Shown in pieces: positions 1-64,000 of a stretch of 64,000 bases of DNA. The position numbers and the translations under genes were made by a program. This DNA is from a virus, in the IMG/VR virus record IMGVR_UViG_3300017613_001314, positions 1 through 64,000 of that record; one strand, written 5' to 3'. Every line of letters begins with the position of its first letter. Position 1 is the first letter of the stretch. The notes beneath the pieces are model-generated. The model worked only from the letters and a program-made list of their open reading frames with translations. It made no database searches and had not been told where the DNA came from.

Positions 1-634
1 AAACGGAGATTTGATAGAAAATGTAGATGGTCTTAAAGGATGGGATTTTGGTGGTACTAATGAGCGTGGGGATGTTGCTGATAGTGCGGAACAAAGTTTA
101 CTTTCTAATTTTACTGTGGAAACATTTTATGATTTTAATAATTCAGGAGTAACTACAGAAGTATTTAATAAATTTAATTCTGGCAACACGGCAGGATGGG
201 GATTTATTATCAATGGAACTATAGGGCCATTTTTTGGTTTTAAAGTAGCTAATACTACTTATACACGTTATGCAAGATTGGATATTCCTACTGGAGTAAA
301 TTATTTTGGTGGTTATTATCCAGGAGACGGAAATGATCCAAGTATAGTTTTTAATCAAAATCACGAAACATCTTGGGATAAAGATTCAGGTGGAGCAGGA
401 GCATTAAATGGAATAACTGATTCAGGACAAGCAGTTAAATTTGCTTACGGTAATACTTTTCATGGCTCAACACTTTATGGAATTGTTAAAGTTTTTGAAT
501 GTAGATATTCTAAAGTTGAAAGAAATGTAGATTGGAGACAAGCAACTTATCATTCCTTAATTGATAATTTAATTACATTTGAAAGAAGCATTAGTTCATC
601 AAGCATAAGTAGTTCGAGCAGTAGTACAGCATAA
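1..634 (+). CDS. Structural-like protein with a C-terminal poly-Ser tail; the 5' end lies outside the window
   Basis: The frame is open from position 2, and the TTG at 11 is only the first in-window start. It is Gly/Asn/Thr-rich and ends SISSSSISSSSSSTA. Confidence 0.5.
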   Translation, partial: NGDLIENVDGLKGWDFGGTNERGDVADSAEQSLLSNFTVETFYDFNNSGVTTEVFNKFNSGNTAGWGFIINGTIGPFFGFKVANTTYTRYARLDIPTGVNYFGGYYPGDGNDPSIVFNQNHETSWDKDSGGAGALNGITDSGQAVKFAYGNTFHGSTLYGIVKVFECRYSKVERNVDWRQATYHSLIDNLITFERSISSSSISSSSSSTA

Positions 635-682
635 GGATAAATAGAATAAATGGCAATATATTTAGAAGAGGTATTTTAATTA

Positions 683-1891
683 ATGGCGGCATGGGAAGCA
701 ACAAGACTTAGAAGAAGATATAAAAATCTATCTTGTGGAACAGATGAAGCAGAATTATATGCATTTATACAGTGGTTAGAAGAAAGATTCATTTACTCAA
801 GTTCAAGTACTTCTTCGAGTTCATCTAGTTCAAGTAGTGTATCATTCAGTTCATCGAGTCAGAGTTCAACTAGTTCTAGCTCAAGCAGTGTATCAATTAG
901 TTCAAGCAGTACTTCATCGAGTTCAAGCAGTACTTCATCGAGTTCAAGTTCGAGTTCATCGAGTTCGAGCCTTAGCAGTTCTAGCTCTTCGAGCAGTGGA
1001 TCGTCAAGTTCATCATCAAGTAGCACTTCATCGAGCAGTAGTTCTGACTCATCGAGCAGTAGTTCAACATCAAGTAGTAGTTTCTCTTGTTATATTACAC
1101 CAGATGATGATTTCGATCAACCAGATGGAACACTACCTGATACACAAAAATGGACATATCCAACTTCGGCAGGTATTATGATAATAAGCGGCGGCGAACT
1201 TATAATGGGCGTAGATAGTATAGAAAATCTATCTAAGATAAAATCAAGATGGGCTATACAACCACTTGAAAATTTTGATGTTCAAACTGACTGGAGAGAA
1301 ATATCAACAGACCCAACGTCCAGATGGAATGTAGGATTTGAAGTACTACAATTTAACGACACCAAAGGCACAAGAATTTATAAGAGAGCCTATACAACTA
1401 CAATAACAGAAGAACTAGTATCCGGTGCTACTATAGTTAGTAATACAAATGTCACAGCAGCAGCAACTAGCGGTTCATTTAGAATCACCAGAATCGGTCA
1501 GGATTGGCAGTCATATTATTGGAATGGATCAGCTTGGGTTCCAGTCGGTGGTCCTTATACATTAGAGACCATTAACCCTGTAAATGTAAGATTGTATTTA
1601 GATAATAGTGATTCAACACCAAGTGTATCAGCGGCATTTGATAACTTCCTAATGGTTAGTGGTGGGTTCATCTGTCCGGGTAGCAGTTCTAGTTCATCGA
1701 GCAGTACTTCATCGAGCAGTACTTCATCGAGCAGTAGTTCTAGCACGAGTTCCAGTTCATTGAGTAGTACTTCATCGAGCAGTACTTCATCGAGCAGTAG
1801 TTCACTAAGTTCAAGCAGTTCAAGTTCAAGTGAGTCATCAAGTTCAAGAAGTTCAAGTTCTGAAAGTGAGTCAATAAGCATAACACCATAA
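683..1891 (+). CDS. Protein with N- and C-terminal poly-Ser/Thr linkers flanking a central beta-rich globular domain (possible lectin/adhesin or fibre-like)
   Basis: 402-aa ORF. Residues ~38-130 and ~335-402 are almost pure S/T, encoded by AGY/TCN repeats. The central domain is non-repetitive. Confidence 0.6.
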   Translation: MAAWEATRLRRRYKNLSCGTDEAELYAFIQWLEERFIYSSSSTSSSSSSSSSVSFSSSSQSSTSSSSSSVSISSSSTSSSSSSTSSSSSSSSSSSSLSSSSSSSSGSSSSSSSSTSSSSSSDSSSSSSTSSSSFSCYITPDDDFDQPDGTLPDTQKWTYPTSAGIMIISGGELIMGVDSIENLSKIKSRWAIQPLENFDVQTDWREISTDPTSRWNVGFEVLQFNDTKGTRIYKRAYTTTITEELVSGATIVSNTNVTAAATSGSFRITRIGQDWQSYYWNGSAWVPVGGPYTLETINPVNVRLYLDNSDSTPSVSAAFDNFLMVSGGFICPGSSSSSSSSTSSSSTSSSSSSSTSSSSLSSTSSSSTSSSSSSLSSSSSSSSESSSSRSSSSESESISITP

Positions 1892-2256
1892 TGAAATTTA
1901 AAAAATACATAGATGATTTCAGAAATTTAAATATCGGCATCGTTGATAAGGATACCGGGAACAAGGAACTTGTACGCAAGGTTCAAGAGGAATTTAAATT
2001 AGAAAGTGACGTAGTTAATCAGATAGATGCGCTAAATAAGTTACTGAAGAGGAAGTCAAAATTTGATTTCATACTCGGTGATAGTGTAGAAAGCTCTATC
2101 TTGGAAAAGAAATTTAGAATTAAGAAACGGTCAATGGACAAGCTCAAAATGAAATTCTTAGAAATGAGTAGTGAGCTTGCCAAGACCAAAAGAGAAGTAG
2201 AAAACAAAATATCACTTCAATCTGACGGGTCTACAAAAGATACCGGTATAGTCTAG
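1891..2256 (+). CDS. Hypothetical K/E-rich protein
   Basis: 121-aa ORF whose ATG overlaps the upstream stop (ATGA). Same-strand operon context. Confidence 0.45.
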   Translation: MKFKKYIDDFRNLNIGIVDKDTGNKELVRKVQEEFKLESDVVNQIDALNKLLKRKSKFDFILGDSVESSILEKKFRIKKRSMDKLKMKFLEMSSELAKTKREVENKISLQSDGSTKDTGIV

Positions 2257-2299
2257 TCCTTAGCGTTACACAGATTGATGGACTTAAAAGGAGACAATT

Positions 2300-3274
2300 G
2301 TGAGACAATTAGCGCATAGGTATGTGTTGACGGAAAACTGTAATGCGACTTGTAAGCACTGCTTTAATGCAGAAGCAAGAGATAAAGGGGTGATGGATGC
2401 AGACCTTTTTATAGAATTTGTAAGAAAAAACTCTATTAATTTATCAGGTGTGGTCTGTAAAATTATGGGAGGAGAACCAACTCTTCATCCAAGAATAATT
2501 GAAATTGCTTTAGAAGCATCTAAACACTATGGTTTAGTAGATATTTTTACCAATGGATCAAGGTTGAATAAAATTACTAAACATCCAAATATAATCAAAG
2601 AGCATTTTAAAGATAAAATAGGGTATATCATAAATGGTTATGTATTTGACTTAGATCAGTACGAACAGTATAAAGAATTTGTTAAACAGTTATGTCTACA
2701 TTTTGTAATAACTCCATGGGGATATAAAGAAACACTTCAAAAGATGTATGACTGTATGGATTATCAAAATGATACTGATCTTCAATACTTAATATCATGT
2801 GATACGCAAGTTGATTTATTTAATCAAGAAGAGTTAAACATTTACAGAAAAATATGGTTAGAATTTATCAAAGAAATTATACCAGCTTTACAGAATAGAG
2901 GTATACAATGGGCAACAGATCATAAATTTCCAGCCTGTTTTTTCACACAAGAAATGCTAGATGAATTAAATCTCGTTGATCTTGGTAATTTTCACTTTGG
3001 TGTTTCATGTTGCCAGTGTCCTGATATTGGATTGATAGATTGGAATTGGGATTTTTGGTATTGTAATCAAACTAGGATAAAACTAGGTTCTGTTTTAAAG
3101 GAGAGTGGTGAATTAAAAACAGTAGTGGATTTAATGAATGAATATATTACACCATCACATGGTTTTAAAACAGAATGCATTAAAAATTTAAGAACAGAGT
3201 GTAATGATTGTCCTGCAGTGAGTTCATGTAGGGTAGGTTGTTATTACAATACACTCGTTAAGCACTGTAGTTAA
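2300..3274 (+). CDS. Radical SAM enzyme with C-terminal SPASM/twitch-like Cys-rich domain
   Basis: CNATCKHC (Cx3Cx2C) sits at residues 14-21 and GGEPTLHP is present. The C-terminus has CCQCPD...C...CNDCPAVSSCRVGC auxiliary-cluster cysteines. GTG start with AAAGGAG RBS. Confidence 0.8.
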   Translation: MRQLAHRYVLTENCNATCKHCFNAEARDKGVMDADLFIEFVRKNSINLSGVVCKIMGGEPTLHPRIIEIALEASKHYGLVDIFTNGSRLNKITKHPNIIKEHFKDKIGYIINGYVFDLDQYEQYKEFVKQLCLHFVITPWGYKETLQKMYDCMDYQNDTDLQYLISCDTQVDLFNQEELNIYRKIWLEFIKEIIPALQNRGIQWATDHKFPACFFTQEMLDELNLVDLGNFHFGVSCCQCPDIGLIDWNWDFWYCNQTRIKLGSVLKESGELKTVVDLMNEYITPSHGFKTECIKNLRTECNDCPAVSSCRVGCYYNTLVKHCS

Positions 3275-3285
3275 AGGAGGGAAAA

Positions 3286-3837
3286 ATGAAATTTTCTGGC
3301 ATTGAAATGGAAGGATATTTTAAGGCACAGATTGTAGCAAACGCTAGTTTTCTACCATATACATCGGACGATGAAGGAAGAATAGTATATGATGAAGCAA
3401 CAAAGTCATTATGGATAGCAGATGATACAGATTGGAAATCAACGGGAGAATATAACAATATTCCAGAAAACTCGGTAATGTGGGTTTATGCTGATTCTCC
3501 ACCAGATGGATGGTCTTTATTCGCATCAAGTGGTGATAGACTTCTTGCAATTAAAGGTGGTTCTACTTATAATGTAGGTAGTCAGGTAAAGGGTTCATGG
3601 GCCACACCGTCTCATCAACACTCATTACAGAACCATACACATACAGCACAGGGTAATACAGGTCCACCAAGTGCTAATAATTCTTCATATGATACATCAA
3701 CATGGTCCAGATTACCGAATCACTACCACCCTATTAGTTCAGCAACATCTGGTCCAAGTACTAATGTAACGGGTATAGGTGGTTCGGCGAGTACTTATAG
3801 ACCAAGAGCCCGTGTAGGAATACTATGTTCAAGATAA
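3286..3837 (+). CDS. Phage tail-collar domain (MdpB-like) protein, paralog 1
   Basis: The MW..PPDGW..GD.LLA.KGG...G and His-rich P.H.HSL.NH.H motifs are typical of the tail-collar fold. The N-terminal 50 aa are conserved with the next two ORFs. One Cys lies in the C-terminal YRP..RVGILC motif. AGGAGG RBS. Confidence 0.7.
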   Translation: MKFSGIEMEGYFKAQIVANASFLPYTSDDEGRIVYDEATKSLWIADDTDWKSTGEYNNIPENSVMWVYADSPPDGWSLFASSGDRLLAIKGGSTYNVGSQVKGSWATPSHQHSLQNHTHTAQGNTGPPSANNSSYDTSTWSRLPNHYHPISSATSGPSTNVTGIGGSASTYRPRARVGILCSR

Positions 3838-3849
3838 GGAGAAAATAAA

Positions 3850-4401
3850 ATGAAGTTTCATGGAATTACAATGAAAGGAGAGTATAAAGCTCAAATAGTG
3901 GTAGATGCTAGTACTCTGCCATATACTATTAGTGATGAAAGGAGAATAGTATATGACCAAACAACAAAACAACTGTGGATAGCTGATAGTTCCGAGTGGA
4001 AATCAGCCGGTCAAAACGGAGATATACCCATAGGAACAGAAATGTGGTTTTATGCTAACTCAGCACCAGATGGATGGACTTTAAATGGAACACCAAGTGA
4101 CCAGTTACTCGCAGTTGAAGGCGGTAGTACTTATACCACAGGTGGTGCGGCCGCAGGTAGTTTTACTATGCCAAATCACTCACATAGTTTAAACAGTCAT
4201 ATTCACCGCTTTGCAGGAAACACATCTACGTTAAATCGTTACATACATAAAGGTGATGATTATGTCGCAGGAGTAGGCACTCACTATCATACATATGATA
4301 TAGGGTCAACTGGTCCGAGTCCGAGCACAACTGATAGTAGTGGTAGTGTAGCAGGGTACAGACCAGAATCACATGTAGGTATAATTTGTACAAAAAATTA
4401 A
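3850..4401 (+). CDS. Phage tail-collar domain (MdpB-like) protein, paralog 2
   Basis: Same architecture as 3286-3837. C-terminal YRPESHVGIIC. AAGGAG RBS. Confidence 0.7.
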   Translation: MKFHGITMKGEYKAQIVVDASTLPYTISDERRIVYDQTTKQLWIADSSEWKSAGQNGDIPIGTEMWFYANSAPDGWTLNGTPSDQLLAVEGGSTYTTGGAAAGSFTMPNHSHSLNSHIHRFAGNTSTLNRYIHKGDDYVAGVGTHYHTYDIGSTGPSPSTTDSSGSVAGYRPESHVGIICTKN

Positions 4402-4413
4402 AGGAGAAAAACA

Positions 4414-4971
4414 ATGGATTTTCATGGCATTGAAATGCAAGGATATTTTAAAGCACAGACTGTATTAGACGCTAGTGCTTTATCATGGGTACCTAATGAT
4501 GAGGGCAAGATAGTATTTGATGAAACAACAGAAGATTTATGGATAGCAAATGATACAGATTGGGTAAGTTCTAGTAGGTATGTTGATACACCTTTAGGCA
4601 CAGAAATGTGGATTTATGATAGCTCAGCACCAGATGGATGGAGCATAAGTGCTGTTGCTGGAGATGAACTACTTGCGGTTAAAGGTGGTACTTATGCGGT
4701 AGGTGGTACGGTATATGGTAGTTGGAGCACACCAACCCACGCACATACACTGAGCAATCATACTCACTCTACAAGTGGAACTGTAGGACAAAACTATTCA
4801 AACTCTTTTGGAAGCAATCGTTCCGGTGGTGATGAAGTTGTAGGATACCATAGTTCTCATACATATAGTGCGACCAGTTATACACTAACACCATCGAATA
4901 CAGACACGAGCGGTTCGGTAAGTACTTATAGACCAGAGTCTCGTGTAGGATTAATTTGTGAAAGAACTTAA
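4414..4971 (+). CDS. Phage tail-collar domain (MdpB-like) protein, paralog 3
   Basis: Same architecture. C-terminal YRPESRVGLIC. AAAGGAG RBS. Confidence 0.7.
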   Translation: MDFHGIEMQGYFKAQTVLDASALSWVPNDEGKIVFDETTEDLWIANDTDWVSSSRYVDTPLGTEMWIYDSSAPDGWSISAVAGDELLAVKGGTYAVGGTVYGSWSTPTHAHTLSNHTHSTSGTVGQNYSNSFGSNRSGGDEVVGYHSSHTYSATSYTLTPSNTDTSGSVSTYRPESRVGLICERT

Positions 4972-4982
4972 AAGGAGATAAA

Positions 4983-5345
4983 ATGATAAAACGTGAATTA
5001 GAACCAACCTGTATGGGAGAAACATGTCCATTTTGGTCAGTGGATGATGATAGTAGAGTAATATGTCCAATGTTTATTCAAACAATTTGGTCAGTTAAAG
5101 GTAGCAACCAACCAAAAACAGTGAATGATTGCGCACCTAAAAGAAATACTCTACTACTAATGGATTACTCAGAAAGAGCAATAGGTATTCAGCAAGATTA
5201 TGAGGGACAGCGAAATAAATATGAAAAAGTACTAGTTAAGGTAAGTGACATATTTGAAGAGGTTCAGAAGAGAAATAAAATGTTGGAAGAAAAGCTATGC
5301 TTAGAAGAACCCGAAAATGTAGACTTTACGAAAGCATTAGAATAA
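4983..5345 (+). CDS. Small Cys-containing hypothetical protein, last gene of the rSAM operon
   Basis: 120 aa with five Cys (TCMGETCPFW, ICPMF). AAGGAG RBS lies 7 nt upstream. Confidence 0.5.
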   Translation: MIKRELEPTCMGETCPFWSVDDDSRVICPMFIQTIWSVKGSNQPKTVNDCAPKRNTLLLMDYSERAIGIQQDYEGQRNKYEKVLVKVSDIFEEVQKRNKMLEEKLCLEEPENVDFTKALE

Positions 5346-5348
5346 CAG

Positions 5349-5377
5349 TTTACTTTTACTAACTGCTCTGATATAAT
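5349..5377 (+). promoter_or_regulatory. Sigma70-like early promoter P1 (TTTACT-N17-TATAAT) upstream of gp55
   Basis: -35 TTTACT, 17-nt spacer, -10 TATAAT followed by AAGT. The same motif recurs at five other sites. Confidence 0.5.
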
Positions 5378-5407
5378 AAGTAAAAAAGTCGGGAGAAGAA
5401 AGGGGGA

Positions 5408-5866
5408 ATGGGTAAAGAAAGATACTATGTCCGTAATAAGGACTTACTACCAAAGGTAGAGGATTATAAAGAGAGTGGAGTAATTAGTGAAGAGCTTGGT
5501 AAAATGGTGTTTCAAATAGCATCAAACTATTCAAATAAGGGTAGTTTTGCTAGCTATACGTGGAAAGAAGATATGATTATGGAAGCAGTACTTACCTGCT
5601 TCAAATACATGCACAACTTTGATCCAACCAAACAAAAGCAACCGAATCCGTTTGCTTACTTCACTACAATTATACATAATGCCTTCATTAACTATATCAG
5701 AAAGCAAAATAAGCACAGTGAGATAAAAGATATATGTTATAAGAAGGCTTTTGTTTTGGACGAAGACCTCAATGGTGTCCATTACACAGCTAAAGGAATT
5801 GACTATAGAATGTTAAGACAATTCGAAAGCCCAAGGAAGAAAAAGAAAGCAAAAGCAAAGAAGTAA
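5408..5866 (+). CDS. gp55: Late-transcription sigma factor gp55
   Basis: SYTWKEDMIMEAV...HNFDPTKQKQPNPFAYFTTIIHNAFINYIRK aligns with the T4 gp55 core ([46 protein letters not shown]). Synteny 55-47. Confidence 0.85.
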   Translation: MGKERYYVRNKDLLPKVEDYKESGVISEELGKMVFQIASNYSNKGSFASYTWKEDMIMEAVLTCFKYMHNFDPTKQKQPNPFAYFTTIIHNAFINYIRKQNKHSEIKDICYKKAFVLDEDLNGVHYTAKGIDYRMLRQFESPRKKKKAKAKK

Positions 5867-5882
5867 CGGGGGATAGTAAACT

Positions 5883-6863
5883 GTGAAGCACTTGTTAGTT
5901 ACCGACACACATTTGGGTTTATACAATGACTCAGACGTGTGGCACAATGTCGTATTAGAGTTATTTAATGACATAAGACAGACATGTCATAAAGAAAAAA
6001 TAAAAAGCATTATACATCTTGGTGACTTCTTTCACAATAGGAAGGCAATAAACACCAAGACTCAAACAGTAGCCCAAGAGATAGTAGACCTTCTCTATGG
6101 GCTAGATTTATATATAATAGTGGGTAATCACGATACCTACTATAAAAACAAAATTCAACCAACAAGCCTACGAATGTTCAGACATGATAAGAATGTCCAC
6201 TTAGTACAAAGCACAACATTTTTAGATAATATTGTGCTAGTACCATGGGGTGGTGAAATACATCCAACTCATATAAAGTACTGCATGGGGCATTTTGCAA
6301 TTAGTGGATTCCACATGAATGATTCGTACGTCTGCAAAAAAGGGGATGACCCATCTATATTCAGTCAGTTCCAGAAAGTATATTCTGGTCATTTCCACAC
6401 ACCTTCCACTCAAGGTAAAATCACTTACCTTGGATCACCATATCAACAAACATTCCATGATGCCGATAGTACTCGAGGATATTATATATTTGAGGACGGA
6501 GAAATTGAGTTCGTAGAGTTCAAAAAATACCCGCATTTTGTCAAAATGAATACAGAAAATATCAGCAAAAAGGCTATAGAGGGAAACATCATAAAACTGA
6601 CGTTTGAATCTGATTATGGGACGAGGGAAAATGAGTATATTATTGAGGATGTAATGAGTAGAAATCCTCACCAAATACATGTAGATTTTTCTAAGGTGTC
6701 GTATGAGGTAGATGATGAACCGGAAGAAGATATACCGGATATGATAGATCACACTGAAATCATAAGAGATTATGTTGGTAAGGTTGATAAGCCAGAAAAT
6801 ATAAAGGAAAAAACACTGTTAGATATAATGTTCAAACTAACGGAGGAAATCGAAAATGGCTAA
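5883..6863 (+). CDS. gp47: Recombination endonuclease subunit gp47 (Mre11/SbcD-like)
   Basis: Calcineurin-like phosphoesterase motifs DTHLG, GDFFH and GNHD are present. It lies immediately after gp55 as in T4. Confidence 0.85.
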   Translation: MKHLLVTDTHLGLYNDSDVWHNVVLELFNDIRQTCHKEKIKSIIHLGDFFHNRKAINTKTQTVAQEIVDLLYGLDLYIIVGNHDTYYKNKIQPTSLRMFRHDKNVHLVQSTTFLDNIVLVPWGGEIHPTHIKYCMGHFAISGFHMNDSYVCKKGDDPSIFSQFQKVYSGHFHTPSTQGKITYLGSPYQQTFHDADSTRGYYIFEDGEIEFVEFKKYPHFVKMNTENISKKAIEGNIIKLTFESDYGTRENEYIIEDVMSRNPHQIHVDFSKVSYEVDDEPEEDIPDMIDHTEIIRDYVGKVDKPENIKEKTLLDIMFKLTEEIENG

Positions 6864-7065
6864 CGAGCCAACGGGAGAGTTTATAGGAGTAAGAAAAATC
6901 AATGTAGTATTAAGTAAGAAAGACTGGTGTGGGTACAAAGGAGAGTGTAAAGAAGGTTTGAATATAAAGACCCTTTGTTGGAACTGTATGTGGATGAATA
7001 AGTTCGACATACCAAAACTGGTCGAGGAGATATTAAAGAATGGCAATGACGACAAATTGGAATGA
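6856..7065 (+). CDS. Small Cys-rich hypothetical protein
   Basis: 69 aa containing CGYKGECKEG...CWNC. It overlaps the gp47 stop. Confidence 0.4.
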   Translation: MANEPTGEFIGVRKINVVLSKKDWCGYKGECKEGLNIKTLCWNCMWMNKFDIPKLVEEILKNGNDDKLE

Positions 7066-7468
7066 TTCATACACAACATCAACAAATTATTATACAACAT
7101 CAACAGCAAGTGATAGTCAAAAATGGTATTATTATAGTACTGATGGAGAAATGCTACGAGCAGATCAGCCACCACAGGAACATACACATAATCATACAAT
7201 AGGTATGTGGCAACAACCAAAACATGAAGGAATAAGTTTGAACGGGGAAGAGGTTATGAAATTTAACGATGATGTACAGTTAAGAGTAGATGGAGAATGG
7301 GTATCCGTAAAGGATATGAAGACAAGACTTGATACTATGGAAGTAATCATAGAAAAACTGTATAATCTATTACCAGAGTGGCAAAAACGAATTTTAAATC
7401 TGGATGTAGTTAAAGATAGTAAAGAAGATAAGGATGAATATCTTGATCCTGACTTGTTTAAGGTCTGA
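7040..7468 (+). CDS. Hypothetical protein
   Basis: 142-aa ORF with His-rich HTHNHTIGMW. Operon context. Confidence 0.45.
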   Translation: MAMTTNWNDSYTTSTNYYTTSTASDSQKWYYYSTDGEMLRADQPPQEHTHNHTIGMWQQPKHEGISLNGEEVMKFNDDVQLRVDGEWVSVKDMKTRLDTMEVIIEKLYNLLPEWQKRILNLDVVKDSKEDKDEYLDPDLFKV

Positions 7469-7497
7469 TTTACAACTATCTCGTTTTGTAGTATAAT
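7469..7497 (+). promoter_or_regulatory. Sigma70-like early promoter P2 (TTTACA-N17-TATAAT)
   Basis: TTTACA, 17-nt spacer, then GTAGTATAATAAGT. Same family as P1. Confidence 0.5.
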
Positions 7498-7516
7498 AAG
7501 TCAAAGAATTGAAAAT

Positions 7517-7987
7517 GTGGAGGAGAGATTAATGAGATTTGAAGATGGTAATGGAGAGTCTTATAATGTTATGCGTACAGTTAGAGAAGCACATTTCCCT
7601 GAATTGGCAGGGTGTAACATTAAAATTATATTTGACTTAAAAAAGAGAATGTCTGGTGGGAAAATTATACTTGGTTCAATTCAAAAACCCAATGAATTGA
7701 CTAGGTTTTTTATGATTGACGAGGCGGGTACTGATGAAGGTTTTGACTATGTTGTCAGGCTCGACAAAAAATGTTGGGACTTAATGGAACTTGAAGATAA
7801 GAAAAGATTGGTTAGGCATGAGTTAAAACATACCGATGTTGACTTCGATGCCACTACACCATACAAAATTCGTGGTCATACAATAGAGGACTTTTACTCT
7901 GAAGTCACTCTAAATGAGGATGATCCAAGATGGGCAGAACGAGTAGCGCTATCAACCTTGTCAGCCTATGAGGCAGAAAGAGGATAA
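7517..7987 (+). CDS. HExxH-motif protein (putative small zinc metallopeptidase/SprT-like)
   Basis: 156 aa with RHELKHTD (HExxH). GTG start with GGAGGAG RBS. Confidence 0.5.
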   Translation: MEERLMRFEDGNGESYNVMRTVREAHFPELAGCNIKIIFDLKKRMSGGKIILGSIQKPNELTRFFMIDEAGTDEGFDYVVRLDKKCWDLMELEDKKRLVRHELKHTDVDFDATTPYKIRGHTIEDFYSEVTLNEDDPRWAERVALSTLSAYEAERG

Positions 7988-8151
7988 TGAAAGAATATAG
8001 AATATTATCAGAAAAAATATCTGGTGCGGCTAAAACATTTATTCAAAAGTGTTTGAATGACAATTCTCAATCAGGATGGATTTTCAAACAAATTATAATA
8101 AATGAGTCAGTAGATGAATATATTATTATAATGGAAAGGGATTATTAGTTA
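7987..8151 (+). CDS. Small hypothetical protein (54 aa, below the ORF-track cutoff)
   Basis: ATG overlaps the upstream stop (TAATG). Open frame MKEYRILSEKISGAAKTFIQKCLNDNSQSGWIF... ending at ~8151. Confidence 0.25.
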
Positions 8152-8411
8152 TGAGTTGGTTATGGGGATGCATGGTTTTATCTTTTGAAGTAATGATTGG
8201 TACATTAGCATGGGCCGCATTACTTATAGTTGCGAGTATACTGGTTGCATTAGCAATAGGTGGATCAACTGTGGCATGGCCAACCGGACCAAAGAAACCA
8301 GAACGAAAGTTACCGGAAACTTGGCAAGATTGGCAAGAGGAACAAGATGGAGAACTTAAAACTCTTTTAAAAGAAATAGATAAGGATTTAGAAAATGATA
8401 CAAAATCTTAA
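8151..8411 (+). CDS. Small membrane protein
   Basis: 86 aa with two hydrophobic helices (MSWLWGCMVLSFEVMIGTLAWAALLIVASILVALAIGG). Confidence 0.45.
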   Translation: MSWLWGCMVLSFEVMIGTLAWAALLIVASILVALAIGGSTVAWPTGPKKPERKLPETWQDWQEEQDGELKTLLKEIDKDLENDTKS

Positions 8412-9102
8412 AGCTGTTTTATCGGCATTGATGTTGATGATATTAATTTTTTCTATACAAGGTTGTAATTACAGTGAGGGGGATGATGAAGCTCAGGCAT
8501 CATTTGATCTTATGACTACTCAAGAAAAAGCAATGCACGACAAAGCTATGGACACATATGGTGAAAAAAGACTCATGTCTGTAAGGGAAGCGGTTGGAAA
8601 AAGAGGTGTTAGACCAGATGAAAATAAAACACCTTTTATAGATGTGGCAAATGTCATAAAGTTCTGTAATGAAAACATACTGATACCAACAGATGTAGCA
8701 AACAGTACAGATGCACAATTAAAAGCAAAAAAAGCAAATTTTAGTGGTCAAGACTTTAATTGGTATAAGAAAATTATTAAACAGGCAACAGGTGAAGATT
8801 TAGATGAAATTCAAGAAGAAACGGAAAAACTGGCAATAAAAAATTTCGATAGTAGAGTGAAGTTAATGGCAATAATTGAAGAACAAGTTAAAGAAAAAGA
8901 AAGAGTTGTAATTGATAGAGGTGAATTACTACCTCTGGAACAATATAGAGATGTAAAACAAATGGCTAGGGGATGTGAGAGTGCTATAGCTATCGTGGAA
9001 TCTGCGGCGTCACAAGATAGGCCCTTAACACATAAAGATGCGGATGATATACAATATGAAAAATCAGTTTGTGAGACAAAGAAATTAAGCGATAACCTAT
9101 AA
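8395..9102 (+). CDS. Putative lipoprotein
   Basis: Signal peptide followed by lipobox IFSIQGC at residues ~20-26. 235 aa, hydrophilic. Confidence 0.55.
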   Translation: MIQNLKAVLSALMLMILIFSIQGCNYSEGDDEAQASFDLMTTQEKAMHDKAMDTYGEKRLMSVREAVGKRGVRPDENKTPFIDVANVIKFCNENILIPTDVANSTDAQLKAKKANFSGQDFNWYKKIIKQATGEDLDEIQEETEKLAIKNFDSRVKLMAIIEEQVKEKERVVIDRGELLPLEQYRDVKQMARGCESAIAIVESAASQDRPLTHKDADDIQYEKSVCETKKLSDNL

Positions 9103-9111
9103 CAAAGGAGA

Positions 9112-18714: not shown

Positions 18715-19577
18715 TTGGAGTAATATCCTTTAGGGAAAATATTGTTAACAAGTTACGGGAATCATTTCCTGTTATAAATGTGTATGACTTAGTGGATAGA
18801 CAATTTCCGAAACTTGATGGCTTGTTTATTGACTGGACTGACCAGGCAATAATGCCAGATGAGTACGCCATGCAAGCGGCTATAATAGAGAAGTACATAA
18901 GGACAAAGATACCATTTGTTATATTCGATGGTGATTTAGCAATGACTAAAAGAGAATATGACTGGTTGAAGAAGTTCAAAGTATTTTTCTATGAGCCTGC
19001 TTTACAAAATAGAAGAGAATTTGGTTATCTACCTCATTGGATCGACGAGATCAAAGTAGATTTTGAACGAGAAGAAGAGAGGCCGTTTGCTCTGGCTTAT
19101 TCAGCAACAAACCTTGAAGATAAGTTAAAGTCATTTGAGAAGTATTATAGAAAATACGCTCAATTGTTCCCCGATAAAAAGGTTCTGTATCAATCAGAAA
19201 AATTAGATAAGGTGAAGTACCAACAGTATGAGCGTGATAATATGATAAATCAAGCGATTATTGACTGGGAAGAAGTAGATTTCACAATACTTATTGATAG
19301 TAAAAGGAATTATGAGATAGGATATTTAAATCCATGGACATTCTTTATAATGGAGAATGGATGCGTACCGTTGCTTCCATTAGAACATAGATTCTTTGGT
19401 AATATGTTTCATAAGTTAACTGTTGATAACATAGAAGATGTTGACTACATAGTTAGACATTTTGCAAAAATAAAGTGGTGTCTGTTAGATGATATATATC
19501 AGAATATTAAGACACTCTTTCCAGAATTTCTAATAGACAATGTAGCAGAAGTAATAAAAAATTGTTTAGTGAGGTAA
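18711..19577 (+). CDS. Hypothetical protein, first gene of the glycan-modification cluster
   Basis: 288-aa ORF with no recognisable motif. Confidence 0.5.
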   Translation: MIGVISFRENIVNKLRESFPVINVYDLVDRQFPKLDGLFIDWTDQAIMPDEYAMQAAIIEKYIRTKIPFVIFDGDLAMTKREYDWLKKFKVFFYEPALQNRREFGYLPHWIDEIKVDFEREEERPFALAYSATNLEDKLKSFEKYYRKYAQLFPDKKVLYQSEKLDKVKYQQYERDNMINQAIIDWEEVDFTILIDSKRNYEIGYLNPWTFFIMENGCVPLLPLEHRFFGNMFHKLTVDNIEDVDYIVRHFAKIKWCLLDDIYQNIKTLFPEFLIDNVAEVIKNCLVR

Positions 19578-19578
19578 A

Positions 19579-19881
19579 ATGAAAACTGATATAACTTTAA
19601 GTAAAAAAGCAACAATCAATACTGGTAACTATTCCAGTATTACTCCATCTGTGTCCATAACATTAAAAGATGTAGATGCAAGTCAAATAGAAAGAGCTTA
19701 CCAAGATATGAATATAATTACGGCTGTGCTCTTTTTATCAGAATATAAGGTAATGGCTGAGTTACAGGATGACTCAAAAAAACTTGGAATAACAAAATTC
19801 TTTGAAACTCTCAATGAAGAAAAAGAAGATATGAAGACAGATTTTGAAGAAGCAGTTAAGAATTTAGCTGAAAACTTGTAG
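19579..19881 (+). CDS. Hypothetical protein
   Basis: 100-aa ORF. Confidence 0.45.
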   Translation: MKTDITLSKKATINTGNYSSITPSVSITLKDVDASQIERAYQDMNIITAVLFLSEYKVMAELQDDSKKLGITKFFETLNEEKEDMKTDFEEAVKNLAENL

Positions 19882-19895
19882 AAAGGAAATGAAAA

Positions 19896-20303
19896 ATGCC
19901 ATGGTGGTTCTGGATTATAACACATTTGTGGGTATTTTGTTCTACTTTACTGCTATTAAATGGGGTGGAGAATGAAGAACCGTGGTGGATGATTACAATT
20001 ACCACATTATTCTCTTTACCAATACTTGTGATCGCAGTGATTGTAGTTGGATATTCAGAATATCTTCCAAAGAAACATAAAAAGAAAATAGAAAATAACT
20101 GGTTATCAAATTTATTTGTAAAAATATTAAAATGGATATGGAAGAAAATGAAAAGACCGATATTGTGGATGGGAAGAAATCTAATTAAAAGACCACTAAA
20201 ATGGTTCGTAGGATATAAGAAAAGAAGAGAAGACTTTAAAAACATTAAGGAAAACGAGGATACATGGGAAGCCGAAAGAGTGGGTATAAGAGTAAAAGAT
20301 TAG
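19896..20303 (+). CDS. Small membrane protein
   Basis: Two N-terminal hydrophobic helices (MPWWFWIITHLWVFCSTLLLL...ITTLFSLPILVIAVIVVG). Confidence 0.4.
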   Translation: MPWWFWIITHLWVFCSTLLLLNGVENEEPWWMITITTLFSLPILVIAVIVVGYSEYLPKKHKKKIENNWLSNLFVKILKWIWKKMKRPILWMGRNLIKRPLKWFVGYKKRREDFKNIKENEDTWEAERVGIRVKD

Positions 20304-20962
20304 GTAATAAAATAGACATATTAAGATCAACAAAATTTCCAGATGTGTTGGTGGTGACACCATTGTTAGAGTTTGACTTTGTAAGTAAGGATACAAGGAA
20401 AACAATAAAAAGAAACAAGCTGAAATACTTATGGATATCCAGCCAAGGTAACCATAATATACCAACAAACGCACAGGAAGGTTTACTCTGGGCCAAAGAA
20501 AATGTAAGACCAATGCCGAAGTACTATATAATGATAGATAATGATATAGTACTTGGTAGGAGTATGTTAGATAGGTTGTTCAAATCATTAGAAAAATCAG
20601 AGGATGATATTGGGTATGCTTATGCGGGGTTTGAGTACAAGGGAACAACCAATATGAAGTTTCCTGCTGATCCATTTGAACCAGAACGCTTAATGAAGGC
20701 AAACTATATTAGTTCCAATTCAATGTTTAAGATAGATGTAGTTGATGAAGTGGGTTTAGTAACTAACGATAAGTATAAACGACTTCTTGACTGGGCTTTT
20801 TTATTGAAGTGTTTGGCGAAAGGTTATCATGGCCTAAACGTACCAAACGCCCGATTCGTAGCCGTGTCAGAACCGGGCGATGTATCTTCTGGTAGTCATA
20901 ATGACTATTGGACAAAACATGCTAAAGTATATAAGGATTTTGTACAACCAATGATTATCTAA
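20264..20962 (+). CDS. Putative GT-A (family 2-like) glycosyltransferase
   Basis: YYIMIDNDIVLG is DxD-like. 232 aa. Weak call. Confidence 0.35.
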   Translation: MGSRKSGYKSKRLGNKIDILRSTKFPDVLVVTPLLEFDFVSKDTRKTIKRNKLKYLWISSQGNHNIPTNAQEGLLWAKENVRPMPKYYIMIDNDIVLGRSMLDRLFKSLEKSEDDIGYAYAGFEYKGTTNMKFPADPFEPERLMKANYISSNSMFKIDVVDEVGLVTNDKYKRLLDWAFLLKCLAKGYHGLNVPNARFVAVSEPGDVSSGSHNDYWTKHAKVYKDFVQPMII

Positions 20963-21194
20963 ACCAGTCATCCACATCGAAATCTTGTTGGTCGCATGCA
21001 CCACCACAATCGTCGGCATCGCATTTGTCGTCGTCACATGTCCATGGCTCATCAGCATTCCAAACATCTGGTTTTCTACCGGTGTCCCATACGGTACCAC
21101 CAGTATCCCAGTCGTCTTCATCTTCGTCGATGACTTCTTCGTCTCTTATTTCGAAATCAGCATCGTCAAATATATCATCAAATAGACCACCCAT
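20955..21194 (-). CDS. Extremely acidic small protein (~40% Asp/Glu; candidate DNA mimic)
   Basis: 79 aa. Contains DDIFDDADFEIRDEEVIDEDEDDWDTGG and a CDDDKCDADDCGGAC cysteine cluster. Confidence 0.45.
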   Translation of the reverse strand: MGGLFDDIFDDADFEIRDEEVIDEDEDDWDTGGTVWDTGRKPDVWNADEPWTCDDDKCDADDCGGACDQQDFDVDDWFR

Positions 21195-21200
21195 TTTATT

Positions 21201-21683
21201 TTACTCCTTTGTATCCCAAACTTTACTTTCATTGTCGTTATCGAAAAAATTATCAATTTTCTCAAGCGAAAGGTCTTCTAGCGCTTGAAGAAATCCGGCT
21301 CCCTCTTTTTTATTCATTTCTTCTTCTTCCATTGTCGCATCGAGCATCTTTGGTATAAGACCTTCCATCATAAAAGTCTGTAATGTCATATGGAACTTCA
21401 GCTTTTTTAAATATGACTCATCATGTACAGTATCAATCATTTCAATTATTTCTTCCGCAGAAAATTCATCCAAATACATTCCAACCATCGTGTCCATATT
21501 TTCATCAAACCACATATCTACAACTTTTGCCACACTTGGTTCAAGTTCTTCCTGCTCGTCTTTACCAAACTGAACACCTTTCATAATCATTTCTGATATT
21601 TCAGAACCTATTTCTCTATCCCCAGTATCAACACTCTTAAACTTTTCATCTATTAAATCTGCAAACATAATATTTCTCCTCAC
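21201..21683 (-). CDS. Acidic hypothetical protein
   Basis: 160 aa, E/D-rich. Confidence 0.5.
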   Translation of the reverse strand: MRRNIMFADLIDEKFKSVDTGDREIGSEISEMIMKGVQFGKDEQEELEPSVAKVVDMWFDENMDTMVGMYLDEFSAEEIIEMIDTVHDESYLKKLKFHMTLQTFMMEGLIPKMLDATMEEEEMNKKEGAGFLQALEDLSLEKIDNFFDNDNESKVWDTKE

Positions 21684-21709
21684 TTTTTCTTTTATTATAA
21701 CTCATTCTA

Positions 21710-22510
21710 CTAAGAAAGTAAACTTGGGTCCGTATCAAGATATTCTTGTATTCTGTTGGGTGCTCTATAACCAAATAGTTCTTTAGCTTCTGTTATATCA
21801 GCCACACTACTTGCTTCACCTACATTTCTGGGATCAGTAAAAGCAGAACCATGTCTACACATTCTAGCTAGTTCTCTCATGTTAGTTCCGATACCAGTAC
21901 CAATATCTACTGGGTGGTCAATTACTCCGTCGTAACTTAAAGCCAACCAGATAAATTCACATACGTCATCCACGTGAATAAAATCTCGTTCTTGTGACCC
22001 ATCACCATGGATAAGTATTAAATCTCCTTTGGCTCTCTTCACCAAAAATCTTTTAATAACTGTTTTCTTCTTTCTAACATACTCAAACCCACCATATACA
22101 TTAGTCAATCTAAGTACTTTAATATCAGCACCAACTTTATTGAGTTGTTGTGCCTTTAATTCTGCCATTCTTTTCATTGAAGCATAAGTACTGCTTCCCG
22201 GATTCTTAGCCGCTTGTGAAGAAGTAAACACGACTGGTATGCCGGCATCAAATGCTCTTTCAAATATATCATACGCGTATATTACGTTATCATGTACTGC
22301 TTCTTCATAGTTATTCTGACATGCCGCTATACCAGATAAGGCGGCAAGGTGAACAACTCCATCAAATTTTTTGAAATCCCCTAAAACCATTCTATCAAAA
22401 TCTCTCATTCTAGCATCTTCTGGGAAAGTTCTACATCCTTTTTTTTCTAAGTGCTTTATTATATTCTGTCCTATATATCCCGAAGCACCTGTTACTAAAA
22501 CATTTTTCAT
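21710..22510 (-). CDS. NAD(P)-dependent sugar epimerase/reductase (SDR family)
   Basis: Rossmann motif VTGASGYIG at the N-terminus. 266 aa. Confidence 0.7.
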   Translation of the reverse strand: MKNVLVTGASGYIGQNIIKHLEKKGCRTFPEDARMRDFDRMVLGDFKKFDGVVHLAALSGIAACQNNYEEAVHDNVIYAYDIFERAFDAGIPVVFTSSQAAKNPGSSTYASMKRMAELKAQQLNKVGADIKVLRLTNVYGGFEYVRKKKTVIKRFLVKRAKGDLILIHGDGSQERDFIHVDDVCEFIWLALSYDGVIDHPVDIGTGIGTNMRELARMCRHGSAFTDPRNVGEASSVADITEAKELFGYRAPNRIQEYLDTDPSLLS

Positions 22511-22785
22511 TTATAGTATTTCTCCTCAATTTGTGTTGCCCATGCTGACTGCATGGGTTTTACTTTTGGTTCTTTAACGTACTCATATCTCATTTTTACT
22601 TTTTCTGTTTCTTCTGGGTGTTTCCAATGAACAAAGTGTCCATGTTGATCCACCATAGCATACATATCACCCTTATTGAGATAAAGTACTTTTCTCTTTC
22701 TACCCCATACTACTGGTGATTCTTTCTTATCAATCTCTTCATATCCAACATTAATCATTGCAGTTACATAGTTTAATTGACTCAT
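22507..22785 (-). CDS. Hypothetical protein
   Basis: 92-aa ORF, translationally coupled. Confidence 0.45.
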   Translation of the reverse strand: MSQLNYVTAMINVGYEEIDKKESPVVWGRKRKVLYLNKGDMYAMVDQHGHFVHWKHPEETEKVKMRYEYVKEPKVKPMQSAWATQIEEKYYK

Positions 22786-23159
22786 AGTAAAAAATCCTCG
22801 TCTTTAAATTCGTTTTCTCTTTCTTCTTTATCCTTTAAAAGACCATCACGTACATATTCTGGATAATCTTCCTTCATCAGTATAGCATAAATTAGTCCCG
22901 CTATACTATTCTTATCAACTTCATCTAAATTTCCTTCTTCTATCCTTTCAGCCATCAAATCAGCATATACTCTCAATGACTGTTCTACAGCCGCCCTGTT
23001 ATCCGACACATTTGACGGAGAAGATGAAGTTTCATGGGCCCAATATATATTGAGTCCATCTTTGGTTGTTTCTATCGCTTTTTCACCATTATAGTAAAAA
23101 CTTACATCAGTTTCTTGTGTATAAATTCCAGGTTCTATATAAGTTCCCATTTTTATCAC
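22782..23159 (-). CDS. Hypothetical protein
   Basis: 125-aa ORF. Confidence 0.45.
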   Translation of the reverse strand: MIKMGTYIEPGIYTQETDVSFYYNGEKAIETTKDGLNIYWAHETSSSPSNVSDNRAAVEQSLRVYADLMAERIEEGNLDEVDKNSIAGLIYAILMKEDYPEYVRDGLLKDKEERENEFKDEDFLL

Positions 23160-23160
23160 C

Positions 23161-23772
23161 TCACATTTTATTTAATATCCATAATTCATGTCTTTTCATT
23201 GGTGATTTATTGTCTTTTACAACTGTAGTATAACCAATTTTTAGACCGTTCTCTTCGAGACATTTCATTATTCTATCTTCAGAATAAATGTTTCTATAAT
23301 ATCCTTGTTCATGGAGAGTTATCTTTTCCTTTTTACTTGGTATTAAAAACCATATCAAAACAACATGTTGTTTTGACACCCTAGCTATTTCACTTATAGC
23401 TGTTTCTGGTTCATCAAGATGCTCTAACACACCTCTGCACGTAACAAGATCAAATGAATTATCCTCAAATGGTAACTCTTGTGCTCTCGCAACTCTAAAG
23501 TCAGCCTCTGGATGGTTTTTCTTATTATCTTCTATGAATCCCTCACATGCATCAATTCCATGGTATTCAATTGCTGAGTTATTGCTTTTATACATTTCAT
23601 AGTCAAGACCCATCCCACAACCTACATCCAATACACTCTTAGGATTTATCTCTTCTATAATTTTTAAGTACTCATATCTTGATTTGTTTCTATCTAATAC
23701 TTCTTTAAACTTTTCCTTTGTAGAATATTTTTCTGTTACGACGTTTTTATCCCACCATTTTTCATAATCCAT
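23161..23772 (-). CDS. Class I SAM-dependent methyltransferase
   Basis: Motif I VLDVGCGMG. Confidence 0.7.
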   Translation of the reverse strand: MDYEKWWDKNVVTEKYSTKEKFKEVLDRNKSRYEYLKIIEEINPKSVLDVGCGMGLDYEMYKSNNSAIEYHGIDACEGFIEDNKKNHPEADFRVARAQELPFEDNSFDLVTCRGVLEHLDEPETAISEIARVSKQHVVLIWFLIPSKKEKITLHEQGYYRNIYSEDRIMKCLEENGLKIGYTTVVKDNKSPMKRHELWILNKM

Positions 23773-24704
23773 TAGTTTAATACTCTCCTTAGTGCCTTTC
23801 TTTCATATCTATTGAGTGTTTCTCTCCAGCACCACTCATCCTCGATCTTCTGTCTGGCCCTTTGACCCATTTTATCACACTTTGCAGTGTTCCTACTCAT
23901 CCATCTTAACTTCTCTGCGTAGTCCTCTATGTTTCTTCTCACCAAAAATCCGTTGACTCCATTCTCTATGAACTCAGGCATGTTACCGATTCTATTAGAT
24001 AAAATTGGTCTACCACATGAAGCCGCTTCAAGTGCAGGATTTGGCGTGCCATCTACAGTACTCGCTACCATCAAAACATGTGCCTTATCATATATCTGTT
24101 CCTTGACTATGTTCTGTGAATCAGCATTTCTGTAGTTCTTAATATTTGAAATCATTTTTGTATTTGTTCTTGTGCATGCAGGTATTATATGACTACCATA
24201 TCCTTTCTCTGGCATCCTACCCTTACCAACAAAACAAGCGGCAAATCTACTCTGTGGATACGGACTATATGAAAATAACTCTTCATCTACTCCTCTTGGT
24301 ACATAGATTGATGTACCCTTATAATAAGTCCTAAGTTCTCTAAGCGCAAGATAATTATTAGCAAATATTGCTCTACATTGATTAGCGAATTTCAAAAAAC
24401 CAACCTTTCTATTACCTCCTCCATAATCAGCAAACTTTGGTTTCAATGCAGTTCTACCAGTGACTACAGTTATAACCCTATCCATTCTATCATGTAGTTT
24501 ACCCAACCTTAGTTGAACATGAAACAATGGATAGTATAAGTCATACGCATCTAAGTCATACTTTTGCTCATTTTTATTAAGCATTGCTTGGGTTATAAGA
24601 TCAAATTCAAATTCATCTGACAAGTATTTTACAATTTGTTCTCCACGATGGTGTCCACCCCAACCCCATACATCAGTTATTAGTAGTATCTTTGGTTTCG
24701 TCAT
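23772..24704 (-). CDS. Glycosyltransferase family 1 (GT-B)
   Basis: C-terminal EAASCGRPILSNRIGNMPEFIENGVNGFLV matches the GT1/GT4 EX7E region. Confidence 0.7.
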   Translation of the reverse strand: MTKPKILLITDVWGWGGHHRGEQIVKYLSDEFEFDLITQAMLNKNEQKYDLDAYDLYYPLFHVQLRLGKLHDRMDRVITVVTGRTALKPKFADYGGGNRKVGFLKFANQCRAIFANNYLALRELRTYYKGTSIYVPRGVDEELFSYSPYPQSRFAACFVGKGRMPEKGYGSHIIPACTRTNTKMISNIKNYRNADSQNIVKEQIYDKAHVLMVASTVDGTPNPALEAASCGRPILSNRIGNMPEFIENGVNGFLVRRNIEDYAEKLRWMSRNTAKCDKMGQRARQKIEDEWCWRETLNRYERKALRRVLN

Positions 24705-25320
24705 TTTCCTCTCTCAATTTTCTAAACAAATATCTATTATGTGGTCTTTGTTTAGAGTTAACTTTTATTCTTTTAAATCCATTTCCTTCAAGTAGTTTAA
24801 TCACTTCCTTCGGACTGCTAAAACAGAAATAATGTGCCCAAGGTGTAGGCACAGGTTCTTTCTTCTGAAGTGGAACCACTACAAGTATTCTACCATTTGT
24901 TTTGAGTACTCTTTTTATTCCCTTGATTACCTTATCTGGATCGGGACAATGCTCGAGAGTATGAATTATACTCACAAAATTAAATTCCTCGTCTGGAAAC
25001 GGTAGCTCTTGGGCGTCACCTCTTACCACATTATGACCCTTTTTCCTAGCAATTTCAAGTGCTTTTTCTGAAATGTCTATACCTCGTAGATTTTTAAATT
25101 TAGCTTTCTTAAGTATATCCATCCACATACCATCACGGCATCCTATGTCAAGCATTTTCCATTTTCTACTTATAAGTCCTTTGACGAACTTATAGGTATT
25201 CAATTTGTTTCTTCTCTTTTGACCCAAATAAACTCTATTGGTAAGCATTTTTAAAAGCTTTTCTGTTTTCTTCTCGTTTACCTTTAAATATTCTTTTTCG
25301 CTCATATCTGTAAGTGCCAT
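24673..25320 (-). CDS. Class I SAM-dependent methyltransferase
   Basis: Motif I MLDIGCRDG, plus an acidic motif II. Confidence 0.65.
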   Translation of the reverse strand: MALTDMSEKEYLKVNEKKTEKLLKMLTNRVYLGQKRRNKLNTYKFVKGLISRKWKMLDIGCRDGMWMDILKKAKFKNLRGIDISEKALEIARKKGHNVVRGDAQELPFPDEEFNFVSIIHTLEHCPDPDKVIKGIKRVLKTNGRILVVVPLQKKEPVPTPWAHYFCFSSPKEVIKLLEGNGFKRIKVNSKQRPHNRYLFRKLREENDETKDTTNN

Positions 25321-27251
25321 TTTTGTTGAAATCTGACAGAACTATTACCAGCATGTTGTTGGTCATGTCTATATGTTCTATATTTCTTATATGACTCTGA
25401 TCCCTTATTCTTAAAATTTAGTGCTTTATAATCTGGTATTGCTAAAATACCTAACTTCCAATTACTCTTTCTCATTTGCATACAGAAGTCAATATCTGCC
25501 CAACCAACATAGTAAAGATGGTCATAGTCACATGTTTCAAATACTTCTCTTCTCATTATCATACTTGCTGATCCCATACCATCAACCAAACCAAATGGTG
25601 ATTTTGGTTGTTTGTACACCATTTTACTTTGGCCTTTAAACCAAGCGTTCAGATTTGGATGAACCCAAAGATCAACGGCGCCATAATCTGGATGATCTTC
25701 TAATATGGAAATAAGTGCTTCGATTGAGCCAGGTGGGAAAAACATATCATCGTCAGTGGTCATAATATATGGAGTATCAAATTTAAGTGCTTCATGGACA
25801 ATATTATGTCTTGGAACGCCCGTGCCTCTATTTGAAAAGGTGAAATTTAAAAAGCTTCTATCAAAATACTCTTCAACTTTATCTTCAATCTGATCTTTTT
25901 TTATATCAGACAACCACTCTTTACCCTGAACGTTAAATGCTATGTTAGATTTTATAAATCTATTTCTATCCCAGTGATCCAACATATTCAACATAGTATT
26001 TGTTCTTAAAAGTGAAAGCATCGCTACGCTTAAAATAGTTTTTTCTGAATTAAAAACTCTTTCAAGAGTACCTCTATTAAAACCAGTCCACATCTTAGTC
26101 AAATCTGTAATGACTTCTTCTTTAGTGAAATCAGCCGGTTGCTCATTACGGACAATAACATTTCTTAAGTTATCAATTCTCATGTAATCAGGTAATACGT
26201 ATTTTACTTTTTGATTGCCCTTGTGTACGGACTTATTTTTGTTTCCCCAATTATTACCTATTACATTTAACTCATTGCCCCATTGATTCCTTGTCCACCT
26301 CATCATTTCTCTTGCTTTTAAAGCAATCTTGTTATTTCTTGGGGTGTTCTTTGAATGGTAAAGATGAATACTATCTAAATTCAACGTCTTAAATGGGTAT
26401 CCAAAAGCTCTAAGTTTTCCTGCTAAAGCATTATCAGGTCCACCCCAAGTACCTTCAAAGTTTTCAGGTACTCCTTTTATTTGAAAAAATATATCTCTTG
26501 GTATTACAGTTATGCCGCCAGCGGGTCCGTCAAATCTTGGTGTTTTTATCATTTCACTTTTTTCTTCTAAAGCAAATTCATTAAATATACCTCTCTCACC
26601 ATCATTTAATAACCTTTTCATAAAGTTTCCAGTTTCAACGTAATTGAGATAGTACATTTTACTCCAAGCCACTGCGGGATAGTCACAATGCTTTACCATT
26701 TGAAAAAAGTTATCTGGTATAATTACATCAGCATCTAATAAAACTAACTTCTTACCAGTCGCCAAATGTCTCGCACCAAGATTTAGCGCCCATCCTCTAT
26801 GCATCATATTAGAATAATAAATAAACATGTACTCAAAGTCTTCAGGTTGTAAGAAAACATTTCTCTTCTTACCAATTTCAACTACACAAACTTCAACATT
26901 ACTACTCAGTGAGGATATACAGGATAGAAGTAATGGATACCTTTCAGGTGTATGCATATAAGGAATAACAACAGAAATTTCAGGTCCAAATGACATTCTC
27001 TTCTTAGCTTCTCTTTTTCTTTTCCTTAACTCAGCATGTGATATATTGGACTTGCCTTCTTCCATGACCACATTTCTTTTTCTTGATCTTAATTCTGCAT
27101 GTGATGGATAAACACTCTGTTTTATTCTTTGAATTTCATGTTTCAAATCATCTAACTGATTACTGCTCATTTTGTCTATCTTATTAGCACGTCCTTCACC
27201 AAAGAATTTTAAAGTATCCTTTCTAAGTAACTGAAGTTCTATGTTGTTCAT
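25302..27251 (-). CDS. Two-domain GT-A glycosyltransferase (two GT2-like modules)
   Basis: ISVVIPYMH and later PYIMTTDDDMFFPPGS (DxD). The N-terminus carries a duplicated SHAELRxRKR peptide. 649 aa. Confidence 0.65.
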   Translation of the reverse strand: MNNIELQLLRKDTLKFFGEGRANKIDKMSSNQLDDLKHEIQRIKQSVYPSHAELRSRKRNVVMEEGKSNISHAELRKRKREAKKRMSFGPEISVVIPYMHTPERYPLLLSCISSLSSNVEVCVVEIGKKRNVFLQPEDFEYMFIYYSNMMHRGWALNLGARHLATGKKLVLLDADVIIPDNFFQMVKHCDYPAVAWSKMYYLNYVETGNFMKRLLNDGERGIFNEFALEEKSEMIKTPRFDGPAGGITVIPRDIFFQIKGVPENFEGTWGGPDNALAGKLRAFGYPFKTLNLDSIHLYHSKNTPRNNKIALKAREMMRWTRNQWGNELNVIGNNWGNKNKSVHKGNQKVKYVLPDYMRIDNLRNVIVRNEQPADFTKEEVITDLTKMWTGFNRGTLERVFNSEKTILSVAMLSLLRTNTMLNMLDHWDRNRFIKSNIAFNVQGKEWLSDIKKDQIEDKVEEYFDRSFLNFTFSNRGTGVPRHNIVHEALKFDTPYIMTTDDDMFFPPGSIEALISILEDHPDYGAVDLWVHPNLNAWFKGQSKMVYKQPKSPFGLVDGMGSASMIMRREVFETCDYDHLYYVGWADIDFCMQMRKSNWKLGILAIPDYKALNFKNKGSESYKKYRTYRHDQQHAGNSSVRFQQKWHLQI

Positions 27252-27254
27252 TAA

Positions 27255-28415
27255 TTATCTCCACTTAATTTTCGGTATAACTACATCTTTTAATTCACTT
27301 AAGTCATTTGATGCTAGAACATCAAATACATAATCTACTTCCTGGTAGATTGTCCTTGTTGGTTTATAACCAAAGCTCGCAAGCTTTTCTGTTGAGTACT
27401 TATAGTAATGATTACCAGTGTACTCTGTTCTTGGTGATGGAATATGCTGAGCGCTCACATCCAATCCTCTTGACTCGGCTACTTCAATTACCATACCAGC
27501 AATTTCATTCATTGAATGCCATTCAGATAACTGATTCCATACTTGAACATGACCACACTCAGGCTCGTTTTCTACTGCAATCATAAGTGCTTGTACGCTA
27601 TCATTGAGTGATATGAATCCTCTTTGATGCTTACCTTCACCATAAATGGTCAACGGAATACCAAGAAGAGTCTGCACAATAAATCGGTTGATTACAGTAC
27701 CACCAGCTTCATCACTATCTAACCTACTATAAATTTTACTTTTATCTATATCATCTGTGTAAGCACCGAATACTACTGACTGTTGGACGTCAGTACATTT
27801 CAATTCCCAGGTTCTACATAGAAAATCAATCAGATAAGTTGATGAAGTCTTTGAAGTATGGTAGATTGACCCAGGTCTACGTGGGTAAATCATTTCAACT
27901 GACTCTCTACCTTTATGATTGATCTTAATATAACCTTCTTCAATGTCTATATTACTATAGTGATCGTACTCACCTGTCGTACCAATAGTAATATAATGGC
28001 AATTAGGGACATATTCCCTCATAAGCCATAACATGTTGTTGGTTCCTAATAAATTATTTTCAAGTGTGGTTTTTGCGTGTTCACGCGAGATTTGACTATA
28101 TGGTCCTGATGGTATGTGAGCCAGATTGACTATAATATCAGGCTTATATGTTTCAAAAATTGCCCGTAATTCATCAACGGGTTCTTTTGATATATCAATA
28201 TTATGAAAATAAAATTCGCTTAACTTCTTAAAACGTTTTATTTTGTCCATCATTTGCATAACTGGCGTAGCAGACTTTGACTCCATGTCGTCTTGTATCC
28301 ATCGCCTTCGTAGAAAATTATCTATGCCAATTACTCTGTATCCCTCTTTTAAAAGTCTTTGGGTAAGGGCGTTACCTATGTACCCATCGCATCCTGCGAC
28401 TAAAACAGTTTTCAT
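27255..28415 (-). CDS. UDP-sulfoquinovose synthase (SQD1)-like SDR enzyme
   Basis: VLVAGCDGYIGNALTQRL...IGIDNFLRRR matches SQD1 GGDGYCGW...DNLVRR. GTTGEYD matches SQD1 GTMGEYG. The catalytic IYHTSK matches SQD1 YHLSK. 386 aa, close to the SQD1 length. Confidence 0.65.
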   Translation of the reverse strand: MKTVLVAGCDGYIGNALTQRLLKEGYRVIGIDNFLRRRWIQDDMESKSATPVMQMMDKIKRFKKLSEFYFHNIDISKEPVDELRAIFETYKPDIIVNLAHIPSGPYSQISREHAKTTLENNLLGTNNMLWLMREYVPNCHYITIGTTGEYDHYSNIDIEEGYIKINHKGRESVEMIYPRRPGSIYHTSKTSSTYLIDFLCRTWELKCTDVQQSVVFGAYTDDIDKSKIYSRLDSDEAGGTVINRFIVQTLLGIPLTIYGEGKHQRGFISLNDSVQALMIAVENEPECGHVQVWNQLSEWHSMNEIAGMVIEVAESRGLDVSAQHIPSPRTEYTGNHYYKYSTEKLASFGYKPTRTIYQEVDYVFDVLASNDLSELKDVVIPKIKWR

Positions 28416-28436
28416 CTTTCTCCCCCTGTACTACTT

Positions 28437-29411
28437 TTACATTTCTTCTAGTATTCTTATCATGTGATCTGCTCTATTCTCACATTTATGAAATTTACGG
28501 ATAAATTCATATCCACTATTTTGTAACCTTCTTAGTTGTTTCTTATCACTTAAAAGTGACTTCATTTGACTGTGTAATTTGTTGTAATCAGCAACAACCA
28601 TATTTTCACCGTCTTTAAATCCAAGATCAGCTAATTCCTGAAACCAATTAGAAACCAACAAGCTCTTTGAAGCCGGAATCTCAAAGTACTTCATTACAGG
28701 AAAATCAAAAATACTACCACCTGTGATACATATTTCTGATTGATTTAATAATTTAGCATAGTCTTCACCTACTGGCCATTTATCATAGATTCTATCACCA
28801 ACATTTGACTCAACTGGTCTATCAATTTTTCTAAAATATGGCCTATTTTTTAATAACTTATGTGCCTTTGTTCTGTTTGGATATACCTTTTCAGAGCACT
28901 GACCCACCATTAAAACATCATACTGTTTCTTTAACTTATAATCTTTAAACATTTCTGTGTCAATAGAATGTGGCAACCAAGCACATCTAATTCTTTCAGC
29001 CACATGTCTATAATTTTTTAAGAATGATTTTTTATACTTATAGAAAATAATATCAAACTCATTATCTAAAGCCCATGTCATTTGAAGAGTTGGATTTACT
29101 CCGAATTGGCTATCTTCTATTATCATGGCTTTAGGAATTTTTATATTTTTCCAATTCTCATGGACATATACAAAATCAGCATCAGTAACTATGAAGTCAT
29201 AATTCTTTTGTTTTAGATGATTTTCAAGTATTTTTTGTGGTTTTATATCACCTTTTAAAACCGATGTGCAATAATTACCTGTCTTATAACCATGTGGTAC
29301 ATCTCTAAATACAAAATCCACATCAGCAACTTTGCGTAGTGCTTTTTGGAATTGAGTGAAGTGAGTTGCTACTCTTATTGACCTGTCGACGGATAGGAAT
29401 AATATCTTCAT
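28437..29411 (-). CDS. Putative GT-B glycosyltransferase
   Basis: The C-terminal ICITGGSIFDFPVMKYFEIPASKSLLVSNW resembles the GT1 donor-binding region. Weak call. Confidence 0.4.
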   Translation of the reverse strand: MKILFLSVDRSIRVATHFTQFQKALRKVADVDFVFRDVPHGYKTGNYCTSVLKGDIKPQKILENHLKQKNYDFIVTDADFVYVHENWKNIKIPKAMIIEDSQFGVNPTLQMTWALDNEFDIIFYKYKKSFLKNYRHVAERIRCAWLPHSIDTEMFKDYKLKKQYDVLMVGQCSEKVYPNRTKAHKLLKNRPYFRKIDRPVESNVGDRIYDKWPVGEDYAKLLNQSEICITGGSIFDFPVMKYFEIPASKSLLVSNWFQELADLGFKDGENMVVADYNKLHSQMKSLLSDKKQLRRLQNSGYEFIRKFHKCENRADHMIRILEEM

Positions 29412-30226
29412 AGTGTATAGTTTGTTACCAATACCTCCGTCGCTTTTGGTTTTTTCTCACCCTTTTTATTCATGGTAGAACTCTTTTGATAATCCTTGAA
29501 GTAATAGTTGAACTTATCTTCTGGATACATTTTTCTTAATTCTGGATAATCATAGTAACTCAATATCCATCTTGTTTTTGTCTTATTCAAAATTCTGGAT
29601 AAATTATAGTGATCTTGATTTATGAAGCTGTGGAAACCATATAGACTTTCGGTTCCCCAGTAAGGCGGGTCAATATATAGGAACGCTGAGTCATCCGTGA
29701 ACATCTTTATTACAGTTTCATAGTCCATATTCCAGACTACAACTTTATCTAACTTTTCTCTATATTTAGGATTTTTTAGCCTGTTTACCAGAGGAATAAA
29801 CCCATTTGTTTTCAATTTCATACCACCATTTATATCACCGGAAAAGCAATGAGTCAATATATACATATACTCTATCCCGGTAGTGAAATCTGGGCGTGAA
29901 AGTATTAATGGTTCCTTAAATTCTCCTACAAATTCATAATGGTTTTTTATTCTGGATTTTAATTTATGGTAGGTTTCTTTGTCGTTGAGTTTAAAATTCT
30001 TATATTCAATTACTTCTAAGAATTTATCATACTCCTTCATACACATCCAAAGGTTAACTAAGAATGGGTTGACGTCGTTGTAGTATACTACTTCTGGGTT
30101 ATAAGGTAGGTTGATGAAATTCCACATAGCCCCACCAAATACTTCTACATAAGCCACATAGTCATGTGGCATAAGGCTACGTATCCATTTTGATTGTCTT
30201 GATTTTCCTCCAATATACGCGAACAC
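29408..30226 (-). CDS. Dam-like (D12 class) N6-adenine DNA methyltransferase, paralog A
   Basis: N-terminal YIGGKSRQSKWI...EVFGGAMW (SAM-binding) and YIDPPYWGTE (motif IV DPPY). Confidence 0.7.
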   Translation of the reverse strand: MFAYIGGKSRQSKWIRSLMPHDYVAYVEVFGGAMWNFINLPYNPEVVYYNDVNPFLVNLWMCMKEYDKFLEVIEYKNFKLNDKETYHKLKSRIKNHYEFVGEFKEPLILSRPDFTTGIEYMYILTHCFSGDINGGMKLKTNGFIPLVNRLKNPKYREKLDKVVVWNMDYETVIKMFTDDSAFLYIDPPYWGTESLYGFHSFINQDHYNLSRILNKTKTRWILSYYDYPELRKMYPEDKFNYYFKDYQKSSTMNKKGEKKPKATEVLVTNYTL

Positions 30227-30229
30227 TAA

Positions 30230-30457
30230 TTACTCCTTACATCTTTTTCTACTTACTAAATGATCTAAATGGGTTTCATTTAGTAACTTAATACTGTCCT
30301 CCAAACATCCTTTACATATCAATATATCATTTACGTCAAGATATATTTGACTTACCTCACCACAAAGAGTACAAGGAAAATCTGTTAAATATGTTATTTC
30401 ATCTGGTTCATCGAAAGTTCTATAATTCTCATGCACATCCACTTGGATCACTTTCAC
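30230..30457 (-). CDS. Small zinc-ribbon protein
   Basis: Contains CTLCGE...CKGC. Confidence 0.4.
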   Translation of the reverse strand: MKVIQVDVHENYRTFDEPDEITYLTDFPCTLCGEVSQIYLDVNDILICKGCLEDSIKLLNETHLDHLVSRKRCKE

Positions 30458-30803
30458 ATCCTCCTTTTCGATTCACATTTTTTATTATAAATTCATGCTT
30501 ATAGGGATTTCCATTTAATTTTATCTGAACAAGAACATGAACGGGCTTACCAGATGAGTCACCCATTACTGCAATCCAATAATTCTCTTTATCGGTTATA
30601 CCATTTACTCTAAGAATGACCACTATATTATCAATATGATGATCGTTAGTATACCAATAGCCGAACTCACTAGTGTCTACATACACCTTTATTTCTTTCC
30701 ATATTTTTACAATTGTATCAACATCTTCCATATCTGATGTTGTTGAAAATGCAATTGAGAAAGACGCTAACATGAAAAGTAAAAATATTACTATTCTGTT
30801 CAT
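30429..30803 (-). CDS. Small secreted protein
   Basis: N-terminal signal peptide MNRIVIFLLFMLASFSIAFS. 124 aa. Confidence 0.45.
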   Translation of the reverse strand: MNRIVIFLLFMLASFSIAFSTTSDMEDVDTIVKIWKEIKVYVDTSEFGYWYTNDHHIDNIVVILRVNGITDKENYWIAVMGDSSGKPVHVLVQIKLNGNPYKHEFIIKNVNRKGGCESDPSGCA

Positions 30804-31891
30804 TAATAAACCTTAATAAACTGAGACGAATCCTCTGTTTTAGATGAAGCTCCTTTATACCAGTAATCCATTATACCATTGGCAACTGATTTATGAGACA
30901 TCATAAATGCTCCTATTTCAAGAGCATGAATTACTGACTGCCAGTACCCAGTTCTATTGCTAATCTTTTTACTTCTTTGTTTTGCATACTTATCTATATC
31001 GGCTTCACTGAAAACGTAACCAATATCCATCCACAATTCAAGAACATAGTTCTGTAAATCTGTATCTGAAGATTTTGCTATTTTTGCTTTTGTCATTTGT
31101 GGAATATTATACTTCTTAATCATTTCCTTTTTTCTAGCGGCCGGTACCTTACCATGTCTGGCTCCTGTACCAGCTTTAAGTACTTCACCTGTAATATCGG
31201 CTTCCTTTGATACTCTGAAACTTCTAAAATTAATCGCCGCATTTTTATCAGCCATTAGCATAACACCTGTTGGATAAATATTCTTTGGTTTTTTGACTCC
31301 CATAAATTTTCTTTTTGTATCTTCGACAGCTGGATCACCTTCTAATTTCACAGTTCCAGTTCCCTTTATCTTCTTTAATGAAATTGCTATAAGTTTTCCA
31401 CTATGTAACATTTCTGCAACCCATAAGTTATACTCTGCTAAACTATCAACTTCCGGGATCGGAACATTACCTTTAGATGCCCACACATCACCTGGGTTCC
31501 ATTTATCATTACCCATGGTCACATCTTCATATTTTTTCAATGCGTTAAACTGACCATAAATTGCATTCATATACGCATCATTTCTATGATAAGTATACTT
31601 TCCTTTTAACCAACCCGACGCAAATAAAACATTTGCGGCTTCTGTAATACTGGTTACCCAACCTGGGTTTTTCATACCAAATGTATATAGCTCACCAAAT
31701 GGTGCATCTACACTGCAGTATTGTTTATATGCGGCTTCGAGTAAATCTGGATCACTCATTATATTAGTTAAATCTTTTCTTTTTTGTTTTGCTCCAAAGA
31801 AAACACAATGCAGACCTTCTTGCAATCTTGTTACTGCCGAAGCACTTGCTTTTTCATCCAATCTATTGAAAATGTCTCTTTTAAATCTCAT
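30803..31891 (-). CDS. Nuclease-like partner protein of Dam-like MTase A, paralog of 31941-32990 (candidate PD...SxK restriction endonuclease)
   Basis: Shares KWNPGDVWASK and GKLIAISLKK blocks with the paralog. The arrangement D...(S)xK resembles Cfr10I/NgoMIV-type PD-(D/E)xK variants. 362 aa. Confidence 0.5.
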   Translation of the reverse strand: MRFKRDIFNRLDEKASASAVTRLQEGLHCVFFGAKQKRKDLTNIMSDPDLLEAAYKQYCSVDAPFGELYTFGMKNPGWVTSITEAANVLFASGWLKGKYTYHRNDAYMNAIYGQFNALKKYEDVTMGNDKWNPGDVWASKGNVPIPEVDSLAEYNLWVAEMLHSGKLIAISLKKIKGTGTVKLEGDPAVEDTKRKFMGVKKPKNIYPTGVMLMADKNAAINFRSFRVSKEADITGEVLKAGTGARHGKVPAARKKEMIKKYNIPQMTKAKIAKSSDTDLQNYVLELWMDIGYVFSEADIDKYAKQRSKKISNRTGYWQSVIHALEIGAFMMSHKSVANGIMDYWYKGASSKTEDSSQFIKVY

Positions 31892-31898
31892 TTTTCAT

Positions 31899-31944
31899 TC
31901 CTTTCGTTTAACCTATTAATTTATCCTTTCGTTTAACCTATTAA
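31899..31944 (-). repeat. Tandem direct repeat 2 x ~25 bp (TTAATAGGTTAAACGAAAGG on the - strand) in the leader of 30803-31891
   Basis: cctttcgtttaacctattaa occurs twice with period 25 between the two paralogous partner genes. Coordinates approximate within 1 nt. Confidence 0.6.
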
Positions 31945-32990
31945 CTCACCCTTATAAAATTTGATGAAAATTCTGCTCTGCTTTTTGCAACATTATATAG
32001 AGATGTAATAAGCTCATCTCTATTAGGACTTTTATCAATAGTATTTAATAAATCCAATGCAGACAATTTTGACCAAAAATTATGTTTCTCAGGAACCCCT
32101 CTTTCCCAAACTTTTTCATCAAAATTTACTCCCACTCCTCTATACAAATCTTTCATAGTCTGTATTATTTGAATTTCATCGTCTCTCTCCAATTTTGTAT
32201 AATCACCAATTTCCTTTTCTCCAAATTGGCGTAGGTACCTGTTTATGAAACCATGACCTAATTTACCTCCTTCGTTTTTACCCTTTCTATCTATATATCC
32301 TTGTATTGGTTGTTTCGGTTTAGGCTTACCTCCAAAAGTTCTAAATACAAAATAATATCCAGGCTTGGGTAAAATTAAAGATATATTTGCACTAGAAAAT
32401 GGGCTTTTAAATTTTCTAAATCCTTTATACTGAATTTTTGTAGCACTTTCTTTTGAAAAAAACTTTACTTTTGCATTTTTTGTAGGTCCTTTAACAGAAA
32501 TACCAACCAATTTTCCATTTTTTAAATAGTCATTGATAAAATTATTAAAATCAATTAAGCTGTCAAATTTTTTCACGGAATTAATTTTACTGGCCCAAAT
32601 ATCACTAGGATTCCATCTGTCTTTTTTCATAGTTTCAGGAGGTTTCATTCTATACCAATTTTCTTCAATTTCCTTTACTAAACTTGATCCTCTATGAAAT
32701 ATGTAGTTTGATCCTTTTAAAAAATTTGAATTAAACAAAGCGTTTGCTGAACTAACAGAACTTTCAATCCATTTATTTTCTGCTGTTTTAAAATGAACCA
32801 TTGGTTCTGGCCTACAATCAACATATTTTCTTGAATACTCACCTATGTTTTCTTCGTTAAAATCACTTATTTTTATACTTCGCTTTAACCCTTGTCTCAC
32901 GGCCAGAGCAGCACATAATAATGATTCTCCTTTTGGACCACCCGACTGTCTTAAAGCACTCATTTCAGTTAAATATTCTAAAAATTTCAT
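31941..32990 (-). CDS. Nuclease-like partner protein of Dam-like MTase B (paralog)
   Basis: RWNPSDIWASK...GKLVGISVKG. 349 aa. Confidence 0.5.
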   Translation of the reverse strand: MKFLEYLTEMSALRQSGGPKGESLLCAALAVRQGLKRSIKISDFNEENIGEYSRKYVDCRPEPMVHFKTAENKWIESSVSSANALFNSNFLKGSNYIFHRGSSLVKEIEENWYRMKPPETMKKDRWNPSDIWASKINSVKKFDSLIDFNNFINDYLKNGKLVGISVKGPTKNAKVKFFSKESATKIQYKGFRKFKSPFSSANISLILPKPGYYFVFRTFGGKPKPKQPIQGYIDRKGKNEGGKLGHGFINRYLRQFGEKEIGDYTKLERDDEIQIIQTMKDLYRGVGVNFDEKVWERGVPEKHNFWSKLSALDLLNTIDKSPNRDELITSLYNVAKSRAEFSSNFIRVS

Positions 32991-32996
32991 ATTATA

Positions 32997-33839
32997 CTAT
33001 CCAAAGAATTGTGATATATTATCCCGTTCTTTTCCATAATTCATTACAAGTACTTCTGTTCCGACTGGAGTTTTCTTACCCTTTGCATTAGCCGCTAACT
33101 TCTTGTAATCCTTACGTCTATAAACAAATTTATCTTTTGGATACCATTCATCTAACTCTTTATAGTCATAGTATGATAACATCCATTTACACTTTGTATT
33201 ATTTAGTATTGTTGCTAACCTTTCGTGATCCTGATAACTGAAATCACCTTTCTTGTAATATGACTCAGTCTTATAGTAAGGTGGGTCAAGGTACAAAAAT
33301 AAATCTGGCCCATCCACTTCAGGTATGAAGTCTTCATAGGACAGATTAAAAGTTTGTAACAAGTCAAATTTCTTTCTTATCTCTTGTTTCCTAAGCCTCT
33401 TAACTACAGCTTGACTCTCCATAGTTTCGAACTTGAATTTTTTATCGGTCATTTTAAGCTTAGGACTTCTTAATGTTCCAGTCACACCCGAAAAGATATG
33501 AGTAACGAGATAGATATGAGCGACAGCCAGTTCAATATCTGGAACCTCAAACTTCTCATTTGCTTGCATTACCTTCTTCTGGTCATTGAAACATGACTCA
33601 TTTAAAGCAGGTAAGTCCTTAAGCCTTTTAATTATTTCATCATACTGTTTGAAGCATGTGAATAAGTTATACATGTACGGATCAAAGTCATTATAGTATG
33701 CTTCTTTGACCCTAAAATCAGTCTTTATATAAAACCACATTGCACCACCGAATACTTCTCCATATCTTTCATACTTCTTCGGTAGTAGTGACGCCATCCA
33801 TGACGATTGTTGATATTTCCCACCTATATATGGTACCAT
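32997..33839 (-). CDS. Dam-like (D12 class) N6-adenine DNA methyltransferase, paralog B
   Basis: YIGGKYQQSSWM...EVFGGAMW and YLDPPYYKTE. Confidence 0.7.
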   Translation of the reverse strand: MVPYIGGKYQQSSWMASLLPKKYERYGEVFGGAMWFYIKTDFRVKEAYYNDFDPYMYNLFTCFKQYDEIIKRLKDLPALNESCFNDQKKVMQANEKFEVPDIELAVAHIYLVTHIFSGVTGTLRSPKLKMTDKKFKFETMESQAVVKRLRKQEIRKKFDLLQTFNLSYEDFIPEVDGPDLFLYLDPPYYKTESYYKKGDFSYQDHERLATILNNTKCKWMLSYYDYKELDEWYPKDKFVYRRKDYKKLAANAKGKKTPVGTEVLVMNYGKERDNISQFFG

Positions 33840-33858
33840 TTCTATTCCCCCACATTTT

Positions 33859-33887
33859 ATTATACTACAAATTTACTCAGAAGTAAA
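33859..33887 (-). promoter_or_regulatory. Sigma70-like early promoter P3 (TTTACT-N17-TATAAT) for the MTase/nuclease island
   Basis: The - strand reads TTTACT, TCTGAGTAAATTTGTAG, then TATAATAAAATG. Confidence 0.5.
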
Positions 33888-33916
33888 TTATATAGTCATT
33901 AATCTTTTCTAACATT

Positions 33917-34417
33917 TTATTTCCAAAATTCTCCTCGGGCACCGGTTCCATACTCTTTTTTCTTTCCGGCTTTTTCTGGTGGACCATCTAAACCAATTAC
34001 TCCACCTCTTGGATCGAATAATTTAAACTTCTTTGTTACATCATCCACAAATCTTTGTGCTCTTTTCATACCCTCTTTCATATTTTTCACGCCAGTTATT
34101 TTTATCTTAAATTCTACATCAGCAGAATAACCACTTTCTGCTTCATCTATACTACCAATACTTTTTTCAAGTTCCTTCCAAGATACGTACGTGCCCGGTT
34201 CCGAAACTTCACCAACTGCACCGGCTATTTTACCTAATTCATCCGGATCATCAGTTTTAACAACTATAGACTTAATTTTTTTATGTAAATCTATCTCCAT
34301 TTTTTCTGCTTTTTTATGGTACGTATCTATTAATGATGCTACTTTACTATATGCTTTTCCTTCATCTAAATTAACATCAGCTAGAGCTTTATCTAAAAAT
34401 TCATTCAATGTTGCCAT
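33917..34417 (-). CDS. Hypothetical protein (MATLNEFL family)
   Basis: 166 aa. The N-terminus MATLNEFLDKAL is shared with the next gene. Confidence 0.5.
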   Translation of the reverse strand: MATLNEFLDKALADVNLDEGKAYSKVASLIDTYHKKAEKMEIDLHKKIKSIVVKTDDPDELGKIAGAVGEVSEPGTYVSWKELEKSIGSIDEAESGYSADVEFKIKITGVKNMKEGMKRAQRFVDDVTKKFKLFDPRGGVIGLDGPPEKAGKKKEYGTGARGEFWK

Positions 34418-34437
34418 TTTTATTCTCCTTACCTCGG

Positions 34438-34728
34438 CTATTTCTTACCAATAATTTGTTTAACTACCTTATCAGCAGAAGAATCACTATCTAATTTTAT
34501 CTCTTTCTTTTTCCCATTATATTTAACAGTTAGTATATTCTCAAATTTTCCGTCCGGTTTTAGATCAATAACTTCAATATTAGCTTTTTTTAGCGCATTT
34601 AGTAAAACAGTTCCAAATGATCCTAACCGTTTTCCCCATACACCAGGAACTTTACCAATACTACCTATTGTAGATAATATATTTTCATTTTTCAAAGCTT
34701 TTTCTAAAAATTCATTTAATGTTGCCAT
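34438..34728 (-). CDS. Hypothetical protein (MATLNEFL family)
   Basis: 96 aa starting MATLNEFLEKAL. Confidence 0.5.
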   Translation of the reverse strand: MATLNEFLEKALKNENILSTIGSIGKVPGVWGKRLGSFGTVLLNALKKANIEVIDLKPDGKFENILTVKYNGKKKEIKLDSDSSADKVVKQIIGKK

Positions 34729-34738
34729 TTTTTTATCC

Positions 34739-35011
34739 TCATATCCATTTACTTCTTCTGGATACTTTCTTTGTTATTCTTCGTGCCGGGATTTTTTTAG
34801 TTAATGAATCCAGTATTGCGGCTTTCTTCTTTAAAGCGGCTGATACTTTCATAGCATCATCTCGCTTGCCGTTTATTACAAGAGTTCTTTGCATATTTAA
34901 CCAGTCTTCCATTGTAGTAATTACTCTTAAAACATTATCTACATTCTGCTTGGCTCCTGTCGTATCAATGAAGTCAATTTCATTTATTATATACTTTTCT
35001 ACTAAATCCAT
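34739..35011 (-). CDS. Hypothetical protein
   Basis: 90-aa ORF. Confidence 0.45.
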   Translation of the reverse strand: MDLVEKYIINEIDFIDTTGAKQNVDNVLRVITTMEDWLNMQRTLVINGKRDDAMKVSAALKKKAAILDSLTKKIPARRITKKVSRRSKWI

Positions 35012-35307
35012 TATTTTATCCCCATTTTAATTCTTTCTATTATATCATCCAACTTATCATTATACAAAGATATATCACCAACAAATTTCCACTCAAGTGG
35101 GTCCTTTATCTGTTTAGCCATATGTTTTTCAACTAACTTATTGACTTCACTCAACTTAGTCTTAAATCGTTTCACTTCAAGATTATATGCTTTTCGAGCA
35201 ACCTTTATCTTGTTGAACTCTTTAGCCTTTCCTGCCTTAGTCTTAGGACCTTCTAAGTACTTGGCATATTTTCCTTCGGTTACATTAATCATTCGGACCC
35301 TACCCAC
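35011..35307 (-). CDS. Hypothetical basic protein
   Basis: 98 aa, K-rich. Confidence 0.45.
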   Translation of the reverse strand: MGRVRMINVTEGKYAKYLEGPKTKAGKAKEFNKIKVARKAYNLEVKRFKTKLSEVNKLVEKHMAKQIKDPLEWKFVGDISLYNDKLDDIIERIKMGIK

Positions 35308-35483
35308 TCATATTTTTCCTTCTTTAACCACTTATCTAATTCTTTTTCGTTTTTAAATTCCATATCATATCTGTTATTAACTTCTACATAAAAGCCTTTA
35401 CCTCTTTCAGTAACTTTTGCTGTATCACCTTTCTTATTATTATATACATGGAAAGACTCTTTTATGTAATTTTTAAACTTCAT
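35289..35483 (-). CDS. Small hypothetical protein
   Basis: 64-aa ORF. Confidence 0.4.
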   Translation of the reverse strand: MKFKNYIKESFHVYNNKKGDTAKVTERGKGFYVEVNNRYDMEFKNEKELDKWLKKEKYEWVGSE

Positions 35484-35722
35484 ATATGCTTTCTTATCTT
35501 CACTTTTCTAAAATTAGCCCAAGCAGTCTGCACAAGACCTAAATCTTTTTTAAATAAACCACCGGAATCATCATTAAAAGCTTCCAGAGTATCAACTACC
35601 TTTTCTATATGTTCGTATGCACTATCAAATTCATCTTGAAAATAATTGACTTCACCGAGGTCTATTGACTTAAGATATTCCGATTCTTTTGACTCATTTA
35701 AATACTTATCTAACTTATCCAT
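35480..35722 (-). CDS. Small protein (MDKLDKYL family)
   Basis: The N-terminus MDKLDKYL and the TG..GLF..DL block are shared with 35722-35988. Confidence 0.45.
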   Translation of the reverse strand: MDKLDKYLNESKESEYLKSIDLGEVNYFQDEFDSAYEHIEKVVDTLEAFNDDSGGLFKKDLGLVQTAWANFRKVKIRKHI

Positions 35723-35988
35723 TATACGTATTTCCCTATAGTTAATTTTCTGAGAGCATCACGAGCTTTAACTGCATTCTTTAAGTCATTACCAAATAGA
35801 CCTGTATCACCAGTCAAATCATTTAACCATACTGCAAGATTTTCAATATGGTCCATTACACCGTAATAAGATTTTTGTAAGGCAGTAGCCTTCTCTGTAT
35901 TTTCCCAAGACCAATCTTGTACTACTTTTCTATCCGTCTGTTTTTTTATCTTTCTTGCTTCTCCTAAATACTTGTCTAATTTATCCAT
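35722..35988 (-). CDS. Small protein (MDKLDKYL family)
   Basis: Paralog of 35480-35722. Confidence 0.45.
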   Translation of the reverse strand: MDKLDKYLGEARKIKKQTDRKVVQDWSWENTEKATALQKSYYGVMDHIENLAVWLNDLTGDTGLFGNDLKNAVKARDALRKLTIGKYV

Positions 35989-36203
35989 TATCCTTTCCCC
36001 TTAATCATGGCTAGTACTTTCATGGATATTTCACCCTGACGATCCATTGACAGTTTCTTAAATTCTGGTACTTTCATAAGCTGATTGTATATGACATCAA
36101 TCGTTTTATTACCAGCACTACCATACTTTTTATCTAAGTCGGCTTTCATACTGGCCACTCTTTTGTCAAATATACCTTCTTTTAGATATTTTCCTATTTT
36201 CAT
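35988..36203 (-). CDS. Small hypothetical protein (KYLKEG N-terminus)
   Basis: 71-aa ORF. Confidence 0.4.
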   Translation of the reverse strand: MKIGKYLKEGIFDKRVASMKADLDKKYGSAGNKTIDVIYNQLMKVPEFKKLSMDRQGEISMKVLAMIKGKG

Positions 36204-36622
36204 TTTACCACCTGTATATTAGATATTTTCTTTGGATTATAGATGAAGTACTGTATTCCACCATGTAATGCTACCGCATCTATACCTTCTTTCACCAAAT
36301 TCCTTGTATATTGTTGTGGACTATTTGGAAACCCAACATATTCAGGACCAATAGTATCGAACTGATCCAACATGAAAACATTTCCGCTGAACTTGAACTT
36401 CAAAACAGTGACAATTCTTCTACCGAAGAAATCAGCCACCTGCTTCTTTGTCCTTACAGCGGAAATTGCGTAGTCATTTTGCCATAGAGGATTTATATGT
36501 ATTAACTTAAATCCTCCTTTCAAAATCTTGTCGACGTTCTCGGCTTTCTTTACGCCATGATATAAAGTTAAATTTTGTTTCTTTTCCTCACCTTCAAGTA
36601 AGTACTTATCCATCACCGTCAT
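36200..36622 (-). CDS. Hypothetical protein
   Basis: 140 aa, beginning MTVMDKYLLEG. Confidence 0.45.
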   Translation of the reverse strand: MTVMDKYLLEGEEKKQNLTLYHGVKKAENVDKILKGGFKLIHINPLWQNDYAISAVRTKKQVADFFGRRIVTVLKFKFSGNVFMLDQFDTIGPEYVGFPNSPQQYTRNLVKEGIDAVALHGGIQYFIYNPKKISNIQVVK

Positions 36623-36875
36623 GTTTAGGTATCCTTACGTCTTTCCCATCTGCTTTATCTTGTTTGTACTGATCCCAATACCGAGTTGTATTACCATCCC
36701 AGTCTACAATATCAGTGACCGGGTTATACTTCAAATCAATACTTGGGGCTTTTCTTGGAAACACTTTATAAGAATCACCACTACACTTTGGACATGTTGC
36801 TATCGTAACATCATAGCCTACAATCTTATCAAATTGCAGACCACAGTGCTCACAGTCAAAATCATAAATTGGCAC
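36606..36875 (-). CDS. FmdB-family zinc-ribbon protein
   Basis: MPIYDFDCEHCG...CPKCSG. Confidence 0.5.
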   Translation of the reverse strand: MPIYDFDCEHCGLQFDKIVGYDVTIATCPKCSGDSYKVFPRKAPSIDLKYNPVTDIVDWDGNTTRYWDQYKQDKADGKDVRIPKHDGDG

Positions 36876-36887
36876 AGTTTTTACCTC

Positions 36888-37040
36888 TTATTCTTTCTTT
36901 TCATATTTTGCTTTTAAATCAGCGTACTTCAAATCCATTTCATCAGCGGCCGCTTTAAATTTATCTTTGTTATTCTTGTAGACTAAGAACATTCCTCCTG
37001 CTCCTATTACTACACCTGCTACAAACCATATTAAACCCAT
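36888..37040 (-). CDS. Small membrane protein (50 aa, below ORF-track cutoff)
   Basis: MGLIWFVAGVVIGAGGMFLVYKNNKDKF... Fills an otherwise ORF-free gap. Confidence 0.3.
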   Translation of the reverse strand: MGLIWFVAGVVIGAGGMFLVYKNNKDKFKAAADEMDLKYADLKAKYEKKE

Positions 37041-37043
37041 TGC

Positions 37044-37238
37044 TTATTCCCCCTTTTTATTATAACCACTTGCATACCAACCACCACCTTTAAGTACAAA
37101 AGTACTAGCTGATATTATTCTCTTTGCTTTTATTTCACCACAATAATCGCATCTTACCACTTGTTGGTTCGAAGATATTGGTAATCTATGAACCACTATT
37201 TTTCCACAATCCTCACATCTAAATTCATATATTGGCAT
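37044..37238 (-). CDS. FmdB-family zinc-ribbon protein (start moved to the internal Met)
   Basis: MPIYEFRCEDCG...CDYCGE. Starting at MPIYEF removes the overlap with the upstream gene. Confidence 0.5.
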   Translation of the reverse strand: MPIYEFRCEDCGKIVVHRLPISSNQQVVRCDYCGEIKAKRIISASTFVLKGGGWYASGYNKKGE

Positions 37239-37239
37239 T

Positions 37240-37659
37240 TTATCCCTCTTCTGCCATCTTCCAGTATTCTTGTTTACTTTGTCCACTTCTAAATGAACCA
37301 AAGCTTGTTGAATATCCCATATAATCTATAAAATCTTCCATCAAATCTGAGTCGTTTTCATCACCACGTTTATAATCATATTTACTTTTATTATCTAATA
37401 TAACCTGTGTAGCCGAATCATACTCTGCTTGATAGCCCATTGTATGAGCGAATGTATCATACGCTTCATCACCGGATACTTCTTCGCCTTCAAAATATTC
37501 AGACTCTTGGTCAAGTAAGTCCTGACCATATTCATTTGCATAGTCTTGATGGTGTCTTCGAAACTGTTTTTCTAGTTTCTTCATGTTCTTTTTTGCAAAA
37601 AAGTACTGTACAAACGATGGCTTCTTTGTAGCTTCATCTATTCTATCAATTAAACCCAT
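37240..37659 (-). CDS. Hypothetical acidic protein
   Basis: 139-aa ORF. Confidence 0.45.
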   Translation of the reverse strand: MGLIDRIDEATKKPSFVQYFFAKKNMKKLEKQFRRHHQDYANEYGQDLLDQESEYFEGEEVSGDEAYDTFAHTMGYQAEYDSATQVILDNKSKYDYKRGDENDSDLMEDFIDYMGYSTSFGSFRSGQSKQEYWKMAEEG

Positions 37660-37862
37660 TACTTTATCCTCGCTGAAGATGCTATCTCTTTCAATTCTCT
37701 TTCCAACCTGAAATGTTGTTTTGTTGAAATGATCTTCTGACCATAAGCTTTCTGAACAATATCATTTACGTATTGCCAATCAGCTTTCTTACTTACAATG
37801 GCTACCATGTTTATCAGTGAGTCATAAACCGTTCTTTCATTTATAAAATCTGTGAAGTTCAT
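37659..37862 (-). CDS. Small hypothetical protein
   Basis: 67-aa ORF. Confidence 0.4.
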   Translation of the reverse strand: MNFTDFINERTVYDSLINMVAIVSKKADWQYVNDIVQKAYGQKIISTKQHFRLERELKEIASSARIK

Positions 37863-37863
37863 G

Positions 37864-38697
37864 TTATATTCCTTTCAAAAAATATTCTATCATTTCTATT
37901 ATGATGTCTGGGTTGGTATCCGGATCGGCTGGTATGATAGTAGAATTTTTATTACCAAAATAATACATCCCACCTTCTCTATACTGGCCTGGATTCAGAC
38001 CCCAACTAAACACGTTTTTATTCTGTAAATTACATAGTGCTGTCCAATAACTTATTGGACAGACCACTGCCTTTGCCTTAGATATATAATTGACTATATA
38101 CTTCCAACCATTTTCGAAGTAGTCAATATTAGATAGCACAACATTGTCCTTGGAAAACCACGTATCAATATTTCCCACAACAAGACAGTTATGCTCCTGT
38201 TTTAAATAACTGTAAATATAAGAGCACTTCTCTACCGGGTCTGTCATAGCCGGAATAAAAACAACTTTATTGCAGTGCTCCTTAGGTATATTTATGCTAG
38301 TAGGTGTGGATATTTCCTCAAAGATTTTATTATAAATTGAGTAATGTGGTGTTGATTTTACGTAGTTAAGATGATGAACTTCTACTTCTTTTTTACCACA
38401 TGATTCTCGTTCAACAATCTCATTTTTAAATTTTCTGACCAGTAAGTTAAAGTCTTTTTGTTGTAAGTCCTTATGGACATATCCAGTTTGACCTTCTTCA
38501 TTTCTTGAAAACACTTCATATACTGGTATGATATTCTCTTCTGGTACAAACTCATATAAAAATGATCTATTGAGGTGAGTATTAACGTAAACGTTTTTAT
38601 GATCTATCACCTCCGTCAACCATCTTGCATAGGGGCGGAAAGTTAATAACTCATGTTTAAATTCACCTATGAATGGCCCCAAACCTAAGACTGTCAT
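37864..38697 (-). CDS. Hypothetical protein
   Basis: 277-aa ORF with no motif recognised. Confidence 0.5.
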   Translation of the reverse strand: MTVLGLGPFIGEFKHELLTFRPYARWLTEVIDHKNVYVNTHLNRSFLYEFVPEENIIPVYEVFSRNEEGQTGYVHKDLQQKDFNLLVRKFKNEIVERESCGKKEVEVHHLNYVKSTPHYSIYNKIFEEISTPTSINIPKEHCNKVVFIPAMTDPVEKCSYIYSYLKQEHNCLVVGNIDTWFSKDNVVLSNIDYFENGWKYIVNYISKAKAVVCPISYWTALCNLQNKNVFSWGLNPGQYREGGMYYFGNKNSTIIPADPDTNPDIIIEMIEYFLKGI

Positions 38698-39170
38698 ATA
38701 ATTTCTCCGCCATCAGACACGATAACGTTACCCCTCCAATTTTCTAATACTTCCATTTTTTCGTCAAATATTTCTTTACTAATCTGAATCACTTCGGTGT
38801 TTCTCAGCACGTCCTCAAACACCCTATCCGATAGTAGAAATACTTTCTCAAACTCATTTAGTTTATAAAAATTCACAAGCACTTTATTGTTCTTTCTAAA
38901 GAACGATATAATATCAGCGCCCTCTTGATTAGAAACATAATACTTTTTACTTGTTCCTCTTAATATAAAATTATAAGTTCTTATGTTATCACTAATAACA
39001 TATCTGTTTGTCTTTGAAAAGTTTCTTATAACTTTTCTGATTTTGTCATCACTAGGATTAAAGAAATCCAGTTTGATTAAATGAACTCGAGGTATACTGA
39101 GCAACTTTTCATCATACAAATTATCTTCATTAATACTAATATAATCACTTCCGATCTGTGTTAACTTCAT
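38694..39170 (-). CDS. Hypothetical protein
   Basis: 158-aa ORF. Confidence 0.45.
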   Translation of the reverse strand: MKLTQIGSDYISINEDNLYDEKLLSIPRVHLIKLDFFNPSDDKIRKVIRNFSKTNRYVISDNIRTYNFILRGTSKKYYVSNQEGADIISFFRKNNKVLVNFYKLNEFEKVFLLSDRVFEDVLRNTEVIQISKEIFDEKMEVLENWRGNVIVSDGGEII

Positions 39171-39186
39171 TACAAATACTTCCTCC

Positions 39187-40260
39187 CTAATTTTGAAACA
39201 ACTTTTTCTTAAGTGCCCTGTCAGTACGTAGAATTGTATACGCGGTGGAATATGAGTTAGAATGACTTACGATCATATTATATACATCACTCACATTGTG
39301 ATCCACTACAATACTATTTATGTCCTTACATCCGGCATATTTATCAGGGTAGAGGAAATACTTAACTTTCTTAGCGTATTTGTTTGGTGGTATGGACTTT
39401 TTTCGCCCACGCTTTTCTATACCTTTCATAAATTTTAACAACGAGTTATAACCCGGTCTATCATTATCAAATGCTACAATAACTTTTCCAATGTCTAAGA
39501 GTTCTTTTATTAACTCATTTGACATTTCTGCCCCCAAGCAAGAGGTCCCTTGATCGCCTATCATAAAGGCGTCAATAAGTCCTTCTACTGATATAATGTA
39601 TTTCTCTTCATTGAAATACGGTTTGTTTAATAATATACTTCCTTTTTCAACATGTGGGTTCCTGTACTTTGGTTCCATGTCACTGCCTGGAATCCTCCGG
39701 GCCTGAAAATATATTATATTATTGTTTTCGTCATATATTGGAATGATTATTCTGCTTTTATAATCACCCTTATAAGCAATAAATAGCTTATACCTACGAT
39801 CTATTTTCCTATCTATTCTGAATTTTCTTAGCGCTCCGCGATAGATCAAGTCTATCATCCCATCAATTCTATCTTCTGGAATACAGTCATCCAAAATCCA
39901 GTTATGGTCCTCATAACCTATTTGTTTTATTACCTTCTCTGCCTTCTTTCTTGATAACTTATGAGTCAATCTATCAGGATTGAATTTATATAATTCTTTC
40001 TTTGCATCTTCTATGGTTATACCCTTAACATAAGAATATAACTGCAAAAAAGAACCCGATCCTTCATCGCCTTCACAGTTGAAGCAGTGATAAATCGGGT
40101 TCCCACTATTAAAATCAAGATTAAATCTTCTTTTATTCTTACTTTTTTTACTATCCCCACAAATTAAACATCTGGCAAGGAAATGGGTCCCGTTCTTGGA
40201 AGAGGAGACCCTTTCAAAATTCTCGAACATAAAATCGGAGACAATCTGAAGGTCAAGCAT
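39187..40260 (-). CDS. gp61: DNA primase gp61
   Basis: The N-terminal zinc finger CLICGDS...HCFNCEG plus a TOPRIM-like core. 357 aa, close to T4 gp61. Confidence 0.8.
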   Translation of the reverse strand: MLDLQIVSDFMFENFERVSSSKNGTHFLARCLICGDSKKSKNKRRFNLDFNSGNPIYHCFNCEGDEGSGSFLQLYSYVKGITIEDAKKELYKFNPDRLTHKLSRKKAEKVIKQIGYEDHNWILDDCIPEDRIDGMIDLIYRGALRKFRIDRKIDRRYKLFIAYKGDYKSRIIIPIYDENNNIIYFQARRIPGSDMEPKYRNPHVEKGSILLNKPYFNEEKYIISVEGLIDAFMIGDQGTSCLGAEMSNELIKELLDIGKVIVAFDNDRPGYNSLLKFMKGIEKRGRKKSIPPNKYAKKVKYFLYPDKYAGCKDINSIVVDHNVSDVYNMIVSHSNSYSTAYTILRTDRALKKKLFQN

Positions 40261-40519
40261 TTTCTATATTTTTTATCTCCCTTATTATTTCTTCAATTTC
40301 CTCGTCAATCACTTTCATCTGACCAGTAACATCTCGTTCTTGAATTGCGGCTTCATATTCTTCTCTCATTTCCTTAAGTTTTTCTAACTTATCACTGAGT
40401 ATTTGTATTCCTTCTGGTTGATTTTTGGTATCAGGAAGTCTTGGCTCGATGATAAATTTATAAACCAAAAAACAAAAACCAACTAAGATTAAAAGTCCTA
40501 TAATTCCTTGTGCAAACAT
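40253..40519 (-). CDS. Small membrane/coiled-coil protein
   Basis: One N-terminal transmembrane segment, then a charged helix. Confidence 0.4.
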   Translation of the reverse strand: MFAQGIIGLLILVGFCFLVYKFIIEPRLPDTKNQPEGIQILSDKLEKLKEMREEYEAAIQERDVTGQMKVIDEEIEEIIREIKNIENA

Positions 40520-40543
40520 TTTTGTCTCCTTTCAAAGTGAATA

Positions 40544-40563
40544 GGGGTTACCGTAGTAACCCC
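40544..40563 (-). terminator. Perfect 8-bp GC-rich hairpin (GGGGTTAC-nnnn-GTAACCCC) after the SPFH-like gene
   Basis: It lies in a 67-nt gap. The following tract is only moderately U-rich. Confidence 0.4.
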
Positions 40564-40586
40564 GATCAACTTTTTGATTTTATTGA

Positions 40587-41870
40587 CTATTCAGTTCCGG
40601 CTTGGATTGAAAGATCAAGTCCAAGTTGTTTAGCAGTCATAATGTTAATCATCTGCATAAACTGTCTGGTTTGTAAGTCAAGATTTCCATCAGAACTTCC
40701 GGCTTCACCCGCACCACCAGTTTGGTAATAAGCAGGTACATTTCTTCGAGCATAAGCATCAGCCCAATCTTTCTGGACTGCTTCGAAGGTAGAAAGCTTT
40801 TGTTTCAAAGCACCATCAGCGGCCAATACCAGTCTACGTTTTTCAGCAAGACCTTGCCCGTCGAGGATGTTTCTTTCTTTATTAAGTTTGGCGGCATCTC
40901 TTTCAAGAGCGGCAAATTCTTTCATCTGCTGACCTTGAATGACCTTAACTTCTTTAGCCTGTTGAGCGGCAACAACCGCACGAATTTTCTCTTGTTCCTT
41001 TTCGTACTTAGCGGTAGCAACCTTAGCTTTACCTTCAGCTTCAATGGTTAATCTGTCCTGCTCAGCTTTTTCAGCTTTTGCCTTGGCGGTCTCAACGGCC
41101 ATTCGGGCTTCCTGCTGACTTGCGATCTGTTTCTGAACTTTTTTCTCATAAACAAATGACTTAATTTCAAAGTTCTTCAACTCGATCCCGGTTCCTTCCA
41201 TCGGATTCATCTGATACATCGGCAGACCATCTTCACCCATTCTGATCTTTTTAACTCGTTTCCAGATTTTCTCACCGGTTACCAGGTCTTCAACTTCTTT
41301 CGTTGTTTCCTCAGTAACATAAACACCATTGGTGATCTGGTCACGTGACCAAGTTACGAAGTCGGGTCGTTTTTCAGAGTAGGATTCTCTTGCGGACATA
41401 AGGTTAGCAGTTGAACGGAGTACATTTCGTACTGTAGGTTTGATAAGTTTTTCTTGAACATCTTTGTAAGTCTTATGACCTCTAACAGTAGTCAAAGCAA
41501 TTGCCTCGTCTTTTGTTGTTGGCATAATAACACGTGCGGTTCCAGAAATTTTACACATCGACCCATCATTAAACCTTACTTCCATTGATGTATCAATATC
41601 AATGTCACCTTCGGTATCATTGTCGTGTGTAAAAAAGAATGTATCAGCTTTGGGCCATACATCAATATCACCCCATGCTTGTAACCACAGACCTGGGGTC
41701 ATTTTGGCGTCCATAGTACCACTAACGGCCGCCTGTTTTACTTGATACGTGCCTTTTTCGACAGTATCAACGATCATCGGTAGGCTCATAGCACCGATTA
41801 CGACTAATACAGCAACAAATCCAAGTCCAATCATGCTTTTCAAGCCCATCTTCTTTTTTCCACTTCTCAT
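40587..41870 (-). CDS. SPFH/band-7-like membrane protein (putative)
   Basis: N-terminal transmembrane segment, a beta-rich domain, then a ~150-aa Ala/Lys/Glu coiled coil typical of HflK/flotillin-like proteins. 427 aa. Confidence 0.45.
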   Translation of the reverse strand: MRSGKKKMGLKSMIGLGFVAVLVVIGAMSLPMIVDTVEKGTYQVKQAAVSGTMDAKMTPGLWLQAWGDIDVWPKADTFFFTHDNDTEGDIDIDTSMEVRFNDGSMCKISGTARVIMPTTKDEAIALTTVRGHKTYKDVQEKLIKPTVRNVLRSTANLMSARESYSEKRPDFVTWSRDQITNGVYVTEETTKEVEDLVTGEKIWKRVKKIRMGEDGLPMYQMNPMEGTGIELKNFEIKSFVYEKKVQKQIASQQEARMAVETAKAKAEKAEQDRLTIEAEGKAKVATAKYEKEQEKIRAVVAAQQAKEVKVIQGQQMKEFAALERDAAKLNKERNILDGQGLAEKRRLVLAADGALKQKLSTFEAVQKDWADAYARRNVPAYYQTGGAGEAGSSDGNLDLQTRQFMQMINIMTAKQLGLDLSIQAGTE

Positions 41871-41927
41871 AACATTTTTCTCCTTTTACATTTTTTATTT
41901 ACTAGTAGTGGAACTAGTATTGAGATA

Positions 41928-41956
41928 ATTATACTATAAAAATGGGAAGATGTAAA
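41928..41956 (-). promoter_or_regulatory. Sigma70-like early promoter P4 (TTTACA-N17-TATAAT)
   Basis: The - strand reads TTTACA, TCTTCCCATTTTTATAG, TATAAT. The -35 overlaps the terminator hairpin. Confidence 0.45.
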
Positions 41957-41970
41957 CTAACATTCTTCCC
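41934..41970 (-). terminator. Rho-independent terminator (GGGAAGA-loop-TCTTCCC followed by ATTTTTAT)
   Basis: The 7-bp stem overlaps the stop of 41957-42157, followed by a T-tract on the - strand. Confidence 0.5.
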
Positions 41971-42157
41971 ATTCATAGCAATCAAAATCAAAAGGCGTAT
42001 ATATCATTGATTTATCAGATTTCTCTGCAAAGAATCCCTCTTTGCAAAAAACCTTACCATTTTTTGTTTTACAACTACAGCAATCCCTGCATAGTTTACT
42101 ATTTTTTAAACTGTTTTTGATCGCCTGGTGCGAGTTGGCTAACTGCGTCTGCTTCAA
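41957..42157 (-). CDS. Small Cys-rich protein
   Basis: 66 aa containing CRDCCSCK...FCKEG. Confidence 0.35.
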   Translation of the reverse strand: MKQTQLANSHQAIKNSLKNSKLCRDCCSCKTKNGKVFCKEGFFAEKSDKSMIYTPFDFDCYEWEEC

Positions 42158-42488
42158 TTTCTTTCCTCAACTTCGGCGGAAATAACTTGAAGAACTTCTT
42201 TAGTTCTTCCGGACTGTCTTGCTCAACCCCAAACATTTGTGACATTGCTACAGCTGTCTCAAATGGACCCCAACCTTTCTCAGTTTTCTTGACCTCTGCG
42301 TATACTTTAGTCATAGCTCGTTTTAAATTATTGGACACGGCTTGTCTTGTTATACCTAATTCTCTGGCTATTTGCGCACCAGTCATTGGTCTTTCAAAAC
42401 CACCCATGCTCACAACCTCTGCTTCGAATAATTGGTCAAGATTAAAGTCAACTTGTTCTGATTCTTTAAAATAATCTCTTAGTGCCAT
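42099..42488 (-). CDS. HTH protein resembling sigma-70 region 4
   Basis: MTGAQIARELGITRQAVSNNLKRAMTKV is a helix-turn-helix. Confidence 0.5.
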   Translation of the reverse strand: MALRDYFKESEQVDFNLDQLFEAEVVSMGGFERPMTGAQIARELGITRQAVSNNLKRAMTKVYAEVKKTEKGWGPFETAVAMSQMFGVEQDSPEELKKFFKLFPPKLRKEIEADAVSQLAPGDQKQFKK

Positions 42489-42500
42489 TTTTTCTCCTTT

Positions 42501-44738
42501 CTATGAGCATTTACTATGACCACATGCTGGACAATTGAAACAACCTTCCATTGCAGTCATAAAGTTACCACATTTCTCGCAGATTTCTCCACCGAGTTCT
42601 CCGTTGTACCTCACCCCAGTATAATACCTATCAAGTAGTTTAGCTACACCATCGGGGATGCTCAGTATTTGTGTTGGTCTTTGATCCGTATCTTCGAAAC
42701 GGTACCAAACCATCTTATCACTATTTATATTTATCAAAGTTTTAGTAATTTCTTCTACTGGCACGCCCTGCTGTAGACCTATTGATATTACTCTACCCAT
42801 TGCTTCTGTTAGGGTATTAAGGATTTGACCACTCTTACCAAGAAAAATAAATAATTCTAGTGGCTTACCCTTATGATGTGAAACGGTCACATACATCTTA
42901 CCATTTCCTGTTTCGACTACATGAGTCTTAGCATCAAGAGTTTTCGGTCTATCAAATACTTCTACCTTCTTTATTTCTTCTGAGAATGTTACTGGTTGGT
43001 TCTTCTTACTGCCATCACGGTATACAGTTATACCTTTCAAACCTTTTTTATACGCATATTCATATAAATCAGCCATTTCCGTAGCTGTTGTTTCTTTCGA
43101 CAAATTTACAGTACTTGAAATAGCCGTTGAGCAGTGCTTCTGTAAGGCCGCTTGCATGTCTATTCTGTCTTTGTACTTAATGTCATGGGCTGTCACAAAT
43201 ACATTTTTGACTTCTTTTGGAATACCACGAAGTCCTTTTAACGATCCGCCGTTTTTAAATATTTTATCAGGTAATTCTGTCGAGTACCAATCCTCATTCT
43301 TGAATCGTTCTTCAAAAACAGGATTGACTACAGTCATTGTATCACCTGAAATGAGATTTTTTTGAAAACTTAATCCCATAATTGGCTCTATGCCATAAGA
43401 GGCATCACACGAAAGTGCTGTTGTTCCAGTAGGTTGGCATGTAGTGAACTGACAATTTCTTACGCCATGTTCTCTTACCAAATCCATTGTTACCTTATCA
43501 CTGCCGGTGTGTTCCTCTAAAATTCTCTCAACTTCTTCCTTATGTGTTTCATAATTATGAAATGATCCCTTTTTTCTCGCTAGCTCTGTGCTTCTAAATG
43601 CACACGCGCAAGTCATTACTCGCATAACTTCCGTAGCAAATTTTCTTCCATCAGCACCATCATACCTATAACCTAATGTATACATGGCATCCGCTAGTCC
43701 CATCGGACCTATTCCAACTGGTCTATGATTGAGAGTATTAGTTCTAAATCTTTGTCTACCAAGAATATCATCGTCATCCGGAAAATCCATTACATCAATC
43801 AGATTATCCATTAAACCCATGACTTTATATGTAGTCTGATATAAACCATCCCAATCAAAATCACCTATTCCCTTGGCAAACTTCCAAATATTTATAGCCG
43901 ATAGGTTACACGCATTAAATGGCCACAAAGGTTGTTCACCACATGGGTTTGTAGCCTCTATAAGTAATTCTTTTACCAATGGATTATACTTGTTCATTGC
44001 ATCAATGAAGAGTACACCTGGATCAGCATTTTTCCAAGACATTTGAGATATTTCTTCCCATACTTCTTGTGGGTCTACCTGTCCAACCTTTCTACCATCA
44101 TAAGGTGAAATAAGGTCAAAAGGAACCTTGTCCTCTAAGGCCTGCATGAACTTATCCGTAATAAGTACTGATATGTTCATATTAGATAATCTACCGTCTT
44201 TTTCTTTACACCTAATAAAGTCCATTATATCAGGGTGCCATACTGGCATAGAAACCAGAATAGCCGCCCGTCTAACTCGGCCACCTGACTTGGTGGTCTC
44301 CCCCACGGCATCATATAACTTCATAAAAGTTATCGGACCTGATGATTTTCCCTCTGGTAGTTTCTCTTCGTTACCCTCAAAAATCCAAGATTCCTTTTCC
44401 CTTAAATTGCCAATAGGAATACCAACACCGGCACCATACTGAAATATTTTTCTACAAACATCAGCTACATCGTAAATACTATTCATACTATCTTCTAGTC
44501 CTACGACATAACATGCTGAAAATACTTTATGTTTGGTGCCGGCATTTAAAAACACCGGGGTATTGGGTCTCCAATAACCCTGTGATAATAACCTATATGC
44601 TAGCTCTTCTTCTTTTTTGTTTGTTGCAAATTCTTTTGATACTCTCTTAAATGTATCCTCTATTGACTCCTCTTGAAATGAATATAAATCTTTAAAAATT
44701 TTTACTGCGTTTTCACTTAAACTAAAATTATCACTCAT
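42501..44738 (-). CDS. Ribonucleotide reductase catalytic chain, probably class II (NrdJ-like, single chain)
   Basis: The conserved RNR core TNPCGEQPLWPFNACNLS is present. The C-terminal zinc ribbon CEKCGN...CFNCPACGHSKCS is typical of monomeric class II enzymes. No adjacent NrdB. 745 aa. Confidence 0.8.
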   Translation of the reverse strand: MSDNFSLSENAVKIFKDLYSFQEESIEDTFKRVSKEFATNKKEEELAYRLLSQGYWRPNTPVFLNAGTKHKVFSACYVVGLEDSMNSIYDVADVCRKIFQYGAGVGIPIGNLREKESWIFEGNEEKLPEGKSSGPITFMKLYDAVGETTKSGGRVRRAAILVSMPVWHPDIMDFIRCKEKDGRLSNMNISVLITDKFMQALEDKVPFDLISPYDGRKVGQVDPQEVWEEISQMSWKNADPGVLFIDAMNKYNPLVKELLIEATNPCGEQPLWPFNACNLSAINIWKFAKGIGDFDWDGLYQTTYKVMGLMDNLIDVMDFPDDDDILGRQRFRTNTLNHRPVGIGPMGLADAMYTLGYRYDGADGRKFATEVMRVMTCACAFRSTELARKKGSFHNYETHKEEVERILEEHTGSDKVTMDLVREHGVRNCQFTTCQPTGTTALSCDASYGIEPIMGLSFQKNLISGDTMTVVNPVFEERFKNEDWYSTELPDKIFKNGGSLKGLRGIPKEVKNVFVTAHDIKYKDRIDMQAALQKHCSTAISSTVNLSKETTATEMADLYEYAYKKGLKGITVYRDGSKKNQPVTFSEEIKKVEVFDRPKTLDAKTHVVETGNGKMYVTVSHHKGKPLELFIFLGKSGQILNTLTEAMGRVISIGLQQGVPVEEITKTLININSDKMVWYRFEDTDQRPTQILSIPDGVAKLLDRYYTGVRYNGELGGEICEKCGNFMTAMEGCFNCPACGHSKCS

Positions 44739-44744
44739 TAAATA

Positions 44745-45197
44745 TTACTCCGTCATATTAATTCTTATTTCTAATATTTTTCCAACTATTCTAATTTCTG
44801 ATCTACACTTTGGGCAATAGAAATGATTTATTTCTCTTCTCTCTATTGGTCTTCCATGGGTAAGTGCTCTCCAATCATGTCTTTCTTCTATAAAAAGCAC
44901 TTCAATTTCTGATTGACATGATGTACATTTATGTCTATGCTTGGTTGGAGTACTGTAGTACTCACCAAAATTTTGAGAGTAAGGTGAGTCCCATCTTGTT
45001 CTTTTTTCTATTTCCCGCATGTATTGATCTCTATATCTTGCGGCATGACGACGGTGTTCATCCATTACCATTCTATCAAAATGACCTTTATGCTCTTCCC
45101 GGTACTCGTCGATATGAGTATTTATCCTCTTCTTCTCAACATCCCACGCATCATCCACTATCTTTTCTATTTCATCTAAAATGCCTTCACTTTTCAT
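44745..45197 (-). CDS. Zinc-ribbon hypothetical protein
   Basis: Contains CTSCQ...CPKCRS. Confidence 0.45.
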   Translation of the reverse strand: MKSEGILDEIEKIVDDAWDVEKKRINTHIDEYREEHKGHFDRMVMDEHRRHAARYRDQYMREIEKRTRWDSPYSQNFGEYYSTPTKHRHKCTSCQSEIEVLFIEERHDWRALTHGRPIERREINHFYCPKCRSEIRIVGKILEIRINMTE

Positions 45198-45991
45198 ATG
45201 TTAAGCCTCGCTTCGACTGCCTCGATTTGAGAATCGTAGCAGTGTAGTTTAAGGCATGAAAAAGAAAGCGGACCTGTCTTGACTCCAATTTGCTCAGCCA
45301 TATACTCCATGAGCATTGTTATACCACCCATATTCTCAGGGAATCCAGCGAATAGGTCCCATGAACGAAAAACGACGGCAAAGCATAGCTTTCCGTCTTT
45401 TATATGTGTGTCTATTCCTCTTAAGCAAGGACTTGTTTGTCTTTGGTCCTCAGTTTCCCATGGTATATCATAAGCAAAACTTGACTCAGGATATCCTACC
45501 TGAATATAACAATGATTGTTACCATGTCCCTTTGACTTATAGTGATCTATGATCCAATCAACCTGATTAGGAACATCTATAACCATTATATCATCAACAT
45601 CCTTAGACCATATTTCTACTTTTTTATTACCAATTTCAGTATAGAATTTTATTCGTTCTGTCATTGGCATTTTATAATTACCACCACTAACCCATGTGGC
45701 ATACTTATAGTGCTCATTGCCTTCAAGAGTACCATCCATAAGATAGTTAACAAAGTACTTTTCTATTTCTTCATCGGTTGTAACTGGTGGGACACCTTCT
45801 GGAACTATTGGTGCCAATGGTCGTGTGGTTGGAAATTCTATTGTACCCGCAACATAGTCAAACTCTAATCTATTGCTCCCTGCAAAACTTCCATTATCTA
45901 TGTGATTTTTTCTTCCGTGCTTATATACTTCAGACAGCAATGTGAACCACATGCCGTCGAGTGTTTTCTCTTCAACAAATACAGATTTCAA
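45194..45991 (-). CDS. Thymidylate synthase (ThyA) family enzyme, divergent; hydroxymethylase-type specificity not excluded
   Basis: The ThyA core is present: catalytic SPC(L), DGKLCF, FRSWDL (ThyA RSxD) and FPEN (ThyA PFN). The N-terminus aligns with ThyA, so the gene is intact. TTG start with GGGGGAG RBS. 265 aa. Confidence 0.75.
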   Translation of the reverse strand: MKSVFVEEKTLDGMWFTLLSEVYKHGRKNHIDNGSFAGSNRLEFDYVAGTIEFPTTRPLAPIVPEGVPPVTTDEEIEKYFVNYLMDGTLEGNEHYKYATWVSGGNYKMPMTERIKFYTEIGNKKVEIWSKDVDDIMVIDVPNQVDWIIDHYKSKGHGNNHCYIQVGYPESSFAYDIPWETEDQRQTSPCLRGIDTHIKDGKLCFAVVFRSWDLFAGFPENMGGITMLMEYMAEQIGVKTGPLSFSCLKLHCYDSQIEAVEARLNI

Positions 45992-46009
45992 TTTTCTCCC
46001 CCTTGGAAT

Positions 46010-46077
46010 GGTCGGGGCCTTTAGGTTATCCCAGTTGTATCCGGAATCACTGGGTCCAAGGTTGTTTCAGCCCCGAG
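46010..46077 (-). ncRNA. GC-rich nested double hairpin in the leader of the ThyA-family gene (candidate cis-regulatory RNA)
   Basis: Outer stem CGGGGC/GCCCCG encloses inner stem CCCAGT/ACTGGG with a 13-nt loop. ~55% GC in a ~35% GC genome. It ends ~20 nt before the RBS. GTATCCGG in the loop is complementary to CGGATAC ~80 nt away. Confidence 0.4.
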
Positions 46078-46087
46078 CCCAAGAAGG

Positions 46088-46285
46088 TTATACCCTATGG
46101 ACGACCTGCCTACCGTCTTCGGATACTTCCTCCACTACATATCCCAATCCAAACCATTCTGCTTCTTCAATGGCTTGCTCAATGTCTTCGTAAATATCGA
46201 CACTTCCATAGCCATAGGAAAGTTGTTCTTTCTTTTCAAAATCATCCCTTTCCATTTCGTTCAATACTGCAAATCTTGGTTTCAT
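46088..46285 (-). CDS. Small acidic hypothetical protein (start moved to the internal Met)
   Basis: MKPRFAVLNEMERDDF... with GAGAGG RBS. The longer form overlaps the upstream gene by 119 nt. Confidence 0.3.
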   Translation of the reverse strand: MKPRFAVLNEMERDDFEKKEQLSYGYGSVDIYEDIEQAIEEAEWFGLGYVVEEVSEDGRQVVHRV

Positions 46286-46583
46286 TTTTAAGTCCTCTCT
46301 CGCGTAAAAGTTTAACCAATATGTCACCATGACAAGCCTTTGGTTTACAATAACATCCAAGTACTTGCCCCTCTAACCTGGGTAAATCAGCCATTAGCTC
46401 TGGTCTACCCCTTACATACTTCTCATATTTGATGATTACTTCTTGTCTTGTTCCGTCTTTGCCTATTTTAAATGGGTTACCCCAAATAGAGCCTCTTCCT
46501 ATATAGACGTAATCACCTGTATACTTCTTAACATTTACTACCTTGGTCATAGCTCCTGACCACAATCCGCACAATGTGACCAT
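46242..46583 (-). CDS. DUF4326-like protein
   Basis: YIGRGSIWGNPF...GCYCKPKACHGDIL matches the DUF4326 signature. Confidence 0.5.
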   Translation of the reverse strand: MVTLCGLWSGAMTKVVNVKKYTGDYVYIGRGSIWGNPFKIGKDGTRQEVIIKYEKYVRGRPELMADLPRLEGQVLGCYCKPKACHGDILVKLLRERGLKNETKICSIERNGKG

Positions 46584-46780
46584 TTAGGATGTACTGTTTC
46601 TCCACATGATGGACAGTTTAAAGATTCTATCGAATTTAAGAACACCTCCAGTCCAAGCTGAATCAACTTGACTGTATCGTTCGGGTTTTCGAATCCCGAT
46701 AGAACATTTATTTCATCCTTTTCATAGTCATAAATTATTTTTACATCTACTTTTCTTTTTGCTTCTGGTTTTTTATCCAT
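46547..46780 (-). CDS. Small zinc-ribbon protein
   Basis: Contains CPSCGE...CADCGQ. Confidence 0.4.
   Translation of the reverse strand: MDKKPEAKRKVDVKIIYDYEKDEINVLSGFENPNDTVKLIQLGLEVFLNSIESLNCPSCGETVHPKWSHCADCGQEL

Positions 46781-64000: not shown

What the first reader, a model, noticed from the sequence alone, without database searches (positions are those of the whole stretch)
2300..5345. Radical SAM/SPASM enzyme co-operonic with three tandem tail-collar (MdpB-like) paralogs each carrying one conserved C-terminal Cys
Five genes are spaced 11-13 nt apart, each with a strong AGGAG RBS. The rSAM enzyme (Cx3Cx2C + GGEPTLHP + SPASM-like C-terminal Cys cluster) is followed by three 183-185-aa paralogs and then a small Cys-containing protein. 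The paralogs share a nearly identical 50-aa N-terminus, a tail-collar core and a His-rich P.H.HSL.NH.H motif. Each has exactly one Cys in a conserved C-terminal YRP(E/R)..VG(I/L)(I/L)C motif. SPASM rSAM enzymes classically form Cys-derived thioether or other cross-links on co-encoded substrates. The 'enzyme + multiple paralogous substrates' layout resembles RiPP clusters but with protein-sized substrates, suggesting post-translational cross-linking of virion fibre or collar proteins. The conserved N-terminus could be a recognition element.
Basis: partly seen in the sequence, partly recalled or inferred. Interest (0 to 1): 0.6.

Follow-up and report, generated by a model that had tools for sequence, protein, structure and literature searches.

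The report
Phage fibre cassette with radical-SAM enzyme
An uncultured T4-like phage carries a five-gene cassette in which a widespread module (fibre-like protein genes followed by a small partner gene) has gained a radical-SAM enzyme of unknown substrate, and comparison with related contigs argues against the C-terminal cysteine being its target.

Summary
There are five + strand genes 11-12 nt apart, each with a GGAG ribosome-binding site. They encode a radical-SAM enzyme (CX3CX2C, GGEPT, invariant CX2CX5CX3C), three paralogs of 183-185 aa (48-49% identical, one Cys each) and a 120-aa Cys-containing protein.

The paralogs belong to a large family of phage fibre-like proteins, and the 120-aa protein is that family's usual downstream neighbour: it follows 37 of 48 distinct arrays. 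Only 8 of those 48 arrays have the rSAM nearby.

The "conserved Cys" position is C, A, I, L or V across the family. A second rSAM-linked clade has paralog-like proteins with no Cys at all. The shared N-terminus is a module also found on rSAM-less proteins of 190-1789 aa, so it looks like an anchor domain, not a leader.

The rSAM belongs to a family seen only in phage-like and metagenome contigs. It has no RRE domain and folds most like SuiB, SkfB and anSME. About half of its lineages lack the paralogs.

Within this clade, however, the five genes are inherited as one unit, once between unrelated flanks. An rSAM modification of a cassette protein therefore remains plausible (about 0.45) but unproven. 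Moderate interest.

The parts
2300..3274 (+). Radical-SAM enzyme of SPASM type with no RRE domain (324 aa). It belongs to a family found only in phage-like and metagenome contigs.
   Evidence: It scores 44.4 bits on PF04055 and matches phrog_1802. CX3CX2C lies at C14/C18/C21. Seven further conserved Cys include the invariant C301x2C304x5C310x3C314. The AF2 model has pLDDT 91 and pTM 0.89. The top Foldseek matches in the PDB are SuiB (E 1.7e-8, TMq 0.60), SkfB and anSME. No homolog above 30% identity exists in 185,579 species genomes.
3286..3837 (+). Paralog 1 (183 aa), a fibre-like protein. It has an N-terminal anchor module, a PDGW core, HxH motifs and a C-terminal RPxxxVGILC strand.
   Evidence: Alignments are. 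Positional orthologs are 54-59% identical in most related contigs. The family HMM matches at E 1e-74. The AF2 monomer has pLDDT 71 and pTM 0.32.
3850..4401 (+). Paralog 2 (183 aa), same architecture.
   Evidence: Positional orthologs are 56-65% identical, against 41-54% for the other two positions.
4414..4971 (+). Paralog 3 (185 aa), same architecture.
   Evidence: Positional orthologs are mostly 57-63% identical (49-51% in L210 and L212).
4983..5345 (+). 'small5' (120 aa), with four conserved Cys (C10, C15, C28, C50) and a helical or coiled-coil-like tail. It is the conserved downstream partner of the paralog family and a candidate assembly factor or adaptor.
   Evidence: phmmer gives E 1e-8 to 1e-19 against ORFs directly 3' of paralog-family genes in rSAM-less viral loci. 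The conserved motif is GTC..KCPF...CPNYxExWW...DCAPKR. It lies directly downstream of 37 of 48 distinct arrays. It is 77-88% identical within the clade, more conserved than the rSAM (61-67%).
5349..5377 (+). Sigma-70-like promoter match (TTTACT-17-TATAAT with TG) between small5 and the gp55-like gene. It may mark the start of the next transcription unit.
   Evidence: This is a consensus match only, and the number of such matches in the region equals the chance expectation.

Best explanation
The block is a self-contained five-gene cassette in the host-recognition neighbourhood of an uncultured T4-like phage.

Its core is a widespread phage virion module. It consists of one to three tandem genes for short fibre-like proteins, followed by a roughly 120-aa four-Cys partner (small5). 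Each fibre-like protein has an N-terminal anchoring or oligomerisation module, a P-x-G-W core, HxH motifs and a final RPxxxVGII(C/A/I/L/V) strand. HxH motifs of this kind bind metal ions on the axis of trimeric phage fibres. The partner most likely helps the fibre fold or attach, as fibre chaperones encoded 3' of fibre genes do.

That core works without any radical-SAM enzyme in most phages. In this lineage an rSAM/SPASM enzyme has been recruited in front of the core. It lacks an RRE domain and belongs to a family seen only in phage-like and metagenome contigs. It is translated from the same tightly packed gene string and is inherited together with the core.

My inference is that the enzyme adds an optional radical-mediated modification, such as a cross-link, oxidation or epimerisation, to one of the cassette's proteins. 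It would recognise a local motif on the unfolded chain, as anSME does, and not a leader peptide. The site is not the C-terminal Cys, which is a hydrophobic strand residue.

Shown: the gene anatomy, the family memberships, the co-inheritance and the independence of the two families. Inferred: the virion role of the paralogs, the chaperone or adaptor role of small5, and any rSAM action on them.
For: Core module:
- The small5 family lies directly 3' of paralog-family genes in 37 of 48 distinct arrays. The arrays hold 1 (38 cases), 2 (11) or 3 (6) tandem copies.
- In other phages the module sits inside structural clusters: in the order portal, major head, tail protein, paralog, small5, virion structural protein; or directly before the portal gene.
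- The N-terminal module heads several proteins of different length in one locus. L160 has 224, 285 and 1789 aa. L208 has 190 and 275 aa by HMM, plus a 574-aa protein whose N-terminus shows the same motif by eye.
- 14 of 73 family members weakly hit Pfam Gp10_C.
- The monomer model has a low pTM, as expected for an obligate oligomer.

rSAM class:
- CX3CX2C, GGEPT and the invariant CX2CX5CX3C are present.
- The best folds are SuiB, SkfB, anSME, TigE, ChlB and PqqE.
- The nearest cellular cousin (27% identity, Phocaeicola) follows two tandem OS_HP2-domain proteins.

Link between the rSAM and the core:
- The cassette is intact in about 10 distinct contigs.
- In L214 and L215 exactly these five genes (56-80% aa identity) sit between flanks with no similarity to the window's.
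- The paralog family is the only neighbour family shared across independent rSAM lineages. It occurs as two copies about 630 nt upstream in L045 and L050 (one in the shorter L054) and 18 nt upstream in L010.
Against: - Five rSAM lineages with at least 5 kb of flank on each side lack any paralog or small5. They are the L001 type, the L004 type, the L006/L015/L052 type, L014, and L047/L209. There the rSAM sits among NUDIX/HD/cytidylyltransferase genes, among nucleotide-metabolism genes, or between a 921-aa glycosyltransferase and two methyltransferases.
- 40 of 48 paralog arrays have no rSAM nearby.
- In T4-like phages long co-directional, tightly spaced gene strings are the norm, so spacing alone is weak evidence of coupling.
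- No residue or motif specific to the rSAM-linked paralogs was found.
- The fibre assignment rests on context and weak profile hits. There was no significant match to a solved structure.
- small5 has no Pfam or PHROG match and no NCBIfam match near threshold.
Confidence: 0.45

Rival explanations
1. The rSAM is an independent accessory gene of the hypervariable host-recognition region. Its substrate lies outside the cassette. Candidates are a sugar nucleotide or glycan used to decorate fibres or the host envelope, the neighbouring poly-Ser adhesin-like proteins, or a host protein. Under this view it sits next to the paralogs because both families live in the same plastic region.
For: In L209 and L047 the rSAM lies between a 921-aa glycosyltransferase and two methyltransferases (Methyltransf_24, CmcI-like). 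In the L001 and L004 types it is near cytidylyltransferase, NUDIX, HD, cupin and glycosyltransferase genes. In the L006 type it is among nucleotide-metabolism genes. Pelagimyophage host-recognition clusters are reported to gain and lose radical-SAM cassettes beside tail-fibre and glycosyltransferase genes (PMC7029224). Sugar-modifying rSAMs (DesII, BlsE) and viperins also score as fold relatives. The window has its own glycosyltransferase/epimerase cassette at 25.3-29.4 kb.
Against: The five genes move together into an unrelated context in L214 and L215. The paralog family is the only neighbour recurring across rSAM lineages. The best fold matches, which are also the matches with the fullest coverage, are SPASM peptide- or protein-modifying enzymes (TMq 0.52-0.61, against 0.40-0.53 for the sugar and nucleotide enzymes). 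Seven conserved auxiliary Cys suggest two auxiliary clusters. By my knowledge of the family, that is typical of SPASM enzymes and not of twitch-type sugar enzymes.
Confidence: 0.35
2. The rSAM forms a Cys-derived thioether (or similar) cross-link at the single conserved C-terminal Cys of each paralog, and the conserved N-terminus serves as the recognition element, as in a RiPP cluster with protein-sized substrates.
For: Every paralog of the window clade listed has at least one Cys, and the C-terminal VG(I/L)(I/L)C Cys is present in all. The one exception is a chimeric-looking entry, P0155. The SPASM fold resembles thioether-forming SkfB. The final eighth Cys of the SPASM motif is not conserved, which could leave an open cluster site.
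Against: The Cys position is A, I, L or V in many family members (VGIIA, VGIII, VGIIL, VGIIV), and it is Cys in dozens of members with no rSAM nearby. The L045 paralog-like proteins, which are rSAM-linked, have no Cys at all. The N-terminal module occurs on rSAM-less proteins of 190-1789 aa. The enzyme has no RRE domain, because CX3CX2C starts at residue 14.
Confidence: 0.06
3. small5, not the paralogs, is the rSAM substrate. Its conserved Cys50 lies in C-A-P-K-R, which formally matches the C/S-x-P/A-x-R motif that the SPASM enzyme anSME converts to formylglycine.
For: The motif DC(A/L/V)(P/V/I)(K/I/V)R is conserved in the small5 family. anSME is among the top three fold matches. A divergent small5-like four-Cys protein lies directly downstream of the rSAM in L010, with marginal support (E 0.014).
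Against: The motif is equally conserved in the many small5 genes without an rSAM. The four Cys look like a structural metal site. The rSAM does not reach any anSME family model. The L045 clade has the rSAM and paralogs but no small5.
Confidence: 0.04

Closest known systems
SPASM-domain radical-SAM protein and peptide maturases (anSME, SuiB, SkfB, PqqE, QhpD)
   Same: It has CX3CX2C, GGE and a C-terminal CX2CX5CX3C Cys cluster. The full-length fold match has TMq 0.52-0.61. Like anSME and QhpD, it has no N-terminal RRE domain and would have to act on a protein-sized substrate.
   Different: Sequence identity is only 12-17%. No equivalog or SPASM HMM reaches threshold. The last Cys of the seven-Cys SPASM motif is not conserved, and the spacing of the first C...G...C part differs. 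The substrate is unknown and the family is restricted to phage-like contigs.
RiPP gene clusters with several precursor paralogs
   Same: The layout is one enzyme gene followed by several paralogous candidate substrates in one tightly packed string.
   Different: The candidates are 183-185-aa fibre-like proteins with homologs in structural modules. There is no leader/core organisation, no RRE, no protease or exporter, and the two families mostly occur apart.
Phage fibre gene followed by a small assembly-chaperone gene (for example T4 gp37/gp38, or the Mu and P2 fibre/Tfa pairs)
   Same: A small conserved gene lies directly 3' of one to three fibre-like genes, inside structural clusters.
   Different: Neither the paralogs nor small5 show sequence similarity to the known fibre and chaperone families. 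small5 is a four-Cys protein with a helical tail. The chaperone role is inferred.
T4 gp10/gp11/gp12 C-terminal domains and tail-collar (MdpB-like, PF07484) proteins
   Same: The motif order is similar: IPxGT-MWFY-xxAPxGW, then LT..E.P.HTH / HxH, then GGG.aHnHG, then a terminal hydrophobic strand. 14 of 73 members hit Gp10_C weakly.
   Different: No PF07484 hit was found. The Gp10_C hits are below the gathering score (best seen 19.3 against 27 bits). hhalign against T4 gp10, gp11 and gp12 gives probabilities below 1%.
Radical-SAM genes of other large phages (Campylobacter CP220/CPt10 group, pelagimyophage host-recognition clusters, gut Myoviridae)
   Same: These are phage-encoded SPASM-like rSAMs of unknown substrate, in plastic regions of T4-like genomes. 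They are fold relatives at E 1e-7 to 1e-10 (PMC2853527, PMC7029224).
   Different: Identity is only 11-18%. No tblastn hit was found in 50,697 deposited phage genomes. None has been reported as part of a fixed cassette with fibre-like paralogs.

Membership tests
Radical SAM superfamily (PF04055) | CX3CX2C motif binding the SAM-cleaving [4Fe-4S] cluster | tested here: met
   C14, C18 and C21. C18 and C21 are invariant and C14 is nearly invariant in 39 homologs.
Radical SAM superfamily (PF04055) | Profile score above Pfam's gathering threshold, and a partial TIM-barrel fold | tested here: met
   44.4 bits against a cut-off of 29.5. The AF2 model (pLDDT 91) matches about 50 rSAM structures at E below 1e-3.
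SPASM subfamily of radical SAM enzymes | C-terminal CX2CX5CX3C core of the seven-Cys motif | tested here: met
   C301x2C304x5C310x3C314 is invariant.
SPASM subfamily of radical SAM enzymes | Upstream CX9-15GX4C element and a final downstream Cys (two complete auxiliary clusters) | tested here: inconclusive
   C213, C238, G244 and C255 are conserved but with different spacing (C238-x5-G244-x10-C255). The terminal Cys (C323) is present only in some homologs.
SPASM subfamily of radical SAM enzymes | Match to a SPASM-domain profile or to a named SPASM equivalog | tested here: not met
   Pfam reports only Radical_SAM and Fer4_12. All NCBIfam hits are far below cut-off and cover residues 4-125 only. 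JGI labels several homologs 'radical SAM protein with 4Fe4S-binding SPASM domain'.
RiPP maturase system (rSAM plus leader-bearing precursors) | RiPP recognition element (PqqD-like) fused to or next to the enzyme | tested here: not met
   The enzyme starts 13 residues before CX3CX2C. No PqqD-like hit was found in the enzyme or in the neighbours scanned, orfC and small5.
RiPP maturase system (rSAM plus leader-bearing precursors) | Consistent co-occurrence of enzyme and precursor families | tested here: not met
   40 of 48 paralog arrays have no rSAM. Five rSAM lineages have no paralog within the fetched flanks of at least 5 kb.
Phage tail collar / MdpB (PF07484) | Match to the Collar domain profile | tested here: not met
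   No PF07484 hit for the three paralogs at E 0.1, or for 73 family members at E 1. hhalign aligns T4 gp12 residues 339-383 at a probability of 0.5%.
T4 Gp10_C-type trimeric baseplate/fibre domain (PF21939) | Profile match above the gathering score | tested here: inconclusive
   14 of 73 members match, with a best E of 6.1e-5. The one shown in detail scores 19.3 bits against a cut-off of 27. None of the window's three paralogs matches.
Fibre plus downstream assembly-chaperone module | Small gene conserved immediately 3' of the fibre gene, within structural clusters | tested here: met
   37 of 48 arrays. The structural context is shown.
Fibre plus downstream assembly-chaperone module | Homology to a known fibre or chaperone family, or demonstrated trimeric fibre structure | tested here: not met
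   No significant Pfam, PHROG, PDB-sequence or Foldseek match for the paralogs or small5.
anSME (formylglycine-generating rSAM) | C/S-x-P/A-x-R motif in a co-encoded substrate, and an anSME equivalog match | tested here: inconclusive
   small5 has C50-A-P-K-R, but the motif is equally conserved without the rSAM. The enzyme matches no anSME model. The fold match to 4k39 has E 1e-6.

The most novel reading that the evidence does not exclude
A phage uses a dedicated radical-SAM/SPASM enzyme without an RRE domain to modify its own fibre-like virion proteins, or their four-Cys partner, after translation. The substrate would be protein-sized and leaderless. The modification would be an optional hardening or disguising step that some lineages have bolted onto a widespread fibre module. 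As far as the literature searched here shows, this would be the first radical-SAM maturation of a virion structural protein.
Probability: 0.3. Interest if true: 0.75.

Novelty: new variant of a known kind. Interest (0 to 1): 0.45.

Why it matters
Phage-encoded radical-SAM genes are common in large phages from low-oxygen habitats, and I found no assigned function for this class in the literature searched. This cassette is one of the few cases where co-inheritance points to a short list of candidate substrates: three fibre-like proteins and one small partner. That makes the question testable by co-expression and mass spectrometry.

Independently of the enzyme, the work defines an unannotated and widespread phage module: a fibre-like protein with a modular N-terminal anchor, followed by a four-Cys partner. 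Neither Pfam nor PHROGs covers it. It would improve the annotation of host-recognition regions in metagenomic phages.

Tried and rejected
- blastn of the 3-kb block and tblastn of the rSAM against 50,697 deposited phage genomes found nothing.
- A PDB sequence search with the paralog profile found nothing, even at E 10.
- Foldseek of the par1 monomer model gave no match below E 0.4. The top hits (collagen XV/XVIII trimerisation domains, phage tail needle and fibre) are suggestive but not significant, and I did not use them as evidence.
- hhalign of the family against T4 gp10, gp11 and gp12 gave probabilities below 1%.
- I considered a His-Xaa-Ser (HxsB/HxsC) or cyclophane-type reading of the His-rich motif. 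I set it aside because the HxH motifs are equally present in rSAM-less members, and the HxsC hit covers only the generic N-terminal region (E 2e-5, 23.6 against 267.9 bits).
- Shared 'longest contig' lengths suggested that a 46%-identity rSAM (P0046) shared a contig with three paralogs. The contig fetched for P0046 has none.
- I looked for paralog genes elsewhere in the large rSAM-only contigs. Only exact peptide patterns could be scanned, and none of those contigs was hit, so this negative is weak.
- Two alignments were too diverse for locus scanning.
- The afdb50 fold library was unavailable.
- The T4 late-promoter motif TATAAATA is absent from the first 42 kb, so expression timing could not be inferred.
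- The promoter and terminator scans found no more sites than chance expects.


Full report
**1. What is there**

The gaps between them are 11, 12, 12 and 11 nt, each with a GGAG-type ribosome-binding site.

The first protein passes Pfam's Radical_SAM threshold (44.4 against 29.5 bits) and matches phrog_1802. It has C14-x3-C18-x2-C21 and MGGEPTLHP. In an alignment of 39 homologs, C301-x2-C304-x5-C310-x3-C314 is invariant, C255 is invariant, and C213 and C238 are nearly invariant.

The three paralogs are 48-49% identical. Each has exactly one Cys, in YRPxxxVG(I/L)(I/L)C, and each has P.H.H(S/T)L..H.H. Their first 50 residues are 54-66% identical. That is somewhat above the overall level but not 'nearly identical'.

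**2. Genomic setting**

Directly downstream lie a gp55-like late sigma factor, a gp47-like SbcD nuclease, a gp46-like SbcC protein, a DNA methyltransferase and a UvsX-like recombinase. The best gp47 matches are cyanophages, at only 32-35% identity. The window is therefore a distant, uncultured T4-like phage.

Upstream lie two proteins with long poly-Ser linkers (11-634 and 683-1891) and a 121-aa protein (1891-2256). Every gene from 11 to about 20,960 is on the + strand with small gaps. Tight co-directional packing is the rule here, so on its own it is weak evidence of functional coupling.

**3. The enzyme**

The AF2 model is confident (pLDDT 91, pTM 0.89). Its best solved-structure matches are SuiB (E 1.7e-8, TMq 0.60), SkfB, anSME, TigE, ChlB and PqqE. 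These are all SPASM-type peptide- or protein-modifying enzymes. Viperins, DesII and BlsE score lower.

The profile search against PDB sequences and the NCBIfam scan align almost only the N-terminal SAM-binding region. No equivalog comes near its cut-off. CX3CX2C starts at residue 14, which leaves no room for an RRE domain.

The family has about 93 clusters in metagenomes but none in 50,697 deposited phage genomes. None closer than 30% identity was found in 185,579 species genomes. It therefore looks like a phage-only family. Fold relatives exist in Campylobacter phages, gut Myoviridae and others, at 11-18% identity.

The nearest cellular cousin that I inspected is in Phocaeicola massiliensis (27% identity). 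It follows two tandem proteins carrying an OS_HP2 (seleno)protein domain. This is a hint that the wider group acts on proteins.

**4. The paralogs belong to a large family that does not need the rSAM**

A profile search found 129 clusters. Scans of viral contigs with two alignments gave 81 loci (1.13 Mb) holding family members. Only the one from the window's own clade carries the rSAM.

After removing duplicates there are 55 distinct arrays, of one (38), two (11) or three (6) tandem copies. Of the 48 arrays with sequence available downstream, 8 have the rSAM in the fetched locus.

The C-terminal motif (W/Y)RPxxxVGII-C-xK(D/N) is conserved across the whole family. The 'Cys' position reads C, A, I, L or V, as in VGIIA, VGIII, VGIIL and VGIIV. 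That is the signature of a buried hydrophobic strand residue, not of a reactive site.

A second clade does have paralog-like genes next to the rSAM. L045 and L050 carry two copies of about 243 aa roughly 630 nt upstream, and the shorter L054 carries one. The L045 proteins contain no Cys at all and end in WRP(E/K)GRNFTRQ(T/Q)R(I/T).

**5. The N-terminus is a module, not a leader**

An HMM of the first 52 residues finds the same module, M(K/E)FHGI(E/D)MxG...LP(A/S)WTxxDEGR(I/L)(I/V)YD...W, at the start of proteins of 190 to 1789 aa in loci without an rSAM. Often several such proteins occur in one locus. L160 has 224, 285 and 1789 aa. L155 has 385 and 606 aa. L208 has 190 and 275 aa by HMM, plus a 574-aa protein whose N-terminus shows the motif by eye.

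From general knowledge of phage receptor-binding proteins, a shared N-terminal domain on proteins with different C-terminal parts is how phages hang alternative fibres on one attachment site.

**6. The small Cys protein is the family's usual partner**

A single-pass phmmer search with the 120-aa protein hits ORFs lying directly 3' of paralog-family genes in rSAM-less loci, at E 1e-8 to 1e-19. The alignment shows four conserved Cys (C10, C15, C28, C50) in GTC..KCPF...CPNYxExWW...DCAPKR, followed by a helical tail. It lies directly downstream of 37 of 48 distinct arrays.

In other phages the pair sits inside structural clusters. In L165 and L170 the order is portal, major head, tail protein, paralog, small5, virion structural protein. 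In L176 and L181 the pair lies immediately before the portal gene. The arrangement resembles a fibre gene followed by its assembly factor. This is an analogy, because neither protein matches a known family.

Other hints of a trimeric fibre or baseplate-type domain are weak. Gp10_C hits occur in 14 of 73 members, all below threshold where shown. There is a local resemblance to the gp12 collar motif that hhalign does not support. The monomer model is of low confidence. HxH motifs are known from the literature on T4 gp37, gp12 and P2-type spikes to bind metal ions on the axis of trimeric fibres. That is my knowledge and was not tested here.

**7. Is the rSAM tied to the module?**

Evidence for a tie:
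- The cassette is intact in about 10 distinct contigs.
- Across most of these contigs each paralog matches its own positional ortholog best. The triplication therefore predates the clade's divergence, and all three copies have been kept.
- In L214 and L215 exactly these five genes (rSAM 67%, paralogs 56-62%, small5 80% identity) lie between unrelated flanks. Upstream is a 1565-aa poly-Ser multi-domain protein. There is no orfB, orfC, gp55 or gp47. The conserved block thus ends precisely at the five genes.
- When the neighbours of all rSAM loci are clustered, the paralog family is the only one shared across independent lineages. L010 has it 18 nt upstream, the L045 group about 630 nt upstream, and L049 more doubtfully 3.4 kb away on the other strand.

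Evidence against a tie:
- Five rSAM lineages with at least 5 kb (mostly 8-10 kb) of flank on each side have no paralog and no small5. Their neighbours are NUDIX, HD, cytidylyltransferase and cupin genes; or nucleotide-metabolism genes; or a 921-aa glycosyltransferase with two methyltransferases.
- On a rough NJ tree the linked and unlinked rSAMs are interleaved.
- The literature reports radical-SAM cassettes coming and going within the host-recognition cluster of pelagimyophages (PMC7029224). It also reports 11-12 rSAM genes of unknown role in Campylobacter T4-like phages (PMC2853527).
- No paper linking an rSAM to a phage collar or fibre protein turned up.

**8. Most likely mechanism**

The core of the cassette is a virion fibre module: the paralogs plus small5. 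The rSAM is a lineage-specific addition that is co-expressed and co-inherited with it.

I put the chance that it modifies one of the cassette's proteins at about 0.45, at a site other than the C-terminal Cys. Recognition would be of a local motif on the nascent or unfolded chain, as with anSME.

I put the chance that its substrate lies outside the cassette (glycan, sugar nucleotide, poly-Ser adhesin or host protein) at about 0.35.

One curiosity is that small5's Cys50 sits in C-A-P-K-R, the formal anSME/FGE motif. I rate this low (about 0.04), because the motif is equally conserved where no rSAM is present.

**9. Novelty and verdict**

Phage rSAM/SPASM genes and fibre-plus-helper modules are both known kinds. 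A fixed cassette joining the two, and the paralog-plus-small5 family itself (absent from Pfam and PHROGs), appear undescribed. I class the finding as a new variant of a known kind, of moderate interest (0.45). If rSAM modification of a virion protein were shown, it would deserve about 0.75.

Noticed in passing
window 9112-11658 (+): An 848-aa protein between the gp47-like and gp46-like genes matches the major vault protein shoulder domain (PF11978, 92.7 bits), a vault repeat (PF17795) and SPFH/Band_7. A 76%-identical 843-aa ortholog sits at the same place in L216. A second Band_7 protein lies at 40587-41870 (-). A vault- or SPFH-like protein inside the recombination module of a T4-like phage is unusual.
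   Followed up: partly
window 1891-2256 (+): The 121-aa Lys-rich protein just upstream of the rSAM is 84-97% identical in relatives whose rSAM is only 61-67% identical. It is missing from the transposed cassette in L214. It has no significant family match and its function is unknown.
   Followed up: partly
window 11-634 and 683-1891 (+); L045 543-3623; L214 2-4699: Proteins with very long poly-Ser linkers between globular domains lie upstream of the cassette in every context. In L214 this is a 1565-aa protein with four repeats of a 'YLKFDLS...VYRV.RDWNQG...WNSA' domain and a C-terminal run of 'GNFIYVA...RSYSVDGSGN' repeats. They are probably adhesin- or fibre-like. The poly-Ser runs also generate spurious long ORFs in other frames.
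   Followed up: partly
window 4983-5345 (+), residues 50-54: The conserved Cys50 of small5 lies in C-A-P-K-R-x-x-L-L. This formally matches the sulfatase formylglycine motif C-x-P-x-R recognised by anSME and FGE. The motif is conserved in small5 homologs with and without a nearby rSAM.
   Followed up: partly
L047 5014-6030 and 14555-15439; L209 3197-8556: One phage contig carries two diverged copies of this rSAM family 9 kb apart. One copy is flanked by a 921-aa glycosyltransferase and by Methyltransf_24 and CmcI-like methyltransferases.
   Followed up: partly
L224 8559-10912 (Phocaeicola massiliensis DSM 17679): The nearest cellular relative of the rSAM (27% identity) directly follows two tandem proteins (287 and 131 aa) whose C-termini match the OS_HP2 (seleno)protein domain below cut-off. 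This is another layout of one enzyme with paralogous protein-sized neighbours.
   Followed up: no
window 25302-29411 (-): A sugar-modification cassette: a 649-aa family-2 glycosyltransferase, an NAD-dependent epimerase/dehydratase and a further glycosyltransferase-like protein.
   Followed up: no
whole window: The T4 late-promoter core TATAAATA occurs only 3 times, against 8.8 expected by chance, and not at all before position 42,722, although the phage encodes a gp55-like late sigma factor. Its late promoters probably differ from T4's. Coding strand and GC skew both switch at about 21 kb.
   Followed up: no
window 42501-44738 (-): A ribonucleotide reductase large subunit with a C-terminal TSCPD domain (745 aa).
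   Followed up: no
L018 716-2136; L049 5077-5355; L001 7284-7511: In several rSAM lineages that lack the paralogs, small very Cys-rich proteins (76-111 aa, 8-12 Cys) abut the rSAM gene. They could be alternative substrates or Fe-S/Zn partners.
   Followed up: no
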